Part shown: positions 1 through 64,000 of the stretch, one piece after another
How positions within the stretch are numbered: the first letter of the stretch is position 1
Layout of the letters: every line of letters begins with the position of its first letter
DNA from: a virus
Lineage: Duplodnaviria > Heunggongvirae > Uroviricota > Caudoviricetes
Length of the DNA stretch: 64,000 bases
IMG/VR virus record: IMGVR_UViG_3300015214_000024
Coordinates: 169,787-233,786 of that record
Direction: 5' to 3' (one strand)
Notes under the pieces: generated by a model
Database searches by the model: none
Seen by the model: the letters and a program-made list of their open reading frames with translations, nothing else
What the model was told of the DNA's origin: nothing
Position numbers and translations under genes: made by a program

Positions 1-1066
1 GAAAATCGAAGACTCAATCAAATTAGATTTTTCAGACGTACTAATCAAGCCAAAAAGATCTACACTCACAAGCCGCAAAGAAGCGATTCTATCAAGGCCC
101 TTCACTTTTAAATATTCATCCAGACCTTGGTCAGGTATTCCAATTGTATCAGCAAATATGGATACGACTGGTACTTTCGATATGGCATCTGTGCTTTCAT
201 ATTATAATATGGTCACAGCTCTGCACAAGCACTATACAATTGATGAAATGTATGAATACATTTCAAATCAAAAATTGCTTACAGTTCAGAATAACTTATT
301 TGTATCTGTTGGAATCGGCCAGGAAGATTGGGGCAAGTATTTACTTTTAAGAGAAAAACTAGGATATTTCCCTAATGTTTGTATAGACGTCGCTAACGGG
401 TATATGGAAAAATTTGTTCAATTTTGTACCAATGCAAGAGATACTATTGGTGATAGTGCAATCATTATGGCTGGTAATGTTGTTTCTTCTGAAATGACTG
501 AACAGCTTATCTTAAAGGGTGTTGATATTGTAAAAGTTGGTATTGGTTCCGGTGCTCATTGTACTACTCGTGTGGTGGCAGGCGTTGGATATCCGCAGCT
601 ATCAGCCATTATAGAATGTGCCGATGCTGCTCACGGCCTGGGAGGTCATATTTGCAGCGATGGTGGCATTACTAATCCTGGTGATATGGTCAAAGCTTTC
701 GGTGCCGGCGCCGACTTTGTTATGATCGGAAGTGAATTTGCTGGTCACGATGAAAGTGGTGGTGATGAAGTCTACAATGATGGTGAAATTGTAGGTAAAG
801 TTACTTACGGTATGAGTTCATCAACTGCTATGAAAAAACATTATGGAAAAGTAGATGAATACCGTTCCAGTGAAGGAAGAACGTCAGTAGTACCATATCG
901 TGGACCTTTGTTGAATACCATACAATATTATTGTGGAGGATTGCGCTCAGGTATGACATATGTTGGGGCCAAATCTTTAAAAGAGCTAAGTAAGCGAACT
1001 ACATTTATCAGGGTTAACCGAGTTTTGAATGAAAAATATGAAAAAGAAACTTTGACAAAACGGTAA
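1..1066 (+). CDS. guaC: GMP reductase (start codon straddles window edge)
   Basis: Frame open from nt 2 (KIEDSIKLDFSDVLIKPKRS); CIDVANGY, KVGIGSGAHCTTR and GADFVM motifs. Confidence 0.93.
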   Translation, partial: KIEDSIKLDFSDVLIKPKRSTLTSRKEAILSRPFTFKYSSRPWSGIPIVSANMDTTGTFDMASVLSYYNMVTALHKHYTIDEMYEYISNQKLLTVQNNLFVSVGIGQEDWGKYLLLREKLGYFPNVCIDVANGYMEKFVQFCTNARDTIGDSAIIMAGNVVSSEMTEQLILKGVDIVKVGIGSGAHCTTRVVAGVGYPQLSAIIECADAAHGLGGHICSDGGITNPGDMVKAFGAGADFVMIGSEFAGHDESGGDEVYNDGEIVGKVTYGMSSSTAMKKHYGKVDEYRSSEGRTSVVPYRGPLLNTIQYYCGGLRSGMTYVGAKSLKELSKRTTFIRVNRVLNEKYEKETLTKR

Positions 1067-1131
1067 TAAAACATTTGACATCGTTCTTCGATATGTTATA
1101 TGTCGTTAGTCAGCAATAAAAGGGCACTTGT

Positions 1132-1503
1132 ATGAAGAAGGTAATTTTGGCAGCGGCGTTGATGCTCGGCGTAACATCGCCCGTGATGGCGACGGTAACG
1201 AATCCGGCATTGCCTCCAGAGACAGTTAATTTAATGATAGTCTCTGTTGGAACACTTTATAATGACAATATGGTCAAGATGACAAATGGTGATGGTAAAT
1301 CAATTACCGTTCATCTTTCAGACTGTGATATTGATTGGAATACTGGTGATTCGTTTTATCTAGTTGTATCACAATCTGGCGCTGCTTATACGGTACCAGT
1401 TGTTGACTTCCAAGTTGCATATCGAATGACTGGGAAGAATTGGAATGATACGGTCAATTTGCTGGCGCGAGCCGGTAAAATGTGCAAAGTACGTGCAGAT
1501 TGA
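1132..1503 (+). CDS. Hypothetical exported protein
   Basis: Signal-peptide-like N-terminus; TTGACA promoter upstream. Confidence 0.7.
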   Translation: MKKVILAAALMLGVTSPVMATVTNPALPPETVNLMIVSVGTLYNDNMVKMTNGDGKSITVHLSDCDIDWNTGDSFYLVVSQSGAAYTVPVVDFQVAYRMTGKNWNDTVNLLARAGKMCKVRAD

Positions 1504-1633
1504 TAATCTTACATTAAATTAATAAATAATTGTAAGAAATTAAAAACCAAAGCCCCTCAAAGGCAGCGGACTCTTAAGTGGGTGGCTTAGCCTTTGGGGG
1601 GTTTTTTATGTTCTGTGAAGGGAGAACAAATTA

Positions 1634-2044
1634 ATGGGCATCAGGTTGGAATTTAAGCATATTATGGTTCGTGCTATTGTTAAAAATCCAGTTAAAACCG
1701 TTGATGAGCTTAAAGCTTGGTCTTTGGGGGTAATTGATGCAGTTAATATGAAGGTTGCTGAAATTCCAGGTGAGAAAAATCCTATTGCGTGGAAGTGTGA
1801 AATTCCAGGAAATGAAGGAATGACGCTCGTCGCAGTTATTGAGACTTCTAATTTGGCATACCACGATTGGATTGTTGAAGGCGGCACTATGGTTGAACTT
1901 GATCTTTTTAGTTGCGGCCCGTTCACAAAAGAACAAGTTATTGGTGAAATAATGAAACTTGATCCTATTAGTTTAGAATACAAATTTTTTGATAGAGAGC
2001 ATTCATTGGATTTGCTAGATGAAGGATCGTTCATTTTTGATTGA
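1634..2044 (+). CDS. speD: S-adenosylmethionine decarboxylase-like proenzyme
   Basis: GMTLVAVIETSNLAYHDW...LDLFSC resembles phage AdoMetDC. Confidence 0.7.
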   Translation: MGIRLEFKHIMVRAIVKNPVKTVDELKAWSLGVIDAVNMKVAEIPGEKNPIAWKCEIPGNEGMTLVAVIETSNLAYHDWIVEGGTMVELDLFSCGPFTKEQVIGEIMKLDPISLEYKFFDREHSLDLLDEGSFIFD

Positions 2045-2046
2045 AT

Positions 2047-2077
2047 GAAAATGCCCTTGGCACCAAGGGCATTTTCG
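2047..2077. terminator. Bidirectional terminator between convergent genes
   Basis: GAAAATGCCCTTGG-ca-CCAAGGGCATTTTC inverted repeat. Confidence 0.8.
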
Positions 2078-2089
2078 TATTTGCCTATA

Positions 2090-2704
2090 TTAAACTAACC
2101 AAGAATAGTATTTCTTAGTCATATCACGTCGATGTGCTAATCCGTTTGTTCCGCCGTTTATACGCTTTGTTACCGCTACAATATTTGATTCTGAAATTGA
2201 TGTGCATAATGACCATAGACTATTATGGTCAAAAAACCACTTAGCTGATTGGAATGCATATTTGGTAAGTACAATATCAGGATTGGAAACTATTTCGTTA
2301 TCGTGCATCGCTTGTGCAAAAAGAGAATAGTTGCTTGAACCAGTAAGTTGGATAGGACCACGGCCGCGGTATTTCCAACCATCACCAGACGCTTCTGACC
2401 CATTTCCCATTCTATTAGAATAAACTTTATTTGCAATCTTAATAGGTTGGCGAGCATATTGGGTAGCCATTGAAATATTTGGAAAATATTTACCAAAAAC
2501 TTTAACTAGTGATTGTGCTGAATAATTTAAATTTTCAGTAAAAATGGTAAAACCGGCCGATTCGTGCGAACATTGGCCAAAAAAATGAGCGCCTTGCGAC
2601 GCAGTCAGCTTAAAAAAAGCAGTTCCTTTTTTTAAAGTTTCAGGACCAAACCCACCATCAGGGACGGCACCAATTTGTTTTTGGAATTCAATAAGTGGAT
2701 TCAT
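2090..2704 (-). CDS. Glycoside hydrolase family 19 endolysin with short PG-binding N-terminus
   Basis: HESAGF..ENLNYS, YRGRGPIQLTG, INGGTNGL motifs. Confidence 0.9.
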   Translation of the reverse strand: MNPLIEFQKQIGAVPDGGFGPETLKKGTAFFKLTASQGAHFFGQCSHESAGFTIFTENLNYSAQSLVKVFGKYFPNISMATQYARQPIKIANKVYSNRMGNGSEASGDGWKYRGRGPIQLTGSSNYSLFAQAMHDNEIVSNPDIVLTKYAFQSAKWFFDHNSLWSLCTSISESNIVAVTKRINGGTNGLAHRRDMTKKYYSWLV

Positions 2705-2829
2705 TTCAGATCCCCCCTTTTAATTATCTTATAGGTTATTTATTTTGTTAGGATGGCCAGCCCAATAAATAGATTGAGTTTTTGATTTCTATCAATTATA
2801 GTGACTTATAAAAATATGGATTTATTATA

Positions 2830-3975
2830 ATGAAAATTTCAATACCAATTTACTTTTTCACAGGCCTGGCGGCCATTTCAATGGCTTGTGTTGCAGCTTT
2901 TTTTAGTATTACTGGTTTGGCCGCACTGTATGCAGCCGCCGCCGTACCTGTTATTGTAATGGGATCTTGTATTGAATTTAGCAAAATAGTATCAACAGTT
3001 TGGTTGCATCATTTTTGGAAAAAGTCTAATTTCTTGATGGTCGGCACACTGATGTTAATGGTAGTTGCCAGTATGGCTGTCACTAGTGGCGGTGTTTATG
3101 GATATTTGACTGGATCACACGCCAGCCAAGAAGCACCAAATCAACAAAAACAATTAGTAGCTGATAGAATTGACCAACAACTTGCTGTAGAGCAGGATAA
3201 AATCACACGATATCAAGATCGATTAAAATCATTAGATGAAATAGTATCAACTTCGTTAACTCAAGGCAGATATAGTAGCTCAGCAGCGGATAGAATTAAT
3301 CGACGCCAAGCATCAGAACGAAGCCAAATTCAAGAAGAGATAGATGCGACGTATAAACGTATTGACGCCCTTTCAGCACAAAAACTTGACGTAAATCAAG
3401 AACAAAGTATGAGCGAAGCAAAGCTTGGTGCTGTAAAATATCTTGCAGCGTTATTTGGTGCCGACACTTCGAATGCAGTTATGTACTTCACTTTGATTAT
3501 GGTTTTGTTACTTGATCCGTTTGCTATTATTTTAGTCATCGCAACCCAAGTAGCATATGATAATCGTAAAAAGGTAAATGAACCAGTAAAGAAAAGAAAA
3601 TTAATTGCGCCTGAAATACCTGACGAGATTGTTGAAAAATTAGATAATGGCGACGAGTTACCGCCATTTGTTCCCACATTGGACAACGGACCAGAATCTG
3701 CAGACACGTTGGAAGGTCCAACCGATTATGTAATGCATCCAAATAGTGACGAAACAATAGAAGATAAAAAAGAAAAAATAGTTGATTTCTTTAATGATGA
3801 TGAAATTAAAAATGGCATTAATAATGCCGAAGATGAGACTATAATTAAAATTGATGAAGTGGTTAATTCATCCAACATTAGTGATGACGAAAAGGTTGCA
3901 CAAGTATTAAATGCCTTGGGTTCAACTTTATCTCCTGATCGAATGGAAGAAGTTAAGAAACGCTGGTTAGATTGA
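2830..3975 (+). CDS. Membrane protein with coiled-coil region
   Basis: Three N-terminal TM segments, coiled coil, one later TM. Confidence 0.7.
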   Translation: MKISIPIYFFTGLAAISMACVAAFFSITGLAALYAAAAVPVIVMGSCIEFSKIVSTVWLHHFWKKSNFLMVGTLMLMVVASMAVTSGGVYGYLTGSHASQEAPNQQKQLVADRIDQQLAVEQDKITRYQDRLKSLDEIVSTSLTQGRYSSSAADRINRRQASERSQIQEEIDATYKRIDALSAQKLDVNQEQSMSEAKLGAVKYLAALFGADTSNAVMYFTLIMVLLLDPFAIILVIATQVAYDNRKKVNEPVKKRKLIAPEIPDEIVEKLDNGDELPPFVPTLDNGPESADTLEGPTDYVMHPNSDETIEDKKEKIVDFFNDDEIKNGINNAEDETIIKIDEVVNSSNISDDEKVAQVLNALGSTLSPDRMEEVKKRWLD

Positions 3976-3985
3976 GGTATTTGTT

Positions 3986-4507
3986 ATGAAAAATTATGGT
4001 TGGTCGTCTCTGATGATAAAATTCAATGAGACAATTAATAATCAAATTATATCGTTTGCTAATCAGGTAATTCCAATCGAATATCAGAGCGATCCAGAAA
4101 ATGGATCAGGTATTGTAACTGATCCACATATCAGTCTTATTACTGATTTGGAAATAACCTATCCAGAACATAAAATACGTGAAATAATAAAAAATATTCC
4201 ATCGTTTAAAGTTGAATTTGGGACCATTTCTTTTTTTAGAAATGACACAGTTGATGTGGCTAAAATTGATATTGAAAGCGATCAATTAAACGAGATTCAT
4301 TATCACCTGAAAGAGTTAATCCCCAATCATTACAAATTTGATGAATATCATCCACATTGTACGTTAGCCTTTGTTAAACCTGGAACGTGTGACTTTATAC
4401 TACAGCAATCAAATTATTTTCGTGGTATAAATTTTCAAGTTGATTGGATTAATTATAATTCAGCCAAAGGCGTGACATATCCTATAAAAATTAATCAAAA
4501 AAGTTAA
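3986..4507 (+). CDS. 2H phosphoesterase (Acb1/T4 57B-like)
   Basis: Two HxS/T motifs: PHISL and PHCTL. Confidence 0.75.
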   Translation: MKNYGWSSLMIKFNETINNQIISFANQVIPIEYQSDPENGSGIVTDPHISLITDLEITYPEHKIREIIKNIPSFKVEFGTISFFRNDTVDVAKIDIESDQLNEIHYHLKELIPNHYKFDEYHPHCTLAFVKPGTCDFILQQSNYFRGINFQVDWINYNSAKGVTYPIKINQKS

Positions 4508-4560
4508 AAAACACGCCAAAAGTGGTTGACTTTTAAGTTATCTGTATATATATTAATAGA

Positions 4561-4781
4561 ACATAGACGCTGATGCGTAGTATTCAGTTACTTCGATAGA
4601 ACGCTCAAAACGAATGGCCCTGGCCATTTATTGCACCAGGAGGTGAAAATCCTTCAATTCAAATCGATGGCGGGTAACTCCTAACCTGGTATTTGAAATG
4701 CTAACAGATAAAGGCTAGTTAGCAGGACGGTATTCCTTATTACCAAAGCTTCTGGATACGATATTAACACAGTGTTATGGT
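4561..4781 (+). ncRNA. Y-RNA-like ncRNA 1 (directly upstream of Ro60)
   Basis: GCGUA-GUAUUCAG-UUACUUCG 5' motif; CUGGAUAC complement; paired ends; TTGACT promoter at ~4526. Confidence 0.7.
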
Positions 4782-4892
4782 CAATTTATTGAGCCCTAAA
4801 GTTAAGGAGGTCACCTTTGAAGGACCGTCCCTGGCTTTAGGGACAATCTAGATCATATCGCTGTCCGATGAAGAAAAGAAGAGGAAAGAGAT

Positions 4893-6452
4893 ATGAAGTT
4901 CAATACACCAGGTCAAGCACCAATTCAATCACAAACGTCACCAAATACCGTTACTCACGAAGGCGCACCATCATATAAGTTTGATTCCATTATGGAACTT
5001 TATATGGCAGTTGCGACCACACTTATGGGTGAACCAAAGTTTTATGAATCAGGTGATGAACGCGCTAAGCGCATTCGCCGTTTGATTTCCAAAGCAGTCC
5101 AATCTGGTGAAATTGAAACTGTAGCAAAGTTGGCAGTTTACTGCCGTGAAACTTTGAACCTACGTTCAGTCCCAATCTTTATCACTGTATCTTTGGCGAA
5201 GGAAATTCGTGATCAAAAGATCGCCTGGGACGGCCTCCGCCGCCTCGCTAACCGGGTTATTCAACGTGCTGACGAAGTTCGCGAAATGTTCGCTGCTGCT
5301 GAGCAAATTTTCGGTGATAACCAGAACAACAAAGTGTTTAAGCGCATTGTTCCAAAGGCTCTCTTAAAGGGCATCGGTGATTCTTTGAACAAGTTTGATG
5401 AATACCAGATTGCCAAGTACAAGGGTGGTTCAGGCGCAGTGTCGTTCAAGGACGTTCTTCGAGTCATTCACCCAAAGCCAGCTAACGAATCAAAGGGAAT
5501 TCTTTTCGCTAAGATTATGAATGATTCTTTGGCCCCAGCTGACACTTGGGAAAATAAGATCTCAAACGAAGGCTCAACGTCTGAAAATTGGCAAGAAATT
5601 GCCAATGACTCAAAGGTTGGTATTATGGCAAAGCTTCGCAATTTGCGCAACTTTGTCAAGCACAAGGTTGATTTGACAAATGTCATCGCACATTTGACCA
5701 ACCCAGTCGCAGTAGCCAACAGCAAGCAATTGCCATTCCGTTGGTACACTGCGTATCGTGAACTTGGCGGTGAAAGTATGAAGCGCAATTGGTATTACCG
5801 CGCACCAACTCCAGAAGTAGTTGCTCCAGCAAACCTTTTGGGTGCTTTGGAAGATGCTTTTGATTTGTCAATTGCAAACTTGCCAGATTTGGGTGATGAT
5901 GTTTTGATTATCGCTGACCAGAGCGGTTCAATGCAGAGCCCAATCAGTCAAAAGAGCACAGTAACTTGTGCGGAAATCGCCGCTGTTTTGGCAGCCGGTG
6001 TTTGGTTCAACCAAACACGCTTAGGTAAGCGCGCTTTTGTGGCCGGCTTTGCTGATCGCGGTAAGGTCTACTCGTGGAGCAATCGTACATCAGCTTTGGC
6101 TGCGGCTAAAGAAATGATGAATACTGAGCTTGGCGGTTCTACTCGAATTGACACGGCTTGGCAGGCTGCTAAAGCTGCTGGTTTGAAACCATCAACTATT
6201 ATCGTCTTGAGCGATATGCAGATGACGGGCTCACATTATGAGCGTTTGATGGATCCAGAAGCTTATGGCTTGGCCAATGTCAACACTCTTAAATTGTCAG
6301 TTAACCTTCAAGGTTATGACAACACGCCATTGGCTGTTAATAACGGCTGGTACCAGCTAACTGGTTGGAGTGAAAAGATCTTCAGCTTCGTTGAAGCTAT
6401 GCGCAATCCAAGCGATGCGATAAATCAGATCAAGAATTCAATCCAACTTTAA
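4893..6452 (+). CDS. rsr: Ro60/TROVE-domain RNA-binding protein with vWA domain
   Basis: RADE, KFDEYQIAKY, LRNLRN, QLPFR motifs; DQSGSM MIDAS motif. Confidence 0.92.
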   Translation: MKFNTPGQAPIQSQTSPNTVTHEGAPSYKFDSIMELYMAVATTLMGEPKFYESGDERAKRIRRLISKAVQSGEIETVAKLAVYCRETLNLRSVPIFITVSLAKEIRDQKIAWDGLRRLANRVIQRADEVREMFAAAEQIFGDNQNNKVFKRIVPKALLKGIGDSLNKFDEYQIAKYKGGSGAVSFKDVLRVIHPKPANESKGILFAKIMNDSLAPADTWENKISNEGSTSENWQEIANDSKVGIMAKLRNLRNFVKHKVDLTNVIAHLTNPVAVANSKQLPFRWYTAYRELGGESMKRNWYYRAPTPEVVAPANLLGALEDAFDLSIANLPDLGDDVLIIADQSGSMQSPISQKSTVTCAEIAAVLAAGVWFNQTRLGKRAFVAGFADRGKVYSWSNRTSALAAAKEMMNTELGGSTRIDTAWQAAKAAGLKPSTIIVLSDMQMTGSHYERLMDPEAYGLANVNTLKLSVNLQGYDNTPLAVNNGWYQLTGWSEKIFSFVEAMRNPSDAINQIKNSIQL

Positions 6453-7159
6453 TGAGAAGGAAAAAGGGCGGGATGCTCAAAAATTGGTATATTCAGAAAG
6501 TTAAAAAGCCCGGCGCTGAAACATTGGATGGCTGGGAGAATTGGACTGAAAAAACCAAAAATGAGCATCCTGCCCTTTATTTTCTGTTTGAAACGTTACC
6601 GAGATTTTTTTCAGTAAAAAAACGCCGAATTTGGGATTTGAAATACCACCTCAAACAAAAATATTTTCACGGATATCACAATTTACGCCTTGATGTAAAA
6701 CGGTTTAAAGCACCGTATAACAAAGAAAGATTGCACAAATATTCGTGGATGGATGCAGATAGTCAAATGGAATTGTTTATGTTCCAAATCTTAGTCAACT
6801 TTATTGAAAAAGAAGTTGGATATAATCAATTTGTCGAAATTGCATATGATGACGAAAAAAACAATACTTCTGATCGATACAAAGAATTACTTGAGCTGTA
6901 TCATTGGTTTATTGACGACTATTGCGATCAATCATTTTCAGATTTGCTACACAAAGAATTGTACGATCAATTTCCAGATTTCAAATCATTACGGAAAACA
7001 TCGCTTTTTTCAAAACCAAAAACCCAGCGTGAACGTGACTATCATCAGGCAAATGCAATAATGATGTCTAAAATATCAGATCGTGATGAAATTCTTGAAG
7101 AACAAATGGGAAACAATTTAATTAAATTGATTAAATTGCGTGGCTGTATGTGGACATAA
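6452..7159 (+). CDS. Hypothetical protein
   Basis: 235-aa ORF coupled to the Ro60 stop. Confidence 0.7.
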   Translation: MRRKKGGMLKNWYIQKVKKPGAETLDGWENWTEKTKNEHPALYFLFETLPRFFSVKKRRIWDLKYHLKQKYFHGYHNLRLDVKRFKAPYNKERLHKYSWMDADSQMELFMFQILVNFIEKEVGYNQFVEIAYDDEKNNTSDRYKELLELYHWFIDDYCDQSFSDLLHKELYDQFPDFKSLRKTSLFSKPKTQRERDYHQANAIMMSKISDRDEILEEQMGNNLIKLIKLRGCMWT

Positions 7160-7220
7160 TTTGTTTGACAAAGAAAATAAACCAGTATAATATGCAATAT
7201 CAACCCAAATAGGAGATTAA

Positions 7221-7736
7221 ATGAAAACTCAAACTGTTAAAATGAATAGGGATATTAGGGAACAATCGGTTCGTCTTATTGACGAAAACGGTAACCAATT
7301 AGGAATTATGCCTACCAACACTGCTCTGAATCTTGCCGCCGAGCGAGAACTAGATTTGGTAGAAATTAATCCCGGTGAAATTCCAGTTTGTAAAATTATG
7401 GATTGGGGCAAAGAGCAGTATCGAAAGAAAAAGCTCAAGCACCAGCAGCAAATTAACAGCAAGAAACAAGAAACAAAAGAGCTGTATCTCCGACCAGTAA
7501 CTGGTGAACACGACATTCAGATTAAAGTGCGCCAGGCAATGAAGTTCTTAGAGCAAGGACACAAGGTTAAAATTGGTATGAAATTCCAAGGCCGAGAAAT
7601 GGCCCACCGCGATGTTGGCCAATCAGTTATGGAATCGATTATTGATCAATTTTCCAATCGGTCTATTGAACATATGCCATTCCGTAATAATCAAATCCAG
7701 ATCATCATTTCGCCCACACCAAGTAAGGCGAAATGA
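7221..7736 (+). CDS. infC: Translation initiation factor IF-3
   Basis: VRLIDENG..LDLVEI..PVCKIMDWGK..HD..K..FL..GHKVK..GREMAH. Confidence 0.95.
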   Translation: MKTQTVKMNRDIREQSVRLIDENGNQLGIMPTNTALNLAAERELDLVEINPGEIPVCKIMDWGKEQYRKKKLKHQQQINSKKQETKELYLRPVTGEHDIQIKVRQAMKFLEQGHKVKIGMKFQGREMAHRDVGQSVMESIIDQFSNRSIEHMPFRNNQIQIIISPTPSKAK

Positions 7737-7953
7737 ATAAAGATTATTCTATAAATTATAGGGATAAATCTTGCCGTATCCCACATTCAGGATATATGAT
7801 ATTAGTGGATCAATTGATGCTAAAGCCGGACGACATTATTGAGAAGACAATTGATCTTTTTATTTCGTCCGGTGTTGATTTTAGACAGATCCATCTCTAT
7901 GTTTCATACAGTAATGATGGAAATCATATTATTAATCTAATGGCATTATAACA

Positions 7954-8652
7954 ATGACTAATTTTGCATTTGATGTTGATGGTACTTTAACTGACAGCCG
8001 CCGGATAATTGATCCAGCATTCAAAGAATTCTTTTTAAATTTCACTAAAGAGAATACCGTATATCTAGTAACTGGTAGTGATTATCCAAAAACACTTGAA
8101 CAAGTTGGTGACGAAATACTTAATAGTGTTGAAGCTGTTTTTTGCTGTTGCGGTAATGCAGAATATCGAAAAGGCCAACTAATATCGCAAAGCGATTTTA
8201 AAGTCAATGACCAACTTCGATCGTTCTTCCTTGAAATGATGAACGAGAGCCAATTTTATCCCAAAACTGGAAACCATATTGAAGAACGAATCGGTATGGT
8301 TAATTTCAGTATTGTGGGTCGTAATGCAACTTTAGAGGACCGACAGGATTATATCATTTGGGATAAAATGACTTATGAGCGGGAAATAATTAAAAGCTGC
8401 ATTGAAGATCGGTTTGATGAACTTGAAGTTACCCTGGGTGGCGAAACTGGACTTGATATCTACCCAAAAGGAAAAGACAAGTCACAAGTTGCAGATTTGA
8501 TCAGTCCATTCATATTTTTCGGTGACCGTATTGAAGAAGGCGGTAATGATTTGACAATTGCCCAAAAAGCTACTATACACTATAATGTAAGCGGGTGGAA
8601 AGACACTTATTCTATTTTGAAAGAAAAATATACCAATGGCAAGTGTGAGTAA
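7954..8652 (+). CDS. HAD-family phosphomannomutase (eukaryote-type PMM)
   Basis: FDVDGTLT, HIEERIGMVNFS, FFGD..GGND. Confidence 0.85.
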   Translation: MTNFAFDVDGTLTDSRRIIDPAFKEFFLNFTKENTVYLVTGSDYPKTLEQVGDEILNSVEAVFCCCGNAEYRKGQLISQSDFKVNDQLRSFFLEMMNESQFYPKTGNHIEERIGMVNFSIVGRNATLEDRQDYIIWDKMTYEREIIKSCIEDRFDELEVTLGGETGLDIYPKGKDKSQVADLISPFIFFGDRIEEGGNDLTIAQKATIHYNVSGWKDTYSILKEKYTNGKCE

Positions 8653-8965
8653 AAAATTTAAAGTCAGTGGTGGAAGATACACTGGACAGGTTCATCCAGG
8701 TACTAATTCACCAGTGGTTGAATGGTTTGCGACTAATTTAGAAATGCCATCTAAGAGAGCAGCCATAAAGTGGATGAATGATAAACGCAAAGCGTATCAA
8801 GCCAGCGGTATAATGACGACTTTTTCGTATCACGAATCAATATCAAAATCATATGATATTGTAGAAGACGAAAAAGGTAAAATTAAATTATGGTGTTTCG
8901 GCCGCGGATAATATTATATCTAGCCACATTATAAATATTTGAGTATCATTTAAAGGAGTGAAAAG

Positions 8966-8986
8966 ATGACACGAACTACTAGCTGA
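8966..8986 (+). promoter_or_regulatory. Thr-rich leader peptide MTRTTS upstream of thrS
   Basis: AAGGAG RBS; ATG ACA CGA ACT ACT AGC TGA; hairpin at 8985-9020. Confidence 0.75.
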
Positions 8987-9058
8987 CCATCCAGCAAATC
9001 ACTAGGATTGTTGGATGGTCGTATTCAACATTTTCTAACGTGATTTAATAGGAGATCA

Positions 9059-10243
9059 GTGATGTTATACGATCATCGTAAAATTGGCCGAGAAATGGGC
9101 CTATTTCATATTCAAGAAGACGCCGCAGGCTCAGTATTTTGGCACCCACGCGGCTATGCACTTTACCGTAATATTGAAAATTATATTCGAATGAAACAAC
9201 TTCAGTATGGCTATGACGAAGTCAAAAGTCCACAACTGTATGATGTTTCACTTTGGAAAAAGAGTGGTCATTGGGATCACTTCAAGGAAAATATGTATTC
9301 TATTGAGGATTCAAATTTCTCCTTGAAACCTATGAATTGTCCAGGCCACATTCAAATCTTCAATTCTGACCTAATTTCTTATAAACAACTACCTTTGCGG
9401 CTGGCTGAATTTGGTTGTTGCCATCGTAATGAGCCATCTGGTGCATTACACGGTATAATGCGTGTCCGACAGTTTGTCCAAGATGACGCTCATATTTTTT
9501 GTATGGAAAACCAGATTCAATCAGAAGCATTAGCATTTTGTAAAATGCTTCAGGAAGTTTATGATGATTTTGGATTTAAAAATATCAAAGTAGCCTTAAG
9601 TCTGAGACCGGATGACCGTGCTGGCAATGACGCTGATTGGGATTTGGCCGAACAGGCATTAGAGGAAGCCATCAAGCAGGCCGGGTTTGAATACATTCTC
9701 CAGCCAGGTGAAGGTGCATTTTACGGTCCTAAATTGGAATTTGCACTAATCGACCAAGGCGGCCGTGAATGGCAATGTGGTACCATACAATTAGACTTTG
9801 TTTTGGCTGGACGACTTGGGGCAAAATATGTTGCTCAAGATGGTAGCCAAAAAGTGCCAGTTATTTTACACCGTGCAGTATTGGGTTCATTAGAACGATT
9901 TATTGGTATTCTTTTAGAGCATTATGGTAAGGATTTACCAGTATGGCTATTAAAAGACCAATTTGCTGTTTTGCCAATCAAGCCATCAGTCAATGATTAC
10001 GCTTGCAATGTGAAAGAAGCTGTGCTACAATTTGGCTTTAATGCAGAATTGGATTCTGATGATATTTCTCTTGGTGACAAGATTAAAAAATATTATCATA
10101 TTCCCAATCTCATTATTATCGGAGACCGTGAGGCTAAAAACGGCCAAGTTGTTTGGCGAAAACTTGATGGTTCACAGGAAGTTATTGATTTACATATTTT
10201 TTATGAAAAAGTGAAAAATGTGAAAAATCCGTTGAAAAAGTAA
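9059..10243 (+). CDS. thrS: Threonyl-tRNA synthetase lacking N-terminal editing domains
   Basis: DHRKIG, LKPMNCPGH, RVRQFVQDDAH, GEGAFYGPK, HRAVLGSLERF. Confidence 0.95.
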   Translation: MMLYDHRKIGREMGLFHIQEDAAGSVFWHPRGYALYRNIENYIRMKQLQYGYDEVKSPQLYDVSLWKKSGHWDHFKENMYSIEDSNFSLKPMNCPGHIQIFNSDLISYKQLPLRLAEFGCCHRNEPSGALHGIMRVRQFVQDDAHIFCMENQIQSEALAFCKMLQEVYDDFGFKNIKVALSLRPDDRAGNDADWDLAEQALEEAIKQAGFEYILQPGEGAFYGPKLEFALIDQGGREWQCGTIQLDFVLAGRLGAKYVAQDGSQKVPVILHRAVLGSLERFIGILLEHYGKDLPVWLLKDQFAVLPIKPSVNDYACNVKEAVLQFGFNAELDSDDISLGDKIKKYYHIPNLIIIGDREAKNGQVVWRKLDGSQEVIDLHIFYEKVKNVKNPLKK

Positions 10244-10244
10244 T

Positions 10245-10445
10245 TGACACGGACTAAATAGTGTAGTAAGTTTAGAACATAAGTTGAAACAAATTTTAAG
10301 GAAAGCAGTTACCATTATGTCACATTCAGTTTATCATTATGAATATGAGCGTGAATATCTCCGTCCAGGGGAGAGTTGGTAACGAGTATTTAAAATACTT
10401 CGACTGAACCGATTCAACCCTGGGACTGAAATCCCAGGGTTTTTT
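10245..10445 (+). promoter_or_regulatory. Attenuator 1: promoter, leader 10317-10382 (MSHSVYHYEYEREYLRPGESW), antiterminator and terminator
   Basis: TTGACA promoter; H/Y/E-rich ORF; AACCCTGGGA/TCCCAGGGTT-TTTT terminator. Confidence 0.85.
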
Positions 10446-10454
10446 CGTTTTTGT

Positions 10455-10531
10455 GGTGGCATAACGCAAACAGGTGAGCGGACTGACTGTGAATCAGTTG
10501 TTAGAGGGTTCAAGTCCCTTGTGTCACACCA
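10455..10531 (+). tRNA. tRNA-His(GUG), A73 type
   Basis: Cloverleaf, loop CUGUGAA, CCA. Confidence 0.9.
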
Positions 10532-10550
10532 AACATTATTGGAGTGAAAA

Positions 10551-10739
10551 ATGGAAGTATTTGTAATCAAAACTGAAGAAGTTGAACGAACGCTTAAATT
10601 TTTTACCCAATTGGGTTTAAATTTTGTTCAAGAACAACACGGTAATGGACCAATCCATTACGCTTGTGAACAAAATGGAGCAGTTTTTGAAATTTACCCT
10701 AAGGGTAAAACTGAAGGTTTTAAATTTATAGATATGTAA
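10551..10739 (+). CDS. Small VOC/glyoxalase-like protein
   Basis: FFTQLGL.F..EQHG.GP.HYA...VFEIYP. Confidence 0.65.
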   Translation: MEVFVIKTEEVERTLKFFTQLGLNFVQEQHGNGPIHYACEQNGAVFEIYPKGKTEGFKFIDM

Positions 10740-10744
10740 TTTTT

Positions 10745-10831
10745 GGGTGGTAAAAGTCAGTGGTTCTGATAGGCAGTCTGTAAAACTGCGCCTTTTCGGA
10801 GGGAGTAGTTCGATTCTACTACCACCCACCA
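10745..10831 (+). tRNA. tRNA-Tyr(GUA)
   Basis: Loop CUGUAAA, long V-arm, CCA. Confidence 0.85.
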
Positions 10832-10840
10832 AGAAATTAT

Positions 10841-10916
10841 GGTGACTGAAGTGTTGACGGATACACGCTTGGTTGTGAACCAGGAGTAACGGGCTCGATA
10901 CCCGTTGGTCACCCCA
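10841..10916 (+). tRNA. tRNA-His(GUG), G-1:C73 type
   Basis: Loop UUGUGAA, CCCA end. Confidence 0.9.
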
Positions 10917-10922
10917 AATTAT

Positions 10923-10998
10923 GCAACGGTCTTCTAATGGTTAGGAACCCTGACTTTCAATCAGGCCAATGCGAGTTCAAGTCTCGTCCGTTGCACCA
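10923..10998 (+). tRNA. tRNA-Glu(UUC)
   Basis: Loop CUUUCAA, CCA. Confidence 0.9.
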
Positions 10999-11157
10999 AA
11001 GCTTGTGCTTTGTGACCCTTCATACGCCCGAGGGTCAGAAAAATATCAGGATGCTGATACGGTATTATATACTAAAGGCATTGGGACCGCGCAGTACGCA
11101 CTACGGCTGAGTCATAAGGACTGAATAGTAGATGCTCGGTAGCGGCGAGCAAAATAT

Positions 11158-11229
11158 GGCGCGGAACGCTAGAGGCGGGCGGCTTGCCTTTCAAGCAAGT
11201 GTAAGCGGGTTCGATACCCGTCCGCGCTA
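11158..11229 (+). tRNA. tRNA-Glu(UUC)
   Basis: CUUGC-CUUUCAA-GCAAG arm. Confidence 0.8.
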
Positions 11230-11234
11230 CTACT

Positions 11235-11307
11235 GGCCCGGTAGTTTAGAGGTTAGAACGCGAGGTTTTCACCCTCGAGAGCGGGGTTCGATGTCCCCGT
11301 CGGGTCA
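11235..11307 (+). tRNA. tRNA-Glu(UUC)
   Basis: CGAGG-UUUUCAC-CCUCG arm. Confidence 0.85.
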
Positions 11308-11322
11308 CAAAAAGGAGTTTAT

Positions 11323-11550
11323 ATGAGTAACACTTTTAAGATTGAACGTGCTAGAAAACTTTACAAAAGCGATAAACCGAGTAAAGATATGAAGTTGACA
11401 GGCACTGGGGAAACTTGTATGAATGGTGATCCATTGTTTGTTAATAATGGTGGCCAACGTTGGGGCAACCAACGTAAAATGAGGGCAAAGATGAAAGTTG
11501 ATGCTCGTAAGTCAGAGAGAATGAAGAACAAGAAGATTGATTTGGAATAA
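11323..11550 (+). CDS. Small basic hypothetical protein
   Basis: AAGGAG RBS, K/R-rich ORF. Confidence 0.65.
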   Translation: MSNTFKIERARKLYKSDKPSKDMKLTGTGETCMNGDPLFVNNGGQRWGNQRKMRAKMKVDARKSERMKNKKIDLE

Positions 11551-11558
11551 AAGAATAT

Positions 11559-11647
11559 GGGTGAGCTGCTCAGATGGCGGATGGGCACCGGACTGTAAAT
11601 CCGGCACATAAGAAACATAGTAGGTTCGAATCCTACCTCACCCACCA
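11559..11647 (+). tRNA. tRNA-Tyr(GUA)
   Basis: CCGGA-CUGUAAA-UCCGG, CCA. Confidence 0.9.
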
Positions 11648-11665
11648 AAATGATGGAGATAATGC

Positions 11666-12055
11666 TTGTTTAAAAATTCTAGAAAACAAGGTGATGCTGG
11701 CTTGGGTCAAGCAATAGCTTGGTTGACTATGAAAGGATATGCTATTAGTATTCCACTAACTGACAATCAAGATTATGATCTAGTTGCTGAAATTGACGGT
11801 GATTTAAAGAAAATTCAAGTCAAGACCGGAACTAGAATTAGTGATAATGGTATTGGGATGATCTATCTTAATGTTGATGGGGGAAATCGAAGCGGAACCG
11901 GTAAATTTAAAAATTTAGACGACCAACATTGGGATTATTTATTTGGTTATCATTTGGATACAAAAGAGATTATTTTTATACCTAAAAATGAAATATGCTC
12001 AAAAAGCCAAATCAATTTAGGTGAAAAATATAGAGACTGGATTTCAAAAATCTAG
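11666..12055 (+). CDS. PD-(D/E)XK homing-type endonuclease
   Basis: QGDAG..YDLV..KIQVKT motif of the group I intron-associated family. Confidence 0.8.
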   Translation: MFKNSRKQGDAGLGQAIAWLTMKGYAISIPLTDNQDYDLVAEIDGDLKKIQVKTGTRISDNGIGMIYLNVDGGNRSGTGKFKNLDDQHWDYLFGYHLDTKEIIFIPKNEICSKSQINLGEKYRDWISKI

Positions 12056-12276
12056 TCTTGAAACTAACTTGTAGAGGATCTGGTGAAAGGTATTTTATAC
12101 CGAAGGGACCAGCTATTCTACCGCGAGATGCGAGATCCGACCCCAAGTAAGTGGGAGTCAAACCGGGTAAGATGGCGTAATGGAAACATAAGCGTAGACT
12201 TACTTTGGGGAGATTGGAGGTTGTGCTACCGGCTAAGTTATGTTTGAAACAAGTTCTTACTAAGCTTGTTTCGTTT

Positions 12277-12361
12277 GGGTGATATGACACAGTGGAGGGT
12301 CACCAGTCTGTAAAACTGGCGCCGAAAGGCACGGTAGGTTCGAACCCTACATCACCCACCA
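12277..12361 (+). tRNA. tRNA-Tyr(GUA)
   Basis: CCAGU-CUGUAAA-ACUGG, CCA. Confidence 0.9.
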
Positions 12362-12378
12362 AATTTGAAAGGCTATGA

Positions 12379-12624
12379 ATGATTTTTACTATTGGTAAAA
12401 AAGAATGGTATGATCAATGGATAGTTGAACAAGGCCCGCTTTTTAAAAAACGTGGCAAAGATGATGAATACAGTGGTGGGTCTGCATTTTTATGCATTGG
12501 TAAAGCAATAAAAAATTGTCCGCCTGGATATGCAATTTACATACTTGACACTAATATTGATAATTTGTATGAAGTAAATGGTAATTTGCATATTATAGAA
12601 AGTTGTAGGATTTGTTTAATATGA
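12379..12624 (+). CDS. Hypothetical protein (paralog of 13990-14241)
   Basis: Shared TIG..WY..WI.EQG..FKK.G..Y.GGSA pattern. Confidence 0.7.
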   Translation: MIFTIGKKEWYDQWIVEQGPLFKKRGKDDEYSGGSAFLCIGKAIKNCPPGYAIYILDTNIDNLYEVNGNLHIIESCRICLI

Positions 12625-13022
12625 AAGCAAGTGTTTGTCAAATGTATGTCAATCCAGACGGTGTTATTCTCCGACGTTGTCCAGATATGGGCGAGCATCA
12701 GCAGATGGTTGACCAATGGATTAAAGATGCTAAGATAGAAGGTGAATATTTTGACGACGTTTTCTTCTTTAGTAATAAAGATGATTACAATACTTTAAAG
12801 TTTTTCAAATGATTTGTCCTTATACTTTTGAAGCTTTTAACTTTAAAATAATGGTTAATACTAGGCAAATAATGAAAGATACAGCCTTCTTTGAAGGACT
12901 TGATAGTCAGAATATTGATTTTCGGTTAGGGTGGAATAGTTGGCCACCAGATATGGCAGTTGGTCCTATTTGGTTTAAGACTGAAGAAGACTTAAACATT
13001 GCTAAATTATTATTATAATAAT

Positions 13023-13099
13023 GGCCCCAGCGTCTGACACGGATAGGACACTAGCCTCTCAAGCTGGAGAACCGGGTTCGAGCCCCGGTGGGGCTACCA
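13023..13099 (+). tRNA. tRNA-Glu(CUC)
   Basis: Loop CUCUCAA, CCA. Confidence 0.9.
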
Positions 13100-13309
13100 A
13101 AGGAACAAATTATGTTTGATACCTTTACTGCACCAAACGGTGAAGAATATGAATTTAGGTTAACTGAACAATTGAGGCCATTAGACCAACGCCAATGGCA
13201 AATAATGGACTTGTGCAAAAATACCAATATACCTTACGTCTATTGGAATGGATGGTTTTATTTTAAAACTATTGAAGATTACACTACTATAATTTTAATA
13301 TTTTAAATT

Positions 13310-13380
13310 GCTGCTATCGTATAAAGGTATAATACACCACGATTAATCAGGAGATGCAGTTTCAAAGGCTGCTGGCGGCA
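13310..13380 (+). ncRNA. Degenerate tRNA-like RNA
   Basis: Acceptor, D and T arms present; anticodon arm broken. Confidence 0.45.
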
Positions 13381-13382
13381 CC

Positions 13383-13476
13383 TATGAGTCAAAACTACTA
13401 AAGACGAATGGTAGAGTCAGCCCGCTCTTATACGGGATAATAGCTGGTTCGATTCCAGTTAGTAGTTTTGGCCATA
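13383..13476 (+). ncRNA. tRNA-like RNA with extended acceptor stem, no CCA
   Basis: D, anticodon and T arms closed by a ~17-bp stem. Confidence 0.6.
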
Positions 13477-13480
13477 CAAT

Positions 13481-13581
13481 GGGCCAATAGTGTATGACGA
13501 AACGCTAATTAATTAGTAAAGTAGGCGGTGAGCACGGGCTTCATACAGGGTCTAGGATGGGTTCGATCCCCATTTGGTCCA
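13481..13581 (+). ncRNA. tRNA-like RNA with D-loop insertion
   Basis: GGGCCAA/UUGGUCC acceptor, GUGU/GCAC D-stem with enlarged loop, T-arm. Confidence 0.55.
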
Positions 13582-13623
13582 CACGTTGACAAACTTAATC
13601 AAATTCGCTATGTTGCATCTATG

Positions 13624-13713
13624 AGCCAGGCGGCGGGAGTAGAACAGTGGTACTTCACCTCCATCCCAGGAGGAGATTGTAGGTTCGATTCCTACCTTGC
13701 CGCCCGTCCTGGC
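13624..13713 (+). ncRNA. tRNA-like RNA (Gly-like) with extended terminal stem
   Basis: CCUCC/GGAGG arm, GUAGGUUCGAUUCCUAC T-arm. Confidence 0.5.
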
Positions 13714-13989
13714 CATACACTGAAAGGATAGCTGTGGGTTTTGAAGAGACATTGAGGCGAGCAGAAATTGCTATGATGGGAGTTGATGCTTTTAAACGCC
13801 AATTTAATATCTCTGACTCTTTATCATTGGATAAGGAAGCCAGTAAACGTGTAATGATTTATTATGCTGCTCCAAAACCACACCGATATGGATTTTTCAC
13901 ATCCACAAATCCTTCAGCAAGGGAGGCTTATTTTACTGATATAGTCTCCAATTACTCAAAACAAACTAAAAATTTAATTTGGTGCTAAA

Positions 13990-14241
13990 ATGTTTTATAC
14001 AATTGGGCGAAGCGATTGGTACAACAAATGGATAATTGAACAAGGGTCCTCTTTTAAAAAGCTAGGCTGTTCAAGTGACTATGTTGGCGGATCAGCATAT
14101 TTCAGCTATGAGGATGCTGAAAGGGCCTGTCCATTAGGATATTCCGTTTATGGATTGATTACAACCATTGATAACATATATCAAATTGGTCATAATTATC
14201 ATATTAAAGAAAGTTGTAGGATAGTGTTGTGCAACCAATAA
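13990..14241 (+). CDS. Hypothetical protein (paralog of 12379-12624)
   Basis: Visible sequence similarity. Confidence 0.7.
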   Translation: MFYTIGRSDWYNKWIIEQGSSFKKLGCSSDYVGGSAYFSYEDAERACPLGYSVYGLITTIDNIYQIGHNYHIKESCRIVLCNQ

Positions 14242-14871
14242 TGAATGGCTTCTTCACTTCAAAAATGGGCGTCCCGGAATTTGCCCAGGACATACTTCGT
14301 CTTAGAAGAGAATATGAAGATGAAATCGATAGTTTGGTTAATTATAAGCAAAATGGTATTATAAGTACCCAAACATTGATGGAAAGAACAAGTTCAGCGG
14401 TTGAGAAATATGATCAGCTTTTCATCAATGCGTTCAATAGTCTAAGTATTGCAAACCGAATTGATCTAATATCTAAATGGGTAGAATTTAATAATTTTGC
14501 TGAACAGGGAATTTTTGAAGACAGTGAAATTTTATTAGCGGCAGCAAGGATTGTTCGATGAATGTGAAAGAATTTGAAGAACAATTTCATAAATTGCACG
14601 AAGTCTACAGTCATAAAAGTAATGAAATGGGCGTTCGCCTTAAAGCAAAATACGAAAAAGAGGTCAAAGAGCTCTCAGAGCAAATAGATAATGAATTATT
14701 TGACGAAATTGGCAAATTATTTAAGAGTATGGATTTTGAGGACAAGGTTTATTTCTTAGAAATTTATGTAGCCAGACACAAATTGGCCAAATATATAGAA
14801 CCACACGAATTGACAGCTTTGCGAATTATGGAATGGCCATATTTAAAATATTTAGAAACGAGGGAATAAAA

Positions 14872-15681
14872 ATGGTAGTACATTGGGTAATTGATCGAGC
14901 ATTAGGTAGAGCAGAGGGTGGTTATGAGCACCTTGTAAATTGCCTTGAACGTACTGGTACGCCATATACTCTTGTCCGCAAGCCACCGTTTGCTGATTAT
15001 CTAATCGGATTGGGTGACGATCATACGCCCATTACTATCGACGTTCCAAATCCAGTATTTGTTACTGGAACGACTTCAATGCGTCTTGTCTGTGAAAAAA
15101 TGGATTGGAATCCAGGATATATTGATGCGCCAGGTCAGGAAGAGCTTAAAGCTCATTGGGGTGATGAACTCTTAAACTATGATTCAATTGTAGGTACTTT
15201 TAGAGATATACAGCCACCTCCTGGAGCATTCTTCATCCGTCCTGTTGAAGATACAAAATCTTTCTCTGGTCAAATTATGGATGAAGCAACTCAATTTGAA
15301 TATTGGCGAAAGAGTTTGATTGATATTGAAAATTCAGTCACTACATTGAAGCCGGATGATTTAATTATGATGGCTCCGTTGAAACGTATCTATGCAGAGT
15401 ATAGACTTTATGTAGTTGATGGTGAAATTATCACAGGATCGAGATACAAACTTGGCAACAAAGTTTTTTATACCACCGATCTTGACCCTGGTATGATAGA
15501 ATACGCCAAGGAGCGAATTAAGGAATATTGTCCACGTAGAGCATTGTGTCTTGATATTGCTGAAATTGAAGGTGAAAAGGTAACCTATAAGGTTATTGAA
15601 ACTAACGCTATATCAAGTTCAGGATTTTATGCTTGTGATATGGCAAAGTTTGCAGATGCAATCAATGGCGCATTCAGTTAA
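14872..15681 (+). CDS. ATP-grasp domain protein (R2K/DUF4343-like)
   Basis: FFIRPVEDTKSFSG, EYRLYVVDG, IETN..SSGFY. Confidence 0.75.
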   Translation: MVVHWVIDRALGRAEGGYEHLVNCLERTGTPYTLVRKPPFADYLIGLGDDHTPITIDVPNPVFVTGTTSMRLVCEKMDWNPGYIDAPGQEELKAHWGDELLNYDSIVGTFRDIQPPPGAFFIRPVEDTKSFSGQIMDEATQFEYWRKSLIDIENSVTTLKPDDLIMMAPLKRIYAEYRLYVVDGEIITGSRYKLGNKVFYTTDLDPGMIEYAKERIKEYCPRRALCLDIAEIEGEKVTYKVIETNAISSSGFYACDMAKFADAINGAFS

Positions 15682-15745
15682 TGGTGCGCCATTGACTTCC
15701 CCTTTGTGTGATTGTATAAACACATAAATTTATAGGAGATTTTTA

Positions 15746-16117
15746 ATGACTGGTCTGATTTATGTCGCTTCACCTTATAGTGATCCTGACAAACAAGTAG
15801 TTCAACTTAGAATGAACAAATTTGCCGGAATTATGGCGAAGCTTATTGAGCACAAATTCCACCCAGTTAGCCCATTACTCAATCACTATTTGGCCGATGT
15901 AGTTACTGTCAATTTCCCACTAACTTGGGACTGGTGGCAGGATTATTCCCGTTTACTCCTTTCAAAGTGTGATCATATGATTGTGATTGGTCCTGATTGG
16001 GAAAAATCAACAGGGACAATGGCAGAAATTGAAATAGCCACTGAATTGAGCATTCCAATCAGCTATTTGACAACTTATAAAGATATTGAAAATTTCATCA
16101 ATCCTGTAGTAGACTGA
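15746..16117 (+). CDS. DUF1937/nucleoside deoxyribosyltransferase-like protein
   Basis: IYVASPYS...W..S.G..AEI..A. Confidence 0.7.
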   Translation: MTGLIYVASPYSDPDKQVVQLRMNKFAGIMAKLIEHKFHPVSPLLNHYLADVVTVNFPLTWDWWQDYSRLLLSKCDHMIVIGPDWEKSTGTMAEIEIATELSIPISYLTTYKDIENFINPVVD

Positions 16118-16140
16118 AAGAAAAGCTATGCAGGTAATTT

Positions 16141-16551
16141 ATGATAAAAATCGAAAAGCCGTGGGGAAATTATATCTCTTTATATGAGGGAGATTTACCT
16201 TATGATAAAATACAAATCAAAACATTGACAGTTTTGTCAGGCCAACGACTTTCACTACAATCGCATAAACATAGAAAAGAATATTGGTTAGTAGTTTCAG
16301 GAAATCCTACTATTGAGGTAGAGCAATCAGAAAGAGACTATTTTATTGGTGATTTAATTAAAATCCTTCCCAATCAAAGACATAGATTGTCTAATCAATA
16401 TACTGACCCAGTTGTAGTAGTCGAAGTTCAGACTGGTCCATATTTGGGCGAAGATGACATCATTCGCTATGAGGATGACTATAATCGTGATGATGTTGAG
16501 GAAATGCAAAATATAATAAGGCAAACAAAAGAGCAGTCTGGTGAAGAATAA
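16141..16551 (+). CDS. Mannose-6-phosphate isomerase type II cupin domain
   Basis: KPWG, RLSLQSH.HR.E.W, EVQTG.YLGEDDIIRYEDDY. Confidence 0.9.
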   Translation: MIKIEKPWGNYISLYEGDLPYDKIQIKTLTVLSGQRLSLQSHKHRKEYWLVVSGNPTIEVEQSERDYFIGDLIKILPNQRHRLSNQYTDPVVVVEVQTGPYLGEDDIIRYEDDYNRDDVEEMQNIIRQTKEQSGEE

Positions 16552-16763
16552 AAAACTTAGTACAGTTTACTTGCCTAAAGAACTGGACGACTGCCTTAAA
16601 GAGATGGCGCTTATGTTTTCATCAAGTGGTGAAACAATATCAGTCAACCAATTAATTGGTGCAATTTTATGTTTCCAATTTGGTGATTTGGAAGCTATTG
16701 ACAATGATCTTTTAAGAACATATTATACGCTCCTTAGTTGAGAGTTATTTGGAGGAAAATATA

Positions 16764-17385
16764 ATGCTACGTGGTACACGTTTGATTGAGGGCAAGGAAG
16801 CTCAAACATTTAATGAAGTAATTGATACCTTTCGGAGGTTAGTTCATCCAGTCTGATTTCGAAGAAATCATTGTTCCCAGTATTTGGGAACAAGAAACCT
16901 TTTTGGCCAAAACTGGCCCAGAACTATCTAAACAAATGTGGACCTTTAAGGATAAAGGTGATCGAGACGTTTGTTTGATTCCTGAAGTTACCGGTATTTT
17001 TCAAGAAACTTGGCGTGAAAAATGGTCCAAGTCAATGAAATTCCGTAAAGTGTTTTACGTACAACGCTGTTATAGGTATGAAAGGCCGCAAGCTGGCCGT
17101 TATCGTGAATTTACGCAATTGGGTATTGAAATCCTTGGTAACTATGATAATGGTGATCAAGAGGCTCAAGATTTGTTGAAAGCTGGTCTTGACGCAATTG
17201 GTGTAGAGTATGAATTTGATTCAACCGCGACACGTGGTCTCGGATACTACACTGAGCTTGGTTTTGAAGCTCGTTGCGAATCACTTGGTGCGCAAAAGCA
17301 AGTAGCAGGCGGCGGCCGTTATGCTGAAGGTGTTGGATGGGCTATTGGTGTTGACCGACTGGTTTTAGCTAAAATGAATAAATGA
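16764..17385 (+). CDS. hisS: Minimal histidyl-tRNA synthetase, split by a +1 frameshift at ~16845
   Basis: MLRGTR N-terminus in frame 0; +1 frame gives FEEIIVP, LIPEVT, RYERPQAGRYREFTQ, RGLGYYT, GGGRY, GWAIGVDRL. Confidence 0.85.
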
Positions 17386-17477
17386 TTATTTTAATTGTAA
17401 TTCTTTTACATATTATAATACCAGTGCCTTATTGGATAAGCACTGGTATTATTAGTTTTTTCCTATCAAAAATTTTA

Positions 17478-18062
17478 TTAGGCATCCTGTTTGACTTTTT
17501 CAATAGTAAAGGTAGAACCAGTTTTTCTACCGTGAATGGTGCCGATGTCTGATATTTTTACACTATATCCTATCGCATTTAAATCTGATTTAAATCTATT
17601 AATCAATTTGGTATAAAGATCAATTCTATTTTCATCCTTATCGGCAGTAAATTCAATTTTATTCGGATGTTCTCGATTGATAAAATCTTTAGCAATTTGA
17701 ATGACTGTACCAAATACCTGAATACTTGATTGACCCATCATTCCGCTGTTTGAAAATCTTGGTCCGTGGACAGCGCTAAATTCTAAATTATAGTCATCGT
17801 CGTCTCCACCATTCATTGGCAGAAAATCTACATTATAGTCCATATTTCCTACTTTAAATTTAGCAGAAGTGTCATAAGTCCATTTGTAATCTACAGCTTC
17901 GTGGAGATCAATCTTCCCACCTGGATTGATTGGCGGATTGCCATTCTTATCAACCTTATTTCCGAATTTTTTTGATTGTTTAGATATTTCGTCAACACCT
18001 ACATCAACGGTTGTATTGACACCTTTCACTATCTTTCCTACTCCAAATTCATATAATCTCAT
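17478..18062 (-). CDS. Hypothetical, probable virion-associated protein
   Basis: MRLYEF N-terminal motif; TAAATA late-type promoter upstream. Confidence 0.65.
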   Translation of the reverse strand: MRLYEFGVGKIVKGVNTTVDVGVDEISKQSKKFGNKVDKNGNPPINPGGKIDLHEAVDYKWTYDTSAKFKVGNMDYNVDFLPMNGGDDDDYNLEFSAVHGPRFSNSGMMGQSSIQVFGTVIQIAKDFINREHPNKIEFTADKDENRIDLYTKLINRFKSDLNAIGYSVKISDIGTIHGRKTGSTFTIEKVKQDA

Positions 18063-18689
18063 AATTTTAATCCAACGGTAAGGGCGAAAAATTTCGGGTT
18101 GATTTATATGTGATATTTATTGATAACTGATTGATGATGAAGAAATATTATTGAACTTTTCGTTAGATCAGAAGCCTATTTCCCCCTCGAATTTCTTCGA
18201 AAGGGAGAAAAACTTTTCGTTGAGTCGTCAGTTAGCAAATTCAATACCTGCTTTCGCAGTAAGGTGGGAAGCATTTACCTTTAATTTCAATTGGTTTCCG
18301 TGTAGTCAGAGTACACCTTCCGGGATAAAGCACAAAATCATTTGCCAAATTTGTGCTTCATTGTAAGTTGATAAGGTTAGATCAGAGCTTACATCTTGCG
18401 CGCCAGCGTAGCATTTAATACGCCTTATTTTTAACGTGTGCTACCCCCGTAAATCAAGAACAGACAGATCCCCACGTACCTTGCCAACCCAAGGGTGTTC
18501 TGTTGCCAGAACTTACTCATCCCGTCTATGTCCGAGCCAGAGTCTTGCAGAATGTTGGATGTAATTTTTCGAGGATGGGTATTAGTATGGTGTTAGTAAT
18601 ATGTTAGTAGTTCAACCAATATATTATTCATCAATGTTGATGGTCAATTTCTTTTTCAAACACCATAAATATCTTCAAGAGGACAAAAT

Positions 18690-19313
18690 ATGGTCAAACT
18701 TGAAATAAACCAACTACCAAATTATCCAACTCGTAAAATGATACCACTTATGCTTGATGAGGATGGAAAAGAAATCGATCCACCAAAAGCATATCCAATA
18801 CCTGATTTTGAAATAGTTGAAGAAGAGCGTATTACTATTTTGGATCAATCCTATCAACAACTAAATCACAAATTAGCATTGAAGTTAATTCATTTTCTTT
18901 ATGGTCCTGTGGAAATTACCTCAAGATTTACTAAAGGTATGCCAAGTCCTAGGTTGTTTTTTAAAGAATTTCAAAAGAACAATTGGATTGGATATAACCA
19001 ATATGGCAACCCGCTGACACTTTTTACCAGTGATATACAAGGACTCAATAGCACGATTTCAAATCAAATGATTCTGTCAAATTCGTATGTCGTTGATATG
19101 CAGCATCCTTATTGTGAGCAGATAATGCAAGTTAGTAAGGAATATGAAATTTTAAATTGGCCTTGGGCTACTTTGGAAATATCACTCGATTGCGTAAGAA
19201 AAGGTGATCTAATTTTAGGACAGATACAATTGTACGAAATTGATCTTTCTGTGAAATATTATATTGAAATTGACGATATTACACCGTTTACTGCGTACCA
19301 TTTGACACGATAA
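18690..19313 (+). CDS. Hypothetical protein
   Basis: 207-aa ORF with RBS. Confidence 0.7.
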   Translation: MVKLEINQLPNYPTRKMIPLMLDEDGKEIDPPKAYPIPDFEIVEEERITILDQSYQQLNHKLALKLIHFLYGPVEITSRFTKGMPSPRLFFKEFQKNNWIGYNQYGNPLTLFTSDIQGLNSTISNQMILSNSYVVDMQHPYCEQIMQVSKEYEILNWPWATLEISLDCVRKGDLILGQIQLYEIDLSVKYYIEIDDITPFTAYHLTR

Positions 19314-19353
19314 CTTCTATATGTTAGGCTAAAAGCCAATATGGGAGGTTTTT

Positions 19354-20280
19354 ATGTTATTGGAAATGGCGATTGGTGATGCATATGGTATTGGCTTTGA
19401 ATTCTGCAAAACCAATAGTGTAAACGATTTGTCGCGATTTTATCAGCACCCAAAATATTCAAACCTAATACCTGGCCAATATACAGATGATACCCAGCGT
19501 TCTTTAGCTAATGTTATGGTCATCACACGCAAAGATTATCTAAATCAATTTGACTATGCCCAGGCTTATATTGATGAATTTAAGGCCAGCCCTAGGGATG
19601 GTTATTCAAGAAGATTTCAAGCTTTAATTGAATCCTGTAACAATGGATTGGATCTATTAAGCAATGTCCGCCCTACTAAAGATTCCAATGGCTCGATTAT
19701 GGGAGTTGCTCCTGTTGGATATTTGGAGAAAATCAGTGACGTAAAACGTGCCGCAGCGATTCAAGCTATGGTTACTCACAGTTATTCCACAGTACCGTAT
19801 GCTCAAATGATTGCCCTCGCTGCCCATTATTTTCTTTATGATCTTGGATCTAAGGATGATCTTCTTGAATTCATCAACGATCAATTAGATGAACAATATT
19901 TTATAGTTGATGGCCGCCATCCTCTAAAAAATACCTTTTCTGATATTTTCAAAGAATCAGAATATGAGGATATTATCGAAGCTTGTGATATGACTGCACA
20001 AAAGACAGCTTATCATTCCTTATATGCAGTATTGTCATATGACAATTTGGCAGATATGTTGAAACATTGTATTGATGTTGGCGGCGATACTGATTCACTC
20101 GCGGCCTTGTCTATGGCCATAGGATCAAGTTCTAAAGAGATTGAAAACAACTTGCCCAAGCATTTATACGATACCTTGGAAAATGGAACCCGTGGTAGAG
20201 ATTATATTGACAGTCTTGACAATGTCTTGAATAACGTATATTTCCCTAATACGTGGAAAGCTCGCCAAACGAAAAAATAA
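19354..20280 (+). CDS. ADP-ribosylglycohydrolase (DraG/ARH family)
   Basis: AIGDAYG, YTDDTQ, SNGSIM, GGDTDS. Confidence 0.9.
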   Translation: MLLEMAIGDAYGIGFEFCKTNSVNDLSRFYQHPKYSNLIPGQYTDDTQRSLANVMVITRKDYLNQFDYAQAYIDEFKASPRDGYSRRFQALIESCNNGLDLLSNVRPTKDSNGSIMGVAPVGYLEKISDVKRAAAIQAMVTHSYSTVPYAQMIALAAHYFLYDLGSKDDLLEFINDQLDEQYFIVDGRHPLKNTFSDIFKESEYEDIIEACDMTAQKTAYHSLYAVLSYDNLADMLKHCIDVGGDTDSLAALSMAIGSSSKEIENNLPKHLYDTLENGTRGRDYIDSLDNVLNNVYFPNTWKARQTKK

Positions 20281-20292
20281 TTGGAGAATAAT

Positions 20293-20913
20293 ATGACACC
20301 TTTCGAGAAAAAACTTCTTACTCTCCGCCAACAGCTTATTGGTGCCCGATATTACAATGCTCTTACGGCATTGGATTTTGCAATGGCTTACCACACTGGT
20401 ACTCGAAAGGATGGCGTCACTCCTGAATTTCAACATCAGGTCGAAATTGCACTATATGCGCTAACGCTTGCTGATGTAAAATATCGTGAAGAAGTGATCG
20501 CTACTATTATGCTTCACGATGTTCGCGAAGACTATAGTATTACTGATTATGAAATTGCTCATCTTTTTGACAGCAATGAATTTACTCTTCGAGTAAACCA
20601 AGCTGTGGAAAATATGACCAAAGAATGGCGCGGCATTAAAAAGGATGAAGCTCAGCTTTTTGAAGCAATGGCCATTGATCCTATTGCCAGTATTGCCAAA
20701 GGCTGTGACCGAATTCATAATTTGGGATCAATGGTCGGAGTTTTTAAAATTGAGAAACAGAAGGCTTATTTGGAAGAAGTTGACCGGTTATTCATACCGA
20801 TGCTAAAAACAGCTCGAAAGAAATTTGCATATCAGCATAATGCATATATGAATATTCTTCATATGATGCGTAGCCAATGTGATCTCATTAGAGCGATTCA
20901 TGAAGCCACCTAA
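20293..20913 (+). CDS. HD-domain (p)ppGpp hydrolase-like protein
   Basis: H.G.RKDG.TP...H, LHDVRED, K..DR.HN. Confidence 0.8.
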   Translation: MTPFEKKLLTLRQQLIGARYYNALTALDFAMAYHTGTRKDGVTPEFQHQVEIALYALTLADVKYREEVIATIMLHDVREDYSITDYEIAHLFDSNEFTLRVNQAVENMTKEWRGIKKDEAQLFEAMAIDPIASIAKGCDRIHNLGSMVGVFKIEKQKAYLEEVDRLFIPMLKTARKKFAYQHNAYMNILHMMRSQCDLIRAIHEAT

Positions 20914-21334
20914 ATCAGTAGTTTTTATCTGGAAAAAGTACGGCGTCCTGCGCAATAAAAATTGTGGTGATTCGTGGTTTGCTCGATTTGAGTTTGGAAG
21001 TAAAACTTACCCCTATGTTGAAGAACTTCGATTCTTTAAAGACAGATCAGAACGTGATGCTTTTATAAAGGAACAAAATCGATTGATCAAGATTTATGGT
21101 CACGATGAATATTACAATCTGTATCGGAATTTAATCAAATGAATGCTATAATATGTCTAGGATTATATAGCTTGATTATGGTCACATTGGCGGACTTTGT
21201 TGAATTTGAGCTCACGTTGATAGATATACTTTGGCCAATATCGATACCATACCGCTTGATAAATTATTATTTCGGCAAGCCTATCAATATGGAAAATTTT
21301 TTTCTAAGAAAGTGAAAAAAGTTTAAAAAAGTGG

Positions 21335-21557
21335 TTGACTCCGGACTAAATACATTATATAAAGTATAAATAACTTTGTAGAAACTTTTATAGGAAAGTG
21401 AATTTAAAATGTTAAACCTAGTACTCAATCCAGTTAATTTGTTAGGACTCAATCCTAATCAATTGCCTGTGGGTGACTCGGGGACAGCATTTTAAAATCT
21501 AAATAAAAGATTTAAATGAAGGTTACCCCGGGAAACGCAAGTTTACCCGGGTTTTTT
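21335..21557 (+). promoter_or_regulatory. Attenuator 2: promoter, leader 21409-21495 (MLNLVLNPVNLLGLNPNQLPVGDSGTAF), antiterminator and terminator
   Basis: TTGACT and TATAAATA promoters; L/N/P-rich ORF; CCCGGGAAAC-GCAA-GTTTACCCGGG-T6 terminator. Confidence 0.87.
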
Positions 21558-21567
21558 ATTGCTTACA

Positions 21568-21689
21568 AGAGTTTAGTTTAGAGTGTGGTGAAATGGTAAA
21601 CACGGGCGGCTAATAACCGCCCCCCACAGAGGAAACGAGCATTTAAATGAACGTTGCTGGTTCGAGTCCAGCCACTCAAAACTAAACTT
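21568..21689 (+). ncRNA. tRNA-like RNA, AAU anticodon, extended acceptor stem
   Basis: GGCGG-CUAAUAA-CCGCC; ~16-bp terminal stem; no CCA. Confidence 0.6.
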
Positions 21690-21707
21690 TTTGATTTGGA
21701 TTGAACA

Positions 21708-22238
21708 ATGATTGATATTGAACAATATATTCGTTTACCGTTAAATGAGCGCCAAGCACATTTGAAATTGGAAGAAAATTGTATTGTTCGTGGCGGCCCT
21801 AAAGATGGTGGTTTATCATCGTATTGTAAGGGTTTGATGGCTCATATATTGGATACGACAATACCATCTGGTATGAAGATACATATTTGTCACGCTTGCC
21901 ATAATAAACATTGTTCAAATCCAAAACATTTATATTGGGGTACTGCTAAAGAAAATGCTATTGACAACTATAATAACGGTGCTAAAACAGCCCGTGAACG
22001 TACAATAGAAAAATATGGCATTGAAAAGGCAAATGAAATTTTTAAATTAAATTCAACCTTGGCAGCGGCTAAAGGAGGAAGAAAAGGAAAAGGAAAACCA
22101 AAAAGTGATCATCATCGGTTAGCTTTATCAAATGCTGGTAAAGGAACTGTATGGTTTAACAACGGTTTTAAAAATTTAAAAATTAAGATAGGTGGTCAAA
22201 TTCCGGAAGGGTTTGTTCAAGGAATGATTAAAAAATAA
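21708..22238 (+). CDS. HNH homing endonuclease
   Basis: ICHACHNKHCSNPKHLYWGT..EN. Confidence 0.85.
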   Translation: MIDIEQYIRLPLNERQAHLKLEENCIVRGGPKDGGLSSYCKGLMAHILDTTIPSGMKIHICHACHNKHCSNPKHLYWGTAKENAIDNYNNGAKTARERTIEKYGIEKANEIFKLNSTLAAAKGGRKGKGKPKSDHHRLALSNAGKGTVWFNNGFKNLKIKIGGQIPEGFVQGMIKK

Positions 22239-22243
22239 TATAT

Positions 22244-22325
22244 GGGGCTGTGGCTAATGCGAATGGTACAGCTAATAGTTTTAGAAACTATGCTTTTGAG
22301 AGTTCGAGTCTCTCCAGCCCTACCA
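22244..22325 (+). tRNA. tRNA-Leu(UAG), short V-arm
   Basis: AUAGU-UUUAGAA-ACUAU, CCA. Confidence 0.8.
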
Positions 22326-22439
22326 GTTTAATTACTGATGCTATTTGACATTGTTGATTGATTTATGTTACTGGTAGGACCTAAAAGATCCTATCAGTGC
22401 CAGGAAGGTAACGGGTAGTGCTGACTACTTCCTGGATTT

Positions 22440-22513
22440 GCTCCTGTAGCCCAAATGGAAGAGGCGGCAGTTTCAAACACTGTACAGTGTGAGTTCGAGT
22501 CTCACCAGGAGCA
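22440..22513 (+). tRNA. tRNA-Leu(CAA), short V-arm
   Basis: GCAGU-UUCAAAC-ACUGU. Confidence 0.85.
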
Positions 22514-22517
22514 CAAG

Positions 22518-22615
22518 ATGATGGTTTAGTCAGGGGTTAGCTCAATTGGTAGAGCACCTGGTCTGGAGCCAGGGGGTTGGGAGTTCAAGTCTCCTGCTCC
22601 TGACTAAACCATCAT
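22518..22615 (+). ncRNA. tRNA-Pro(UGG)-like RNA with ~13-bp acceptor extension
   Basis: Full cloverleaf flanked by AUGAUGGUUUAGU/ACUAAACCAUCAU. Confidence 0.7.
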
Positions 22616-22623
22616 ACTTAAAT

Positions 22624-22699
22624 GCGGTTGTGGGCAAAAGGTAAAGTCGGCAAACTTAAAATTTGTGTCATATTGTGGGTTCGAGTCCCACCTACCGCA
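22624..22699 (+). tRNA. tRNA-Leu(UAA), short V-arm
   Basis: GCAAA-CUUAAAA-UUUGU. Confidence 0.8.
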
Positions 22700-22952
22700 C
22701 AAAAAGATGAAAAAGGCGTTGACAACGTTTTAACATCAAGTTAATATGCGAAACAAGAAACGTACTTAACAGTAAGTTTTTCGTTTAGTGGTATTTCTTT
22801 AATAGCCCTAATAGGCTGGGATTACGGAACGCTATGTTGAAGGACATAACTCGGAAATCCCCGTGTGAGGCGGTCATCCAAAGTGGTAGTCGAATTATGG
22901 TTGGAAGAAACGGAATGTAAGGACCACCGAAATGGTGCAAGGCCATTATAAC

Positions 22953-23027
22953 CGGGGATTAGCTCAGCCGGGTCAGAGCGCCTGCTTTGGGAGCAGGAAG
23001 TCGTAGGTTCGAATCCTACATTCCCGA
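22953..23027 (+). tRNA. tRNA-Pro(UGG)
   Basis: Loop UUUGGGA. Confidence 0.9.
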
Positions 23028-23184
23028 CAATATTAAGCAATGCTGTCATTAAGTAGTAATATTTTTTGATAGGAAAGGCAGCCATTATGGCGGTAAGCTG
23101 GATATATCCATTAACTCAATCATTTGGGTGTGGAATAGCCCGAGCAGAAGTTGGGATCAGGTCCAACCGTTGTTTAATATTAAT

Positions 23185-23268
23185 GCCCTAGTGGTGAAAT
23201 TGGTAGACACACTAGATTTAGGTTCTAGCGCCAAAAGCGTGGGGGTTCGAGTCCCTCCTAGGGCACCA
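23185..23268 (+). tRNA. tRNA-Leu(UAG)
   Basis: Canonical, CCA. Confidence 0.95.
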
Positions 23269-23272
23269 AAAG

Positions 23273-23935
23273 ATGGAGACGAGAATGGAAATTCTTAAAT
23301 TGAAGAATCCTTATCTAAATGGATTTAGTGATGAAAACGATCCAGTTGCTCTGCAATATTTAGATAAGCTGAAAGCGATTAAGGAAGCATTATCATCAGG
23401 CCGCCTCTATTGCCAATATATAGATGGCGATAGAAAAGGATCAATTGCAAAATTGATCCCAGATCCTGCCTATTCTCATATTGAGGATCGCGCGCCATCT
23501 ATTCGATATTCAAGTTCGCACTTTCAAAAAGGTCCTTGGTATCGATTTGAGAATGATATGTTTTTTATGATTGCGACTTGGAATGGCCGCAAGAATAAAG
23601 TTAAAGAAACTTGGTCATATTATAGTCAATTTGAATTTATTATTGGCGATGATATAGAAACTGTATGGCAAAAGTTTGATGCACAAACGGCTAAAGAAGA
23701 AGTACTCAAGAACCCCAATCAAAAGGATATTGATGGTAATGTTCTCAATGTCGGTGATGCAGTAATGTTTGTTAATGCACGTTATGGCTCACGAATGGTA
23801 CTTGAACGTGGCAGAATTAAAGAATTTAAAGTAGTGGTTGATTCGAAGAAAACTTCTATTTCAACTGTTATTGAGAATAGCGAAGGTGCTTTAAGTACAT
23901 TATCATATCCAGAAGATATGGTTTGTAAAATTTAA
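23273..23935 (+). CDS. Hypothetical protein
   Basis: 220-aa ORF between tRNAs. Confidence 0.7.
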   Translation: METRMEILKLKNPYLNGFSDENDPVALQYLDKLKAIKEALSSGRLYCQYIDGDRKGSIAKLIPDPAYSHIEDRAPSIRYSSSHFQKGPWYRFENDMFFMIATWNGRKNKVKETWSYYSQFEFIIGDDIETVWQKFDAQTAKEEVLKNPNQKDIDGNVLNVGDAVMFVNARYGSRMVLERGRIKEFKVVVDSKKTSISTVIENSEGALSTLSYPEDMVCKI

Positions 23936-23938
23936 AAT

Positions 23939-24024
23939 GCGGTTATGGTGGAATGGCAGACACACTATCTTGAGGGGGTAGCGAGAGAAATCTCATAAGG
24001 GTTCAAGTCCCTTTAACCGCACCA
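23939..24024 (+). tRNA. tRNA-Leu(GAG)
   Basis: Loop UUGAGGG, CCA. Confidence 0.9.
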
Positions 24025-24255
24025 AAAAGAACGTTGCGAGTAGCTATCGCATAGTTAGGCTGATATCCTGATGAAGAATCCAGTTAGCCCTGGAAAAACT
24101 ATCCCTGACTTGGAAAGCTGGTTGACATAACATATAATGTCACGTATTGGGATTTATACGATAAATTGAGCCGTGGAGGTGAGCGTTGATCTAGCTGATC
24201 TAAAGTAGGCTAGGGAGTGATCGGACCCGTGAAGCGGACAATTAAATCCCAACAT

Positions 24256-24332
24256 CTGGAAGTAGCGCAGCCTGGTAGCGTACCTCATTTGGAGTGAGGG
24301 GGTCGGAGGTTCAAATCCTCTCTTCCAGACCA
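24256..24332 (+). tRNA. tRNA-Pro(UGG)
   Basis: Loop UUUGGAG, CCA. Confidence 0.9.
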
Positions 24333-24340
24333 ATTATTGT

Positions 24341-24455
24341 GCGGATGTAGCTTAATGGGTTGGTCGAGCTAGATAAGACCAAACTTAGTGGCCACTAAGT
24401 AAAGCGGCAGGTAGTTAACCTGGAGAAGGTGGTTCGATTCCATCCATCCGAGCCA
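24341..24455 (+). ncRNA. tRNA-Asn(GUU)-like RNA with two hairpins in the D-loop
   Basis: D-stem GCUU/AAGC encloses two hairpins; GCCA end. Confidence 0.6.
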
Positions 24456-24590
24456 AAAAGAAATTGAACATATTTTGTTTGTGTGGGTAAAAGCATTGAC
24501 AACGTTAGTATTGCCTCTATAATCTAGACGTTGTGTGGGTTCAAGTCCCTGAGGAGGCTTCAGCTTTTTAACAGCAAATATGTCAATCAT

Positions 24591-24667
24591 TCCCCTGGGG
24601 TCCTATCGGTAGGGACGCCTGACTGTTAATCAGGTTGCTGTAGGTTCGAATCCTACCAGGGGAGCCA
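24591..24667 (+). tRNA. tRNA-Asn(GUU)
   Basis: Loop CUGUUAA, GCCA. Confidence 0.9.
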
Positions 24668-24896
24668 ATTAGAAATTCAAACTAATGATTAATTAGGAAA
24701 CTTGCCAATGGGTCGACACAGACGCAAGGATAATTTTTAAAAATTAGGGAGATAGGAGAAGTCCTGGGCGGGCGCCAACCTTTATGGCTAGCCGGCGCGA
24801 ATATAGGGTTCAATTCCTTATAGTGGAAAACAAAGTCGTGTTTTTCATCCTTGGGCAGGGTAGGTTCAATTCCTCGCTTCTCTGAACGCAACATAT

Positions 24897-24973
24897 TCCC
24901 AATGGGCCCTATTGGCAGGGGCACGACGCTGTTAACGTCGACGCTGTAGGTTCGAATCCTACATTGGGAGCCA
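24897..24973 (+). tRNA. tRNA-Asn(GUU)
   Basis: Loop CUGUUAA, GCCA. Confidence 0.9.
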
Positions 24974-24987
24974 ATTTGAGGTATGAT

Positions 24988-25410
24988 ATGAATTACAAAG
25001 GACATAAAGATAAAATTTATATTTGTGAAAATTGTTTTTCTGAAATAGCCTTCAAAGGCTATTCAAACAAGCACCGATTTTGTGATATGAAATGTGCTGG
25101 TGAATTTAAAGTTAAGGAAACTAAAGATAAAAATTTAAAATTATTCCTTCAAGGTAAATTAACGCGCAGGGATAGAATTTATGAAATATTAGTTGAACGC
25201 GATGGTAATTGCTGTTCTGTTTGTAAAATTACCGAATGGAATGGTAAAGAAATTCGTTTATGGGTTGACCATATTGACGGAAATGCTACCAATAATTCAC
25301 CGAATAATTTTAGACTGATTTGTCCAAATTGTGATTCACAAAGTGAAACTTTTGGAGCCAAGAATCGAGGCAATGGAAGAAAATCAAAAGGATTACCGCA
25401 ATATGGGTAA
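24988..25410 (+). CDS. HNH endonuclease
   Basis: CSVC..VDHIDGN..NN...N.RLICPNC. Confidence 0.88.
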   Translation: MNYKGHKDKIYICENCFSEIAFKGYSNKHRFCDMKCAGEFKVKETKDKNLKLFLQGKLTRRDRIYEILVERDGNCCSVCKITEWNGKEIRLWVDHIDGNATNNSPNNFRLICPNCDSQSETFGAKNRGNGRKSKGLPQYG

Positions 25411-25413
25411 TAT

Positions 25414-25488
25414 TCCGGAGTAACTCAATGGTAGAGTAACTGGCTGTTAACCAGTAAGTTGGGGGTTCGAGTCCCTCCTCCGGAGCCA
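25414..25488 (+). tRNA. tRNA-Asn(GUU)
   Basis: Canonical. Confidence 0.93.
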
Positions 25489-25610
25489 TTAAAGTTTAGG
25501 CAAAAAGAGAAGGCGGTTAAATTCCGTCTAGGCGAGAGATCAAGGGCCCATTTATGGAGGTCTTGGCGAGAGAATATAGCATAATGTTAATGTGCTTTTT
25601 GTCTTACCAT

Positions 25611-25882
25611 TTTGGTATAGTGTAAAGGAAAAGTTCAGTAAGTTGCTGAAAAGTTTCTAATAAGCTTATCGGAGAATAGTGAAAGTATTAACAGTAGCAA
25701 ACGCAAAGGCTATAAAAACCGTGAGCTTGGGAAGGGCAAGACAGGCTGTTAATATGGAAACTGGGATTTGATAAGTGGATGATTAACTTAGTAAGTAGGT
25801 GAAAGGCTTAGTACGTGGTAGCACGCCGGCATAGCACTTGCGTTTTGGAGCCGGAAGTGAGGTTCGAGCCCTCTTACCAGAG
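25611..25882 (+). ncRNA. tRNA-Gln(UUG)-like RNA with ~190-nt D-loop insertion and 12-nt anticodon-loop insertion
   Basis: UUUGGUA/UACCAGA acceptor, GUGU/GCAC D-stem, CCGGC/GCCGG stem, T-arm. Confidence 0.6.
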
Positions 25883-25892
25883 CTAATAGAAA

Positions 25893-26071
25893 TTATCCAT
25901 CGTCTAAACGTGGTACTAACGATAGGGAGTGATCACCTGACAATAGGTCGATTGAAAATTAGTATTGAAATCTACCAATCACGTGTAAGGTAGAAAGTAA
26001 AGAAATGTTTCTTTCAGTTAGGACGCCGCCCGTGGAGGGCGGAAATATCAGCACACTGATTGGATAAACCA
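25893..26071 (+). ncRNA. tRNA-like RNA with ~110-nt D-loop insertion and reduced T-loop
   Basis: UUAUCCA/UGGAUAA-ACCA; GUCU/GGAC D-stem; CCGCC-CGUGGAG-GGCGG. Confidence 0.55.
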
Positions 26072-26185
26072 ATGTGTAGCTTAATTGTTGAGGATTTATT
26101 TTCAACAATTAGTTCGTAAGAATGTTCACCGTATGGTGTAGGACGTTCGGGATATAATTGCGGGGAGGGGCATTATATCATTCAT

Positions 26186-26261
26186 CTAGATGTGGGAAAG
26201 TTGGTAATCCGCCTGTTTCGGGAACAGGAGACCGCCGGTTCGAGCCCGGCCCTCTAGACCA
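26186..26261 (+). tRNA. tRNA-Pro(CGG)
   Basis: Loop UUCGGGA, CCA. Confidence 0.9.
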
Positions 26262-26325
26262 ATTCTTGACATAGCATTGAACTAATGCTATTAGATTTCT
26301 ATTAACAATTTAGCTCAGAAAGGAT

Positions 26326-27591
26326 ATGGCGATGTATGATCAGTATGTATGCGTAATGTTCCCGTATCCTAGTGGCGCTGGCCTGCATTTGGGTCATTAT
26401 TACAACTATGCTGTAATTGACTCATATGCTAGGTGGCAGCGTTTTAAAGGTCAGACGGTTTTTCAACCTTTTGGTTATGATGCTTTTGGCTTGCCTGCAG
26501 AAAACTATGCTCGCCAAATTGGCGGTGATCCTAGAACAATAACTAATCAAAATATTCAAAATTTCCGTAAACAAATGCGAAATATGAATACTTTGTATGA
26601 CGAACAGTTGGTTACTTGTGAAACTGATTACGTTAAGTGGACCCAATGGATCTTTAATGCTTTGAAAGATCGTGGATTAGCATACAAAGCTTGGGGTGAA
26701 GTAAATTGGTGTGAACAGTGCGGGACCGTGTTGGCTAATGAACAAGCGCAAAATGGCATTTGTGAACGCCACGGAACTCCTGTTGAAAAACGTCAAATGA
26801 ATCAGTGGTATTTCAAGATTACTGATTATACTGATCGATTGATTAAGAATTTGGACTGGATTGATTATCCGGAAGGGACTAAGAAGCAACAGCGCAAATG
26901 GTTGGAGGATCAGCAAGATTGGTGTGTCAGTCGTCAGCGTTCTTGGGGCTGTCCTATACCAATTGAAGGTGAAACTGACACCTTGGACACTTTTGTTGAC
27001 TCTTCATTTTATTTCTTGCGCTATTTGACTAAAAGTGAAGATGAGTTTTTGCCAGCTGATCAATACAAGCAAGTCGATCTGTATGTTGGTGGCCCAGAAC
27101 ACGCTTGTATGCATTTGATATATGCTCGTTTTATTCATATGGTTTTGTTTGATATGGGAATTGTTCCTGAAGAAGAGCCATTTAAGAAAGTTATTCATCA
27201 GGGTATGATTACCAAGGATGGGAACAAGATGAGCAAAAGTAAAGGTAATGCCGTTAGTCCTGATGACTATGATCCTGACGAATTGAGAATGTATTTGATG
27301 TTCTTGGGGCCATATTTTGAAGGTGGGGATTGGAGTGACCAGCATATTGTTGGTGTTCGCCGCTTCTTCAATAGGATGAAAACTTGGTTGGGAGAAGCTG
27401 GCACTGAAAATATTGACACTTCTCAGTTGGAAAATCAAATTGATCATTATGTTTCTACTTTCAAATTTAATAAAGTAGTTTCAAGTTTTATGGAATTTAT
27501 GAACAAAAATAAATCCAAAAAAGTTGATAATGAAACTCGAAATAAAATTGTCAGAATGTTGACTAATTTTGCCCCAGGGTTTCGAATTTAA
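26326..27591 (+). CDS. leuS: Minimal leucyl-tRNA synthetase (no CP1 editing or C-terminal domain)
   Basis: MFPYPSG.GLHLGH, DAFGLPAEN, DWCVSRQR.WG, DTFVDSS, KMSKSKGN; only 421 aa. Confidence 0.93.
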   Translation: MAMYDQYVCVMFPYPSGAGLHLGHYYNYAVIDSYARWQRFKGQTVFQPFGYDAFGLPAENYARQIGGDPRTITNQNIQNFRKQMRNMNTLYDEQLVTCETDYVKWTQWIFNALKDRGLAYKAWGEVNWCEQCGTVLANEQAQNGICERHGTPVEKRQMNQWYFKITDYTDRLIKNLDWIDYPEGTKKQQRKWLEDQQDWCVSRQRSWGCPIPIEGETDTLDTFVDSSFYFLRYLTKSEDEFLPADQYKQVDLYVGGPEHACMHLIYARFIHMVLFDMGIVPEEEPFKKVIHQGMITKDGNKMSKSKGNAVSPDDYDPDELRMYLMFLGPYFEGGDWSDQHIVGVRRFFNRMKTWLGEAGTENIDTSQLENQIDHYVSTFKFNKVVSSFMEFMNKNKSKKVDNETRNKIVRMLTNFAPGFRI

Positions 27592-27770
27592 GTAGTTGAC
27601 AGTGAATAGATTGTTTGCTACTATGAATACATAAGCAGTTAAGCAGTTTTGGTCCACGGTGGTTCCAGCAAATGTTGGAGGGTAGATGGTTCGAATCCAT
27701 TTAAGAAAACCTGGGTTAGGTTTAAACCAAAAGAGCGTTCAAATCGCTCCGCCAAAAACCGTTTAATTAT

Positions 27771-28724
27771 TATGCCCACTTGGCGGAATTTGAATATGAT
27801 AAACCTTGAAAATATTGTTGAATCTCTCAAAAGGCAATATCCTGAATATGATTATGAGATATTGAATAATAAGATTGGAATCTGGGATCCTCCTGGAAAC
27901 CATTATAAAGGAAGATACCATATACAAATTGCAGAATGTGAAATAACTGAAGACAAAAATTATGATCATAATTTTTGGATAGATTTTTTAGAAAAATGTA
28001 TCTTTATTCATAGAATGAATAAGTATAATTTTTAATTAAAATTTGCGTCAACTATAAATAAAGCTAAAAGGTAACTTTATGCTTTGTGATTATGGTTGCG
28101 AACAGGAATCAAATTTTGTTCTTAAAAATGGTAAAAATTGTTGCGCAAAGAGTCAAAATTCATGTCCTGCAATAAGGGCTAAGACTGGGGCAACTGTTAA
28201 GCATCAATTTAAATCTGGCAGTAGAAAACGTCAACCATATGTTTATGCTGATTTGCCTGATGAAACAAAAGAGAGAATGAAATGGAACAAAGGAAAAGAA
28301 ATTGTTCCAAACGAAATTGTGTTTGCTGAAAATAGCAAATATGATAATGATGTGGTTAAAAAAAGAATTTTACAAAACAATCTTTTAGATTATAAATGTG
28401 CCGAATGTGAGTTGACAGAATGGCAAGGCAAAAGTATAGTGTTGGAGTTAGAACACTGCAACGGCGTTCGAAACGATCATAGGATTGAAAACTTAAAGTT
28501 TTTGTGTCCAAATTGCCACTCACAAACGGAAACGTTTAGAGGAAGAAACAAAAACACTGGAAAAGTTATTGTTACTGATGAAGAGTTGTTGACAGCGTTA
28601 AAGTCGACTGCTAATATAAGACAAGCTTTACAGAGTGTAGGACTTGCTGCTAAAGGCGGAAATTATGCTCGAGTTAAAGCTTTAAAATTAAAGTTTAATG
28701 TTTAATATGCCCACTTGGCGGAAT
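27771..28724 (+). mobile_element. HNH-carrying insertion bounded by a 19-bp direct repeat of the tRNA-Leu 5' end
   Basis: TATGCCCACTTGGCGGAAT at 27771 and 28706. Confidence 0.65.
28079..28705 (+). CDS. HNH endonuclease
   Basis: CAEC..LELEHCNG..D.R.ENL.FLCPNCH. Confidence 0.88.
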   Translation: MLCDYGCEQESNFVLKNGKNCCAKSQNSCPAIRAKTGATVKHQFKSGSRKRQPYVYADLPDETKERMKWNKGKEIVPNEIVFAENSKYDNDVVKKRILQNNLLDYKCAECELTEWQGKSIVLELEHCNGVRNDHRIENLKFLCPNCHSQTETFRGRNKNTGKVIVTDEELLTALKSTANIRQALQSVGLAAKGGNYARVKALKLKFNV

Positions 28725-28864
28725 GGTAGACGCCAGGGACTTGTCGGAAAGAAACCTTAGGGTTTAGAACGCCACTTAGTATGGCGACGGTGCGAATCCG
28801 GAATCCGAAAGCTAAAATCCCTTGCCCTTTGGGCGTACCGGTTCGAGTCCGGTAGTGGGTACCA
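28709..28864 (+). tRNA. tRNA-Leu(UAA) with a 71-nt structured insert in the anticodon
   Basis: AGGGA-CUU^AAAA-UCCCU restored if 28743-28813 is removed. Confidence 0.8.
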
Positions 28865-29495
28865 AATGAGAAGTCGTATGGTTGGTTTCATACTACTTGA
28901 ATGATATAAATTGGGTTAACACAGTTTATATCAAACAAGCTGTCCCTGATAAGCCATATGTGGGAAGATAAGCTGCCCATTTGACTATGTAGCTTGAGTT
29001 ATTGTAAACGGAGATATAGTAATGACTGCTGCTACTTTTGCTGGACTACTTGTTATTATGTATGTCCTTTTTGTAATTGGTAAAGTTCTTGAAAACTACT
29101 TGCCTCAGAAGCAGCCAAGTTATGTTAGTGGCGCTGGCGCACCGGAACCTTCAGCAGAGGCTAAGGAAGCTGCCCGTCGTTATAGAGAGCAGAACCTAAA
29201 TCCGTTTTATTGATATGAAAAATCAAGAACCAACGGATGAACAAATAAATGATTACTTGGTTGGTAATCCGCATGAAAGTTGGTTTACAGCCAGAGAGAA
29301 ATTAAGAGATAAAGCTTATTCAGAAGATCACAAGAAACCGGAAGGTATGACTTGGGGTGAATATTGGAAAAGCTTTTAAAAGTTCGCACTGCCCGATATG
29401 AGTAACACTGAAAAGTGAAAAACTCGGAATTACTTAGCCCAAACACTTTGGGATGCAAAGACGGTAAGGAAAAAGGAAGTGACGGTGCGAAACTT

Positions 29496-29582
29496 GCGGG
29501 TATGGCGGAATTGGTAGACGCGACTGACTCAAAATCAGTTTCCCGAAAGGGAGTGGGGGTTCGAGTCCCTCTACCCGCACCA
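29496..29582 (+). tRNA. tRNA-Leu(CAA)
   Basis: Canonical, CCA. Confidence 0.95.
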
Positions 29583-29762
29583 AACTGGAAGGATTTAAAT
29601 CTTAGCAGTTTGACCTATTTGAATGCTATGTTAGATTAAACTGGCCTAAAGCTGCCAATCCTAACGGATCGTGGCATAGCAAACAAGTGGGACTGCTAAA
29701 CGTACTAAGCGGGATTGGAACATGTGCGTGACTTTGCTAAGTTTCAGAGTAAATTTAGCTAT

Positions 29763-29800
29763 TCTTCAGTGGTGGAACTGGTAAACACATTAGACTAAAT
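29763..29800 (+). pseudogene. tRNA-Leu 5' half
   Basis: GUGGUGGAACUGGUAAACAC D-arm, truncated just before an endonuclease ORF. Confidence 0.5.
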
Positions 29801-29805
29801 ACATT

Positions 29806-30384
29806 ATGAAGAATAATTGGAAAGAAATTCAGGAATATTACGACAAAGGTTTTAGTATTCGAGAATTGGTTGCACATTTTAAAATTTCGACTAAGTCAAT
29901 ACATCTCGCTAAAAAGCGTGGCGAGTTTGTGACCAGATCAAAATCAGAGAGTGCTTTATTAGTAAAGAAAAAATTTGGCCAGAAGGTATTGTCAAAATCC
30001 CATAAAGATAATATATCTAATGGTATGAGGGCGGCCCATAAAAATGGTAATGCTTGGAATATTGGCCAAAGTAGATGGAATAATGAACCAAGTTGGCCAG
30101 AACAATTTTTTATGAATGTGGTCGCAAATGAATTTGACGACAAGAATTATGAATATGAAAAACCATTTCATAAATTTAGTTTAGATTTTGTTTGGGAGCA
30201 TAAAAAGAAAGTAATAGAAATTGATGGTGAACAGCACGATCGCTGCTTTGAGCAACGTAGACGTGATGAGGAAAAAGATTCGTTACTCCATCAATATGGA
30301 TATGAAATTTTACGTATCAGGTGGAAAGATATGTTTAATGATCCAAAAGTTTATATTAAACTTGCAAAAGATTTTATAAACTAA
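29806..30384 (+). CDS. DUF559/Vsr-like endonuclease
   Basis: LDF..VIEIDGEQH..D..D..L...GY.ILR. Confidence 0.82.
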   Translation: MKNNWKEIQEYYDKGFSIRELVAHFKISTKSIHLAKKRGEFVTRSKSESALLVKKKFGQKVLSKSHKDNISNGMRAAHKNGNAWNIGQSRWNNEPSWPEQFFMNVVANEFDDKNYEYEKPFHKFSLDFVWEHKKKVIEIDGEQHDRCFEQRRRDEEKDSLLHQYGYEILRIRWKDMFNDPKVYIKLAKDFIN

Positions 30385-30387
30385 TAT

Positions 30388-30459
30388 TCCGATGTAGCTC
30401 AGCGGTAGAGTCGGTGACTGTTAATCACTTTGTCGGAGGTTCGAATCCTTCCATCGGAG
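30388..30459 (+). tRNA. tRNA-Asn(GUU)
   Basis: Canonical. Confidence 0.92.
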
Positions 30460-30930
30460 CAAAAAGGAAAATGGTATGACTTGGATGATTTATCCAGATA
30501 ATATTCCAACAGAATCAGGTTATTATATGACTTTATATTATAATCCTGAACGTAATGAAGAGCTTTACAAAGCTCTTTGGTTTAGTGTTGATATTGGTAA
30601 ATGGACTGGACCTTGGCCTTGGAATTATGAATATGGGAAAGAATTTACGACCACTGATGGTCATAAAGCTCGTCCTATAATTTGGAAGGGTATTGATGTA
30701 AAGAAATATCAACCATTATCAAAAGCTCGATAATATACCCAATGTGTGTATATTGAAGGATAAAAGAAAAGATATCGGCACCTAGTTGGTCGCCGGCGTA
30801 CTATGTGAGCACAAAACCAAATAGGTATCAGATATTTGGCACAAAAGCGTCACACATAAGCGGTTTGGGAGGAGGTCCGCGGTCTTTTCAATTTTTCCAT
30901 AAATATCTAAAAGATTTGTGGAGATCAAAA

Positions 30931-31380
30931 ATGAAATTATTTGAAATAGATCAAATGAAACTTGCTGCTAAAATGCAAGCCATTATTGATGATCCGAACA
31001 CTAATGAAAATGTTAGAGCAGTAGCTAAATCAAAACTTCAACAGCTTATTGATAGTAAAGCTGGCCAAAACGTAACTTATGCTTATACTGATTTTGGTGC
31101 TACTCAAAAGATTAAAGATTACAATAAGGTTTTTATGGTAATTGATCGAACCGTAATAACTTTTAGAGATATGGTTGATTCCATTAGAAAAGTTAATACA
31201 ACTTTTGTTGATTTTGACAATGGGACAACTGATAGTAAATCACCATCAATTATACTTAAAGTCAAAGACGATGGCAATGATGTGAGTGATATAATAAAAA
31301 ATTCTATTAAATCATCTAAATTTACAGTGTCAACAGTTGACAAAATAGATGATAATATGTATAAAGCATATATACAGTGA
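30931..31380 (+). CDS. Hypothetical protein (MKLFEI start)
   Basis: GGAG RBS; TAAATA upstream. Confidence 0.65.
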   Translation: MKLFEIDQMKLAAKMQAIIDDPNTNENVRAVAKSKLQQLIDSKAGQNVTYAYTDFGATQKIKDYNKVFMVIDRTVITFRDMVDSIRKVNTTFVDFDNGTTDSKSPSIILKVKDDGNDVSDIIKNSIKSSKFTVSTVDKIDDNMYKAYIQ

Positions 31381-31464
31381 ATAGAAAATGTGGATTGAAC
31401 AATTTATTGCGTCCGTTTTAAAGTTAAGTGAACTTGAAGCGAAGATCATTTCTTATCCATAAAT

Positions 31465-31541
31465 CGGGGATTGGCCTAGTCTGGTAAGGCGCTTGCTTTG
31501 GGTGCAAGAGATCGCGAGTTCGAATCCCGCATCCCCGACCA
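31465..31541 (+). tRNA. tRNA-Pro(UGG)
   Basis: Loop UUUGGGU, CCA. Confidence 0.9.
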
Positions 31542-33213
31542 ATCTTTAAGAAAGATGGCTTATGAATGTTTATGTAGTTGTACTGCATACTAACAGTGTA
31601 GATTATGATTCTGGTTTGGTTGATGAATTCACTGACATCGTAAAGGTCTTTTCAACCCCCAATAAAGCAAATGATTTTCTAGAGGGGAAGCCTAAATCAT
31701 CCTCGGGCCCATTCAGCAAATGGTTTACTATTGAATCATATGAGGTAATTGAATAATGGCCTTTGAATGTAACAAGTGTTGGCTCGTTCCCTGTGAATGT
31801 GGTGAACAATACAAAAATATGACAGTGTATCAACTTGAAAAACTTAGAAAGATCCTGAACGACGTTATTAGAAATAGGGTTTATGAGGATTATAAACGTG
31901 ATCAATCGTGGGAAGGGCCGGGGAACAGATAAATGAAAAATGGTAAAGTAGCAGCAATAATTTCAGTAATGAAGAAGCACGGGTTTGTCGTTAGTTCAGA
32001 CATAGCTGTTGAGTTGTTAGCAGCCATTCAGACCCGAGGTGAATCCGAATATGAAATTGGCGATTTTGTAGAAATTTACGAAGGTATGGGCGAATGCGGG
32101 TTTGGCGAAATTGTTGAAATCCTTGGCAAGGGCCGCTATATGATTAACCATTGGGATATGGCGAACCAAAACTTTTCTCATAAAAGCCCAAATAGCAGTA
32201 TATCTGGCTTGTCAAGCAAAGAGGAAGCTATAGATTACTTTCTAATAAGAACTGGTCAGAAAAAATGAAATTAAGAAATATCTTTTTAGCATTAAAACAC
32301 CAGTTACCTTTTACTCGTTTATTTCGAAATTTTGTTATCACTAGAAATGCCTGGGGTTTATTTCATCAAAATTCACACATAAATCAATCGACAGGCAACC
32401 CTAAGGTTTGCTACAACACGATAAAATCGGCAACTAAAGCTGCTGAGTCGATGAAAAAGAAGCACAATAAACATTTCAGTGTTTATAAATGTGTTTTTTG
32501 TAATGGATACCATATAGGTAAGAATCGAGATAACAAATGAATAATGAATTAAAAATCACAGTGAGTGGTATGACTGGAACGGGTAAGAGTCATTTATCAC
32601 AATTGCTTAGTGAATTTTTAGAAGCAGTAGGATTTAACGTTGAAATTGATAACGACGAGTTTATTGATCTTAGCGAAAGATTGATGGAAGTAGTGTCAGA
32701 TATGGCACTACAGACTAAAATAGTTATCGAGGAAGTAAACATACCCCGCCCAGCCAGAAGGGGAAATTATCAGGAGATATAAGACCAATTGGAGGAAAAC
32801 ACAATGTTCTATGTAAAGAAATACGATGAAAATGGTGATAAGCTAGGCAAGATACGACACGATGATATCTTGGATGCATTTATGAATATGGGTCAACATT
32901 ATCGTAATTCTGATGTAGAAACTGCCAAAATGGTCGGTACTGATGGTAAAGTGTATTCTGTCTACATCAAATTTGATTAAAAGGGTGTAAGTAAAATGTG
33001 TGATCATCGAGCCTATTTTTGGGAAACTAAATCTTATGAAGACTGGAACGGTGACATTCAAGAAGAACAGAACTATGTTTCGGAAATGACATTTGTGGAT
33101 CTTGATTTACATCGATACCACTGTACTCAATGCAAAGAAGTTTTTTATTATTCAGGCGCAGCTCGAGCCTATTATGAAGACGGAGTTAAGACTGATATTA
33201 TAGGATTGGATAA

Positions 33214-33402
33214 ATGAAACACACCGTTGTGGCAGGGGAAACTCTTTGGAGTATTGCTGAAAAATACTTAGGCGATCCATTTAAATGGCCTCTATTATAT
33301 CGATTAAATTACCAAACAATCATTAAGGCCCAAAAACTTCCTGGTCGTCAAAAATTTCGCGGCCCTGATTGGATATACCCAGGTACAGTTTTGGAAGTCT
33401 AA
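33214..33402 (+). CDS. LysM domain protein
   Basis: HTVVAGETLWSIAEKY..W..IYPG.VL. Confidence 0.85.
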   Translation: MKHTVVAGETLWSIAEKYLGDPFKWPLLYRLNYQTIIKAQKLPGRQKFRGPDWIYPGTVLEV

Positions 33403-34319
33403 ATATGACTGCCTTAGACCGATGGGAGAAAGAGTTTTCTTTTAGGCTGAGTATTGACCGCTCTCCGGAAAATGACCAATATGATCGATTCAAAGATGAA
33501 TTGAATCAGCATCGAATTCCTTATATGATGATGGGAAGCCAATTAGGGTTCAAATCATCAGAAGATTTAGCAGCCGCTACTCTTTTATATTAGACCACCT
33601 TGGCTTGACTTTCGAACAGTTTACCATTATAACGCCGTTTAATGTCTATGTCCTGACGTTAAACGGCCGCCCTTCTATGAAGGCGTTAAACCATACAAAG
33701 TCTTTAAATATACGATATATGTTTGGAGACACGGAATGAATTTTGTTGTTAAGAGTGATGTTAATGATCCAAGTAAACATTTAGTCTATGTTGACCAAAT
33801 TAACGTAGGTATTGTAAGCTATCACGAATTATCTAAAACTGGATGGTATGAAGATGGGGATCGTGGTCATTTTGTTTTGATGTTTGATATTGAGTATGAT
33901 GATCTGATAAACTGCATTAGGAAATATTATGGATAAAGCGTTTAGAAGAGCCCGGCGTAGCTTCACCCAAGAACTGATAAGGAATGATGAGCGTATGCGG
34001 GAACGCTTACCCTATCACGTAATATTCAAGGACTATAATAAAAAATCTCATATCAGAGATGCAGTCCTCAATAGTGATTTAGATATCGAAATATGGAGCA
34101 GTGGCGATCTGCTTTGTTTTAAAAATGAACAAGAATATTTGGCTGCGGTTTTAATTTCGTGAATAATCATTTCCCGTTCGATCTCACAATAATTCGGACA
34201 TATGACGAATTTGATCCAGTTAAGGATCTGAAAGCATTACTTGACAAAATGGGAATAGAGTATATATTCGGCGTTGATACTTTTTATTTTAAAACTGATG
34301 ATGAAAGAGAGTTAGCCCG

Positions 34320-34898
34320 ATGGGTAAAGTGAAGACTGTAGCATTATATGCAGGATCATTTGATCCAATCACTCGCGGCCATTTGGATATTCTTGACAAA
34401 GCATTGGCCACCTTTGACGAGGTGCATCTTTCAATCGGTGTAAACCCGAAAAAAACTCGCTTATTTGATATTAAATCTATGATGGCTTTTATAGTTAATT
34501 TTGGGTCATTGATGGAGCATTTTGGCGCAGATACCTCAATAAAGCCAATTATGAAAACTGTTGGCACTTGGGAATATGAATGTTCTCATCCTGGTGTTCC
34601 AGTAGTTTTAAGAAATTTTATTGGCAGCATAACTCAACACGCTGCTGATCTAAAAGCTACTCATCTAGTCAGGGGCTTGCGCCAGGCAAGCGATTTTAAT
34701 GACGAATTTTCACTCACTGGCGTAATTGGCCACGTTAATAGTGATTTAATTATGACTCACTTTATTTGTAACGAGCGCTTTCTTCATATCAGTTCAAGCA
34801 CTGCTCGTGAATTGGCATCCTTGGGTGAAAATACCAGTTGGCTTGTCACGCCATTTGTTGAACGCGCTTTAAAGGATAAATTTAGTGATACTTTCTAA
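34320..34898 (+). CDS. coaD: Phosphopantetheine adenylyltransferase
   Basis: YAGSFDPITRGHLDI, LVRGLR..DF..E, ISSS. Confidence 0.9.
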   Translation: MGKVKTVALYAGSFDPITRGHLDILDKALATFDEVHLSIGVNPKKTRLFDIKSMMAFIVNFGSLMEHFGADTSIKPIMKTVGTWEYECSHPGVPVVLRNFIGSITQHAADLKATHLVRGLRQASDFNDEFSLTGVIGHVNSDLIMTHFICNERFLHISSSTARELASLGENTSWLVTPFVERALKDKFSDTF

Positions 34899-35166
34899 TG
34901 AAGAATATTGGGCAAACCGGCAACAGATTTTTATGGATTCTGATTTTGGTAAAGAAACTGAAGCAGAGTTTCCATATAAAATTCAATTTAATGATACAAA
35001 TAAATGTATAAGATGTTTTGATATATACAAAAACGAAATCCCAAGTCAGAACAGAAAAATGTTTCACTTTGGAATTTTATATTTTAAATATTGGTCAGAC
35101 TACCAGTTAGCTTTGGCGGTCCTGGCATCGATGGAAAAAATGAACGTCCCTAAAATTAATTAAGGG

Positions 35167-35419
35167 GAAATAGCTTGGTTTGGCATAGGTGCTAACTATT
35201 GGAGGACGCTCCAACATTGGTTGAATGAAGAGGCAGTAATCTTCGCCCGGCGCAAAATAAAGATCGGTGGGTTCCGAGCTTGGTCGGACAAGTAAGTTGG
35301 TGGGTTGCGCCTCACCTTTCTCAGCCTCCAGAGATTAATCTGCTGGTAGATTATTGGAAACAGTATGAACCCGAAAGGGAAGAGACAGAAATTACGGAAA
35401 CGGTGTAAGCCCGTTATTT
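35167..35419 (+). ncRNA. Structured intergenic RNA, unknown class
   Basis: GC-rich and ORF-free; paired ends AAAUAGC/GUUAUUU; GNRA hairpins. Confidence 0.5.
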
Positions 35420-36287
35420 TATAGGAGGTCTTGGTGGAAATTGTAATGGATGGCTATAAAATGTACATTATCAAGCACAAAGACAATGGGCAGATGATGA
35501 GATTTTTCCACGAGCAGAATTTACGCTGCGATTATGATTACTCAGCAGGTGAATATTGTTTTTACAATGAGGCAGACTATCTGGCTGCAATGATAATGAT
35601 ATGAGCAAGAAACGATTTGTGAAATTAATTCGAATCCAGGGTGAATATGCCAGACGGGTAGAATTTAAAGATTCATTAGATAAGCACGGCGTAAAATATA
35701 CTCAATATCATAACAATATTGGGCAGGAATTTATTTTTCACAAACCATCAGAATATGCGGCAGCAATGTTATTGATATGACTTACAGGCAATTTAGTTTT
35801 AAAGATGTTGACCCAAATACTCGTGTTGTGATCTTGGATGATTTTCAGCCTATGCATTTTTTTCATAAAATTTGGAAGTTAGAAGTTGATCGCGCAAATG
35901 ATATAAGTGAAGGATTGGCAGCTAATGAAATACAATACCAAGCCTATCTGAATAGAGACAATGGTAAGATAGTTTTCCATTTCAATAGTGAAGAAGATTA
36001 CACTATTGCAAAGTTTTTAGTATGAATGTAGATAAGCATCTTGAAAGATTATCGAGGCATTTTGCTACAACGTTTCCATATTTTATAAAAAAAGATTATT
36101 GTGAGTCAGATTGGTCTGATTTTTATCAATCCTTGAAAGATTATAATATTGTAACTGTTGCCCACGATGGTGGCTTTTATTTCAGAAATCACGATGATTA
36201 TTTGTTGGCACTTTTGTTGAAGTAAAGGTTGACAAAAGGTTTTCCATTTGCTAATATTAATTCATAATTTATAAACAAATATAGAAT

Positions 36288-36701
36288 ATGAAAATCTACA
36301 ATTGCCTTTATTGTGGCACTGAAAATAAATGGTATCACAGTAAGACAAACAAATACTGTAATAATGTTTGTCAAGGAAAATATAAATGGCAGTTTGAAAC
36401 ATTGCCGAGAATTCTAGCAGGTGGTGGTAAAGATCCATCAACGTTAAAAAAGTTTCTTATAGAAACAAGAGGCGAGGAATGTGAAGGTTGTAAAGTTGGA
36501 CCAATTTATAATGATTTGCCATTAGTATTACAGCTTGATCATATTGATGGTAATAGTGATAATAATTTGCCAAATAATTTAAGATTGTTGTGCCCTAATT
36601 GTCATTCACAAACTGATACATATGCGGCCAAAGGACAGGGCACTAGATATCATAAAAAGAATAATAAAAGAAATTTATATTTGCAAGCTTATAAAGCATA
36701 A
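36288..36701 (+). CDS. HNH endonuclease
   Basis: LQLDHIDGN..NN..NLRLLCPNCH. Confidence 0.88.
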   Translation: MKIYNCLYCGTENKWYHSKTNKYCNNVCQGKYKWQFETLPRILAGGGKDPSTLKKFLIETRGEECEGCKVGPIYNDLPLVLQLDHIDGNSDNNLPNNLRLLCPNCHSQTDTYAAKGQGTRYHKKNNKRNLYLQAYKA

Positions 36702-36712
36702 ATAAAATATAT

Positions 36713-36786
36713 GGGCGGTTAGTTAAATGGTATAACCTTGCTTTTACACAGCAATGTCGGGGGTTCAATTCCCTCACTGCCTACCA
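36713..36786 (+). tRNA. tRNA-Val(UAC)
   Basis: Loop UUUACAC, CCA. Confidence 0.9.
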
Positions 36787-36870
36787 CCACACAAAGCCCA
36801 TCCTTGTGATGGGCTTTGTCGTGATAAGCACTTTTTTGTAATAAATCCTTAATATTAGGAGTTTGGTGTA

Positions 36871-37368
36871 GTGAAGATCGCGTTAATTGGTATGCCCACC
36901 AGTGGCAAATCAACAATTTCAAATGAAATCACTAGACTTACTAATTATTCTCATATTGATCTTGATCATATGTTAGAGAACCGATTCGGAACAACATTGC
37001 AAGAATTTATTAATTCATATGGTGAAAATGAATTTGTAGATCAAGAAAACTCATTAATGCTTGAAATTAAATATCCAGAAGATTGCATTATTTCCACAGG
37101 CGGAAGCGTCATTTATGCCACAAGCGCGATGGAAAGGCTGAAAGCTGATGGTGTTCATTTTGTATATTTAAAAACCTCCATTTCAAAATTGGAGAAACGT
37201 TTGCACAACCAACGTGATATGCGTGGCATCATTATGCGCGGCTGTAAAAATTGGTCAGAGCTATTAGCAAATAGAAGTGTACTTTATAGTAAATATGCGG
37301 ATACCGTCATTGAAACTGACGGTTTATCTTTGAGTGATATCAGTCAAAAAATTATTGATCTGATGTGA
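36871..37368 (+). CDS. aroK: Shikimate kinase
   Basis: LIGMPTSGKST, DLD, ISTGGS, R...Y..YAD. Confidence 0.85.
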   Translation: MKIALIGMPTSGKSTISNEITRLTNYSHIDLDHMLENRFGTTLQEFINSYGENEFVDQENSLMLEIKYPEDCIISTGGSVIYATSAMERLKADGVHFVYLKTSISKLEKRLHNQRDMRGIIMRGCKNWSELLANRSVLYSKYADTVIETDGLSLSDISQKIIDLM

Positions 37369-38204
37369 TGGAGAAATTGAATCAAATGATCAAATATAAA
37401 ACTATTTGGATTAGTGATCTTCACCTTGGGAGTAAAGGAGCGTCTGCAAAAGAACTCCTTTCTTTTTTGAAATATACCGAGAGTGATAATTTATATTTGG
37501 TTGGCGATATTATTGATATGTGGCAATTGAGTAAAAAATGGTATTGGCCAAAAGCGCATAATGAAGTAGTTCAAAAAGTCTTAAAAAAATCAAGAAAGGG
37601 AACTAATGTAATTTATGTTCCTGGTAATCACGATGAAACAGTTAGAGATTTCTTACCCTTAATGCTGGGCGACATTGCTGTTGAATATGAATCAGAATAT
37701 ATTTCAGTTATGGGTGAACGATTCTTAATCACTCACGGCGATCTTTACGATGTTATTACTCGATACCATAAATGGATAGCTAAATTGGGTGATGCAGGGT
37801 ATAATTTTTTAATTAGCGTTAATAGATATTTGAATTGGTTTAGGCGAAAATTTAAAATGGGTTATTGGAGTCTGAGCCAATACGTGAAAACAAAAGTTAA
37901 AAATGCAGCATCTTTTATTGGTGATTATGAAAATTCAGTAGCAGAAGCCTGCAAGCTACGAAAATATGACGGTATTATATGTGGGCATATTCATCACGCA
38001 GAAATGCGAACAATTGATGGCGTAAAATATTTCAATGATGGTGACTTTGTTGAATCAAAAACTGCATTAGTTGAAGAACTTGACGGATCATTTGTTATAC
38101 TTTCCTGGCAGGATGATTCATTAGTCGAAATCGCTCGTTGGTCACCAAACGCCACAAATGCAATTGCTCATAAAATACCAATAGTTTTGGTTAAGGATAA
38201 TTAA
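37365..38204 (+). CDS. UDP-2,3-diacylglucosamine hydrolase-like metallophosphoesterase
   Basis: ISDLHLG, VGDIID, GNHD, HGD, CGHIH. Confidence 0.85.
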   Translation: MMEKLNQMIKYKTIWISDLHLGSKGASAKELLSFLKYTESDNLYLVGDIIDMWQLSKKWYWPKAHNEVVQKVLKKSRKGTNVIYVPGNHDETVRDFLPLMLGDIAVEYESEYISVMGERFLITHGDLYDVITRYHKWIAKLGDAGYNFLISVNRYLNWFRRKFKMGYWSLSQYVKTKVKNAASFIGDYENSVAEACKLRKYDGIICGHIHHAEMRTIDGVKYFNDGDFVESKTALVEELDGSFVILSWQDDSLVEIARWSPNATNAIAHKIPIVLVKDN

Positions 38205-39199
38205 TGAAAATATTAATAATTAGTGATTTAACATCTAAACAAATTAACGGTGTGGTCACTACTTTTCAAAATACAATTAAGGAATTGAAAAGTAGAGATT
38301 ATGAAGTGAATGAAATCAATGCTGATATGTTCAGAAGCCTGCCCTGTCCGGGATATAGGGAAATTAGACTATCGTCTGTGACTCCTAAAATCATCGGTCA
38401 ACATATTGAAAATTTTAATCCAGATTATATTCATATTGCCACTGAAGGCCCGATTGGGTTGGCGGCGCGTTCATACTTGCGTTCAATCGGTGACAAATGG
38501 TCATCAAGCTTTCACACTAAATTTGCTGAATTTGTTGAGGCTAAAATTGGCTTTGGTGCGAATCTAATATGGAAATTTTTGAAATGGGCATATAGGGACG
38601 ATGCATTCATTTTAACAACTACCTCATCGATGCGAGACGAGCTTGTCTCTCACGGTTTTAATCGAGAAAGAATAAGAACTTGGTCAAGAGGTGTTGATCC
38701 TGATATTTTTGTGCCTAATCCTTTTGGGCAAAAGGATTTAATTTTCCTAAATGTTGGACGAGTGTCTGTTGAAAAAGGCTTGGAGGATTTTTATAAACTC
38801 AATCTACCTGGTCATAAGATTCAAGTCGGCGAAGGCCCTGAATTGGAAAAATATAAGAAAAAATATCCAGATGTGGAATTTGTTGGTGCAAAGCGTGGCA
38901 AAGAGTTGGCTGCGTATTATAGAAATGCATCTGTTATGGTATTTCCTAGTAGGGCTGATACTTTTGGTGTAGTTATTATTGAGTCAATGAGGTGTGGAAC
39001 CCCGGTTGCGGCTTATCCGGTTACTGGACCAATTGATATTATTCAAAATGGTAAAAATGGTTTTATGAGTGAAAATCTATCTGACGCCATTGATGAATGT
39101 TTAAAAATTGACCGCAAAAAAGTGCTATTCAATTCAAATCAATATAATTGGAAAGATGCTACTGATAAATTCGTTAAAGCACTTATACGTAGAAAGTGA
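38204..39199 (+). CDS. GT4 glycosyltransferase
   Basis: HIATEGPIG, VGRVSVEK, FPSRADTFG. Confidence 0.9.
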   Translation: MKILIISDLTSKQINGVVTTFQNTIKELKSRDYEVNEINADMFRSLPCPGYREIRLSSVTPKIIGQHIENFNPDYIHIATEGPIGLAARSYLRSIGDKWSSSFHTKFAEFVEAKIGFGANLIWKFLKWAYRDDAFILTTTSSMRDELVSHGFNRERIRTWSRGVDPDIFVPNPFGQKDLIFLNVGRVSVEKGLEDFYKLNLPGHKIQVGEGPELEKYKKKYPDVEFVGAKRGKELAAYYRNASVMVFPSRADTFGVVIIESMRCGTPVAAYPVTGPIDIIQNGKNGFMSENLSDAIDECLKIDRKKVLFNSNQYNWKDATDKFVKALIRRK

Positions 39200-39213
39200 T
39201 AACTACTTAGTGA

Positions 39214-39780
39214 TTAATTAACTGGATCAGTGATCACTATTGTATTGCCACGTAGCATAACATTGTCTGGATTGAAATCAAAATACTCAAAATTCTTAGC
39301 AATCAAGTCTAAAGCTTTTTTAATACCTGGCTGATTTTTATCAAGCTCGTCAATTTTGGCCAACATTGTTTCCGTGCCTTCTGGGCTCATATGCGATCTT
39401 GAATTTTTAACATAGTTTAGATAGTTGTAAACTGGCGCTAGACCTAACTGTATGTATTTGGCTTTATCAACTGGTTCGAGACGTTCTATCCTTATAGCAG
39501 TATATCGGTCATTAATTTGGAACATTTTTCCTTTGATTTTTGGAAAGTGATCATTAGGATTGGATAGAGTGAGGTTGATGAATTTCTTGTACGATGAATC
39601 GTCATTGTCGAAAATTTTAACAATAGTATTTTCGCCAGGTTTAGCCCACACGCTGGCATATGCACCGCGGCCAATTTTTTCATAGCCGTTAGATTTCAAT
39701 ATGTTACCTGCCAGCCCACGTGTCCTGGGCATATCTAATTCATTTAAAATTTTGTTATTGACAAACTCATCCAATCGCAT
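39214..39780 (-). CDS. Protein-kinase-like protein
   Basis: IGRGAYASV, IVK, DFNPDNVM..ITDP. Confidence 0.7.
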   Translation of the reverse strand: MRLDEFVNNKILNELDMPRTRGLAGNILKSNGYEKIGRGAYASVWAKPGENTIVKIFDNDDSSYKKFINLTLSNPNDHFPKIKGKMFQINDRYTAIRIERLEPVDKAKYIQLGLAPVYNYLNYVKNSRSHMSPEGTETMLAKIDELDKNQPGIKKALDLIAKNFEYFDFNPDNVMLRGNTIVITDPVN

Positions 39781-39859
39781 ATATTATGGTCCATATAAAC
39801 ACACCGATATTTATTGAAAAATAAATTCGAAAAATTTACAAAAAGTTTAGAAAAAGTGG

Positions 39860-40105
39860 TTGACACGGAATAAATAGTTTTGTAAAGTATAAATACATTA
39901 GCGCAGGAAGCGCATTTTAAAAGGAATAGGGAACTTCAAATGTTTACGAAATTTGGACAATTTAAGGGACAGAAAGCTGTTGCGACAGTCGCAGCGGATC
40001 GTATGACCTTTGATTGGGCCATTACGGAGGGTGTTCGAGAATAAAGTTTAAGAAAAAACTTAATTCGAAGGGCACCCGGGAAAAGGAAACTTTCCCGGGT
40101 TTTTT
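39860..40105 (+). promoter_or_regulatory. Attenuator 3: promoter, leader 39940-40044 (MFTKFGQFKGQKAVATVAADRMTFDWAITEGVRE), antiterminator and terminator
   Basis: TTGACA and TATAAATA promoters; ACCCGGGAAA/TTTCCCGGGT-T5 terminator. Confidence 0.87.
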
Positions 40106-40116
40106 ATTACTTAAAT

Positions 40117-40191
40117 GGACGATTAGCTCAGCGGTAGAGCGGCACCTCGACACGGTGAAGGCCACTGGTTCAATCCCAGTATCGTCCACCA
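40117..40191 (+). tRNA. tRNA-Val(GAC)
   Basis: Loop UCGACAC, CCA. Confidence 0.88.
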
Positions 40192-40198
40192 AATATAT

Positions 40199-40273
40199 GG
40201 CCCTGTAGCTCAGTGGTAGAGCGGTAGACTGAAAATCTGCGCGTCGGCAGTTCGATCCTGCCTGGGGCCACCA
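40199..40273 (+). tRNA. tRNA-Phe(GAA)
   Basis: Canonical. Confidence 0.95.
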
Positions 40274-40457
40274 AGTGGAAATGCGGAACGAGACCGCTGG
40301 TAACCACTTTAAATAAACCTAAATGGGCGTGATGTGGATGAAATTGGTGGCGGTAACACCAAGAGTAAAAATCATCAATAGAGGACAAAATGATCCTCTA
40401 TAGCGGTCAAGCCAAAACGCTGGCAATATAGATCGCTGGATACAAAAGCGAAAATAT

Positions 40458-40531
40458 GGTCCTGTAATTCAATGGTAGAATAGCCGCCTGATAAGCGGTC
40501 AACGAAAGTTCGATTCTTTCCTGGACCACCA
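40458..40531 (+). tRNA. tRNA-Ile(GAU)
   Basis: Loop CUGAUAA, CCA. Confidence 0.9.
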
Positions 40532-40542
40532 ATTTATTTTGA

Positions 40543-40616
40543 CGCGCGAAGGACAAGATGGTTAGTCACAGGTCTCATAAGCCTGATCCTGGTGGGTTCG
40601 AGCACCACTCTCGCAA
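40543..40616 (+). tRNA. tRNA-Met(CAU), initiator-like
   Basis: Loop CUCAUAA; C1:A72 mismatch. Confidence 0.75.
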
Positions 40617-40622
40617 CAAAAT

Positions 40623-40696
40623 GGCTCTATGATATATGGGTATTATGCTTGACTGTCTATCAGGCAAACCGGGTTCGAGTCCCGGTAGAGTCGCCA
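40623..40696 (+). tRNA. tRNA-Asp(GUC)
   Basis: Loop CUGUCUA, GCCA. Confidence 0.88.
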
Positions 40697-40699
40697 ATT

Positions 40700-40775
40700 G
40701 CCCCAAAAGCTCAACTGGAAGAGCAGACCGCTTCTAACGGTAAGGGTGTGGGTTCGAGTCCTACTTGGGGCGCCA
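40700..40775 (+). tRNA. tRNA-Arg(UCU)
   Basis: Loop CUUCUAA. Confidence 0.9.
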
Positions 40776-41127
40776 ATTACTGTTTCGGAGGATAACGAAA
40801 TGACTATGCAGGAAGCAAGAAGCTAAAATTAGGAAAAAAGTTCAAAAAAATGGTTCCACTTTATAGGCATTTTGCTCGAGAGTGGGAAGAAGAACTTGAT
40901 TTTAGTGAAGAAATGCTGTATGAATTATACTTAAACGAGTCAAAAGGAATTGGCTCCATAAGTAGGACCAACGGTTTTGCTCACGGAAAGAAGATTTTAA
41001 GCATTACTGTTGAGATGTGGAAAGAGGATCTTTGGATAACATTGTTTCCGTGGGAATTATTCGAAGATCCTCAATTACCAGATTGGTGGATCATTAGTGT
41101 ATTCTCAATCGATAAAAAATAGGTGTT

Positions 41128-41532
41128 TTGATGGTTTGTTTAATTTTAGGTGATAGTATAGCAGTTGGTACCCACCAAGCATTGGCGTATCAGCATACTG
41201 AATGCATACGCCAAGCTAAAGTTGGCATTTCATCAAAAGTAATTGACAGGTATCCTGTAGTTGAAAACGCTGACACTGTTGTAATTTCTGCCGGATCAAA
41301 TGATGATCCAAGAAATAATAACGTTCCAACATTTGAACATATCAGGACAAAATATATTGGTAAAAAGGTAGTTTGGATACTTCCTAGAAACCGAACTTTA
41401 GCCAATCAAGTATTACAAGTTGCCAGAAAATATGGTGATGCTTATGTTGATGGTGTTGGGTTTAAGTCAAATGACAATTTACACCCAGCTAGTTATGCAA
41501 GTATGGCTCGGGCAGTCAAAACTAAAATGTAA
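41128..41532 (+). CDS. SGNH-hydrolase-like protein
   Basis: GDSI, GSND, DNLHP. Confidence 0.75.
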   Translation: MMVCLILGDSIAVGTHQALAYQHTECIRQAKVGISSKVIDRYPVVENADTVVISAGSNDDPRNNNVPTFEHIRTKYIGKKVVWILPRNRTLANQVLQVARKYGDAYVDGVGFKSNDNLHPASYASMARAVKTKM

Positions 41533-41599
41533 ATTTTCTAAAGAATTGATTCTTTAATTAGTATGGTGAAAGTTTGGCCTGAAAACAAACTTAGAAAAT

Positions 41600-41675
41600 G
41601 GGAAATTAGCTCATCTGGGAGAGCACTTGATTTGCATTCAAGAGGTGATCGGTTCGAGTCCGATATTCTCCACCA
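41600..41675 (+). tRNA. tRNA-Ala(UGC)
   Basis: Canonical. Confidence 0.92.
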
Positions 41676-41679
41676 TTAT

Positions 41680-41786
41680 GTATAGTAAGATCCCAGGGCG
41701 GGTCGACGGATAAATCCACAGTATTCATTTAATGAATATGCTAATGGTATCGTTTTAGGTTGGTTCGATCCCAGCACTATACACCA
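41680..41786 (+). ncRNA. Aberrant tRNA-like RNA
   Basis: GUAUAGU/ACUAUAC-ACCA acceptor and T-arm; non-canonical body. Confidence 0.5.
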
Positions 41787-41873
41787 ACCAAAGATGCGTA
41801 GGATGCAGATACTTCGATACTTTGTCTCGTACACAAACCAAAAAAAGACTGTATTCGCTTTTATCACTTTGGT
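41787..41873 (+). ncRNA. Y-RNA-like ncRNA 2 (CGU anticodon hairpin)
   Basis: Shared motif; UUUGU-CUCGUAC-ACAAA. Confidence 0.7.
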
Positions 41874-41880
41874 AATTATT

Positions 41881-42024
41881 TTGATCAGTAGCGTAGGATT
41901 GGGTTACTTCGATTGCAACTCGACCGATGGGGGTTCGATTCCCTCTTCCTCCACAAACTTTATGGGGGAATAGCTTAATGGACAAAGCGGTAAAATTTCT
42001 CGATTCGCCTTTATCTCTGATCAA
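41881..42024 (+). ncRNA. YrlA-like Y RNA 3 (GCA hairpin plus permuted tRNA domain)
   Basis: Shared motif; T-arm, then closed acceptor stem, then D-arm. Confidence 0.8.
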
Positions 42025-42032
42025 TCTTTTAT

Positions 42033-42135
42033 GGGGATGCTGGACGCGCCAGCCCTGGGAACCCGGGGTATCCCGCAATTTAAATTAATTTGCTTTGCGC
42101 GCGGCGAGACGGTTCAATTCCGTTTATCTCCACCA
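42033..42135 (+). ncRNA. Ala-identity (G3:U70) tRNA-like RNA
   Basis: GGGGAUG/UAUCUCC-ACCA, T-arm, atypical core. Confidence 0.55.
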
Positions 42136-42284
42136 AAACAAGAAAACGGCAGCGTAACTTAGTCTATACTAGTTAACATTGACTAAGCCATCGAGTGAAA
42201 GTAGTAGAGTTTGGTGTAGGCATACACTTAAAACTGATTTAGTCTCTACATTAATATTGAAGCGGTGATGCTGCCACCAATAAT

Positions 42285-42371
42285 GCCGAGAAAGCTGTGC
42301 GCGGTGCCAGCAGAATCCATAACAGACGATGGGGTGATCCTTAGTAGGCGGTTCGACTCCGCATCTCGGCA
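42285..42371 (+). ncRNA. Aberrant tRNA-like RNA
   Basis: GCCGAGA/UCUCGGC acceptor and T-arm. Confidence 0.5.
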
Positions 42372-42383
42372 CAAATATAATAT

Positions 42384-42455
42384 ACCCCTGCCCACTGGAT
42401 GGGACCTGACGCTACGAACGTCGGTGAGCTGGTTCGAGTCCGGCCAGGGGTGCCA
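42384..42455 (+). tRNA. tRNA-Arg(ACG)
   Basis: Loop CUACGAA. Confidence 0.85.
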
Positions 42456-42552
42456 GAATAATTTGAGTCTATATTCTCCCCGGGAAGTCCGTTTAAAACC
42501 CACAAGTCCGGCTAAGACAGGTGCTGGAGGTTCGGAATATAGACCAAACAAT

Positions 42553-42628
42553 GCCCTATTGGTGAAACTGGATATCACAGGACTTTGCGAAGGTCCAGTC
42601 TCAGGTTCGAGTCCTGAGTAGGGCGCCA
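42553..42628 (+). tRNA. tRNA-Arg(GCG)
   Basis: GGACU-UUGCGAA-GGUCC. Confidence 0.85.
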
Positions 42629-42639
42629 TTTTAAATTAT

Positions 42640-42727
42640 GGACACGTTGAGCAGTAGGTTGGCTCACCTGACTCTTAATCAGACGCGCGAAAGCGCCTTG
42701 TGGGTTCGAACCCCACCGTGTCCTCCA
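42640..42727 (+). tRNA. tRNA-Lys(CUU) with long V-arm
   Basis: Loop CUCUUAA; GCGC-GAAA-GCGC extra arm. Confidence 0.8.
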
Positions 42728-42977
42728 GTTTGCTTAGGCCTGACTGTAAAGAAGGCCGCCGCGTGGTTAACAAGAAAACGAATTTAAATTCGTCGAAAGT
42801 TGAAAAAGTTGCTAACAGATTTGCGGAGCAACTGAGCACCTGACTTTTAGGTACTCCCCTTTTATTTTGTTTTTCACCATTATAAAAGGCACAATTGGCA
42901 TACCAGGTAGGTTATTAATAACTCCAAAAGTGTCACCGGGTTACTATCTTCCCGGAAATTTAGGAGATAGATAGTTT

Positions 42978-43050
42978 GGGGCCTTAGCTCAGCTGGGAGA
43001 GCGCTTCGATGGCATTGAAGAGGTCAAGGGTTCGATCCCCTTAGGCTCCA
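42978..43050 (+). tRNA. tRNA-Ala(GGC)
   Basis: Loop AUGGCAU. Confidence 0.92.
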
Positions 43051-43059
43051 CAAAAATTT

Positions 43060-43142
43060 CGGTATGCGATGGCTGATTGGAGAAGCCTATGACCTGCGCG
43101 GTTATGATAGTGCGCACCTTGGGTTCGATTCCCACATACCGT
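43060..43142 (+). ncRNA. Aberrant tRNA-like RNA
   Basis: CGGUAUG/CAUACCG acceptor, D and T arms; ambiguous anticodon. Confidence 0.5.
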
Positions 43143-43152
43143 CCTAATTTGT

Positions 43153-43226
43153 TGCCCATTCCTCTAATGGTAAGAGAACTGGCTTTGAACCAGACAATTG
43201 AGGTTCGATCCCTCGATGGGCATCCA
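43153..43226 (+). tRNA. tRNA-Gln(UUG)
   Basis: Loop CUUUGAA. Confidence 0.9.
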
Positions 43227-43311
43227 AATCTTTGAGTAAGTCAAGCACGTGGTAAAGGATGGCGGTGAGCTGATGTGTAGCGTTGCCATCTACTTAACAA
43301 ACAACTTTTAT

Positions 43312-43383
43312 GCTAGTGTAGTTCAGTGGTAGAACGCTGCTCTCATAAGGCGGATGTCGCAAGTTCAATTCTTGCCACTAGCA
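43312..43383 (+). tRNA. tRNA-Met/Ile2(CAU)
   Basis: Loop CUCAUAA. Confidence 0.85.
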
Positions 43384-43468
43384 CAACAATATATTGAGCG
43401 GTCTAGAACTACGTAAAAGGGGTGGCATAGCTGAGTTCAGCGGCGCCCTTACCGCCAATTAAAAATAT

Positions 43469-43541
<73 letters not shown>

Positions 43542-43543
43542 CA

Positions 43544-43676
43544 TAATCCAGTAGCGTAGGATACAGATACTTCGGTAAAACTTTTGTCTCAGAAACAAAA
43601 CTAGTTGGTTCAAATCCAACAAATATTCCCCGAAAAGGAATATATGTTCTCTGTGTTCGGTCTTATCTCTGGATTA
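43544..43676 (+). ncRNA. Y-RNA-like ncRNA 4 (CAG anticodon hairpin plus T-arm)
   Basis: Shared motif; UUUUGU-CUCAGAA-ACAAAA; GUUGGUUCAAAUCCAAC. Confidence 0.75.
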
Positions 43677-43681
43677 CTTAT

Positions 43682-43754
43682 GGGGCCATAGCTCAGTTGG
43701 GAGAGCGACACACTTGCAATGTGTAGGTCGGGGGTTCGACTCCCCCTGGCTCCA
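43682..43754 (+). tRNA. tRNA-Ala(UGC)
   Basis: Canonical. Confidence 0.93.
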
Positions 43755-43755
43755 C

Positions 43756-43897
43756 AAAAACCAGCAGCGTAGAAATGAGTTACTTCGACTGTTAATCGAC
43801 TGGTTGTGGGTTCGAATCCCACTCTCTCCTCCACTATGGAGAGATAGCTCAATGGTAGAGCGGTAAATTTCTTGTTTCGATTTTTTCTCTGGTTTTT
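43756..43897 (+). ncRNA. YrlA-like Y RNA 5 (GUU hairpin plus permuted tRNA domain)
   Basis: Shared motif; UCGA-CUGUUAA-UCGA, T-arm, closed acceptor, D-arm. Confidence 0.8.
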
Positions 43898-43945
43898 CTT
43901 ATACTTAAATTCAATTCCATAAATAAAGATAAAAGGATATCTATT

Positions 43946-44299
43946 ATGCGCTGGAATGAAATTAACGAAGATTCGCCAAGACCGTTTGACAAACCAGCTA
44001 ACTATGCTGCGCCGAAGAGTGATGATGTAAATAAAACAGAAAACGACGAAGCTGGAATAATTTTTGGACATCAAGTGCCTAATTGGGCTATTGATGATGA
44101 TAAAGTTGCAGTTTTTGGGTCTAATTCAAATTTTATGCAAGCTCAAGTTTTTAAATCAAAGTCCGGAAAGTTTTTCGTAGATTTTGGTAAAGAAAGAACT
44201 CAGGAATTTAATTATGCTGGCCAGGTTGAAAATGCTCTAAGAAAGCTGCGAATAACCTCATTCGAGCGTATTGATTATTATAGACCATCGTCCTACTAA
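43946..44299 (+). CDS. Hypothetical protein (MRWNEI start)
   Basis: TAAATA upstream. Confidence 0.65.
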   Translation: MRWNEINEDSPRPFDKPANYAAPKSDDVNKTENDEAGIIFGHQVPNWAIDDDKVAVFGSNSNFMQAQVFKSKSGKFFVDFGKERTQEFNYAGQVENALRKLRITSFERIDYYRPSSY

Positions 44300-44314
44300 G
44301 AGTGAAATGGAACG

Positions 44315-44992
44315 ATGAGATTCAATGAATTCATAATTGAAAGCAAACAAATAGCATTAGCTAAAAAAGCATTCCAGCAACTTTCTCCCGAAGCTAAGAA
44401 AGCAATCGAGGACTGGGAGTCAGTTAATTGGATTGGTGGCAAGCTTGAGCAGCATTTTAAAGCTAATGATGAAATCGCTCAAGAAATAGAACGAGCTTTT
44501 AAGCCAGTTAGAGATTCAATTCCAGGTCAAACTTTGAAATTATATCGTGGTATAATTTATGATGATAATTTTAAAACCTGGGAAAACAAATATTTGGAAT
44601 CTTGGTCAAGCGATCGACGAGTTGCTGAACATTTTGCTGGACTCCGTAGTAGGCAGAACGGCCCTTCATCACTACATAAGGTCATATCTGAACCAGAAGT
44701 TGACACTCTTGTTAAGAAATATGAAAAAACTGGTTTTTTGAAATATGCTGGCAAATATTATGTACGCAACAAAGACTTACCTCAATATTACAACATTTAT
44801 GACAAGAACAAGCAATTTGTCACAGATGGCGATAATTTGAAAGCTGATCTTATGAGTGACCAAGAATGGGCTAAAAAATCAAACGATTCAAAACTTGCCA
44901 AAGGCGAAGTTATTGAAAAAGAAATTGATAAAAATAAAATAGTTTGGTTAACTAATAATTTGAATTCAAAAGAATACCTTGTTAGAAAGTAA
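44315..44992 (+). CDS. Putative ADP-ribosyltransferase (R-S-E type)
   Basis: LYRG ... ESWSSD..VA..FA ... KEYLV. Confidence 0.55.
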   Translation: MRFNEFIIESKQIALAKKAFQQLSPEAKKAIEDWESVNWIGGKLEQHFKANDEIAQEIERAFKPVRDSIPGQTLKLYRGIIYDDNFKTWENKYLESWSSDRRVAEHFAGLRSRQNGPSSLHKVISEPEVDTLVKKYEKTGFLKYAGKYYVRNKDLPQYYNIYDKNKQFVTDGDNLKADLMSDQEWAKKSNDSKLAKGEVIEKEIDKNKIVWLTNNLNSKEYLVRK

Positions 44993-44993
44993 T

Positions 44994-45125
44994 TTACAAG
45001 ATTCCAGTGACAAATTGAACAAGTGGAATCCACCAAGTAATTGCCGTGAACGGTGGTGGACACTTTAGTAAATTGGGTCTCACGACGCGGCAACGTCCCA
45101 GGTTCAAGTCCTGGCTGGTAAGCCA
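44994..45125 (+). ncRNA. Enlarged tRNA-like RNA
   Basis: T-arm CCAGGUUCAAGUCCUGG, GCCA end, weak acceptor. Confidence 0.4.
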
Positions 45126-45153
45126 TAAAACTTAGCAATCATCAATATCACAT

Positions 45154-45225
45154 ACCGAAGTAGCTCAATGGTAGAGCGCCGGCTTCCAATCCCGGGCGTT
45201 GTGGGTTCGATTCCTACCTTCGGTG
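45154..45225 (+). tRNA. tRNA-Trp(CCA)
   Basis: CCA anticodon; canonical D and T arms. Confidence 0.85.
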
Positions 45226-45240
45226 CAATAAATATATTTT

Positions 45241-45879
45241 ATGAAATATATTATCTATAAAATCACAAATAATTTGGATGGAAAAATTTACATCGGTAAA
45301 CATCAAACAATGAATATTGATGACGGCTATATGGGCTCTGGTAAATTAATCAGACGAGCGATCCAAAAGTATGGTGTTGAAAATTTCACTAAGGAAATTT
45401 TGTTTGTTTTGGATTCTGAAGAAGAGATGAATTTAAAAGAAGCAGAAATTGTCACGGAAGAATTTATAAGCAAAAATAATACTTATAATTTGTGTTCCGG
45501 AGGCAAAGGCGGCTTCTCATATATCAATAGAAATGGGCTTGGAGTTTCAGAAAATCAAAAAGAAGCTTCACGTAAATTTGCCTATAGAAATCTTGAAAAA
45601 ATTAATGCTCCGGAAAATATAGATTTGAAGCGGGCGGCGATGGCTAAAGTTAATCAAATTAGAATTGATCGAGGCATAAAACCATTTCTTGGCAAGAAAC
45701 ACTCAGAAGAAACTATTGCCAAAATGAAAGAATCCAGCAAGGGCAAAAGCACTGGTAGCAAAAATTCGCAATTTGGAACAATGTGGATTACTGATGGATC
45801 AGTGAACAAAAAAATAGATAGGGATTCTATAATCCCAACTGGATGGAAGCCGGGAAGATTGATGAAAAATATACCCTAA
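45241..45879 (+). CDS. GIY-YIG (Seg-like) homing endonuclease with NUMOD3
   Basis: IIYKITN..KIYIGKH, YMGSG, GKKHSEET. Confidence 0.9.
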   Translation: MKYIIYKITNNLDGKIYIGKHQTMNIDDGYMGSGKLIRRAIQKYGVENFTKEILFVLDSEEEMNLKEAEIVTEEFISKNNTYNLCSGGKGGFSYINRNGLGVSENQKEASRKFAYRNLEKINAPENIDLKRAAMAKVNQIRIDRGIKPFLGKKHSEETIAKMKESSKGKSTGSKNSQFGTMWITDGSVNKKIDRDSIIPTGWKPGRLMKNIP

Positions 45880-45944
45880 GTGTTACGGTAGCACGACGAG
45901 TTCCAACCTCGTTAGCGTGGGTTCGACTCCTACAGGGTATGCCA
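45871..45944 (+). tRNA. tRNA-Trp(CCA)
   Basis: ACGAG-UUCCAAC-CUCGU. Confidence 0.88.
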
Positions 45945-46016
45945 AATTTAAGGCTTGACTTTGGCCAACCATTAGTGTAAATCAAAAACCTACAACAAAA
46001 TAGTTTGGAGGTTTAA

Positions 46017-46523
46017 ATGAGCACTGCTCTTGCATTTATTACTGGTTTGGCAACTGCCTACCTTTTTACCTGGCCAGCGTTGGCCATTCTTTTCGTCATT
46101 GGTTTGATTTTTGAACACAATCACCGCAGTGGTTGGGCGATTTTCTTTGGTCTTGTGGCAATGTTTGCTGGATATTTTTATTTCGGCCTCACCTTGTCGA
46201 CGGTACTACTTTATGGTGCTGGCTATTTGGGTATTGGTTTAGTTTGGAGTTTCTGGCGTTACGGGCGTTATGTTCGTTCAGAAGTTGCTCGAATTAAGGC
46301 TGATACTTATATTAAGGAAAGCGAATATGCTAGTTATGCTAAGGGCTTGTCCCCAGCTAAGCATATCGGTAAGATCACATCGTGGATTATCATTTGGCCA
46401 CTAAGTGTTGCAAATATGCTTGTTGGTGACATTGTGGACTTTGTCCAGTATGGTGTGACTAAGCTTTTCAAGATGGTTTATGTCAAGATCTATACCAGTT
46501 TGGTTGCTGATCTTATTAAGTGA
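46017..46523 (+). CDS. Membrane protein
   Basis: Multiple TM segments, GGAGG RBS. Confidence 0.75.
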   Translation: MSTALAFITGLATAYLFTWPALAILFVIGLIFEHNHRSGWAIFFGLVAMFAGYFYFGLTLSTVLLYGAGYLGIGLVWSFWRYGRYVRSEVARIKADTYIKESEYASYAKGLSPAKHIGKITSWIIIWPLSVANMLVGDIVDFVQYGVTKLFKMVYVKIYTSLVADLIK

Positions 46524-46553
46524 TACGTGATGGGGCTTAGGCCCCATCAAAAT

Positions 46554-46630
46554 GGTTCGTTAGTCGAGTTGGTTAAGACGCTTGCCTGTCACGCAAGAGA
46601 TCACGGGTTCAAGTCCCGTACGGATCGCCA
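46554..46630 (+). tRNA. tRNA-Asp(GUC)
   Basis: Canonical. Confidence 0.95.
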
Positions 46631-47270
46631 TTAAATTGTCCCCGTATGACGCAGAATATGTTTGAAAGGGAGAATGAGATGATTGAAGAAATTCAAAAGC
46701 TTAAAAATACTAAGGCAGGTTGCCTTGACCCAATGCAGAATTTGATCGCTTGTGAAGTATTTGAACATTCAACCCTTATGGGAGTAGAAGAACTTTACCA
46801 ACAGATGTATCAAGAATATTGGGATGACGCAAATCAATGCGTTGAGGATGAATATGAGGAAGCTATGAAAAATGGTGAAACTTATTACCATCCAGAGTGG
46901 CATAGGTTTGAAATTGGTGAGGTAACTCGCCAAGACGCTATGAAATCTGCGTACCAACAAGGATGGATTAGGTTAATCTATAATCCACTTGAGCAGAAGC
47001 TGTATGCTGAAAGTGTTCAGAAAATTTTAAATTCTCGAAAGGGATATTTAGAATTTATTGCTGAATGTCTGGACAAAGATTGCACTTTGCAACTGTCCGC
47101 TCAAAAATAATTTACCTATAGGGCTGATGAAACTGTATGAAAAATAACAGCATTATCCCTCTTAGTAGTCGCACGGTGCATTACCGCTCCGCCTGCTTGG
47201 GTGTAACCAAGGCAGGAATTATATTCCCCGGCGTGTATGTGATGGTCTCCGCTTCTAGTAGGTAAACGTT

Positions 47271-47341
47271 GGGGCATCTAACGGGTTAGACTCTGCGCTT
47301 GCACCGCGGAAGAAGGGGTTCGACTCCCCTATGCTCCACCA
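47271..47341 (+). tRNA. tRNA-Ala(UGC), atypical D-arm
   Basis: Loop CUUGCAC, G3:U70, CCA. Confidence 0.8.
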
Positions 47342-47896
47342 TTATGAAAGGATCGTTATGAACATTTATAAAATGTTGGATGAGTTCCCGTATGGGATTG
47401 TGGTCCTTGAGGGGGATTATGTTAAGCATATTTGTCTTTATCCTTCAATGCCCACACAAGCTGATGCTGAAGGATTGTACGATGAACTTCAAAAAGATCC
47501 GGAGCACGGAATGATTGGTGAAGATTTATCCAAGATGAATTTTTGTCCAGCCTCTGGCGAATTATTAAAAGAAGCTATAAGGGCATTTTCAAGTGAAAGC
47601 TATGAATAATAAGGATTTTGTAGAATATACCACTGATCCAGATTTATGGCCAGATCTTGTTGAGATCAGTGATATTTTAGTACGCTTCCCATTTTATATG
47701 AAATGTGATCAGTTCTCAGATGCGGTGTTATTGGCTGAACAATTTGACCGATATTTTGAAGACCAAGATTTGTTTATGGTGTGCAGACAATATGATAATT
47801 TTGTTTTCTTTGAGTCAGAAGAAGCAAGGGCTATTGCGGCAATAATTAAATAAAAGTAGTTGACAGACTATAAATAACATAGTAGATTATACAAAT

Positions 47897-47971
47897 AACC
47901 AGCAGCGTAAAATACGGTTACTTCGTTTATTTGGAAAACACACCGTACTGTATTTGACTTTATCTCTGGTT
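47897..47971 (+). ncRNA. Y-RNA-like ncRNA 6 (minimal)
   Basis: Shared motif; own TTGACA promoter at ~47860. Confidence 0.7.
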
Positions 47972-47974
47972 TAT

Positions 47975-48048
47975 GCGGGATTAGCATAGTGGTAATGCAG
48001 CAGCCTTCCAAGCTGAATAGAGGGGTTCGATTCCCCTATCCCGCTCCA
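47975..48048 (+). tRNA. tRNA-Gly(UCC)
   Basis: Canonical. Confidence 0.93.
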
Positions 48049-48534
48049 TTAGGACAGTGGCAAGCTGAAAAGCCTAAGTACACGGCGTCTCCTAATTACC
48101 CTTTTAAGGAACTGCATTATGTTTGAGCCATATGCAATTTTAGGACTTTCATTTGAAGAAGCTACTATGCTTGCAAATGAGAATGGATATTCAATTTTAG
48201 TTGAAGTTGAAGATGGTATGTGGTGCGGAGTCGCGCTGGATTATAATTTAAAACGAATTAAAGTTGAAGTTGAAGATGCACACATTGTTAATGTGAAAGG
48301 TTTAGGTTGATGGATTTTGTATCAGCTGGCACAATGACCCACGAACAAGAATCAAATATTGTTGAATATCAGATTGTTGATATTGATTATTGGGAGCAAG
48401 ATGCTATTTTGTTCATTGGCGGTCAGCGTTTATATTTTCAATGGGATGCAAAAAATCCACCAACATTGATAGATGCTTTGAACTATTTTAAGAATGAAAT
48501 AGATTCAAAATATGGAATAACAAAATAAATTTAT

Positions 48535-48609
48535 GCGGGTGTAGCTCAGGGGTAGAGCATTTCCTTGCCAAGGAAAATGTCGAGGGTTCGAATCCCTTCT
48601 CCCGCTCCA
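48535..48609 (+). tRNA. tRNA-Gly(GCC)
   Basis: Canonical. Confidence 0.93.
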
Positions 48610-48695
48610 AAAAGCCGCAAGTAGGTTAGTTGAAATAGACTAGAGTGGCATCCGTCCACACTTAAATATTTAAGTGCAAAGGGGATACCTACATT

Positions 48696-48771
48696 GCCTT
48701 TATAGCTCAGCTGGTAGAGCAACTGATTTGTAATCAGTAGGTCCGGGGTTCGAATCCTCGTGGGGGCACCA
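48696..48771 (+). tRNA. tRNA-Thr(UGU)
   Basis: Canonical. Confidence 0.93.
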
Positions 48772-48780
48772 AAATAATAT

Positions 48781-48855
48781 GCCGGTGTAGCACAATGGTA
48801 GTGCAGCGACCTTGTAAGTCGAAGGTTGCGGGTTCGAGTCCTTTCTCCGGCACCA
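48781..48855 (+). tRNA. tRNA-Thr(UGU)
   Basis: Loop CUUGUAA. Confidence 0.9.
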
Positions 48856-49260
48856 AATATAGAAAGTAATTAATATGCAATTGGGTATGATTATTAGTAT
48901 ATTATTTGCATTTGGTGCAATAATTTCTCTTTTTGCACATCATCATTACAGTAAAAAATTTAAAAAACTCCCAACAGGACCAGAGCAGGATCATTTTCGC
49001 AAACTTGCAATGATCACATTGGGAATGATCGCAGGCTTTGCGTTGGCAGTATTTGTTTCATCGTCAACTATCGATGATCGCAAACCATACCAATATCCTA
49101 TTATAGACCGAATTGATATTCAATATCAGTATGAATATATTGATGTTTGGGAAAATCCTAAGACTAAGTGTAGATATTTAATACACCATACTCGACTATC
49201 AACATCAAAACCTGAAATAAATTACCTACCCTCCGGTAAGCCAGATTGTCCAGAAAACAG

Positions 49261-49488
49261 ATGAAATACTTGACAGATGGTGCAAGACACCTTATATGTG
49301 ATCCATATTCAATAGAAAATCTGCATAAAATGGCAGATGATTTGGATATAAAACGATGTTGGTTTCACGATGGGAAATTTCCACATTATGATATACCAAA
49401 GCGTAGAATAAATGAAATTGAGGCTAAATGTGAAATAATAAAATCTGAAGATATTATTCGAATTATTAAAAAGACAATGCCACTTTAG
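49261..49488 (+). CDS. DUF4031-like protein
   Basis: HL....ENLH.MA..L.I.R.WF...HYDI. Confidence 0.65.
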   Translation: MKYLTDGARHLICDPYSIENLHKMADDLDIKRCWFHDGKFPHYDIPKRRINEIEAKCEIIKSEDIIRIIKKTMPL

Positions 49489-49553
49489 CAATCTTGGTGA
49501 TGCGGACGGTTGAAGCCCGTCTCAGACTGGTTCGAAACCAGTAGGTGGCACCA
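49479..49553 (+). tRNA. tRNA-Phe(GAA)
   Basis: GACGG-UUGAAGC-CCGUC. Confidence 0.85.
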
Positions 49554-49836
49554 AAAAAGCCTATCGAGGTTCACTCCGTGCCAGTGTAGCAAAACGGAGA
49601 GTTTGAGTTTTCGAGCTTTCTCATTCCTTAAGAAAGGATCTGTAGTGCAGCGTTATCGAGTTGAAATATGGATAAAACGCGGTGATTGTGGTAAATGGGA
49701 AACTGATTTTACTTCTGATGATTTGAATCATATTCAGCAAGTCCTTTCAGGAAGACAGAAACCACTCAAGGATCCTATTAGAATTTTAATGATTGAAGAT
49801 ATTACTAGCTTTTTTGAGTTAGTTTAAATGGGTTGG

Positions 49837-49911
49837 TGCGGGGTAGAGCAGTCAGGTCAGCTTGCGAGTCTCATAAACTCGAGGTCGTTGGTTCAAATCC
49901 AACCCCCGCAA
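49837..49911 (+). tRNA. tRNA-Met(CAU)
   Basis: Loop CUCAUAA. Confidence 0.85.
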
Positions 49912-50159
49912 CTAGAAAGGAATTGATTATGTCAAATGCCGAAGTAATATGGGAAAGCAAGTTGGATGACAAATGGGACTGTATTGTCACTCGAGTATCT
50001 GAATATCAAGGCCGTTTAATTGTTTCTGATAAAGATGAAATTATTTTAAATGAAAGTGTGCCATTAGCATATGGTGCTGCTTTCGGACCAGATATTGACG
50101 ACGTTGCCCAATGGCAAGACAAGTGCGTCGAGGTCGTGGACAAATATCAAATGAATTGA

Positions 50160-50234
50160 CGCGGGGTAGAGCAGAGGCAGCTTACTTGGCTCATAACCAA
50201 GTGGTCGGGGGTTCGAGTCCCTCTCCCGCAACCA
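50160..50234 (+). tRNA. tRNA-fMet(CAU)-like
   Basis: C1:A72, loop CUCAUAA, CCA. Confidence 0.88.
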
Positions 50235-50327
50235 ACTATATTCTGTTCACAAAACGGCGTGGGGATGCTCGCGTGATCATAGCGCTCACTGATCTGAACG
50301 GGAAAACACCTACAGAATATAGTTAAC

Positions 50328-50400
50328 GCTTTGTAAGCATTGCTGGCGATGCGCCGGATTCGTAACCCGGAGATAATGAGTTCGATTCTCGTACAAAGCA
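50328..50400 (+). tRNA. tRNA-Thr(CGU)
   Basis: CGU anticodon, cloverleaf. Confidence 0.8.
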
Positions 50401-51153
50401 CGGGCCTGAACGCCAAGGAGGAATGGCAACGCAGGAAAGGAGCGTCGGGGTAACACCTAACGCGCATTAAATCTAGGTTGAGGTATTTTTGTAGCTCGTG
50501 GTAGTTCCTAAATCAACCGAAAGCCCTTGGTAATGCTTGGGTTGCGCTAATCGCCGGTTCGAATCCGGTCGGGTCCACAGGGCACCAGCATCTACGCTCT
50601 GCTTTTGAAAATCCTTATTACCCGATAAGGGCGTAATTTATTACCAAAAGTATTCCGGTGCTGCTTCCGATTGATGATTGGGTGTCATTAATCAAACGTG
50701 GAAGGCGCTGGCCGCGAGTCCAGCAAGCAACTTGTGGAGAACAAGAACTCGCTATTTTTTTAAAGGAGAGCAAATATGAAACAGGTAAACTATCGACAAT
50801 GTGGTTTAGCCCAGGATCGCTCTCGCGTAATCGGATGGATCGAAGAGCGCGGAGCCAAAATGGGTGCTCGCGTTGAAATTGAAGAACTTGGCGGCTTTTG
50901 GGAAGTCGTTGGAGTCGGCACCACGGTCCGCACCAAGTCTGAAGTTCAAGAAGCGCAGAACCGCGCTCGTCAACCTTTCTGTGCCTTAAAATCATATAGA
51001 GGTAACAAATAATTGACTTTTTATTGTTCCCTATTGTATTATTGCAATAGGGAACAAGGGTTAATAGTACCAATAGCCAAACCAGTAACCCCGAAAGACC
51101 CACAGGTAGAAATGCCGGTTGAAGCTGTTAGGGCTATTACTTAGGGATTTGAG

Positions 51154-51711
51154 ATGGAATTTAAAAAAGGCGCAATTACTGTAATTGATGATATTTTTAC
51201 TACACAAGATTGTAGTGATATACTTGATTATTACGATAACAATAGACACGATCTAGTACATCGAACAGATCATCGAAACAAAAAATTTCTATCAATTGTA
51301 GATCCTAAAACTAATTTGCCACGTGATGGCATTGCTAAAAATATAGCTATCAAGCTTTTAACTTGGATGGATTTTAGATACCGGATCGAATGGGGTCATA
51401 TTGAAGAGCGTGAACCGGGTTCCCATTTGCCATACCACTACGATTTACATTCAAATAGTACGGTTTTCACATCTGTCACATATTTGAATGATGATTATGA
51501 TGGCGGTTATACTATCATTAGACCGCACGGTGAAGAAAGTGATAAGTATAACATTAGAGTAATTCCAAAGGCTGGAAGAACTGTGTTCTTTCACGGTGCA
51601 TACAATTACCATTGTGTAACTGAAGTAGAGAAAAGTAATAGGTACGTGATACCAATGTGGTATATGTTTATGCCTTTGGACTTGCCAGAAAAACTTAAAT
51701 GGTGGATTTGA
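51154..51711 (+). CDS. 2OG-Fe(II) oxygenase
   Basis: HYD, YLNDDYDGG, HCV..V...R. Confidence 0.88.
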   Translation: MEFKKGAITVIDDIFTTQDCSDILDYYDNNRHDLVHRTDHRNKKFLSIVDPKTNLPRDGIAKNIAIKLLTWMDFRYRIEWGHIEEREPGSHLPYHYDLHSNSTVFTSVTYLNDDYDGGYTIIRPHGEESDKYNIRVIPKAGRTVFFHGAYNYHCVTEVEKSNRYVIPMWYMFMPLDLPEKLKWWI

Positions 51712-51715
51712 TAAA

Positions 51716-52273
51716 ATGGAATTCAAAAAGGGATCTATCAGTGTTATAGATGATATTTTCACACAAGACGAATGCTCAAGGCTGATAAAATATTATAATG
51801 ATAATTTTGATAGAGCTATAATTCGCCCAGATTATCGAAATTTAAAATTCCTTGAAATTGTAAGTCATTATGACCAAAAGCCTTTTGATGATTTTTGTAA
51901 AAAAAATGTATCAAAAATTATGGATTGGATGGATTATCGATACAGGATTCAGCGCGCTCACATAGAACGTCGCCATCCAGGATCGTATATGAAGTGGCAT
52001 TTGGATTCAGCTTTTGATTTAACGGTTTTTACATCAGTTACATATCTGAATGATGATTATGATGGTGGTCACACTGTAATTAGACCACACGGTGATGAAA
52101 CTGACGATCACAATATTGAAATAGTACCAAGAGTTGGACGAACTGTATTCTTCCACGGTGCATATCACGATCATTGTGTGAGCGAAGTGAGCGGGGGAGA
52201 GCGATATACCATACCAATGTGGTATATGACTATGCCGCCAGATCTTCCTGATAAACATAAATGGTGGTTATAA
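51716..52273 (+). CDS. 2OG-Fe(II) oxygenase (tandem paralog)
   Basis: HLD, YLNDDYDGG, HCV. Confidence 0.88.
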   Translation: MEFKKGSISVIDDIFTQDECSRLIKYYNDNFDRAIIRPDYRNLKFLEIVSHYDQKPFDDFCKKNVSKIMDWMDYRYRIQRAHIERRHPGSYMKWHLDSAFDLTVFTSVTYLNDDYDGGHTVIRPHGDETDDHNIEIVPRVGRTVFFHGAYHDHCVSEVSGGERYTIPMWYMTMPPDLPDKHKWWL

Positions 52274-52278
52274 AATCA

Positions 52279-52367
52279 TATCTCGGTAATGCTCAAAGGT
52301 AAGAGCTAGGACCTGTCGTATCAATATAGGCAGGCCTGGATGCAGGTTCAATCCCTGTCCGAGGTGC
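52279..52367 (+). ncRNA. tRNA-like RNA with elongated anticodon arm
   Basis: Canonical D and T arms; ~9-bp anticodon-position helix. Confidence 0.55.
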
Positions 52368-53046
52368 AAACGGCAAAAACTGGATTGGTACTGGTTGACA
52401 TACGCCAATTCAGATATTAGAATGAAGGCCAATTTAAGATACTATAAATTGGTTGTTTTGCCACCAATAGGAGAAAAAATCAATGGGACATCGTAACAAA
52501 GAGCGTATTGATTTCTCCAATTTTAAACGAATGGAAGCATTGAAACTTCCAGCAAATCGTGATGAATGGTTTCCTGCTCATCGCCAAAATGATTGTTTAG
52601 AAATCTATCTCAGCGAAACGATGGATCATAAGAAAAACTTCTTAACAGTGGTCGGCGTGAACGATGGCGATGATGGATATATTGTAAAATGGTTTGATGG
52701 GCACGACAATCCGGATGCTTTTGAATTATTCACAAGATTGATGAATATGGAAATCATATTTAAAAAGAATCTATATGATTTAGGAATGTATGATGACTAA
52801 GCCATATAAAATAATGCAGATAGCAAGTAATGATGATATTGAATATTTTGGTCGGTCATTATCTAAATCAATGAACGTTGAATTACCAAGATTGCTGATG
52901 CTTAGTGAAGTTGAAGCGATTTTGTCGAAAATGCACAATAATAAAGTGCAGGTCAGTTCAATTGTTAAAGACACTATTGAAGAACGATATATTGTTTTTC
53001 AAGACGAATTAACATATTGTGAATTTATGTTATTGGTATAAAATTT

Positions 53047-53120
53047 GGGAGTATAGCACAACGGTAGTGCGTCCGACTGATAATCGGCCGATCCAAGTTC
53101 GATTCTTGGTATTCCCACCA
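53047..53120 (+). tRNA. tRNA-Ile(GAU)
   Basis: Loop CUGAUAA. Confidence 0.9.
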
Positions 53121-53121
53121 T

Positions 53122-53195
53122 TGCCCTTTCCTCTAATGGTAAGAGACGCGGCTCTGAACCGTTCAATCGGGGTTCGAATCCCTGAAGGGCATCCA
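53122..53195 (+). tRNA. tRNA-Gln(CUG)
   Basis: Loop CUCUGAA. Confidence 0.9.
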
Positions 53196-53272
53196 TTCAC
53201 CAATCAGTATCCAGCGCTGAATAAGATTGGACTAAGGTAGCGTAAAAATTAACCGCGCGCTAGGTTGGTGAA

Positions 53273-54094
53273 TTACTTTTTCTTCTTTTTCTTTTTAGAA
53301 TATTTGGCCCAAGCAAAGCCAACTATCGGAATGAGTAACGACCCCCAAGCCCATTCCCAATTGGCAGATAACCATTTGGTTATGCGTTGCTTGGTAGTAA
53401 TGTTTACATTTACTTTACCAACGTATGTGTCTAAATATCGTTCAGCTTTTTCGCCATCAACTGTAATAATAGCCGTTACTGTAATTTTAACTTCTTTGCC
53501 TGGTCCGCTGGAAAGTGGCTTTAGTGACCATTTCCAAGTTGTATCCTGATCACCCATAATAATTTGACGCTGTGGTGTAAGATTGATCACGTCAAAGTCT
53601 CTAGCCTCAAGTCTAACTTCGACAATTCTAGATATTTGGATGTTTTGAGTAATTTGTTGCCCTTCTGGTAAATGTTCTTTCAACTGATCTATTGAAATTG
53701 AAGGATTGATTTTCACCACAACTTCGATATCATCATTAATGTTTGCTTCTTGTGGAACGCTATATCCAAAAGATGATTGCGATAACTGTCGAGCGATGTC
53801 GTCAGATGAAAATACGCTTTTAGTTGGTAATTCGGATCTGTTGGTTTGTGCTGTGTGAATGCTTGTATTTTCTTGAACACTACTAGCAGGTTCTATATTA
53901 TTTAAATATTCATAATTATCACTAATTGACTGCTCATTGGTGTAGTCTTCAGCGGTTTCTGTGGTGACTTGTTCAGATTGTGAATCAAGTTGATAGCCTA
54001 TATTCGAGTGTTCATACTGAATATTTTTCATTACTGCGCATCCAGTACATAGACTGCATATTAATACGAATAAAAATAGACTTAGTTTTTTCAT
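53273..54094 (-). CDS. Putative lipoprotein with C-terminal membrane anchor
   Basis: Lipobox-like CTGC; C-terminal TM plus poly-Lys. Confidence 0.7.
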   Translation of the reverse strand: MKKLSLFLFVLICSLCTGCAVMKNIQYEHSNIGYQLDSQSEQVTTETAEDYTNEQSISDNYEYLNNIEPASSVQENTSIHTAQTNRSELPTKSVFSSDDIARQLSQSSFGYSVPQEANINDDIEVVVKINPSISIDQLKEHLPEGQQITQNIQISRIVEVRLEARDFDVINLTPQRQIIMGDQDTTWKWSLKPLSSGPGKEVKITVTAIITVDGEKAERYLDTYVGKVNVNITTKQRITKWLSANWEWAWGSLLIPIVGFAWAKYSKKKKKKK

Positions 54095-54118
54095 TCTGTT
54101 ATTTATAAGGATAACTAT

Positions 54119-54202
54119 TCTCCCTACTACTGGTAGGTCTAGTAACGTGACTTTGAATCACGGGTGCGCGGACGCGCAAAGGTTCGAATCCTTGAGGGAG
54201 AT
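54119..54202 (+). tRNA. tRNA-Gln(UUG) with long V-arm
   Basis: CGUGA-CUUUGAA-UCACG plus extra arm. Confidence 0.75.
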
Positions 54203-54221
54203 CAAATTTGAGGTATTGATA

Positions 54222-54905
54222 ATGAAAACTTTTACATATGCTATTGGAGATATACACGGTCGATTGGACCTTTTGGTTAAATCGATTGAACTGATTGAGC
54301 ATCACCGTTTACAGAATGATGCATATGCTATAGTTGTATTTTTGGGAGACTACGTTGATCGTGGCCCGAACAGCAAAGAAGTGTGTGATATTTTAATGGC
54401 CGGACCAAATACTGAAAATACTGAATGGATTATACTCCAAGGAAATCACGAAATAATGTTAATTGAAGCTGGTCTAGGCGGTTTTTCTGAACAGAAATTT
54501 TGGCTTAATAATGGCGGTCAAGAAACGCTTAGCAGTTTTGGTGGCTATCGGGAAATGATTCCATATATCAAATGGATGCAAAATTTAACAAAATATTACT
54601 ATGATGGTGAACGTGTATTTGTTCACGCTGGCATTAAAGACGGTGTTCCATTAGAGCAAACGCCTGAGGCTGTGTTACAATGGATAAGATATCCTGATGA
54701 ATATGAGCCTAATTCCCCTTTAGGTTATTTGGTTCACGGTCACACTCCTAAAATGGGCCAGCCTTTGATTCTAAAAACCAGGTGTGATTTAGACGTCTGG
54801 GGAGTCGCTACTGGTAAAGTATGTGTTGGCGTTTTTGAAAAGGGCATCCCGGGCGGCCCGATTGATTTATTGGAAGCCAATATGGGATATAGAGCACTTG
54901 ACTAA
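54222..54905 (+). CDS. Ser/Thr protein phosphatase-type metallophosphoesterase
   Basis: GDIHG, GDYVDRG, GNHE, VHAG, HGHTP. Confidence 0.9.
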   Translation: MKTFTYAIGDIHGRLDLLVKSIELIEHHRLQNDAYAIVVFLGDYVDRGPNSKEVCDILMAGPNTENTEWIILQGNHEIMLIEAGLGGFSEQKFWLNNGGQETLSSFGGYREMIPYIKWMQNLTKYYYDGERVFVHAGIKDGVPLEQTPEAVLQWIRYPDEYEPNSPLGYLVHGHTPKMGQPLILKTRCDLDVWGVATGKVCVGVFEKGIPGGPIDLLEANMGYRALD

Positions 54906-54956
54906 CTAGGTCATCTTTGCTATATCAATGGGTGTGATTAACAGTAAGGAAATATA

Positions 54957-55532
54957 ATGACAATTCTCCGTTGGGATAAACCGAAAAAAGTGATGACCGC
55001 CCAGCAATGGGGTGAGCATTATGGTTTTGATGGCGGCCCCATTGGTGGTTATGCCCCAAATATGAGTGAAGCTGACCAGCTTTCCTGGAAAGCCAAAATC
55101 ACCGGTAAAAAACTTGGATTCCCGCAGGTAGAGATTCGAAAGACTACTGAACGTGGTAGTCAGGTAGTAATTATTATCAATTTGGGCGCTGGATATAATT
55201 ACAAGTATTATCGAGCGGTTGATGATGATTATACTAAGTACGCTGATTATGCTGATTATTTGGCACAGGAAGGTGCCCATTATCATCAAAAATATCCTCA
55301 ACAATATCCCACTCTTCAGGATGGCATTGATTTTATTTCCGAATGTGGTGATGAAGAAGGATTTTGGCGTTGCAAATATCCCACGAAAGGGATCAATGTT
55401 CATATAGCTACGAACGGCCCAATTCAAATGACTTTTGATGAAATGATGGATATGCAAAAGGCCATTGAAGAAGCAAAAGTAGCACTTACTAGTTTAGAGA
55501 TTGCACCAAGCTATGCTAAAAAAACTGGCTAA
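54957..55532 (+). CDS. Hypothetical protein
   Basis: 191-aa ORF with promoter and RBS. Confidence 0.7.
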   Translation: MTILRWDKPKKVMTAQQWGEHYGFDGGPIGGYAPNMSEADQLSWKAKITGKKLGFPQVEIRKTTERGSQVVIIINLGAGYNYKYYRAVDDDYTKYADYADYLAQEGAHYHQKYPQQYPTLQDGIDFISECGDEEGFWRCKYPTKGINVHIATNGPIQMTFDEMMDMQKAIEEAKVALTSLEIAPSYAKKTG

Positions 55533-56138
55533 TCTTTTTATATCAATATATGAATTCCTTTATAGAGGATATGAATTTGCCACATTTCAGCATTTTAAAT
55601 TGGGTGAATATGAAATTCATTATCTAATTGATTGCGGTGCTGGTTATATGGGCGGTGTAGATACCGTAGCGGCTTGTAGTGTGAAAGATGCATTAAAAAG
55701 TCATCGACAACACGATGTAGAAGCAGTATATTGCGATGGTGAGTTAGTATATGCTGCCAGCTGGGCTGATATACAAAGTTTAGATTGAGAGATGTATGCC
55801 CATAATTTATGAACCAAAACCAGAAACTTGGCAAGATGCAGTATTTCGTATCTGTTCAAATTTGAATGATGAAGAAATTAAAACCTTGAAAGAAAATAGC
55901 TATGCACTATTTCACCACGGCCTGGGCACTAGTATCCGAAACAACTGGGACCTGTGGGATGAAACGTCATCATTGTATAAATCATTTCAGAATGACCTTG
56001 GTTTGACACACGCTGACGATATGAGTGGTATTATTCTTCGTAGTGCAGAAGCTACTGCTAAAGGTGAACCAGTACAATGTAAAGAATGGGCTGGAGAATA
56101 TTTAAAATATTGGGAACAGTGCAATAAATAAAATATAT

Positions 56139-56211
<73 letters not shown>

Positions 56212-56400
56212 CAATTATTACAGTGTAACCGCGGAATAGCACTGTGTTGGCAAACGGCATCAATTTAGCCAGACTATAGGTTTGAAATTGGCTGTTCGGA
56301 CCCCATACTGGTAGGATGGCAAAGTCGTGCACCTATTGGTTGGTGGCTACGTGATTAATCACATATAATGAGGTTGGGCCAAAATACTGTAATAATTAAT

Positions 56401-56476
56401 GCTGTTGTAGCTCAGTGGTAGTAGCACTTCATTGGTAATGAAGAGGTCGTGGGTTCAATCCCCACCAACAGCACCA
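56401..56476 (+). tRNA. tRNA-Thr(GGU)
   Basis: Loop UUGGUAA. Confidence 0.92.
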
Positions 56477-56740
56477 GATAAATATTTGTACTTTGAGGCA
56501 CAAATAAAGAGGATCATCAAATGTCATACCCAAATGTATCTGATCACGAAAGTAGAATTGCTGCGCTTGAATCAAGAATTGAAGCACTTGAAGGTCAATC
56601 ATCATCTGACAATAGCCTGCTTCAATTTTTGGCTAAATTGAAGAAGTGGTTCCCATTTATTAGATAATAGTGTGGCCCGATGGGCAGAGCTCGGTCGCTC
56701 CGAGATAGAGTTATAGTTTCTGTACACTGAAACTGCGTAT

Positions 56741-56817
56741 GCCCGAGTAGCTCTTCTGGTGAAGACACTTGCTTTACACGCAAGTTAAGGTGAGTTCGAT
56801 CCTCACCTCGGGTACCA
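56741..56817 (+). tRNA. tRNA-Val(UAC)
   Basis: Loop UUUACAC. Confidence 0.9.
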
Positions 56818-57283
56818 AATTTTAGAAAGACATATTATGAAAGTCCAAATTGATCTAAAAGTTCTTGAAAATTTAATCGAAGCTCTTGAATTTTATGCAA
56901 ATCCTGACACTTATTGGGCTTGCAGTTTTATGTTTGATCGACCGACTGGTGGCTTTGATGAAGATTTTTCAGACCACCAAGAATATAAAGATTTCTTGGA
57001 TGGATCTGCTCCTGATTGCTATTATGAAGACAGGGAAAGGCCAGGAAAGACTGCACGTATTGCGTTACGTGATTATGATACTAATCCTGCCATACCAGTT
57101 GAAGGTGAAGAATGATAGATTTATTTTTTATCTTCATAATGTTAATAATGGGCGGCTGTATGGGCTACAGTCTCGGACGCCACCCTGGTAAGAATGTTTT
57201 TGATAAATTTATGTTTATGATAGAACAAACTTGCAGAGAAGATTTGACAGACGATAAGAAATAAGTTAGTATAAAGAATACAT

Positions 57284-57358
57284 TGCCCGGTAGTTCAATG
57301 GTGGAACACTAGACTTTGAATCTGGGGGTTGTAGGTTCGAGTCCTACCCGGGCATCCA
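57284..57358 (+). tRNA. tRNA-Gln(UUG)
   Basis: Loop CUUUGAA. Confidence 0.92.
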
Positions 57359-58135
57359 AGTTGGTTCATTCGGATTTAGGTTCGGGTGGTCAATGGCTCC
57401 TATTAGGACCAACGCCCAAGGGATTAATCCACGCCGTTGCTCTTCTGATAGATCAGTATGTTGACACAGGCTTGTATTTCCTTGTTAGAAAACAAGGTGG
57501 CGGAACGGATGTTCTTTTGAATTTAGGAGGCTTCGTTCGTGAAGCCTCCTTTTCCTTTGAGTGGAGAGTATATGACTGACGAAGTTGAAATGTTCAGGAC
57601 CGAAGAAGAAGCAAAAGAATATTGGGACGATGTTACTCTTCGTGCAGATATTATCGAAGGTGTAGTCCGAACACTAATCGTAGCCAAGGATGGCACGTAT
57701 AATCGCAACAGCGATGCATCATTTGATCGGTTTGATATCAGGTCTGCGGTAGCGATGGCGCTTAGCCTTTATACTGACAAGAACCTTGAATTGATTGAAA
57801 TGATGAACAAAGTCACAACACGTGATTGACTTTAATTTCCTAAAAGTTTAATATCCTTTTCTACAAGATAGGAAAGTTTATGAATCCGCCAGCAAAAGAC
57901 AAGTCGCCCATTGACGATTTCATTGGACCATTTTCTAAGAAACATCACGTTATTGCTGAAATTCTAAGTCCAGGACTTTGGTCTGAGTCATCTCACGAAC
58001 ACGTTAATTGGTGTTTGTGGGCTAAACAGTCTTTTTATCGTCGAAATACATATTTTGGCGTGCAATTTTGGTTTAAGCGTGTAGATGCGTTAGAACAAGC
58101 TGATAAAATCATTAAGGCTATTGAGGAGATTGAAA

Positions 58136-58882
58136 GTGAATGATAAATTTGAAAAACTGATCGATCGCCTTAGCCAAAAGATACGGCTTTCGGCTAATCC
58201 AGTTCCCGGATTTATTGTTGGTTTGAGTGGGACTGATTCAATCGTCACATTTATACTTCTTTATGAAGCCTTGAAGCGCTACAATCGCGAAGATCGTCTT
58301 TATGGTATTCATTACGTTAATGAATATCGAAAAAAGCCATCGTGGTTTGAAAAAGATATTATTCCTTGGTTGGCGGAAACTTATCCAAACACTCGGCTTG
58401 AAGTCCATACACCATTAGGTGGAAATTTTGATCAACAACGATGGGCTGATTTACATTTACGGGCATTGAATGAAATTGTTGTAAACGGGTTTGGTGAAAA
58501 GAAACTAAAGTTATTTGATCCTGGGCAAAACTACTGGGTTTCTGGTTGTATGAATGCCACTGAAAAAGCTCTTGGAAATTACAGCATTTTATCCAATAGC
58601 GTAAGCATTCAGCCCATTCAGACAATTTACAAGGGAGAAATTTTGGATATTTGTGTCGAACATAATGTTCCTGAAATTGCTATCGAAATGTCGCAAATTC
58701 CTGACTGCTTCTGTGGTCGAGAAGAAATTGCTGCTCACAATGTTCGTTTGATTGATGAAATTATCACTTACAAGTTGGATCCTTCAAAATATGATCCAGA
58801 ATTGCTGGCTGAAGTTTATGCCTATGTTCAAGAAACTAAGCGAGCCAATGATTTCAAAAACAGGACACCATTTAACGTATGA
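58136..58882 (+). CDS. NAD synthetase-like PP-loop protein
   Basis: VGLSGTDS PP-loop; NATE..LG.Y; QPI..YK.EI. Confidence 0.6.
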   Translation: MNDKFEKLIDRLSQKIRLSANPVPGFIVGLSGTDSIVTFILLYEALKRYNREDRLYGIHYVNEYRKKPSWFEKDIIPWLAETYPNTRLEVHTPLGGNFDQQRWADLHLRALNEIVVNGFGEKKLKLFDPGQNYWVSGCMNATEKALGNYSILSNSVSIQPIQTIYKGEILDICVEHNVPEIAIEMSQIPDCFCGREEIAAHNVRLIDEIITYKLDPSKYDPELLAEVYAYVQETKRANDFKNRTPFNV

Positions 58883-59532
58883 TTATCCATACTACGTTAA
58901 TTCGACAGCGCCCGGGTGGAAAAATGGTGGGTATGCTTGGCGTATTAAAATATACTGGTGGTGATCTTTCAGGAATAGCTCAAGCATTATATAAACCATC
59001 AAGGATATATAGTGCTTGGCTTTCAATCAAACATTGGAAGAAAGTTACACATTGCGCAACATTATTTTATGATATTAGTAAGCATCAAGAACTTAGCTAT
59101 GAATTACAAAAGTATGGAATCCAGGCCAATCATTCAGAATTTAAGCATTACAATTCAATGAAGGCTAAATTATATTTAGAAGATCACGAAGCTACTGTGT
59201 TAAGAATTATAGCTTGACACGAATATTTGATAGCTGTATAACGACATTATTACGGCAGTTGGTAGTGTGTAACAGGTTCGATCCCTGACCAATTTGTAAT
59301 AGAATTGAGTAAGCCCACACAAATTTTTAGAAAGGTTGAAATGTCAAAGCGTATCTTTAAGCGTTGTGAAGCAATTCAAATACTTAATGATCTTTTTGAT
59401 CCAGACTATATGGATGAATCGGATCGAATTGATTACACCAAGTGGTCAAACGACCAACTTGAAGGTGAGCTTTGTTGCTCAGGCTATATCCACGATGAGG
59501 ATATGGGCGGAGTGGTAAATTAAAAAAAAAAT

Positions 59533-59605
59533 GGACGGTTAGCTCAGTAGGTAGAGCGGGATCCTTTTAAGTTCTTGGCCGGGGGTTCGAATCCCTCACC
59601 GTCTA
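59533..59605 (+). tRNA. tRNA-Lys(UUU)
   Basis: Loop CUUUUAA. Confidence 0.88.
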
Positions 59606-60211
59606 CAGGAGAATAATCAATGATGGACCACTTTAAAACAGTTTTGGCGGTTACCTTCTTTTTTGCCATTTTAGGCGCAACTCTTGGTCCTCTTTTTGGT
59701 TTTCAACAAGTTATAAACCAGAAGCAAGAATGTTATACTCACACTGAATATGACAATACATTTTCATACGGTTGTGCAGGTCTTGGTTTGGTGTCGGGGC
59801 TTGTCCTTGTTTATCAAGAAGTTCGCCGCAATAAGGGTAAGAAAATAGATGATGACACAAAAAGAGATCAATCAGAAGATTGATGATATAGCCAAATGGG
59901 TCAAGCAAGGCCATAGTCAAAGTCCATCAAATTGCCGACTTTTGTTGGCTGAAATCCAACGCCTACGAGAATTAGCGAACACACTACGATGAACGAGAAG
60001 CGATTCTATGTATATGCCAGTTTCTTTAATGGCAAACGCGGCTGGTATAGAATCCGTGGAGTAGATTCTGGTGGCAATTATATTGGCAATTTCCCTGAAG
60101 GTGTTGATAAATTACCAGGTATGAAGTTTTGCCAAGATAGACCAAAAGGCAAACAAGTTAGTGAACACGTGGTCAAAGAATATTTTGGATATGTAGGCAA
60201 GGAGGTCGAAA

Positions 60212-60421
60212 ATGTCAGTTGAGTATAGGTTTTCTGAAGAAGAAGTTCAGGAACGCTTTGACGAAATTATGGATCTAGTTGATAAAGAACGTGCCCACGT
60301 GATTATTACTCGCGATGGGGTAGATGTAGCTGCGCTAATTCCGTATGAAGATTGGGAGTTTTATCAATCACTAATTAATAGTGATTGGAAAGAAGTTGGA
60401 GAGCGTAATGAAGAAGGTTAA
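60212..60421 (+). CDS. Orphan Phd/YefM-family antitoxin
   Basis: E..ERFDEIMDLV...VIITRDG...AALIPYEDWE. Confidence 0.75.
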   Translation: MSVEYRFSEEEVQERFDEIMDLVDKERAHVIITRDGVDVAALIPYEDWEFYQSLINSDWKEVGERNEEG

Positions 60422-61311
60422 TGTAGAAATTACCAATCGTGGCGCTGTTTATGTTAATGATACGCGGATCACAGGACGCCATACTAAATGGGGTGTCCAC
60501 AATGTCGTATGCAGGTTGGATAAAATTCGCCTTGATAGTGTCCGCCAAGCAATCATAGATGCCGGTTATGGTCATATTAGGCTTGATGATCAGTATTGTG
60601 AGGAAATGGGAATTTGATAGCTATGAATAGCTATGCTGATCTTAAAAAGAAATATGAAGATCAATTCAAAAATGGCGAACTTTTAGGCCATAGTGAATTA
60701 GCGGAAACTTATAGAGACAGTAACACGTTATGGTTAAAGATTAAAAACAGGCATTCTGGCAACATAGTGCAATCTAATGTTATTGAAGCTATTTTTGATT
60801 GGTCGGAATATGTTGGTATTAGAACTGAAAGCTCATTGTTGAGAAATCCACTTGGATGGCGACGTCATCCAAGTATTATGTTTTGTGATGAGTATTTTAC
60901 TGCAATATTTCCAAGATATGATTGGCAGAAAACCGCAGCAATAATTACTTGGGGTGAGTATTTTACGACGAGAAAATTAAATGTTCCTTCGAGCCAAAGT
61001 TATTGAAGTCAACAATCATTTCGATATTTCTATGATTTCATCTATTGTTATTGGTACTAATGATGCTGATGGTTTTAAGCGATGGATGGATAGAAATTAT
61101 TTGTTTATTACGCTTGGCAGTTTTGGCACGATGGTTTGTCCAGTTGCTAATTTTGATCAATATGTAAAGCTACTATACCAAAGAAGTAACCAACCTAACA
61201 TTGATAAAATTATTAAAAAGTGGGGAATTTATGACCCAAATCAAAAAACTTTTCTTGAAAAAACAAAAGGGTGGTTGACATTCAATTTTGGTTCGTTTAT
61301 AGACGTGTAAT

Positions 61312-61384
61312 GCCTCTGTAGCTCAGTGGATAGAGCGCCGTGCTTCGAACGCGGAGGTCGTAGGTTCGATCCCTACCAGGGGCT
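61312..61384 (+). tRNA. tRNA-Arg(UCG)
   Basis: Loop CUUCGAA. Confidence 0.92.
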
Positions 61385-61403
61385 CAAATGATAGGAGAGA
61401 ATA

Positions 61404-62105
61404 ATGTCAGTTAGAGCAGCTTTAGCAAAACTTGCCGCGTGTGCGTGTGGATGTGCGGTTATTGGCGGCGGCGCCGTTCACGTCGCTGAAGCACAACGCC
61501 CAGGTATTTTGAAAACTGTTAAGCCTGTCAAAACGGCTAAACATACTCCATCACGCACTGTTAGACGACACCGCACGGTTGTTACTTATAGACCAAGTCG
61601 TACAGAACCGGTTCAATCAGCCCAAGTTACTCAGGTTATAAATGTTATGCCGCAAGCATTGCCAGAGCAGCAAATGGTCAATGCTGGTGGCGGCGCGACG
61701 GCGACGGTTGTTAGTGGTAGTTCTGGTTCTTCTGGATTTTCTGGATCGTTTGGCGGCTTTGGCGGCGGCTTTTTTGGTGGTTCGAGTGGCGGTTCAGTAA
61801 TCATATCATCCACCTCAAGTGGTAGTACAAGTACGTCGACTAGTTCTAGTTCTTCATCAAGTTCAAGTACATCAACGAGCTCGAGCACTTCTGGTGGTAT
61901 TAGCACATCTGGTGGTTTTGGCTCGTCAAGTTCTTCGTCGAGTAGTACAAGTGGTGGGTGGTCAACTTCTACGTCAGGGGGATCGACTGGAAATCCACCA
62001 GTCGACGTTCCTGAACCGTCTTCAGTAATTTTGTTTGGATTGGGAGTTTTGGGTCTAATTGTAGGCAGGAAGCTTTCAACCCCCAAGAGAGATACCATAA
62101 GCTGA
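61404..62105 (+). CDS. PEP-CTERM sorting-domain protein, Ser/Gly-rich
   Basis: VPEPSSVILFGLGVLGLIVGRK C-terminus. Confidence 0.88.
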   Translation: MSVRAALAKLAACACGCAVIGGGAVHVAEAQRPGILKTVKPVKTAKHTPSRTVRRHRTVVTYRPSRTEPVQSAQVTQVINVMPQALPEQQMVNAGGGATATVVSGSSGSSGFSGSFGGFGGGFFGGSSGGSVIISSTSSGSTSTSTSSSSSSSSSTSTSSSTSGGISTSGGFGSSSSSSSSTSGGWSTSTSGGSTGNPPVDVPEPSSVILFGLGVLGLIVGRKLSTPKRDTIS

Positions 62106-62410
62106 GCTATCGCGGGGCAACTCGAGGAAGTTCAGGATTGGCGTGGGAAACGAGTGGGAGAGGTAGTAGGCTTGGATCAGTATGTCAAGCCGAAGAATGC
62201 CATAGTAAGACGTATCGTTCTTTGCTATGGTTCTCGCTAATCACCACCGTGATTGAGCCAACAAGCCAAACAGGACCTGGCAATTTCCCAGTTATAGGTC
62301 CGGGTTGGTGCAGCCCTGAAGCGATAAGCTTCGTGGATAATTCCGGGGCCAGACGTATGTCTGAGACGAATGATAGCATAATACAGAATCCTGGCTATAG
62401 GCTTATGGTA
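62093..62410 (+). ncRNA. rnpB: RNase P RNA (compact)
   Basis: GAGGAAGUUCAGG...CAAGCCAAA...AGACGAAUGAUAGC...ACAGAAUCCUGGCUAU; P1 ACCAUAAGCU/GGCUUAUGGU. Confidence 0.85.
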
Positions 62411-62431
62411 ACTTGAAAGAAAGGCAAATAA

Positions 62432-62932
62432 ATGTTTGGACGTAAAAAGAAAGAAATCAATACCGGATCCTACACTGTCGACTTTTCAGATAAAACTCAA
62501 TCAGTAAATAATACTGATACAGTTTTAGAATCATATTTCAATGATCCAGTTGAGGAAGATGGACCTCAAGAAGATTTCAATCCAATCGACAAACTATACT
62601 ATTTCCTGTCAGATTTGATGGATGTGTATGAGGATTGGTCTGTTTCTGAATCCGGAATCGACAATGAAGGATATACCAATTATACTGTAATACATAGAAC
62701 AAAACCAATAACTGTCAATTTTAACAGTTATAATAATGAAAATGAAGCAACAGTTTTAATTTCTGGTGAAGATGTTGAAAATATTATAGGATATGATATG
62801 ACAGCAGATTTGGCTGATAAAATATATGATATAATCAACGAGGTTGAGGAAAGATTGGAAGAAGAGCGCGAAGTTAGAAATAACGAATCAGCTCAACGAA
62901 TTCTTGATATGCTTGGATATGGAGAAGATTGA
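62432..62932 (+). CDS. Acidic hypothetical protein
   Basis: 166-aa ORF. Confidence 0.7.
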   Translation: MFGRKKKEINTGSYTVDFSDKTQSVNNTDTVLESYFNDPVEEDGPQEDFNPIDKLYYFLSDLMDVYEDWSVSESGIDNEGYTNYTVIHRTKPITVNFNSYNNENEATVLISGEDVENIIGYDMTADLADKIYDIINEVEERLEEEREVRNNESAQRILDMLGYGED

Positions 62933-63131
62933 TGAAACTTTCTGAAACACAGCTTGATCAAATGATCACACTCTGGCACGATGATAAATCAATTCTTTGT
63001 GAACTCCACGAATTTTTGGGTTTGTCTAAAGAAGATTATTCTAAATGGGTTAAAACTCCTAGTTTTCAACCTGAAAGTGATTTGGATGAAGATGAAGTTA
63101 ATTTCATTCTGAGTATGAAAGGAAGATGTTA

Positions 63132-64000
63132 ATGTCGGTTCACATTTTTGGCGGTGGAACCTTTTTTCACGTTCGCAACCATATGGCGCTTTGCGCACCA
63201 GCATTTGGTAAAACTGCTCGATATATTAATACCTTTTATGACGATGCATTCTTGCATTTGACAAAAATGGCTGATCCAAATTCAATTCTTGATACCAATG
63301 AAGATGTTGAATATAAGCTTGATAAGCTCATTGAGGATCCTTATTGCAAGATCATCTATTTCAATGTTGCACTTTGTGATTATGAGGGATCTATCTTGGA
63401 TGGCACTCTTGAAGATTGTATAACTCCATCAGGAAAATACGCTCCTCGACTTAAAACTCGAGAAGGTCTACAGCATATGCGCCTCACGCCGGCAGCTAAG
63501 TTGATTGGCAAGATTCGCAAGACTCGCAAGGATATTTTTGTTGTTGGATTTAAGACGACCTGCAACGCAACACCTGATGAGCAATATCTTGCAGCATTGA
63601 ATATGTTGAAAGAAAATTCTATCAACTTGGTTCTCGCGAACGATACAGGTAATCGTCGAAATATGATTGTTGCTCCAGAAGAAACTCGCTATTGCGTTAC
63701 TACTGATCGAAATAAAGCACTTACAACTTTGGTAGAAATGACCAATAGCAGGTCTCGAAACACTTTTACCCGATCGACGGTAATTGATGGCGATCTTGTT
63801 CCTTGGAATTCAAATGAAATTCCTGACAATTTGCGACAGGTGGTCAATCACTGCATCAAAAGAGGAGCATACAAGCCCTTCCGGGGATCAACTGCTGGTC
63901 ACTTTGCAGTCAAGGTGAATGAACACGAAGTTTTGACATCTGTTCGCAAGACAAATTATAATGATTTGGATAAAAGCGGATTGGTTCGAATTGAATACGA
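63132..64000 (+). CDS. CoaB/DFP-like protein (3' partial)
   Basis: IFGGGT..V..H..AFG; FNVALCDY; VGFK; LVLAND; runs off the window. Confidence 0.65.
   Translation, partial: MSVHIFGGGTFFHVRNHMALCAPAFGKTARYINTFYDDAFLHLTKMADPNSILDTNEDVEYKLDKLIEDPYCKIIYFNVALCDYEGSILDGTLEDCITPSGKYAPRLKTREGLQHMRLTPAAKLIGKIRKTRKDIFVVGFKTTCNATPDEQYLAALNMLKENSINLVLANDTGNRRNMIVAPEETRYCVTTDRNKALTTLVEMTNSRSRNTFTRSTVIDGDLVPWNSNEIPDNLRQVVNHCIKRGAYKPFRGSTAGHFAVKVNEHEVLTSVRKTNYNDLDKSGLVRIEY

What the first reader, a model, noticed from the sequence alone, without database searches (positions are those of the whole stretch)
16764..17385. hisS needs a prfB-like +1 frameshift at a His 'hungry' codon
Seen: the HisRS N-terminus (MLRGTR...) reads to CGG AGG TTA GTT CAT CCA GTC TGA (stop 16854-16856), and the catalytic body continues in the +1 frame. 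A +1-frame TAG at 16840 confines any shift to GTT-CAT-CCA-GTC, and that CAT is the only His codon in the upstream ORF. The layout GGAGG-UUA-GUU-CAU-C matches the known RF2 site AGGGGG-UAU-CUU-UGA-C (internal SD, 3-nt spacer, P-site codon, slow A-site codon). Inference: full-length HisRS is made when His-tRNA is scarce, an autoregulatory recoding switch.
Basis: partly seen in the sequence, partly recalled or inferred. Interest (0 to 1): 0.9.

Follow-up and report, generated by a model that had tools for sequence, protein, structure and literature searches.

The report
Histidine-gated frameshift in phage mini-HisRS
A jumbo phage's half-size histidyl-tRNA synthetase can only be made if the ribosome skips one base where a histidine codon is waiting; the same signal sits in dozens of distant relatives, so the gene looks built to switch itself on when charged histidine tRNA runs short.

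Summary
Observation confirmed. ORF1 (16764-16856) and the +1 body (to 17385) join into a 206-aa HisRS catalytic core without insertion or anticodon-binding domain. It is not a sequencing indel: contigs of two other studies bridge the junction without gaps. Among 86 non-redundant homologs, 56 (36-84% identical; jumbo phages, cultured phage Phosso, Pseudomonas, Chromobacterium, Thalassospira, Azospirillum) are split +1. All 56 read (C/G)UU-CA(U/C) at the break, mostly with an SD-like run 3 nt upstream, the RF2 geometry. Eight further split loci fetched later fit too. The cassette occurs at four positions in the gene. Split genes are almost free of other His codons (6 of 11,695 residues). tRNA-His is the commonest neighbouring tRNA, and this phage has one (10455-10531). 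Thirty homologs are in frame, as with prfB. Best reading: an RF2-type +1 programmed frameshift gated by His-tRNA, giving feedback control of an accessory synthetase. Shifting, His dependence and enzyme activity are inferred, not measured. No paper describing it was found; a 2016 review knew no functional hungry-codon frameshift. This scan noted the same family on other DNA before, and similar designs in other genes.

The parts
16698..16726 (+). sigma-70-like promoter match just upstream of the gene (11 of 12 consensus bases, 17-nt spacer)
   Evidence: consensus match only, 20 sites found against 12.4 expected in the region
16751..16755 (+). initiation Shine-Dalgarno GGAGG, 8 nt before the ATG
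   Evidence: 52 of 56 split homologs have an SD-like site before ORF1
16764..16856 (+). ORF1, 30 codons: HisRS N-terminal arm and first helix, ending Val-His-Pro-Val-stop when no shift occurs
   Evidence: third-position entropy 1.77 against 1.14 and 0.92 shows protein-level constraint in this frame
16834..16838 (+). internal SD-like stimulator GGAGG, 3 nt 5' of the shift codon
   Evidence: 43 of 48 genes split at this site pair with anti-SD at -5 kcal/mol or better, against 6 of 38 other homologs at the same column
16840..16842 (+). +1-frame TAG that bounds the shift window on the 5' side
16842..16845 (+). shift site GUU-C: peptidyl-tRNA-Val inferred to re-pair from GUU to UUC
   Evidence: CTT 41, GTT 15, no other codon among 56 split genes
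16845..16847 (+). gate codon CAU (His) in the A site
   Evidence: CAT 45, CAC 11, no other codon among 56; 8 of 8 later loci
16854..16856 (+). 0-frame stop TGA, two codons after the gate
   Evidence: stop within 5 codons in 54 of 56
16846..17385 (+). +1-frame body, 179 codons, class II motifs 1-3 of HisRS, no His codon
10455..10531 (+). tRNA-His(GUG) gene with encoded G-1, A73 and CCA, missed by ARAGORN; likely substrate
   Evidence: Rfam RF00005 44.8 bits at 10456-10528; sequence

Best explanation
The gene is an accessory, minimal histidyl-tRNA synthetase under autoregulatory +1 programmed ribosomal frameshifting. Ribosomes start at 16764 and reach GUU in the P site with CAU in the A site while the anti-SD pairs with GGAGG 3 nt upstream. 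With His-tRNA plentiful, CAU is decoded and translation stops two codons later, giving a 30-aa dead peptide. With His-tRNA scarce, the A site stays empty, peptidyl-tRNA-Val slips from GUU to UUC, AUC (Ile) is read and the 206-aa enzyme is made. The body has no His codon, so it can be finished during the shortage. The enzyme then charges tRNA-His through the acceptor end, closing a negative feedback loop. Shown: the split, the conserved cassette, its geometry, His depletion, the fold and tRNA-His linkage. Inferred: that ribosomes shift, that the rate follows His-tRNA, that the protein aminoacylates.
For: 56 of 56 split genes have (C/G)TT-CA(T/C) at the break at 36-84% protein identity, and 8 of 8 later loci. 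Both His synonyms occur and no other C-starting codon; the matching column of the 38 other homologs holds Ile/Thr in only 8, so the protein does not force it. SD-like run at 3 nt, the spacing given for +1 shifting (PMC5009743). Arg codons inside the SD are CGG/AGG in 76 of 81 against 258 of 999 elsewhere; CTT is 15% of Leu and GTT 17% of Val codons elsewhere. Same cassette at codons 16-17, 21, 25 and 69 after the RG motif in different lineages. In-frame L099 and L139 read GTT ATC and CTT ATC at the site, the cassette minus the skipped C. His is 0.05% of residues in split genes, 0.52% in in-frame genes, 1.1% in full-length HisRS, 2.7% in neighbouring ORFs. tRNA-His is present in 30 of 50 loci that have any tRNA, the top type. 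Model of in-frame P0026 matches T. thermophilus HisRS 1ADJ at Z 24.6, rmsd 1.9 A over 204 residues; catalytic motifs invariant.
Against: No expression, reporter or proteomic data; the one RNA run laid does not cover the junction. GUU to UUC needs a first-position C-U mismatch, a weaker slip than CUU. A few split genes lack a clear SD (L026, L027). In-frame homologs are also His-poor, and the tree-corrected test of His depletion had only 3 supported pairs and was inconclusive. Thirty homologs do without the shift. This phage's tRNA-His has A73, not the C73 of most neighbours (28 G-1/C73, 4 G-1/A73). Aminoacylation without an anticodon-binding domain is not shown.
Confidence: 0.8

Rival explanations
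1. The frameshift is real but constitutive: it only keeps the enzyme at a low fixed level, and CAY is kept because tRNA-His is always a slow decoder.
For: P-site slippage is the main driver of +1 shifting and the A-site effect can be modest, about 2-fold in a kinetic model (PMC2377451). No regulation was measured.
Against: Any slow C-starting codon (CGG, CGA, CUA, CCC) would do, yet 56 of 56 use His, the enzyme's own substrate, at four positions; other His codons are purged.
Confidence: 0.1
2. The shift senses His-tRNA, but the product is not a working tRNA ligase (HisZ-like regulator, His sensor, or ligase to another acceptor).
For: No anticodon-binding domain, none encoded separately (only PF03129 match is ThrRS). 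RefSeq labels bacterial copies HisZ; HisZ folds score close behind (1Z7M Z 22.4). Bacterial copies have no tRNA nearby.
Against: Closer to hisS than hisZ (144 against 84 bits; E 1e-22 against 1e-4); His- and ATP-binding motifs invariant; hosts keep their own HisZ and HisS; phage copies cluster with tRNA-His.
Confidence: 0.08
3. Two separate ORFs: the body starts on its own at the AUY codon 7 nt after the SD-like run.
For: 7 nt is a good initiation spacing.
Against: The codon is ATC 24, ATT 19, ACT 8, ATA 2, ACG 2, ACC 1 and never ATG; it does not explain the invariant (C/G)TT-C; at the codon-69 site it would cut off motif 1; ORF1 forms helix 11-29 of the fold.
Confidence: 0.015
4. Sequencing error or pseudogene.
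For: Metagenome assembly; 30 homologs are in frame.
Against: Independent contigs without gaps; same break in isolate genomes and a cultured phage; both ORFs under codon-position constraint.
Confidence: 0.005

Closest known systems
prfB (release factor 2) autoregulatory +1 frameshift, CUU-UGA-C with internal SD (PMC5009743)
   Same: Internal SD 3 nt before the shift codon, CUU as main P-site codon, +1 direction, short ORF1 of about 26-30 codons, product relieves the shortage that triggers the shift, patchy loss in in-frame lineages.
   Different: The A-site gate is a sense codon (His) and the sensor is aminoacyl-tRNA supply; slip is to UUC; GUU is tolerated; the stop comes after the gate; the cassette sits at several positions in the gene.
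Hungry-codon frameshifting (Gallant) and yeast Ty1/ABP140 CUU-AGG-C
   Same: CUU in the P site next to a slowly decoded sense codon.
   Different: Starvation shifting in bacteria was seen as error with no known functional case (PMC5009743); Ty1 uses a constitutively rare tRNA, no SD, and its product does not charge that tRNA.
Bacterial class IIa HisRS (T. thermophilus 1ADJ/4RDX, E. coli 1KMM)
   Same: Catalytic fold (Z 24.6, 204 residues), motifs 1-3, PE-x-T, RGL-x-YY and GGG-x-Y loops.
   Different: About 205 aa against 420; insertion and anticodon-binding domains absent; accessory copy beside a normal hisS.
HisZ (ATP phosphoribosyltransferase regulatory subunit)
   Same: HisRS-like fold without anticodon-binding domain; RefSeq gives this name to bacterial copies.
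   Different: Much shorter, scores better to hisS, keeps the catalytic motifs; hosts have a separate true HisZ.
T-box riboswitches and leader-peptide attenuation (pheST, his operon); from general knowledge
   Same: Synthetase or pathway genes tuned by charging of the cognate tRNA.
   Different: Those act on transcription termination or initiation through RNA structure; here the sensor is one codon inside the coding sequence and no conserved 3' structure was found.

Membership tests
RF2-type +1 programmed frameshift | N-terminal ORF and +1 body that form one protein | tested here: met
   in-frame homologs such as P0026 give the register
RF2-type +1 programmed frameshift | SD-like stimulator 3 nt 5' of the shift codon | tested here: met
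   GGAGG in the window; 43 of 48 against 6 of 38 controls, p 6e-13 uncorrected for kinship
RF2-type +1 programmed frameshift | P-site codon able to re-pair in +1 (CUU-Y) | tested here: met
   CTT-C in 41 of 56; the window and 14 others have GTT-C, a weaker re-pairing
RF2-type +1 programmed frameshift | UGA stop in the A site, release factor as sensor | tested here: not met
   A-site codon is His in 56 of 56; so it works like prfB but is not the prfB site
RF2-type +1 programmed frameshift | Measured frameshifting that responds to the gene's product | not testable with these tools
   needs reporter or proteomics
Class IIa HisRS (HisS) | Class II catalytic fold with motifs 1-3 | tested here: met
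Class IIa HisRS (HisS) | His- and ATP-binding motif residues | tested here: met
   invariant E48, T50, R78, Q83, R86, R88, Q92, E96, R131, Y135, Y136, GGG156-158, R172 of the body, aligned to T. thermophilus HisRS; their roles are from general knowledge
Class IIa HisRS (HisS) | C-terminal anticodon-binding domain and full length | tested here: not met
   stop at 17383-17385; PF03129 only in ThrRS; TIGR00442 144 bits against cut-off 287
Class IIa HisRS (HisS) | Histidylation of tRNA-His | not testable with these tools
   only genomic linkage to tRNA-His
HisZ | Score above hisZ model cut-off, 310-430 aa | tested here: not met
   TIGR00443 84 bits against 272; hosts hold a separate HisZ

The most novel reading that the evidence does not exclude
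A natural, functional hungry-codon switch: a synthetase gene that measures its own product, His-tRNA, by a regulated +1 frameshift at a cognate codon. The cassette arose or moved more than once within the family and gates a stand-alone 205-aa synthetase core that backs up host charging when host HisRS or tRNA-His is limiting, attacked or incompatible with the phage tRNA.
Probability: 0.65. Interest if true: 0.92.

Novelty: new variant of a known kind. Interest (0 to 1): 0.86.

Why it matters
The 2016 frameshifting review states that no example was known of hungry-codon frameshifting yielding a product useful under starvation (PMC5009743). This family supplies a candidate with strong comparative support and culturable test systems (Sinorhizobium phage Phosso; Pseudomonas, Paraburkholderia and Azospirillum genomes). 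It would add a new route for sensing tRNA charging beside T-boxes and attenuation, give a 14-nt portable amino-acid sensor, show how phages guard translation capacity, and correct a family now mis-annotated as HisZ with wrong starts. The natural 205-aa HisRS core is also of interest for synthetase evolution and orthogonal pairs.

Tried and rejected
Shifty-stop model (tRNA-His in the P site, stop in the A site): only 25 of 56 have the stop right after His, and tRNA-His cannot re-pair on AUY. A -2 shift: the codon before the P-site codon is free (20 different codons). Transcriptional slippage: no homopolymer run. Upstream shift at GGG-G: barred by the +1 TAG here and in L015. 3' RNA stimulator: the window has a 9-bp hairpin at 16871-16893, but family mean z is only about -0.7, no different from 30 codons downstream. 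Tree-corrected link of shift and His loss: underpowered. A DNA pattern scan for more codon-69 sites found only L030 itself. RNA run X6 does not cover the junction. Host assignment through ThrRS gave only about 52% hits to several proteobacteria. Low-threshold ARAGORN was noise. MFE folding of the tRNA-His did not give a cloverleaf; the call rests on Rfam and hand pairing. Curran 1993 and Guth 2007 could not be opened, so GUU slip rates and G-1 contact residues were not checked. Seven literature searches found no description of this family. In L110 and L141 ORF1 has two His codons in the overlap; I took the second, at codon 25.

Full report
Setting. The window is part of a 455-kb virus record with at least 69 tRNA genes, a jumbo phage probably from a landfill metagenome. 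The host is unknown. The gene lies in a translation-related region with ThrRS, IF3 and a tRNA array.

Observation. ATG 16764 opens 30 codons ending Arg-Arg-Leu-Val-His-Pro-Val-TGA. The +1 frame is closed by TAG at 16840-16842 and then open to TAA 17383-17385. ORF1 is the HisRS N-terminus and the body carries the class II motifs. CAT 16845 is the only His codon of ORF1 and the body has none. Contigs from two other studies, with 8 and 11 substitutions, span the junction without gaps, and the closest relatives have the same break.

The protein. Skipping C16845 gives 206 aa, in register with in-frame homologs of 205-213 aa. A model of in-frame P0026 (pLDDT 89.6) lies on T. thermophilus HisRS 1ADJ with Z 24.6 and rmsd 1.9 A over 204 residues, covering chain residues 5-320 without the insertion domain. 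There is no anticodon-binding domain in the gene or elsewhere in the genome apart from ThrRS. It scores nearer hisS than hisZ. Five bacterial carriers each have HisZ, a 418-500-codon HisS frame and this gene as a third copy, so it is accessory.

Conservation. From viral, metagenome and genome scans I classified about 130 loci and reduced them to 86 at under 85% identity: 56 split +1 and 30 in frame. Split genes are 36-84% identical. The P-site codon is CTT (41) or GTT (15), the A-site codon CAT (45) or CAC (11), with no exception; the codon before is free. Anti-SD pairing peaks sharply at the 5-mer ending 3 nt before the P-site codon (GGAGG 26, GGGGG 10, GGAGC 9). Eight more split loci fetched afterwards from other collections, three of them on Burkholderia and Paraburkholderia replicons, all fit.

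Controls against protein constraint. At the same column the 38 other homologs have an SD-strength site in 6 cases against 43 of 48, and Ile/Thr in 8 against all 48. Arg codons within the SD are CGG/AGG in 76 of 81 cases against 26% elsewhere. The +1 codon is never ATG, which speaks against an internal start. These counts are not corrected for kinship.

Several positions. The cassette lies 25 codons after the RG motif in 48 genes, at 16-17 in 6, at 21 in L145 and at 69 in L030. The 16-17 and 21 sites belong to a separate, well-supported clade mixed with in-frame genes. L030 sits among in-frame genes (SH-aLRT 99, 91), carries a decayed site at 25 and has changed Asp-Ile to Gln-Val, which creates AGGTG 3 nt before CTT-CAT. 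Holding sites 25 and 69 in one clade is weakly rejected (p-AU 0.036). Sites 21 and 69 rest on single sequences. In-frame L099 and L139 read GTT ATC and CTT ATC, the cassette minus the skipped C, which supports the register and secondary loss. The split/in-frame state needs 13 changes on the quick tree, but few of these are forced by strongly supported branches.

His avoidance. Joined products hold 6 His in 11,695 residues; 50 of 56 have none. In-frame genes hold 0.52%, full-length HisRS 1.1% and neighbouring ORFs 2.7%. The whole family is His-poor, as expected of an enzyme needed when His-tRNA is short; the extra drop in split genes could not be confirmed with independent pairs. Non-shifting ribosomes stop within 5 codons in 96% of genes, against 21% at random body positions and 43% at this column of in-frame genes, so part of that is protein-driven.

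tRNA partner. tRNA-His is found in 30 of the 50 loci that have any tRNA within the flanks, more than any other type, and 297 nt upstream in phage Phosso. Most are G-1/C73; some phages add a second type without G-1 and with U72/A73, the identity set of Caulobacter-type alphaproteobacteria (PMC3064791). A phage tRNA that the host enzyme cannot charge would explain a private synthetase reading the acceptor end (inference). This phage's tRNA-His (10455-10531) has G-1 and A73. Bacterial copies lie alone among variable housekeeping genes.

Mechanism. The geometry equals that of prfB, where the SD lies 3 nt from the shift site (PMC5009743), and low cognate aminoacyl-tRNA at the A site promotes +1 shifting at a slippery P site (PMC2377451). 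I therefore commit to a His-tRNA-gated +1 shift with negative feedback (0.8). That a programmed +1 shift occurs at all I put near 0.95. Rivals are a constitutive dampener (0.1), a non-ligase product (0.08), and an internal start or artefact (0.02).

Novelty. No paper on this family or on frameshift control of a synthetase turned up (the library lacks most subscription journals). The 2016 review says no functional starvation-specific trans-frame product was known. The parts are known (RF2 cassette, hungry codon, HisRS core); their combination as an aminoacyl-tRNA sensor is not, so I class it as a new variant of a known kind with high interest. The scan has noted this family on other DNA and similar designs in hisG, trpS and archaeal synthetase leaders; those notes are unchecked leads and were not used as support.

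Noticed in passing
window 10455-10531: tRNA-His(GUG) with G-1 opposite A73 and a long D loop, missed by ARAGORN; Rfam also finds other missed tRNAs at 10842, 11158, 13023 and 21579.
   Followed up: partly
window 9059-10243: ThrRS of only 394 aa, catalytic plus anticodon-binding domains, without the N-terminal editing region; in frame. Phage Phosso has a similar ThrRS.
   Followed up: partly
window 20281-20913: HD_4 protein of the (p)ppGpp hydrolase type 3 kb downstream; an HD_4 gene also follows the mini-HisRS in L267. Damping the stringent response could raise hungry-codon shifting (inference).
   Followed up: no
window 3986-7736: 2H phosphoesterase (2'-5' RNA ligase or Acb1-like), TROVE/Ro60 protein and an IF3 gene: candidate RNA repair, anti-defence and translation functions.
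   Followed up: partly
L005, L006, L007, L008, L081, L163: Loci carrying two kinds of tRNA-His, one G-1/C73 and one without G-1 with U72/A73 (alphaproteobacterial type).
   Followed up: partly
L261-L263 (WP_062174891.1, WP_051374196.1, WP_180727380.1): RefSeq annotates the +1 body with a false start as HisZ in Burkholderia and Paraburkholderia; these are split mini-HisRS genes.
   Followed up: yes
window 16871-16893: Perfect 9-bp hairpin 23 nt after the gate codon; not conserved in the family.
   Followed up: yes
genome C1 15281-15358 and 165512-165586 (outside the window): Two tRNA genes with CUA anticodon called by ARAGORN; genes near the finding read normally under table 11.
   Followed up: no
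window 14833-16551: R2K ATP-grasp, DUF1937 and cupin genes precede the mini-HisRS and keep this order in close relatives.
   Followed up: no

Follow-up and report, generated by a model that had tools for sequence, protein, structure and literature searches.

Why phages carry tRNA genes has remained open for more than 50 years (PMC10264068). The locus described here raises this question in a specific form: are the tRNA genes for Leu, Asn and Pro of a large phage switched on by a ribosome that runs short of these very tRNAs? The locus belongs to a virus record of 455,147 bases with a G+C content of 39%, in which 69 tRNAs were called and the major capsid gene is T4-like; Sinorhizobium phage Phosso is the nearest cultured capsid relative (75% identity). 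Positions refer to the window, i.e. the whole stretch of 64,000 nucleotides analysed, unless stated otherwise. The tRNAs of this phage are grouped by amino acid, with His/Tyr/Glu from 10456, Leu/Asn/Pro at 21579-31541, twelve further amino acids starting at 40117, and a Ser block far outside the window. Neither biosynthetic family nor use of queuosine explains this grouping; both were tried and rejected, as they fail to fit Leu/Asn/Pro, His/Tyr/Glu and other splits elsewhere. We consider it likely that the cassette ahead of the Leu/Asn/Pro block, here named A2, is a ribosome-mediated transcription attenuator with tRNA genes as its output. This view rests on a modelled switch without any experiment, and translation of the leader, termination and the physiological trigger are inferred. 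The elements concerned are the following.

21335..21363, plus strand: sigma-70-type promoter candidate, recognised by sequence only (-35 TTGACT, 17 nt, -10 TATAAA)
21365..21372, plus strand: TATAAATA, overlapping the start region, which, by knowledge of T4, we take to be a late-promoter-like box (identity untested)
21392..21398, plus strand: Shine-Dalgarno-like AGGAAAG, a motif that also precedes the leaders of the sister cassettes A1 and A4
21409..21495, plus strand: leader ORF of 28 codons, ATG to TAA
21412..21468, plus strand: sensing tract, codons 2-20, with Leu, Asn or Pro at 15 of its 19 positions; also provides region 1 for a 1:2 protector hairpin
21477..21485, plus strand: region 2, the antiterminator strand (codons 23-26), defined by pairing; shifted in register yet retained in relatives
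21487..21519, plus strand: A/U-rich inner hairpin over the stop codon that juxtaposes regions 2 and 3, defined by folding
21522..21560, plus strand: region 3:4 intrinsic terminator with stem 21527-21551, GNRA loop and U tail 21552-21560
21579..31541, plus strand: putatively regulated block with tRNAs for Leu (UAA, UAG, GAG, CAA), Asn (GUU) and Pro (UGG, CGG); it also includes a short LeuRS gene, HNH-type ORFs and tRNA-like RNAs that carry insertions

The leader encodes 7 Leu, 5 Asn and 3 Pro residues, i.e. 15 of 27 compared to 4.8 expected (p=1.2e-5). None of the 98,651 windows of 19 residues in the phage proteome contains 15 such residues, and a share as high as that of the leader was found in only 2 of 3,072 short ATG-started ORFs. 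Its Leu codons are TTA (twice), CTA, CTC (twice) and TTG (twice), CTG and CTT being absent. The peptide belongs to no Pfam or NCBIfam family, and no viral or metagenome contig searched gave an exact DNA match to leader, terminator or promoter. The promoter candidate contains a spacer motif that is common to the other three cassettes of this genome; a search for TTGAC..TAAATA returned 7 sites in 455 kb, 4 of which are the cassettes. The terminator (-15.9 kcal/mol, 6 U) is followed by the first tRNA-like gene after 19 nt, and its 5' arm is the partner strand of the antiterminator. The minimum-energy antiterminator (-21.5 kcal/mol) has as its core the pairing of CUCGGGG (21477-21483) with CCCCGGG (21526-21532), and it surpasses shuffled sequences with p=0.003-0.005. 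A2 thus combines a short ORF and ribosome-binding site between a promoter candidate and tRNA genes with enrichment of control codons, a terminator before the first gene and a mutually exclusive antiterminator. The geometry of an attenuator, in which a stall frees region 2, a ribosome at the stop codon covers region 2 and an untranslated leader forms the 1:2 protector, is also met, though in models only.

When the genome was scanned without bias for strong terminators preceded by a short ORF, four cassettes emerged that are located directly before tRNA blocks and have a promoter motif in common. Besides A2 these are the following.

10244..10450, plus strand: sister cassette A1 with a His/Tyr/Glu leader at 10317-10382, upstream of the His/Tyr/Glu tRNA block that begins at 10456
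39860..40110, plus strand: sister cassette A3, leader 39940-40044 with twelve amino acids, before the twelve-amino-acid tRNA block (Val/Phe/Ile/Asp/Arg/Ala/Lys/Gln/Met/Trp/Gly/Thr)
genome position 300358, outside the window, minus strand: fourth cassette A4 (Ser), leader before the Ser block

Each leader is enriched for the amino acids of its own block only (A1 10/20, A2 15/27, A3 31/33, Ser 7/14; each p of about 1-3e-5). No leader-terminator precedes the Cys, Arg (257314) and amber-anticodon tRNAs or accompanies the promoter at 47860. An Ile-rich leader suggested earlier did not come up with a filter for ATG starts and Shine-Dalgarno sequences. When further cassettes were traced in other large phages via the short LeuRS, 21 more were found in four genomes, including LR745206, and their leaders are mostly unrelated. 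Across the 25 cassettes of five genomes, none of 200,000 permutations of leaders over blocks matched as well as the observed arrangement, and for 19 of the 25 leaders the own block was the best match. Three cassettes that were found later and held out match too (p values of 9e-4, 5e-4 and 4e-5), one of them with an Arg/Leu leader ahead of Arg/Leu tRNAs near leuS. It should be noted that leader starts and block borders were chosen by eye, and that the 25 cassettes are not fully independent, some leaders being homologous between two genomes. The 3' end of a leader also pairs far better with its own terminator arm than with those of others, within genomes as well (0 of 100,000 permutations as good). 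In this genome, the antiterminator reaches p≤0.025 against shuffles in all four cassettes, whereas none of the 37 other terminators reaches 0.04. The distance from stop codon to hairpin is 19-33 nt in 23 of the 25 cassettes. The anatomy of A2, the match in composition, the specific complementarity, the geometry and the recurrence are therewith shown. In some tRNA-rich phages no cassette was seen, for example in a 452-kb phage with 42 tRNAs, where none was present in the regions examined.

Two other arrangements were observed in further phages. In L004 (9867-9968) a leader with six Leu codons at its end and a terminator lie immediately before leuS. In L001 (22808-22919) a Gln-rich leader and a terminator are found inside a tRNA block, where they follow a tRNA immediately and no promoter is evident; this could be a serial attenuator, a possibility inferred from sequence alone.

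The switch itself was modelled by masking the RNA under the ribosome codon by codon and computing the terminator probability. For A2 the predicted probability is 0.97-0.98 without a ribosome, when the 1:2 protector forms. It falls to 0.25-0.5 when the ribosome occupies codons 4-16 and is 0.93-0.97 from codon 21 onwards. Cutting the transcript at the end of the stem gave a smaller modelled drop in termination. In a nascent-chain model, i.e. before the 3' arm of the terminator emerges, the antiterminator is fully occupied with the ribosome at positions through codon 20, which is the last Pro codon, and is lost at codon 21. Over 24 cassettes treated with nascent-chain models, cognate codons account for 179 of 238 (75%) in the ten-codon stretch before the switch point and for 64 of 224 (29%) after it, and the excess before the switch point holds in every one of the 24. 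A clear switch at equilibrium was obtained only for A1-A3, one other cassette and Phosso. Most of the relatives' cassettes show no switch at equilibrium and do so only in the nascent-chain model, which is a weaker result. Kinetic attenuators are expected to switch in nascent-chain rather than equilibrium folding. A sequence-only reading of this locus had proposed a Leu/Asn/Pro-sensing attenuator before the matching tRNA block. This core claim held in every computational test, and so did the leader ORF, the residue counts, the Leu codons and the CUCGGGG/CCCCGGG pairing on which it was built.

The proposed mechanism would operate as follows. RNA polymerase is inferred to start near 21370 and a ribosome to load on the leader. 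With an ample supply of charged tRNAs for Leu, Asn and Pro, the ribosome would pass codon 21 and mask region 2, upon which the terminator would fold and transcription would end at about 21558. If Leu, Asn or Pro tRNA is short, the ribosome would stall on codons 2-20, leaving region 2 to pair with the 5' arm of the terminator and allowing read-through into the Leu/Asn/Pro tRNA genes. A leader that is not translated would form the 1:2 protector and terminate by default. As the products of the block would relieve the stall, the circuit would constitute a negative-feedback loop. With respect to the trigger, we infer that cleavage or decay of host tRNAs, or high demand (late) in infection, is to be preferred over plain amino-acid starvation, because extra tRNA would help little against starvation.

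Natural variation in relatives bears on the same RNA elements. Contigs of three separate studies contain the same A2 cassette with shared substitutions. In the terminator the change is confined to the loop (GCAA to GAAA), and the change at 21503 is located in the loop of the inner hairpin. Five shared substitutions in region 2 alter three residues of the leader peptide (V21M, S24G, T26S), and in this variant a nine-pair antiterminator is rebuilt one base over (-20.8 compared to -21.5 kcal/mol). The variant ranks 11 of 243 five-base combinations for low termination in the stalled state, the median being 0.94. The pairing of the RNA has therefore been retained while the tail of the leader peptide drifts. 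The variant was, however, reconstructed from an incomplete list of differences, and further changes may exist. The HD-protein and ORF 23273 relatives are too distant for alignment-based covariation. In a relative with a 92%-identical LeuRS, the Leu/Asn/Pro block is kept and an Asp/Asn-type synthetase gene has been added inside it. A straw metatranscriptome includes a contig of 375 nt with 3 differences that extends from 21385 across the terminator and reaches the tRNA, as well as a second contig that begins near the A3 promoter. These contigs were not counted as evidence: RNA ends are not shown, the material is possibly DNA, and both come from one study.

How far the attenuator governs the block as a whole is less clear. 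The LeuRS gene is located as follows.

26326..27591, plus strand: short leucyl-tRNA synthetase of 421 aa, best family leuS_bact (E 2.5e-118), under the full-length cut-off

The distance from A2 to this gene is 4.8 kb. The block contains internal sigma-70-like promoter candidates at 22719, 24496, 26266 and 27596; several of these precede leuS, that at 26266 directly. Since promoter candidates precede leuS, the attenuator may merely add to leuS expression rather than govern it, and parts of the block may be driven independently of the attenuator. Control of leuS by A2, which had been part of the earlier proposal, is therefore unproven. The promoter candidate of leuS (26266-26296) holds an inverted repeat, TAGCATT/AATGCTA, of which the arms are retained in the phage L069 with the 5-nt loop inverted. 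The short LeuRS family has at least 1,182 members at E≤1e-100. Three tRNAs with Leu anticodons (22244, 22440 and 22624) have short variable arms and could conceivably be substrates of the short LeuRS; that at 22244 was called Ile by ARAGORN, but its loop reads UAG.

Several unusual RNAs and genes were observed in the block and around it. The first gene 3' of the terminator (21579-21680) has a Leu-type body with a long variable arm and an AAU anticodon loop, lacks CCA and has an acceptor stem lengthened by about 12 pairs, with a comparable extension at 22531. Whether it could be a decoy or mis-decoding tRNA we raise only as a question. Further tRNA-like RNAs are found at 24341-24456 (Asn loop, insert in the D-arm), 25611-25886 (Gln/Pro-ambiguous, in a region 94% identical in L069), 25893-26072 (Pro UGG loop and an insert) and 28708-28863 (Leu UAA, 71-nt insert in the anticodon loop). 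Structured non-coding stretches between tRNAs (22780-23180, 24028-24255 and 24735-24890) have no Rfam match. Two tRNAs with CUA (amber) anticodons lie outside the window at genome positions 15281 and 165512. A six-codon mini-ORF with three Thr codons and a Shine-Dalgarno sequence (8966-8986), followed by a hairpin, directly precedes a short thrS. Lastly, hisS is divided over two frames (16764-17385) with an internal GGAGG immediately before a His codon, a possible candidate for a His-sensing frameshift as far as can be inferred from sequence alone.

Among the alternatives, the one that survives best is a refinement of the attenuator in which every Leu codon probes a single species of host tRNA, with the block providing precisely the species probed. 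The sequence-only reading had noted that the Leu codons correspond one-to-one to the Leu anticodons UAA, UAG, GAG and CAA, with CTG and a CAG tRNA both absent. This held for the A2 leader (p=0.023 for the exact four-codon match alone), and no Leu-CAG tRNA was called across the whole 455-kb genome. As a general design the rule failed: over the four leaders Watson-Crick-cognate codons are not in excess (34 of 63, compared to 35.4 expected), and the coverage of isoacceptors is borderline (32 of 35 compared to 29.1 expected, p=0.07). In addition, tRNA-Pro CGG is present although the CCG codon is missing, 4 of the 5 Asn codons are read by wobble, and relatives have TTT in place of one of the two TTA codons. 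A claimed match of the single Gln codon to the RNA at 25611 was not established; this element has a Gln-like acceptor, but its loop reads Gln (UUG) or Pro (UGG) and it carries large insertions, while the three ordinary Gln tRNAs belong to another block. Isoacceptor tuning consequently remains no more than a possibility.

We regard as unlikely that the leader is a timer or general gauge of translation speed, which would report host translation shut-off or lost transcription-translation coupling instead of particular tRNAs. In its favour, the model gives read-through for any slow ribosome on codons 2-20, and the Phosso leader has 18 amino-acid types, which is not above chance (p=0.14). Such a gauge would, however, need no match with the tRNAs, yet the four leaders divide the amino acids as the blocks do. 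Even less credible is a terminator that is leaky but constitutive and does no more than insulate the block or fix its basal read-through, with the tRNAs transcribed from internal promoters and the ORF incidental or a relic. It is supported by the prevalence of the terminator at equilibrium in most cassettes, by the internal promoter candidates and by the absence of a cassette from the examined regions of the 452-kb phage with its 42 tRNAs. It leaves unexplained the block-specific composition, the specific antiterminators, the coincidence of the switch point with the tract's end and the retention of the switch in relatives. That the leader peptide itself functions as a small inhibitor or arrest peptide, as the good Shine-Dalgarno sequence and an apparently conserved N-terminal tract in relatives might suggest, is also very improbable, because the leaders resemble each other only in matching the composition of their own blocks and not in sequence, V21M, S24G and T26S alter the tail while RNA pairing is retained, and no family match exists.

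The attenuator reading that we prefer has several implications. Where a leader lists the amino acids carried by the tRNAs behind it, synthesis on demand in response to slow decoding is implied. This favours replenishment over constitutive codon compensation, and a reporter can test both directly. The attenuator would also explain the amino-acid-sorted layout of phage tRNA arrays, and the leaders would provide an independent read-out of the amino acids intended for odd phage tRNAs. In screens for anticodon-nuclease defences they could serve as compact sensors that register tRNA depletion for several amino acids at once. A bolder reading, for and against which we judge the case to be equally strong at present, is that large phages of several host groups carry one ribosome-based sensor per amino-acid-sorted tRNA block, each detecting destroyed or exhausted host tRNAs and switching on just those replacements. 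The sensors would then form an inducible counter-defence against immunity that targets tRNAs, and co-evolution of the leaders with the content of their blocks would account for the sorted arrays. Phosso (PV764938.1) offers an entry point. Its annotated hypothetical gene 599 (419754-419918) looks like a pan-amino-acid leader of the same layout, as inferred from its sequence. The cassette (419754-419970, corresponding to L062:36343-36561) has its stop codon 27 nt before the terminator, an antiterminator with p=0.002, a modelled switch and a mixed tRNA array behind it; a second promoter candidate lies between the terminator and the first tRNA. Because a cultured phage carries a cassette of such layout, the design is testable.

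In comparison with known systems, A2 resembles the enterobacterial leaders trpL, hisL, leuL and pheL and the multivalent leaders of ilvGMEDA (Leu/Ile/Val) and thrL (Thr/Ile) (e.g. PMC4046918; PMC3082878 for hisL and pheL). These share a short translated leader with control codons, a 1:2 protector, a 2:3 antiterminator, a U-tailed 3:4 terminator and the logic by which a stall leads to read-through. Unlike these leaders, A2 has phage tRNA genes and a synthetase as output and no amino-acid biosynthetic operon, and the amino-acid sets in the phage are arbitrary, being set by the tRNA block and not by a pathway. No sequence or covariance-model match to the named leaders (leuL, ilvL, thrL, hisL, trpL, pheL; Pfam/NCBIfam/Rfam) was found at E≤5-10. 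The pheST attenuator of E. coli, with its pheM leader, provides leader-peptide feedback on the level of charged tRNA. It likewise attenuates a translation component, but its output is a synthetase, it concerns one amino acid and it is chromosomal. T-boxes (RF00230), some of which precede tRNA genes in Firmicutes, also govern a terminator/antiterminator switch by tRNA status. The RF00230 model, which detects its controls, found no T-box (Stem I specifier loop, antiterminator bulge) in this genome. A T-box binds the uncharged tRNA directly, so that the tRNA must be present, whereas the sensor of A2 would be the ribosome, and loss of a tRNA would therefore be sensed too. The full-text literature searched (subscription journals excluded) yielded no description of this kind of control acting on tRNA genes or occurring in phages, and with A2 the attenuation known from textbooks for enzymes would reach tRNA genes and viruses as well. 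The purpose proposed for phage tRNAs is to replenish those that anticodon nucleases or decay have removed (van den Berg et al. 2023, PMC10264068). That study is silent on regulation, promoters and attenuation, and to the replenishment it proposes the present finding adds a sensor.

What the first reader, a model, noticed from the sequence alone, without database searches (positions are those of the whole stretch)
24341..26071. tRNA bodies with large structured insertions in the D-loop
At 24341 (two hairpins), 25611 (~190 nt, nested helices such as GCUUAUCGGA/UUUGAUAAGU and GUAUUAACAG/CUGUUAAUAU) and 25893 (~110 nt), and also at 13481, intact acceptor and D stems enclose extra RNA inserted just after D-loop positions 14-15. 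The repeated insertion site suggests a class: a tRNA scaffold used as a carrier for cargo RNA, or non-canonical introns.
Basis: partly seen in the sequence, partly recalled or inferred. Interest (0 to 1): 0.7.

Follow-up and report, generated by a model that had tools for sequence, protein, structure and literature searches.

The report
tRNA-shaped RNAs with D-loop cargo
Inside this giant phage's row of tRNA genes sit tRNA-shaped RNAs that carry an extra folded RNA in their D-loop. One belongs to a conserved, apparently undescribed RNA family whose two distant tRNA halves change together across phages, so it is a working RNA and not a broken or intron-split tRNA.

Summary
Window 24341-24455 (A), 25611-25885 (B) and 25893-26071 (C), and less clearly 13481-13584 (D), are tRNA bodies whose acceptor and D stems close around 40-190 extra bases. 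The insert follows the D-loop GG (positions 18-19), not positions 14-15.

B is the strong case. Three other phage lineages (L245, L246, L206) have the same layout, and all 7 long-range acceptor pairs and 3 of 4 D-stem pairs show compensatory changes. Its cargo has two covarying helices. An invariant core is complementary to a fixed 18-19-base loop that replaces the anticodon loop. About 13 other viral contigs carry the same cargo in front of a contiguous cloverleaf. The scan had already noted that form on other DNA (e1-5380939).

A (Asn-like, A33) and C (Pro-like, G33, no T-loop) occur only in near-identical strains. C's body is conserved and its insert has one compensatory pair.

Nothing supports splicing: no ribozyme match, no RtcB or EndA gene, and contigs from an RNA library keep the inserts. 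The best reading is non-decoding, tRNA-processed scaffold RNAs. What the cargo does is unknown.

The parts
24341..24455 (+). A: tRNA-Asn-like RNA (GUU, A33, G73, encoded CCA) with a 40-nt two-hairpin insert (24360-24399) after D-loop AAUGGG; starts 8 nt after tRNA-Pro 24256-24332
   Evidence: fold; ARAGORN calls tRNA-Asn after deletion of the insert; not called intact
25611..25628 (+). B, 5' tRNA part: acceptor 5' strand 25611-25617, U8 A9, D-stem 5' strand 25620-25623, D-loop AAAGG
   Evidence: 7 of 7 acceptor pairs and 3 of 4 D-stem pairs have compensatory changes in 4 lineages
25629..25816 (+). B cargo domain. Helix H5 is 25685-25694 with 25746-25755; invariant core 25695-25720 (holds AAACGCAAAGGCU); hairpin H6 is 25726-25729 with 25737-25740; ACAGG at 25741-25745
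   Evidence: 13 of 14 pairs of H5 and H6 change on both sides; 0 of 500 shuffles reach the observed values
25817..25885 (+). B, 3' tRNA part: GGUA, D-stem 3' strand 25821-25824, stem CCGGC/GCCGG 25826-25854 around the fixed 19-nt loop 25831-25849, T arm 25858-25874, acceptor 3' strand 25875-25881, tail GCUA (GCCA in relative X15)
   Evidence: loop exact in other viral contigs; 25884 T>C; loop complementary to core
25893..26071 (+). C: tRNA-Pro-like RNA (UGG, G33, A73, encoded CCA) with an insert of about 110 nt (25906-26020) in the D-loop and a tetraloop hairpin in place of the T arm; starts 7 nt after B
   Evidence: z -3.1; 10 strain differences in the insert, 1 (keeps a G.U pair) in the body; compensatory A25974G with T25991C
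13481..13584 (+). D: weaker tRNA-like unit with 38 nt between D-stem strands GUGU/GCAC, G3.U70, A73, no CCA; possibly a shortened relative of B
   Evidence: scan; alignment to B, z 3.5; not found by a profile of B

Best explanation
These are non-decoding RNAs derived from tRNAs and made as part of the phage's tRNA transcripts. A tRNA body (acceptor stem, D stem, T arm, CCA-type tail) closes around an extra RNA domain grafted into the D-loop just after the GG that contacts the T-loop.

Shown. For B, the two tRNA halves 250 nt apart pair with each other and covary. The cargo has a conserved fold. The anticodon loop is replaced by a fixed 18-19-nt sequence.

Inferred. The tRNA body lets host RNase P, 3' trimming and CCA addition cut the RNA out of the tRNA precursor and stabilise it, as in engineered tRNA scaffolds. 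The fixed loop pairs with the invariant cargo core (9-10 bp, plus up to 5 more), folding the cargo back along the anticodon arm. The resulting particle binds an unknown partner. My guess is a protein or ribosomal site that normally handles tRNA. It does not read codons.

A and C are younger, lineage-restricted products of the same route. They keep the Asn or Pro anticodon and discriminator but have a purine at position 33, and C has no T-loop. They are more likely mimics or decoys than decoders.
For: Four lineages (window, L246, L245, L206) have different but perfectly paired long-range acceptor stems. RNAalifold finds them unaided. Pairing is 96% against 34-45% with slid partners, and 0 of 500 shuffles match it. 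Cargo helices H5 and H6 covary. The loop and core are exact in 13 to 18 viral contigs. In each of the four members the loop's best duplex is with the same core, with z from -1.9 to -4.1. The two loop changes in L206 and L246 increase the complementarity. A near relative changes the tail GCUA to GCCA. B and C lie 7 nt apart, and A lies 8 nt after a tRNA. Against the relative X15, B's cargo differs at 5.9%, C's insert at 8.7% and the 3' tRNA parts at 2-3%, while the spacer-dominated stretch 25488-25635 (which includes B's first 25 bases) differs at about 14%. C's insert hairpin has a compensatory A-U to G-C change. No Rfam family other than tRNA matches the region.
Against: No RNA ends, processing or stability were measured. 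The only RNA-library evidence is assembled contigs, which may derive from DNA. The loop-core pairing has no covariation, because both strands are invariant, and its 5-bp extension is lost in L245 and L246. A and C have no homologues beyond strains about 94-97% identical. No differences inside A were among the 40 of 132 listed, so nothing is known about selection on it. A's folding energy is ordinary (z -1.1). An engineered D-loop insert in E. coli tRNA-Tyr was not stably expressed (PMC5397188). Only four lineages support the D-loop layout.
Confidence: 0.6

Rival explanations
1. The inserts are introns. They are cut out and the halves joined to give working tRNAs, by a protein pathway or by self-splicing.
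For: Deleting A's insert gives a sequence that ARAGORN calls tRNA-Asn. Earlier notes of this scan report insert-bearing tRNAs in this phage and others (unchecked here).
Against: Without their inserts, B keeps a 19-nt anticodon loop, C lacks a T-loop and A and C lack U33. B's insert is conserved and covaries like a functional RNA. In about 13 contigs it lies outside the tRNA body. No group I or II or other ribozyme matches. The complete phage genome has no RtcB or EndA. No run shows a joint that removes an insert, and the RNA-library contigs keep the inserts. In the predicted folds the inserts are separate hairpins, with no bulge-helix-bulge across the junctions.
Confidence: 0.06
2. A, C and D are tRNA gene copies damaged by insertions and decaying in a redundant array that already has four Asn and five Pro tRNAs. 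Only B is functional.
For: A and C have no homologues outside near-identical strains. A structure scan finds no excess of such genes beyond the B family. They have aberrant position 33, C has lost its T-loop and D has a weak anticodon stem. A's fold energy is not unusual.
Against: All stems of A and C are intact, including perfect insert hairpins. Both keep the discriminator and an encoded CCA. Against X15, C's body has 1 change in 64 nt, and that change keeps a wobble pair. Its insert has 10 changes in 115 nt and the spacer-dominated stretch 25488-25635 has about 14%. C's insert has a compensatory pair and a strongly non-random fold. In both A and C the anticodon and positions 37-38 still match the cognate tRNA, while position 33 (and 32) has changed.
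Confidence: 0.22
3. A, and perhaps C, are still chargeable tRNAs with an extra arm. They would be used either in decoding or as amino-acid donors outside the ribosome.
For: A has GUU plus G73 and C has UGG plus A73, which are the main AsnRS and ProRS identity elements in E. coli (established knowledge). Both encode CCA. A keeps G18 G19 and a normal T-loop.
Against: A purine at position 33 should prevent the U-turn needed for decoding. C has no T-loop, which EF-Tu and the ribosome elbow contacts rely on. Nothing here tests charging.
Confidence: 0.1

Closest known systems
Engineered tRNA scaffolds for recombinant RNA (Ponchon and Dardel 2007; from my own knowledge) and Spinach-tRNA fusions (PMC5397188)
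   Same: A tRNA body encloses a foreign structured RNA, so that cellular tRNA enzymes process and protect it.
   Different: Those are artificial, and the cargo replaces the anticodon stem or sits in the variable loop. In PMC5397188 a D-loop insert between C16 and G18 was not detectably expressed. Here the graft is natural, lies after G18 G19, and covaries.
tmRNA
   Same: The 5' and 3' ends form an acceptor stem and T arm around a large internal structured domain. It is processed like a tRNA.
   Different: B has a D stem and an anticodon-type arm, has no G3.U70, and has no conserved tag reading frame. ARAGORN and the Rfam tmRNA models do not match it.
Phage T4 stable RNAs, species 1 and 2 (rnaC, rnaD), in the T4 tRNA cluster (from my own knowledge; also named in scan note e1-5380939)
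   Same: They are small stable RNAs of unknown function, encoded among phage tRNA genes, with tRNA-like ends.
   Different: No sequence relation was found, and the phage collection gives no match. T4 has no known D-loop-embedded domain or fixed anticodon-loop replacement.
The form of the same family with a contiguous cloverleaf (scan note e1-5380939; loci L020-L029, L207, L209)
   Same: Same cargo core, same helices H5 and H6, same fixed loop, same T arm.
   Different: There the cargo lies 5' of a complete cloverleaf and begins right after a tRNA's CCA. Here and in L245, L246 and L206 the 5' quarter of the tRNA body has moved upstream of the cargo, so the cargo sits inside the D-loop.
Archaeal non-canonical tRNA introns (bulge-helix-bulge, including D-loop positions)
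   Same: Extra RNA interrupts a tRNA gene outside position 37/38.
   Different: The predicted folds show no bulge-helix-bulge. The phage has no splicing endonuclease or RtcB. The 'exons' alone would not make normal tRNAs.
T-box stem I bound to tRNA; bacterial YrlA Y-RNA with a tRNA-like module (from my own knowledge)
   Same: An RNA domain that reaches both the elbow region and the anticodon loop of a tRNA fold (T-box). A tRNA mimic inside a larger non-coding RNA (YrlA).
   Different: In B both partners are one molecule and the pairing is 9-10 bp, not 3. There is no Rfam match to either.

Membership tests
Canonical decoding tRNA | 7-bp acceptor stem, discriminator and CCA-type end | tested here: met
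   A has 6 of 7 pairs and GCCA. B has 7 of 7 and GCUA (GCCA in relative X15). C has 7 of 7 and ACCA.
Canonical decoding tRNA | 7-nt anticodon loop with U33 | tested here: not met
   A has A33, C has G33, B has a 19-nt loop and D has A33 or an 8-nt loop.
Canonical decoding tRNA | D-loop of 7-11 nt; recognised by ARAGORN or Rfam RF00005 | tested here: not met
   The D-loops hold 38-197 nt. None of the four is called intact. A is called only after its insert is deleted.
Canonical decoding tRNA | 7-nt T-loop (UUCRANY) on a 5-bp stem | tested here: inconclusive
   Met in A, B and D. Not met in C, whose loop is the 4-nt CACA.
B-type tRNA-array RNA (conserved cargo plus fixed loop; undescribed, noted by the scan as e1-5380939) | Fixed loop CAUAGCAYUUGCGUUU in the anticodon position, and core AAACGCAAAGGCU between covarying helices H5 and H6 | tested here: met
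   B has both. The loop is exact in 10 plus 5 viral contigs. H5 and H6 covary. A, C and D lack them.
B-type tRNA-array RNA, D-loop-embedded form | 5' acceptor and D-stem strands lie upstream of the cargo and pair with the 3' strands | tested here: met
   Window, L246, L245 and L206 are 100% paired, with 10 of 11 pairs changed on both sides.
tmRNA | G3.U70 alanine identity, tag reading frame with a conserved C-terminus, no anticodon arm | tested here: not met
   B has U3-A70 and an anticodon-type arm. Frames read from the core end at different places (after 5 codons in L246), from the sequences. No tmRNA was called.
Protein-spliced (bulge-helix-bulge) tRNA intron | Bulge-helix-bulge at the junctions; endonuclease and ligase available; removal gives a functional tRNA | tested here: not met
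   The folds show separate hairpins. The phage has no PF01974 or PF01139 gene. Host enzymes were not testable. The products would be abnormal.
Group I or group II self-splicing intron | Match to the ribozyme core models | tested here: not met
   A permissive Rfam scan of 24000-26400 finds only tRNAs and chance-level hits.

The most novel reading that the evidence does not exclude
B-type RNAs are self-gripping tRNA mimics. A domain grafted into the D-loop runs down the tRNA body and pairs with a redesigned anticodon loop, like a T-box-tRNA complex fused into one molecule. The particle would act as a switchable decoy or sensor for a tRNA-handling factor of the host or phage. Grafting cargo into the D-loop would then be a recurrent way for huge phages to invent new RNAs (A, C, L160, L201).
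Probability: 0.15. Interest if true: 0.85.

Novelty: new variant of a known kind. Interest (0 to 1): 0.62.

Why it matters
It shows that a natural tRNA fold can tolerate, and keep through evolution, a 190-nt domain in its D-loop, a site where an engineered insert failed. It defines a conserved phage RNA family with a testable architecture: a long-range tRNA clamp, two covarying cargo helices, and an anticodon-loop-to-core pairing. The family also exists in two permuted gene layouts, which gives a natural experiment on how RNA modules are rearranged. It adds to the evidence that tRNA arrays of huge phages encode tRNA-derived RNAs that annotation tools either skip or would treat as broken tRNAs.

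Tried and rejected
- BLAST and nhmmer of A, C, D and the spacers found nothing. They were run against five related huge-phage records and 2.2 Mb of loci around the neighbouring mini-LeuRS gene.
- Exact scans of viral contigs with the anticodon arms of A and C gave only chance hits in coding DNA.
- The B loop pattern was absent from metagenome contigs in its huge-phage form and from GTDB genome contigs. No cultured phage in GenBank matches B or the contiguous form.
- The inserts are not repeats within the genome, so a mobile repeat family is rejected.
- My first structure scan was too loose, giving 45 hits against about 40 in controls. Stricter scans show no excess beyond the B family.
- L247 and L248 were chance hits to the loop pattern.
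- L201's loop pattern is unique to its own contig.
I therefore could not fetch the contigs of the near relatives. One search listed only 40 of 132 differences, so variation inside A is unknown.
- The fourfold higher depth of the RNA-library contig over B and C, compared with the upstream contig, is contig-level data and counts for nothing.
- A tmRNA-like tag and an ORF in C's insert were considered and dropped: the frames are not conserved, and 25991 T>C removes the stop.

Full report
**Setting.** The window is bases 169787-233786 of a 455-kb viral record that CheckV rates complete. The record was assembled from landfill metagenomes. ARAGORN finds 56 tRNA genes in the window and Rfam finds 59 tRNA matches, all on the + strand. 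The finding lies in a block of Leu, Asn and Pro tRNAs. That block also holds HNH endonuclease genes and a 421-aa LeuRS-like gene. Neither program calls a gene at 24341, 25611, 25893 or 13481. A permissive Rfam scan of 24000-26400 gives only the five ordinary tRNAs and chance-level hits.

**Anatomy of the four elements.**
- **A (24341-24455)** reads as acceptor, UA, D stem GCUU, then AAUGGG. Two perfect hairpins follow, then UA, AAGC and an Asn-type anticodon arm (UAGUUAA, so A33 in place of U33). It ends with a normal T arm, G73 and CCA. The minimum-energy fold of the sequence alone gives exactly this cloverleaf. With the insert deleted, ARAGORN calls tRNA-Asn(GTT).
- **C (25893-26071)** has a perfect 7-bp acceptor stem, D stem GUCU/GGAC, and a GC-rich anticodon stem with loop CGUGGAG (Pro UGG anticodon, G33). 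It ends in A73 and CCA. A 5-bp stem with a 4-nt loop stands where the T arm should be, and about 110 nt lie in the D-loop. Its fold is much more stable than shuffles (z -3.1).
- **B (25611-25885)** has acceptor UUUGGUA/UACCAGA and D stem GUGU/GCAC about 200 nt apart. A stem CCGGC/GCCGG carries a 19-nt loop in place of the 7-nt anticodon loop. The T arm is normal and the tail is GCUA.
- **D (13481-13584)** is similar in outline but has a poor anticodon stem.
- In A and B the extra RNA follows the D-loop GG, not positions 14-15.

**Is this more than chance?** A 7-bp complement within a few hundred bases is common. A loose scan found as many 'split tRNAs' in shuffled controls as in the genome. 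A stricter scan over 3 Mb required a perfect acceptor, a perfect D stem, U8, an anticodon-type hairpin and a true T-loop. It found 13 loci against 2-5 in controls, and the excess is almost entirely the B family and D. Pairing alone therefore does not prove any single case.

**B belongs to a conserved family.**
- The 21-nt centre of B's loop occurs exactly in 10 other viral contigs. Looser patterns add more, and two further hits were chance matches in coding DNA.
- In about 13 contigs (L020-L029, L207, L209, L240) the homologous cargo lies 5' of a complete, contiguous cloverleaf. There it begins directly after the CCA of a tRNA. This is the family the scan noted earlier on other DNA (e1-5380939).
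- Three further lineages have the window's layout: L246, L245 (from a 490-kb contig) and L206/L212/L227. A 5' acceptor strand, U8, a D-stem strand and A-R-N-G-G lie upstream of the cargo, and the rest of the tRNA body lies downstream.
- Their acceptor stems are UUCUCAA/UUGAGAA, CGAAAGU/ACUUUCG and UUGAUCG/CGAUCAG, against UUUGGUA/UACCAGA in the window.
- On a MAFFT alignment, RNAalifold predicts the long-range acceptor and D stems unaided.
- Counting pairs gives 96% paired, against 34-45% when partners are slid. All 7 acceptor pairs and 3 of 4 D-stem pairs change on both sides, and 0 of 500 shuffles do as well.

**The cargo is structured.**
Thirteen of 14 pairs change on both sides, and 0 of 500 shuffles match.
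- Between these helices lies an invariant single-stranded core (25695-25720) that holds AAACGCAAAGGCU.
- The fixed loop contains UUGCGUUU, or UUUGCGUUUG in L206 and L246, which is complementary to that core. In all four D-loop-type members the loop's best duplex with the cargo falls on this same site (z -1.9 to -4.1).
- The two loop differences seen in L206 and L246 lengthen the pairing from 8 to 10 bp. Both strands are otherwise invariant, so no compensatory change supports this contact. I mark it as inferred.

**Evidence from near relatives.** Public runs hold strains 94-97% identical to the window.
- A DNA contig (X3) spans A and B.
- Two contigs from a metatranscriptome library (X15) span A, B and C with all inserts present. 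No run shows a joint that removes an insert. These are assembled contigs and may derive from DNA, so this is only weak evidence against splicing.
- In X15, position 25884 is C, which turns B's tail GCUA into GCCA. That fixes the register of the acceptor stem.
- The listed differences against X15 give 11 in B's 185-nt cargo and 2 in B's 3' tRNA part. They give 10 in C's 115-nt insert and 1 in C's tRNA body (C26029T, which keeps a G.U pair). The stretch 25488-25635, which is mostly spacer but includes B's first 25 bases, differs at about 14%.
- In C's insert, A25974G and T25991C change an A-U pair to G-C in the hairpin 25971-25976/25989-25994, and C25972T keeps a wobble pair.
- G25931C and C25934G turn the palindrome GUGAUCAC into GUCAUGAC, which is still self-complementary. 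I cannot place this in a fold. It could mark a dimerisation site or a palindrome that acts at the DNA level.
- No differences inside A were among the 40 of 132 listed, so nothing is known about variation within it.

**A and C outside these strains.** None of the following found a relative:
- BLAST in five related huge-phage genomes;
- nhmmer over 2.2 Mb of loci around the LeuRS gene;
- exact scans with their anticodon arms.

Their inserts are unique in the genome. Two further D-loop-insert candidates turned up in related huge phages (L201:17124-17361 and L160:17283-17433). They are singletons, and taken together such cases are no more frequent than chance.

**Introns?** No group I, group II or small ribozyme model matches. 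The complete phage genome has no RtcB and no archaeal-type splicing endonuclease. The predicted folds show the inserts as self-contained hairpins, with no bulge-helix-bulge across the junctions. Removing the inserts would still leave abnormal tRNAs. B's insert is conserved like a functional RNA and in many contigs lies outside the tRNA body. I give splicing about 6%.

**What it most likely is.**
- B is a non-decoding RNA in which a tRNA body clamps a conserved cargo domain.
- I infer the following steps from established tRNA biology; none was shown here:
  - RNase P and the 3' processing enzymes release the RNA from the polycistronic tRNA transcript;
  - CCA is present or added;
  - the tRNA fold protects the RNA.
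- In the contiguous layout RNase P would separate cargo from cloverleaf, and only the loop-core pairing could hold them together. In the D-loop layout they stay covalently joined. This may be why that layout has been kept in several lineages.
- A remnant (…UUAGUA-CGU-GGUA…) aligns with the 5' quarter of the contiguous cloverleaf. This suggests that the D-loop layout arose when a second 5' quarter upstream of the cargo took over and the internal copy decayed.
- The cargo's function is unknown. My best guess is binding of a factor that handles tRNA.
- A and C keep their cognate anticodon and discriminator but have lost U33, and C has also lost its T-loop. They look more like tRNA mimics than decoders. 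Plain decay of redundant gene copies remains a real alternative for them (about 22%).

**Comparison with known systems.**
- B works like an engineered tRNA scaffold and resembles tmRNA in topology, but it fails the tmRNA membership tests.
- An artificial Spinach insert in the D-loop of E. coli tRNA-Tyr was not detectably expressed, whereas a variable-loop insert was (PMC5397188). A naturally conserved D-loop graft is therefore notable.
- Three literature searches found no description of such RNAs.
- I rate this a new variant of a known kind (tRNA-derived non-coding RNA), with interest 0.62.

Noticed in passing
window 24892-25487: An HNH endonuclease gene (ATG 24988 to 25410) lies between two tRNA-Asn copies (24897-24973 and 25414-25488). 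A 94%-identical relative (run X15) has only 80 letters in place of this stretch. This looks like a mobile HNH cassette that duplicated its tRNA target.
   Followed up: partly
window 24496-24568: A perfect sigma-70 promoter (TTGACA, 16 nt, TATAAT) sits inside the array. It is followed by an orphan T-arm-like GGGTTCAAGTCCC (24537-24549) and a hairpin with a T run (24549-24568), just before tRNA-Asn 24591. This may be a regulated leader.
   Followed up: no
window 25923-25934 and 24211-24222: The 12-mer TAGGGAGTGATC, nearly the complement of the 16S rRNA 3' tail, occurs in C's insert and again 35 nt upstream of tRNA-Pro 24256. A single 12-mer repeat is at chance level in this genome.
   Followed up: partly
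window 25929-25936: The palindrome GTGATCAC becomes GTCATGAC in relatives X3 and X15. Both substitutions together keep it self-complementary. No intramolecular partner was found. It could be an RNA dimerisation site or a DNA-level palindrome.
   Followed up: partly
L201:17124-17361 and L160:17283-17433: Two more tRNA-like units with 162-nt and 83-nt D-loop inserts lie in related huge phages, each directly after a tRNA. The 5' end of L201 resembles that of B (UAGUUUAAUAGGAAAAA). No homologues were found.
   Followed up: partly
L246:7358-7510: Right after the B homologue in L246 lie two further odd tRNA-like units that ARAGORN does not call.
   Followed up: no
window 26326-27591; L046-L050, L054: The 421-aa mini-LeuRS has 69-72% identical copies in assemblies of several Microvirga isolates. 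This may be a clue to the host, or a sign of related phages in those cultures.
   Followed up: no
window 21579-21680 and L245:7179-7284: The Rfam tRNA model matches two over-long units. One has about 30 extra nt in the variable region and the other has 35 extra nt in the anticodon loop. Other kinds of interrupted tRNA-like genes therefore occur in these arrays.
   Followed up: partly

Follow-up and report, generated by a model that had tools for sequence, protein, structure and literature searches.

A conserved huge-phage leucyl-tRNA synthetase core without editing or C-terminal domains, encoded among long-arm and short-arm tRNALeu genes

The locus described here raises the question of whether a leucyl-tRNA synthetase (LeuRS) deprived of both its CP1 editing domain and its C-terminal tRNA-binding domain (CTD) could still be a working enzyme, and which of the leucine tRNAs encoded around it such an enzyme would serve. 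The window, that is, the whole stretch of 64,000 nucleotides that was analysed, spans positions 169787-233786 in a virus record of 455,147 bp which is complete according to CheckV, and its source is a huge phage. It contains 56 tRNA genes with HNH-type homing-endonuclease ORFs between them. The ORF at 26326-27591 is a real gene encoding a bacterial-type LeuRS core, hereafter mini-LeuRS, and the sequence AAAGGA lies 4 nt 5' of its ATG. A promoter scan gave no more matches than expected by chance, and a TTGACA-17-TATTAG arrangement 5' of the gene fell below the scan rule. Directly 3' of the gene, the ORF at 27649-28035 has no Pfam family; the stretch that it occupies contains T-arm-like sequence, without an Rfam match. 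The gene and the elements of its product are the following:

26326..27591, + strand: mini-LeuRS coding sequence, 421 aa, stop included (ORF list; Pfam tRNA-synt_1 and tRNA-synt_1g; TIGR00396, E 2.5e-118)
26386..26397, + strand: HLGH, the class I HIGH motif, residues 21-24 (H21, G23 and H24 invariant in 36 homologues; equivalent to T. thermophilus HMGH 49-52)
26710..26772, + strand: ZN1 zinc knuckle, C129, C132, C146 and H149 (C129, C132 and C146 invariant; aligns with ZN1 of solved LeuRS structures)
26905..26913, + strand: CP1-loss junction, residues 194-196, with about 190 residues missing (positions 224 to 418 of our own HMM, 221 to 412 of TIGR00396)
26917..26949, + strand: DWCVSRQRSWG, residues 198-208 (D198-R205, W207 and G208 invariant)
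27211..27240, + strand: TKDG, which replaces the leucine-specific domain (LSD), N300 and KMSKS, residues 296-305 (aligns to GKDG-Q-KMSKS of M. mobile)
27337..27588, + strand: helical anticodon-binding-type domain of four helices, ending in FAPGFRI (predicted helices 338-356, 366-377, 381-395 and 402-412)

An earlier note, made from the sequence alone, had described a 421-aa LeuRS that keeps HLGH and KMSKS (residues 301-305) and lacks the CP1 and C-terminal domains, and each of these points was borne out, both motifs being conserved in the homologues. Among NCBIfam models the best match by far was TIGR00396 (leuS_bact) with 396.5 bits, followed by a next best model at 140 and by metG at 135 bits. 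The protein does not reach the TIGR00396 cut-off of 548.4 bits because only part of the 843 model positions are matched (25-221, 412-428, 484-569 and 604-749). We also built a full-length LeuRS HMM of 804 positions from 36 relatives of 790-900 aa, which matched at 35-224, 418-434 and 489-710, leaving 225-417 unmatched and nothing aligned beyond 710. An AlphaFold model calculated with 36 homologues (pLDDT 91.4, pTM 0.90) superposed over about 420 residues on T. thermophilus LeuRS residues 27-790 (Z 37.6, rmsd 2.2 A), on M. mobile LeuRS 31-551 (Z 36.7, rmsd 1.9 A, TMq 0.90) and on E. coli LeuRS 27-772 (Z about 34), with rmsd values of 1.9-2.3 A in all three cases. In this predicted structure the chain stops at the position of residue 790 in the 878-residue T. 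thermophilus enzyme and of residue 772 in the 860-residue E. coli enzyme; about 88 C-terminal residues, covering the last part of the helical domain as well as linker and CTD, are absent. From the HMM gaps and the limits of the superpositions it therefore follows that both CP1 and the CTD are missing, and with them the LSD and an insert of about 50 residues that follows CP1; no match to PF13603, the CP1 editing family, was found in mini-LeuRS or anywhere in the genome.

The closest known relative in form is the LeuRS of M. mobile (PDB 3ZIU, 637 aa), which has been called the minimal LeuRS (PMC3643597) and which was the best PDB sequence match (E 1.7e-89) and a top fold match. The two enzymes share a bacterial-type core, the absence of CP1 and an xKDG sequence before KMSKS instead of the LSD, whereas the M. 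mobile protein still has the CTD, a nine-residue linker in place of CP1 and, after it, an insert of about 43 residues. Mini-LeuRS reaches only as far as the counterpart of M. mobile residue 551 and has about 215 residues fewer. The earlier proposal of a naturally near-minimal synthetase is thus supported, the more so as the 421-aa form recurs in more than 120 clusters and is predicted with confidence to fold as a LeuRS core. A resemblance also exists to the minimal monomeric MetRS of Aquifex aeolicus (PDB 2CSX, 497 aa; E 6.9e-27), which likewise combines a Rossmann fold, a zinc knuckle, KMSKS and a helical domain; MetRS, however, reads the anticodon, and by its TIGR00396 and metG scores the sequence of mini-LeuRS is clearly that of a LeuRS.

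A protein that falls below its family cut-off and has homing endonuclease genes nearby could be the functionless fragment of a decaying gene, but the conservation of the family brings this explanation close to refutation and leaves it scarcely credible. A search confined to proteins of 231-737 aa recovered homologues in more than 120 clusters, with lengths of 412-443 aa and identities of 65-92%, on contigs of up to 614 kb, and 64 viral loci with a homologue were collected. Published phage genomes add a 421-aa copy with 62% identity in LR745206 (634.8 kb) and a copy of about 503-520 aa in LR756501 (a 735-kb phage), and the APGF motif is the shared end of all homologues, these two included. The like length of so many clusters therefore identifies a conserved huge-phage family, in which dN/dS comes to about 0.1 as a whole and to about 0.3 for the C-terminal helices, values that can be read only as well below 1 as dS is saturated. 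The intact frame and the confident fold of mini-LeuRS likewise speak against decay. It is this conservation of a family without the CTD that constitutes the surprising part of the finding.

In a quick maximum-likelihood tree one clade (SH-aLRT 100) united the 420-aa forms with two longer ones of 429 and 530 aa, the latter of which keeps a CP1 remnant without a CTD. The sister group of this clade (96) consisted of the full-length LeuRS of a bacterial MAG and two CP1-less forms that have a CTD, and CP1 loss was scattered across the LeuRS tree. This order indicates that the CTD was lost once in the mini-LeuRS lineage, before the loss of CP1 was complete.

Having lost CP1, LSD and CTD together, the protein might be a non-charging paralogue that forms Leu-AMP or binds tRNALeu in some regulatory, decoy or other non-translational role. 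There is precedent in Sulfolobaceae LeuRS-I and halobacterial LeuRS2, which resemble mini-LeuRS in their damaged editing and C-terminal parts and are inactive or weak in charging (PMC9437257); LeuRS-I makes Leu-AMP and binds tRNA and cannot charge it (PMC9437257). Unlike mini-LeuRS, these proteins are archaeal-type full-length paralogues that stand beside a normal LeuRS. The pattern of conservation in the phage family speaks against such a role. The invariant columns of 36 homologues include those of the catalytic motifs, the leucine pocket and the tRNA 3'-end-binding motif: in the stretch from TKDG to KMSKS G299, K301, M302 and K304 are invariant, as are the pocket residues M11-F12-P13-Y14, D52, E258-H259 and H263, whose T. 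thermophilus counterparts are M40-Y43, D80, E540-H541 and H545, and at the ZN1 position H149 the family consensus is Cys. E. coli LeuRS binds the 3' end of its tRNA with the equivalent of DWCVSRQRSWG, R424 contacting C74 (PMC6614811), and this arginine corresponds to R203 in mini-LeuRS. The invariance of DWxVSRQRxWG points to charging, because an enzyme that only formed the adenylate would have no need of the motif. The loss of CP1 and the LSD is in itself compatible with activity, as LeuRS still charges tRNA after CP1 deletion, M. mobile lives with an active LeuRS that has neither module, and GKDG is able to replace the LSD functionally and is enough for charging (PMC3643597). Huge phages, moreover, carry many other genes plainly read as translation genes, and we consider a non-charging role unlikely.

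A difficulty for a charging enzyme is the missing CTD, which in bacterial LeuRS touches the elbow and variable-arm nucleotides 47f-47i of the tRNA (PMC6614811). Engineered CTD deletions of E. coli and T. thermophilus LeuRS lack the same part as mini-LeuRS and have lost aminoacylation (PMC3561953), whereas the phage form is a conserved natural family. That the CTD is essential elsewhere, that nothing replacing it was found and that the A73-reading arginines are not conserved all count against the charging model: in mini-LeuRS D195 and Q197 stand in for the A73-contacting R416 and R418 of E. coli, even though A73 is retained in every Leu tRNA. Charging could depend on help, either from an unrecognised phage or host protein that would supply elbow binding in trans or from oligomerization, and a split LeuRS does exist in Aquifex (PMC2377443). 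We searched the whole 455-kb genome with TIGR00396, PF08264, PF13603 and PF01588 for a split gene or a CTD in trans and rejected this option, as no extra LeuRS piece was found: TIGR00396 positions 750-843 were unmatched anywhere in the genome, no extra Anticodon_1 copy, tRNA_bind or CTD-like domain was detected, and the sole other match was an unrelated 869-aa class I synthetase. Nor did clustering of ORFs up to 4 kb away from the gene, carried out over 56-57 loci, reveal a conserved partner, no family being present in more than 9 loci. With the CTD essential in the bacterial LeuRS studied (PMC3561953), a helper nonetheless keeps some appeal, and we regard this explanation as distinctly unlikely.

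The tRNAs on which such an enzyme might act are encoded in the same block, where we identified six genes with a certain or possible leucine identity:

22244..22325, + strand: atypical tRNA with encoded CCA (ARAGORN Ile(AAU); covariance alignment Leu(UAG); Rfam tRNA 40.4 bits; short-arm Leu model R1 47.6 bits)
22440..22514, + strand: tRNA-Leu(CAA) with a 5-nt variable loop, a 17-nt Leu-type D-arm and A73, no encoded CCA (ARAGORN; Rfam tRNA 55.4 bits; R1 83.7 bits)
22624..22700, + strand: tRNA-Leu(UAA) with an intermediate, unpaired 8-nt variable region and A73 (ARAGORN; Rfam 53.3 bits; R1 55.2 bits)
23185..23268, + strand: tRNA-Leu(UAG) with a long variable region of 12 nt (ARAGORN, Rfam tRNA)
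23939..24024, + strand: tRNA-Leu(GAG) with a long variable arm of 15 nt and a 4-bp stem (ARAGORN, Rfam tRNA)
29496..29582, + strand: tRNA-Leu(CAA) with a long variable arm of 15 nt and an E. coli-like D-arm (ARAGORN, Rfam tRNA)

Three Leu tRNAs without a long variable arm had been proposed for this block, and the proposal stands for those at 22440 and 22624, both with a 3-bp D-stem, and is ambiguous for the one at 22244. Taking type I to mean a Leu anticodon combined with a stemless variable loop of 4-5 nt, the tRNA at 22440 belongs to this class, the one at 22624 is intermediate with its 8 nt, and the one at 22244 is ambiguous here too. In the covariance alignment the latter shows a perfect 5-bp anticodon stem, the loop UUUAGAA, a 6-nt variable loop and a 5-nt D-loop insertion, and we regard it as atypical because it scores poorly with both covariance models. 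The earlier note was silent on the long-arm Leu tRNAs of the block (23185, 23939 and 29496); a fourth lies elsewhere in the genome.

Leucine tRNAs with a short variable arm are known outside phages. In S. coelicolor and animal mitochondria type I tRNALeu have, like the phage tRNAs, a Leu anticodon and a variable loop of 4-6 nt, and S. coelicolor has type I alongside type II tRNALeu in a single compartment (PMC6614811). There, however, charging is carried out by a full-length LeuRS with LSD and CTD, the LSD being the module that type I needs. The phage short-arm tRNAs also differ in retaining A73, which is no identity element in S. coelicolor, together with the Leu-type D-arm of 17 nt. The tRNA at 22440 fits the identity set of E. 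coli-type bacterial tRNALeu (A73, A14, A15-U48, G18G19 and the 17-nt D-arm with its 3-bp stem), and judged by their sequences the short-arm tRNALeu as a group keep this bacterial set: in 87 aligned phage examples A14, A15, G18 and A73 are invariant and U48 is present in at least 90%.

The co-occurrence of these tRNAs with mini-LeuRS had led to the suggestion of a phage-specific, possibly orthogonal pair, that is, of a synthetase specialised for short-arm tRNALeu that the host LeuRS would be unable to charge. In its favour, E. coli LeuRS failed to charge S. coelicolor tRNALeu(CAA) of type I (PMC6614811), and in the source phage the short-arm Leu tRNAs lie less than 4 kb from the mini-LeuRS gene. 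Their distribution, however, goes against this suggestion. A pattern scan of IMG/VR (Leu-type D-loop, Leu anticodon and variable loop of 4-6 nt) found short-arm tRNALeu in at least 119 stretches of viral contigs; all 80 loci that were read contained a genuine tRNA-Leu whose variable loop measured 5-7 nt (nearly always 5-6), and 77 of the 80 also had the 17-nt D-arm and A73. No LeuRS gene of any kind was found in 50 records with short-arm tRNALeu, 19 of them at 90% completeness or more, and the cultured Acinetobacter phage vB_AbaM_phiAbaA1 and Lactobacillus phage Bacchae have an annotated short tRNA-Leu and no LeuRS. The same pattern occurs in bacterial chromosomes, mostly as single genes in Actinomycetota and in some cases in tRNA arrays, which agrees with what is known of Streptomyces coelicolor and its tRNALeu(CAA) of type I (PMC6614811). 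As phages without LeuRS carry them, short-arm tRNALeu are a general phage trait, presumably charged by host enzymes. Two further comparisons are recorded here: blastn of one short tRNA against named phages gave no match, and phage T5 was discarded as a test case, its tRNALeu being long-armed.

Separating short from long tRNALeu by covariance score alone failed, as in the source phage the long-arm Leu tRNAs rank directly below the short one and above all other tRNAs in the short-arm model, which had been built from the phage short-arm tRNALeu; the two classes were then told apart by match length and by ARAGORN on the fetched loci. The mini-LeuRS gene is linked to leucine tRNAs. Of the tRNAs lying no more than 2.5 kb from it 46% are Leu tRNAs, and at up to 10 kb the share is 28%, compared with about 10% of the 69 tRNAs of the source phage genome. 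Among the 12 mini-LeuRS loci with at least 2 Leu tRNAs, the set was mixed in 9, long-only in 3 and short-only in none, whereas the 60 such loci in two general phage samples comprised 12 mixed, 26 short-only and 22 long-only sets. The enrichment of mixed sets (9/12 against 12/60; Fisher odds ratio 12, p 4e-4, in a comparison that ignores relatedness and the larger tRNA sets of huge phages) could be read as a trace of an orthogonal pair, and the weaker link survives: mixed long and short Leu sets are enriched beside mini-LeuRS. The stronger claim does not sit well with two complete mini-LeuRS genomes (G054, 500 kb; G056, 482 kb), which have only long-arm tRNALeu among the best model matches that were fetched, a set in which weak atypical short forms may be missed. 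Together with the absence of a short-only mini-LeuRS locus, the retained bacterial identity set (including the G18G19 register) and the many phages that have the tRNA without the enzyme, this makes an orthogonal pair, to our mind, quite improbable.

The reading that we favour, which we judge evenly poised between right and wrong, is that mini-LeuRS is a working, stripped-down and editing-free LeuRS which is indifferent to the variable arm and serves both classes of tRNALeu. With its Rossmann core, ZN1 knuckle, KMSKS loop and four-helix anticodon-binding-type domain, it would activate leucine and transfer it to tRNALeu through contacts with the acceptor end and the Leu-type tRNA core only, and it would do so without proofreading. 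The LSD confers a preference for tRNAs whose variable loop is large (PMC3643597), and since this module and the CTD, which touch or sense the variable arm, are both lost, the enzyme should be arm-indifferent. Long-arm and short-arm tRNALeu carried side by side would thus both be charged, and Leu sets that are mixed or long-only and never short-only in the 12 loci fit this indifference. During infection mini-LeuRS would supplement or replace the host LeuRS. This role, the catalytic activity and the arm indifference are inferred, while the analysis demonstrates the domain content, the conserved catalytic and 3'-end-binding residues, the conservation of the family and its linkage to Leu tRNA clusters. 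A bolder version of the same reading, which we put forward as a possibility with more doubt than confidence, takes mini-LeuRS as a fully active, CTD-free and variable-arm-blind LeuRS with which huge phages would run two tRNALeu classes, as most phages do not, keeping leucylation open when the host LeuRS or the host type II tRNALeu are shut down or attacked. This bolder version leaves room for a kinetic preference towards the tRNAs encoded by the phage itself.

What is new here is a LeuRS reduced beyond the M. mobile enzyme, while the tRNA type was already known from Streptomyces and mitochondria. A literature search of incomplete coverage yielded nothing on CTD-free LeuRS in phages and nothing on phage tRNALeu with short arms, and in the literature searched type I tRNALeu is treated as rare in bacteria. 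The frequent occurrence of short-arm tRNALeu in ordinary-sized phages lacking a LeuRS implies either that host LeuRS charges such tRNAs or that their role needs to be rethought. If active, mini-LeuRS would be more than 200 residues shorter than any other natural LeuRS, and the CTD, essential in every bacterial LeuRS tested, would prove dispensable, a result of interest for tRNA recognition by class Ia synthetases, for the minimal parts that leucylation requires and for efforts to design compact synthetases.

Leucine tRNAs with a short variable loop (5-6 nt), a 17-nt Leu-type D-arm and A73 occur widely among ordinary-sized phage contigs lacking a LeuRS gene (viral loci L078-L157), and 2 phage records illustrate them:

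KJ628499, 11022-11099: short-variable-loop tRNALeu
MG765277, 134782-134856: short-variable-loop tRNALeu

In the majority of phage loci the set of Leu tRNAs is homogeneous, being either all short or all long. An incomplete literature search retrieved no published description of these observations. Bacterial genomes also match the short-variable-loop pattern (loci L230-L309, n = 80); 60 of these 80 loci, mainly from Actinomycetota, hold no more than 2 tRNA genes, while in 15 the short-loop tRNALeu belongs to a dense array of 5-34 tRNAs in 8 kb, these array-type loci coming from Acidobacteriota, cyanobacteria, Myxococcota and others.

Within the window, neither of the 2 clear short-arm Leu tRNAs (22440-22514 and 22624-22700) encodes CCA, which is encoded by the long-arm Leu tRNAs at 23185, 23939 and 29496 and by the ambiguous one at 22244. 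ARAGORN also called 2 tRNA-like genes:

13393-13468: tRNA-like gene, 4-nt anticodon (CTTA)
13631-13705: tRNA-like gene, 2-nt anticodon (CC)

The tRNA genes are interspersed with HNH/His-Me finger endonuclease-like ORFs and one DUF559/MTES_1575 nuclease-like ORF, similarly to the T5 tRNA region:

21708-22238, 24964-25410, 28079-28705 and 29806-30384: nuclease-like ORFs (HNH/His-Me finger; DUF559/MTES_1575)

Just past the stop codon of the 421-aa mini-LeuRS lies the following element:

within 27596-27710: good sigma-70-like site, TTGACA-17-TACTAT, with TG

The stretch after this site contains a T-arm-like sequence, GGTTCGAATCC, and may be a tRNA remnant; neither a tRNA gene nor an Rfam family was identified in this stretch.

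Regarding relatives of the mini-LeuRS, the 735-kb phage LR756501 encodes a LeuRS of about 503-520 aa without C-terminal domain, directly preceded by 5 Leu tRNAs, 3 long-arm and 2 with 4-nt variable loops (L351, 8620-11510 for the tRNAs and the gene). A single homologue, P0062 (541 aa), matches a reverse transcriptase (PF00078) besides the LeuRS core, a match that may stem from a fusion or from a group II intron. Outside the window, the full phage genome encodes a further synthetase:

G000:C1:295200-297400, (-) strand: class I synthetase, Ile/Val type, 869 aa

This enzyme retains the Anticodon_1 domain and, therefore, truncation is not common to all synthetases of this phage.

Follow-up and report, generated by a model that had tools for sequence, protein, structure and literature searches.

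Is a tRNA gene interrupted by only 71 nt still a tRNA gene, and how could so short an insert be removed? In the textbook view, the tRNA introns of bacteria and of bacterial viruses are all self-splicing (group I or II), and protein-dependent splicing is a matter of archaea and eukaryotes. The locus that raises the question lies in a 455-kb phage genome, at positions 28709-28864 of a 64,000-nt stretch of viral DNA (hereafter the window). Run in intron mode, ARAGORN resolved it into a canonical tRNA-Leu(taa) with a mature length of 85 nt and an intron at 28743-28813, between nucleotides 34 and 35, and the interruption reported in the first-pass annotation is therefore real, at U34/A35. Exon 1 (28709-28742, + strand) comprises the 5' strand of the acceptor stem, the D arm, the 5' strand of the anticodon stem (AGGGA) and loop nucleotides C32, U33 and U34. 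Exon 2 (28814-28864, + strand) supplies loop nucleotides A35-A38, the 3' strand of the anticodon stem (UCCCU), a long variable arm, the T arm, the acceptor 3' strand, A73 and an encoded CCA. Owing to a T common to both ends, the intron boundary can be slid by 1 nt. The interrupted gene in the window escaped both default ARAGORN and the Rfam tRNA model; with the insert removed in silico, default ARAGORN called a normal tRNA-Leu(taa). The insert is present as a single copy in the 455-kb genome, in which no repeats or source copies of it were found elsewhere. Other introns that ARAGORN proposed for this genome (Arg i48, Ala i13, Leu i7 and Glu i31) looked weak and fell outside the tRNA-Leu intron family described below. 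A LeuRS-like gene is located just upstream of the interrupted tRNA-Leu in the window; among 18 loci of relatives retrieved through this neighbour, no interrupted tRNA-Leu was found near it.

The position of the insert recalls the group I intron of cyanobacterial and plastid tRNA-Leu(UAA), which shares both the gene and the insertion point U34/A35, and it also recalls other group I tRNA introns of bacteria and phages, some of which have homing endonuclease genes nearby. As already noted in the first-pass annotation, however, the insert is too small for a group I intron; it is also unlike one. It measures 71 nt, and its homologues 62-73 nt, compared with about 200 nt or more for group I introns; it folds as a cloverleaf instead of a P1-P9 architecture; and neither the window insert nor the scanned relatives matched the Rfam group I model (Intron_gpI) at E values up to 10. 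The 3'-terminal G (omega-G) is missing, the window intron ending in U (C if slid by one base) and those of the relatives in A. The group I lineage of tRNA-Leu(UAA) is fixed at U34/A35, where the window intron also lies; homologues of the latter are inserted at 32/33 and 35/36.

Folded by minimum free energy, either alone or within the whole precursor, the insert reproduced exactly the three-hairpin drawing of the first-pass annotation, in which UCGGA/UCCGA closes AAACC-UUAG-GGUUU, CGCCA-CUUAGUA-UGGCG and CGG-UGCGAAU-CCG. Taken as a single sequence, it does not fold beyond what chance would give (z = -1.13 and -1.50, with 28 and 16 of 200 shuffles folding equally well). The fold is more than chance because a covariance model built from relatives alone matches the window insert and because all four helices show compensatory changes. 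Four relatives were found, with homologous inserts of 62-73 nt in their tRNA-Leu genes: two uncultured phages, a metagenome variant and the tRNA-Leu(CAA) of the cultured Caulobacter phage Cr30 (L276). Their sequences are L043, L047 (identical to L048, L049, L050 and L091), the variant L053 (with L124 and L140) and Cr30. The covariance model (R1) was built from L043, L047 and L053 only, with the window and Cr30 left out; it matched 28743-28813 of the window with 39.7 bits (E = 7.6e-7) over the full model length, and the Cr30 insert with E = 7.8e-6. In an alignment of only five distinct sequences, fitted to the structure of the R1 model (MAFFT misaligned the five introns), 95.7% of pair cells are paired and 11 of the 14 pairs have changed on both sides. 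None of 500 shuffles reached this level, and slid controls were 26-50% paired.

The exons tell of constraint as well. The acceptor stems of L047 and L053 are entirely different in sequence yet fully compensated, and the exons of the family are under selection as tRNA. The window exons share 89% identity with the orthologous exons of L043 across both exons. Intron-less orthologues of the interrupted tRNA-Leu are present in relatives, and in the closest relative (607 kb) the tRNA-Leu(UAA) is intact. Together, our analyses suggest that the 71-nt insert is a genuine intron, one of a small family of conserved introns that are shaped like tRNAs and interrupt the anticodon loop of phage tRNA-Leu genes, a reading that, jointly with the route of excision proposed below, stands about an even chance in our estimate.

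Across the family, P1, J1/2, P4, J4/1 and the tail are constant in length and P2 and P3 variable, according to a parse of the five members, and the window shows the complete consensus: a 6-pair P1, AAG, P2, UAGAN, P3, a 3-bp P4 with a UGCRAAU loop, RAA, P1' and a 4-nt tail. Its elements, all on the + strand, were placed by folding and covariation (P1), by these together with the structural parse (P2 and P3) or by structural parse and model alignment (J1/2 and J2/3). The 5' strand of P1 (G + UCGGA, 28743-28748) would follow directly on the 5' splice site, predicted immediately before 28743; its first 'pair' in the window is G.A, as in three members in all, the other two having C-G, and five of the six P1 pairs covary across the five sequences. 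J1/2 (AAG, 28749-28751) is invariant in all members and leads to P2 (AAACC-UUAG-GGUUU, 28752-28765), which varies in length and loop and has double changes in all three modelled pairs. J2/3 ((U)AGAA, 28766-28769; UAGAN in the relatives) is followed by P3 (CGCCA-CUUAGUA-UGGCG, 28770-28786), whose stem position is conserved and whose loop sequence and size are not. It was in this second hairpin that the first-pass annotation had seen a UAG Leu anticodon-like loop; relatives carry UUUAAU, GAAGA, UAAGA or UUAAUU there, and the decoy idea of the same annotation loses its footing because the UAG loop is not conserved. P4 (CGG-UGCGAAU-CCG, 28788-28800), supported by a shared 22-mer, the model alignment, covariation and the parse, has a T-loop-like 7-nt loop and is identical in four members; the Cr30 version reads GAG-UGCAAAU-CUC, so that its stem covaries. 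The T-loop-like third hairpin and the cloverleaf to which it belongs, both remarked on earlier, are thus conserved features of the family. J4/1 (GAA, 28801-28803; AAA in Cr30, from the structural parse) connects P4 to the 3' strand of P1 (UCCGA + A, 28804-28809) and the single-stranded tail AGCU (28810-28813), directly after which the 3' splice site is predicted. All five members have a 4-nt tail (AGCU, AGAA, CCUA or AAAA, none of them CCA). The same length of tail and the same cut geometry recur in an unrelated 53-nt intron in L045, which consists of a 7-bp stem, an abutting 5-bp hairpin and a GCCA tail.

The insertion point lies at 32/33 in L047, L053 and Cr30, at 34/35 in the window and at 35/36 in L043, and the anticodon loop is accordingly partitioned as C/UUAAAA, CUU/AAAA, CUUA/AAA or C/UCAAAA. 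One rule, a cut directly 5' of the 6-pair P1 and another 4 nt 3' of P1, restores a perfect 7-nt Leu anticodon loop in each of the five members. Applied in silico, it gave CUUAAAA or CUCAAAA throughout (CUU + AAAA in the window), and each of the rejoined sequences was recognised by default ARAGORN as a normal tRNA-Leu. The two stretches flanking the five Watson-Crick pairs of P1 add up to 13 nt (7 + 6) in all members. Since a single cut rule restores the loop in every member, it is the intron itself, and not the tRNA, that would set the splice sites; in our model they are fixed by intron structure. The cut geometry, directly 5' of P1 and 4 nt 3' of it, is also the one that tRNAs themselves show at their 5' end and at their NCCA 3' end. 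The intron boundaries point to a possible protein-based route of tRNA splicing in bacterial viruses.

The likeness of the insert to tRNA is one of shape. Of the 15 sub-threshold matches of the R1 model, 9 are real tRNAs aligned end to end, with the 4-nt tail placed on ACCA. To this extent the earlier description of the locus as a 'tRNA inside a tRNA' holds. As a tRNA proper the insert fails, with no match to RF00005 at E values up to 10, no ARAGORN call on the insert itself, and linkers of 3, 4-5, 0-1 and 3 nt compared with 2, 1, 4-5 and 0 nt in tRNA.

We also searched for the family more widely. A scan with a 17-mer core retrieved 111 matches in metagenomes and 66 in GTDB genomes. The phage tRNA-Leu cases among them were L053, L056 (cut), L091, L124 and L140; the remaining matches lacked a tRNA-Leu context and were chance-like, many apparently lying in coding sequence, and at this stringency the intron was absent from the bacterial genomes of GTDB. 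A relaxed structural pattern returned only chance matches beyond the known members, and exact-junction and loop-anchored pattern searches of viral contigs returned nothing. Against 50,697 phage records, BLAST with the window insert found only chance 19-mers and with the Cr30 member matched Cr30 alone.

Which machinery could be involved? Archaeal and eukaryal tRNA splicing relies on EndA or Sen together with RtcB or Trl1. A bulge-helix-bulge intron was rejected: the window has no 3-4-3 motif, having a 1-nt bulge, a 3-bp CUU/AAG helix and a 6-nt bulge. Across the family, flanks of 4+9, 5+8 or 2+11 nt surround a stem of 5-6 bp, and the CUU:AAG exon-intron helix of the window and L043 is absent in L047 and Cr30. 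To our knowledge, bacterial hosts have no EndA, and searches with working controls found neither EndA (PF01974) nor RtcB (PF01139) in the 455-kb genome of the window phage. The same genome encodes Rnl1 and three other RNA-ligase-family genes, which fits the option of a protein-spliced intron put forward in the first-pass annotation; the 3'-OH and 5'-phosphate exon ends predicted for the present intron would suit Rnl1 and not RtcB. Rnl1 (PF09511) is present in all three near-complete intron-bearing genomes, those of the window phage, Cr30 and the L045 phage, and absent from two huge phages with other short tRNA-Leu inserts. We rejected it as a specific marker of intron carriers because two of three intron-less relatives have it too.

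Our best guess, held as a whole with moderate confidence, is that tRNA end-processing nucleases excise the intron and a phage RNA ligase joins the exons. The insert RNA folds as a four-way junction with a 6-pair acceptor-like P1, variable P2 and P3 and a 3-bp P4 with its T-loop-like UGCRAAU, and is completed by the invariant purine junctions AAG, UAGA and RAA and the 4-nt single-stranded 3' tail. Host RNase P would cut the 5' site, and a tRNA 3'-end-processing endonuclease (RNase Z/BN-like or RNase E-like) would cut after the tail. The exons, held paired through the tRNA body and ending in 3'-OH and 5'-phosphate, would then be sealed by the T4 Rnl1-type phage ligase to yield a normal tRNA-Leu(UAA). 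The analysis shows the conserved fold, an excision geometry that stays constant, exons that are intact and co-vary, and a ligase gene in the genome; both splicing itself and the identity of the enzymes are what we infer from these features. Several points count against this route, among them the linkers of the insert, its failure to be called as a tRNA and the occurrence of Rnl1 outside intron carriers. Further, the 4-nt tail is not CCA, and on a CCA-less substrate classical RNase Z would cut 1 nt after the stem, not 4; and the conserved junction purines are not obviously needed by RNase P and may instead belong to a catalytic core or to a site of protein binding.

tRNA-shaped modules cut by RNase P and RNase Z at both borders are known from the MALAT1 mascRNA, mitochondrial 'tRNA punctuation' and the stable RNAs of the T4 tRNA cluster. 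Modules of these kinds, however, serve to part one transcript from another without any re-ligation, whereas the present module sits in the anticodon loop of another tRNA and its flanks must rejoin. In phage T4, PrrC nicks the anticodon loop of tRNA-Lys, Pnkp heals the break and Rnl1 seals it, and the Rnl1-family ligases of the intron-bearing phages recall this system. In T4 the tRNA is intact until the host attacks it and repair follows, whereas the present break would be a programmed maturation step.

Alternatively, the insert could be a new and very small self-cleaving or self-splicing ribozyme, whose purine junctions and T-loop form a core that cuts both ends of P1, the exons being joined by the RNA or by a ligase. 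Invariant nucleotides in the junctions (AAG, UAGA, A and RAA) and in the P4 loop, with covarying stems, are the pattern of small ribozymes; intron structure fixes the splice sites wherever they lie in the tRNA, and no conserved neighbouring protein gene accompanies the intron. We nevertheless regard a ribozyme as unlikely. Three members scanned matched no Rfam ribozyme family and no group I or II model at E values up to 10, including the hammerhead, hairpin, twister, twister-sister, pistol, hatchet and HDV-like models in the window and in the L282 and L047 regions. We know of no self-splicing RNA under about 200 nt, and an RNA of 62 nt that made two precise cuts and a ligation would be without precedent. 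The ends have the geometry of tRNA ends, literally so in the GCCA tail of the unrelated L045 intron, which points to existing enzymes. That the 62-73-nt four-way junction represents a new autocatalytic RNA class and the smallest self-excising intron, cutting both P1 ends and possibly rejoining the exons, seems improbable to us. A c-di-AMP riboswitch (RF00379) was rejected as well, with 19.3 bits against a cut-off of 38, an alignment that borrows the tRNA D arm and no match in L047 or Cr30.

A dedicated phage protein, either an unknown endonuclease or an HNH protein acting as maturase or nuclease, could instead recognise and excise the four-way junction before a ligase seals the exons, and the conserved junction and loop nucleotides could be its binding site. 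In the window, an HNH endonuclease gene (28079-28705, + strand; Pfam HNH E = 0.002, below cut-off) ends 3 nt before the tRNA. Its product shares 47% identity over 79 aa, the CPNCH motif included, with the HNH protein encoded upstream of the intron-bearing tRNA of L047, so that two of the five lineages have an HNH gene of one family directly next to the interrupted tRNA; in L047 the HNH reading frame extends into the intron. An upstream HNH gene is lacking, however, in the other three members (L043, L053 and Cr30), and in three other phages HNH homologues lie 3 nt upstream of uninterrupted tRNA-Leu(UAA) genes. When the five contexts were compared, we found no other gene associated with the intron. 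Phages as dissimilar as one of 455 kb and a T4-like one of 156 kb carry it, which favours reliance on universal host enzymes, and we think it doubtful that a dedicated protein is at work. The same distribution leaves the suggestion that the insert protects the locus from the adjacent HNH endonuclease without support; we regard the HNH gene simply as a neighbour of the intron-bearing tRNA.

It is also conceivable, with a similarly low probability, that splicing never produces a working tRNA from this gene. The tRNA body would then be a stable scaffold that displays a small functional RNA, or processing would release a mini-tRNA-like RNA together with two tRNA halves that have a role of their own, for example as a chargeable, non-decoding tRNA-Leu. 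The insert has kept its structure whatever the sequence of the exons; unspliced RNA could still be charged, since the anticodon is not read by bacterial LeuRS; and the LeuRS-like gene lies just upstream. Yet this reading fails to explain the constant 7 + 6 nt flanks, and it leaves unaccounted for the C32-U33-anticodon-A37-A38 that reappears on rejoining despite the differing partitions. In addition, the low-GC phage Cr30 in its high-GC host plausibly needs a decoding tRNA-Leu(CAA).

Least probable is a dead insert, a pseudogene or an element kept only because it spoils the DNA site recognised by a homing endonuclease, for instance the adjoining HNH: a second gene called tRNA-Leu(taa) at 22624-22700 might make the interrupted copy dispensable, and free-standing endonucleases protected by a neighbouring intron occur at cyanophage psbA, but RNA-level compensatory changes in all four helices, exons intact and co-varying in five lineages, the constant flank sum and the independent occurrence of intron and HNH gene speak against it, and covariation in particular appears to refute it largely.

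Lak megaphages contain short 'enigmatic' tRNA introns that are tRNA-like and highly conserved in sequence, with a mechanism that is not known (Devoto et al., 2019; PMC6784885). Compared by description only, the window intron is like them in being short, tRNA-looking and located in the anticodon loop of a phage tRNA. The Lak introns interrupt other tRNAs (Thr, Tyr and others) in phages of Prevotella, whereas the present family sits in tRNA-Leu, and it adds a defined consensus and the cultured Cr30 to a report that gave no family model, excision rule or cultured system (PMC6784885). The present family and other tRNA-shaped phage inserts suggest a third tRNA splicing route, in which an intron disguised as a tRNA would be excised by universal trimming enzymes and the anticodon loop repaired by a phage RNA ligase. 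If so, Rnl1-type ligases would gain a programmed role beyond damage repair. The idea is testable at the bench because one member resides in phiCr30, a routine Caulobacter transducing phage. Such a route would also explain tRNA genes missed by phage annotation pipelines, the Cr30 gene being an example: the annotation of Cr30 has one tRNA only, tRNA-Arg(UCU), and the unannotated tRNA-Leu(CAA) would be its second.

The window covers bases 169787-233786 of an IMG/VR virus record (455,147 bp, 39% GC, CheckV completeness 100%) and carries a very large tRNA array, all of it on the + strand, amounting to 56 genes by ARAGORN and 59 by the Rfam tRNA model. Neither program, run with default settings, called a tRNA at 28709-28864. 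With introns allowed, ARAGORN identified there a + strand tRNA-Leu(taa) with a 71-nt intron at position 34/35 (28743-28813), whose boundary can slide by one T; the mature tRNA has 85 nt, with A73, a long variable arm and an encoded CCA. The cloverleaf drawn for the insert in the first-pass annotation was recovered as the minimum-free-energy fold of both the insert alone and the whole precursor, at energies that are ordinary for this single sequence (z = -1.13 and -1.50). No further copy of the insert was found in the 455,147-bp genome. The sole Rfam match to the insert at a permissive threshold, a c-di-AMP riboswitch (19 bits), takes in the D arm of the tRNA and is absent from relatives, and was therefore treated as chance.

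In the nearest related huge phages, located via the LeuRS-like neighbour gene, tRNA-Leu(UAA) is uninterrupted. Scanning viral contigs for tRNA-Leu-like genes whose anticodon loop contains 45-75 surplus bases recovered one contig (L043) with exons 89% identical to those of the window and a 63-nt insert, the two inserts having the exact 22-mer GCGACGGTGCGAATCCGGAATC in common. The core of this 22-mer retrieved a 62-nt version of the insert in four viral contigs (L047-L050) and, from metagenomes, another copy of it (L091), a cut copy (L056) and a variant (L053, L124 and L140). Across 185,579 species genomes the core gave 66 matches, none within a tRNA-Leu and many apparently in coding sequence, and all of them look like chance. 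A broader tRNA-Leu pattern retrieved a 73-nt insert in a tRNA-Leu(CAA), unannotated between gp168 and gp169, of a phage identified by BLAST as the cultured Caulobacter phage Cr30 (NC_025422, 155,997 bp). L043 also carries the hairpin CCGGUGCGAAUCCGG a second time (6610-6654), some 2.5 kb upstream of its interrupted tRNA and in no called tRNA.

A covariance model trained on L043, L047 and L053 only, and so on neither the window nor Cr30, gave the window insert 39.7 bits (E = 7.6e-7) and the Cr30 insert 35.8 bits (E = 7.8e-6). Among the five distinct intron sequences, standard pairs fill 95.7% of pair cells and 11 of 14 pairs show changes on both sides, values reached in 0 of 500 shuffles, although the alignment was fitted to the model and comprises only five sequences; sliding the pairing partners lowered pairing to 26-50%. 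On this comparative evidence the intron family is real. In all five members, helix P1 (six pairs, the first G.A or C-G) is followed by an invariant AAG junction, a variable P2 of 3-7 bp, a UAGAN junction, P3 of 3-5 bp, P4 of 3 bp with a UGCRAAU loop of T-loop form, an RAA junction, the 6-nt partner strand of P1 and a single-stranded 4-nt tail. The P3 loops are not conserved, so the leucine 'UAG anticodon loop' read there by the first-pass annotation is incidental.

The insertion point in tRNA numbering differs among members, and a single rule describes all five: one cut falls directly 5' of P1 and the other 4 nt 3' of P1. Rejoining gives the loops C + UUAAAA in L047 and L053 and C + UCAAAA in Cr30 (insertion at 32/33), CUU + AAAA in the window (34/35) and CUUA + AAA in L043 (35/36). 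The nucleotides that separate the five Watson-Crick pairs of P1 from the anticodon stem add up, over the two sides, to a constant 13 nt (4+9, 5+8, 2+11 and 2+11), and in-silico excision by the rule turns every member into a normal tRNA-Leu by default ARAGORN. The window and L043 have near-identical exons with the insert moved by one base, offset by a one-base change on the opposite side. The exons also behave like living tRNAs, the acceptor stems of L047 and L053 differing entirely in sequence with full compensation; together, the varied insertion points, constant rule and compensated exons argue strongly for precise removal at sites set by the intron's own structure, and argue against a pseudogene.

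The intron itself resembles a tRNA. Nine of the 15 sub-threshold matches to the intron model, its next best, were real tRNAs aligned end to end, so that P1 matched the acceptor stem, P4 the T arm and the 4-nt tail ACCA; the best was a tRNA-Met (26.5 bits). P1 and P4 are of fixed length across the family, and their axis, counting three junction layers, would have the 12 layers of a tRNA acceptor/T-arm stack. A tRNA-shaped intron of 53 nt, unrelated to this family, occupies the same site in the tRNA-Leu(UAA) of another, 112-kb phage (L045:187-239); its 7-bp stem abuts a 5-bp hairpin, its tail is literally GCCA, and the cut sites again lie at 0 and 4 nt. From this geometry and the tRNA alignments, the excised RNA would carry the ends of a tRNA. 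However, the linkers differ from those of a canonical tRNA, and the insert is not called as one by the Rfam tRNA model or ARAGORN. A GOLLD RNA (61.5 bits, L045:848-1038) begins about 600 nt downstream of the L045 intron and is truncated by the end of the locus. Full-text literature searches returned no description of such introns except that of Devoto et al. (2019; PMC6784885), who described introns in the tRNAs of Lak megaphages as 'enigmatic', noted of one that it 'itself may encode a tRNA', and gave no mechanism.

As to splicing enzymes, the first-pass annotation had proposed searching for RtcB or an RNA ligase. Neither RtcB nor an EndA-type endonuclease was found in the phage genome, in searches whose controls worked, while RNA ligases were present: a T4 Rnl1-family gene and three further RNA_ligase-family genes. 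Rnl1 is likewise encoded by Cr30 and the L045 phage. It fails as a marker of intron carriers, occurring also in two of three intron-less relatives and missing from two huge phages whose tRNA-Leu genes bear short inserts of other kinds. We put at about even the chance that tRNA end-processing nucleases excise the intron and the phage ligase seals the exons: RNase P would make the cut at the 5' border, the cut behind the 4-nt tail would fall to an endonuclease similar to RNase Z/BN or RNase E, and the resulting 3'-OH and 5'-P exon ends would be joined by the Rnl1-type enzyme. Of these steps the 3' cut is the least secure, since the family's tail is not CCA. Three rivals seem equally unlikely: a new small ribozyme, a dedicated phage protein, and a functional RNA that stays unspliced and uses the tRNA as its scaffold. 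A dead insertion, among exons that still compensate, is very improbable.

The HNH gene (28079-28705) ends 3 nt before tRNA-Leu, and its product is 47% identical over 79 aa to the HNH protein encoded upstream of tRNA-Leu in L047; no HNH gene lies upstream of tRNA-Leu in L043, L053 or Cr30. In three other contigs (L030, L031 and L033) a homologue sits 3 nt upstream of an uninterrupted tRNA-Leu(UAA), so the insert is unnecessary for living next to HNH, and the suggestion that it protects the tRNA from this endonuclease is not borne out. The HNH gene is a possible spreader of the tRNA-intron cassette. In L047 the HNH frame (8249-8782) has no stop before the tRNA, crosses exon 1 and enters the intron, where a TGA immediately ahead of P4 closes it.

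Other phages also have tRNA-Leu-like genes with unrelated 45-75-nt inserts within or next to the anticodon loop (L264/L266/L279, L265/L272, L271/L274/L277 and L263/L281), several on contigs of at least 400 kb; none of these inserts obeys the rule of cuts before the stem and 4 nt after it, and a CGGAC direct repeat brackets the one in L265. Elsewhere in the genome, outside the window (G000:C1:12839-12959), ARAGORN in intron mode called a tRNA-Arg(gcg) interrupted at 32/33 by 48 nt, with perfect acceptor and T arms, a weak anticodon stem and U at 37; this intron is doubtful and lies outside the tRNA-Leu family.

Long variable arms are normally confined to Leu, Ser and Tyr tRNAs. Within the window, stem-forming long variable arms were also seen in tRNA-Lys(CUU) (42640-42727), tRNA-Arg(GCG) (43060-43144), tRNA-Gln(UUG) (54119-54203) and tRNA-Ile(AAU) (22244-22325), tRNAs that are 82-88 nt long. 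An Rfam tRNA match of 102 nt (21579-21680, 44.5 bits), with no ARAGORN call, has a CUAAUAA loop on a 6-bp anticodon stem, and its variable region is some 34 nt long. Two ARAGORN tRNAs with a 4-base (ctta, 13393-13468) and a 2-base (cc, 13631-13705) anticodon may be frameshift-suppressor-like, with loops of odd size. Directly upstream of the HNH gene and interrupted tRNA-Leu, a 421-aa class I synthetase ORF (26326-27591; Pfam tRNA-synt_1, tRNA-synt_1g) has about half the usual LeuRS length, a length kept in 18 related phage contigs. A second free-standing nuclease, a DUF559/Vsr-like endonuclease ORF (29806-30384), lies amid the Leu/Asn/Pro tRNA block. The Rhizobium phages RHph_TM30 and RHph_TM40 have, immediately downstream of their TROVE (Ro60-like) gene, a tRNA-Leu(UAA) that is uninterrupted and 88-100% identical to that of the window in the exon-2 region.
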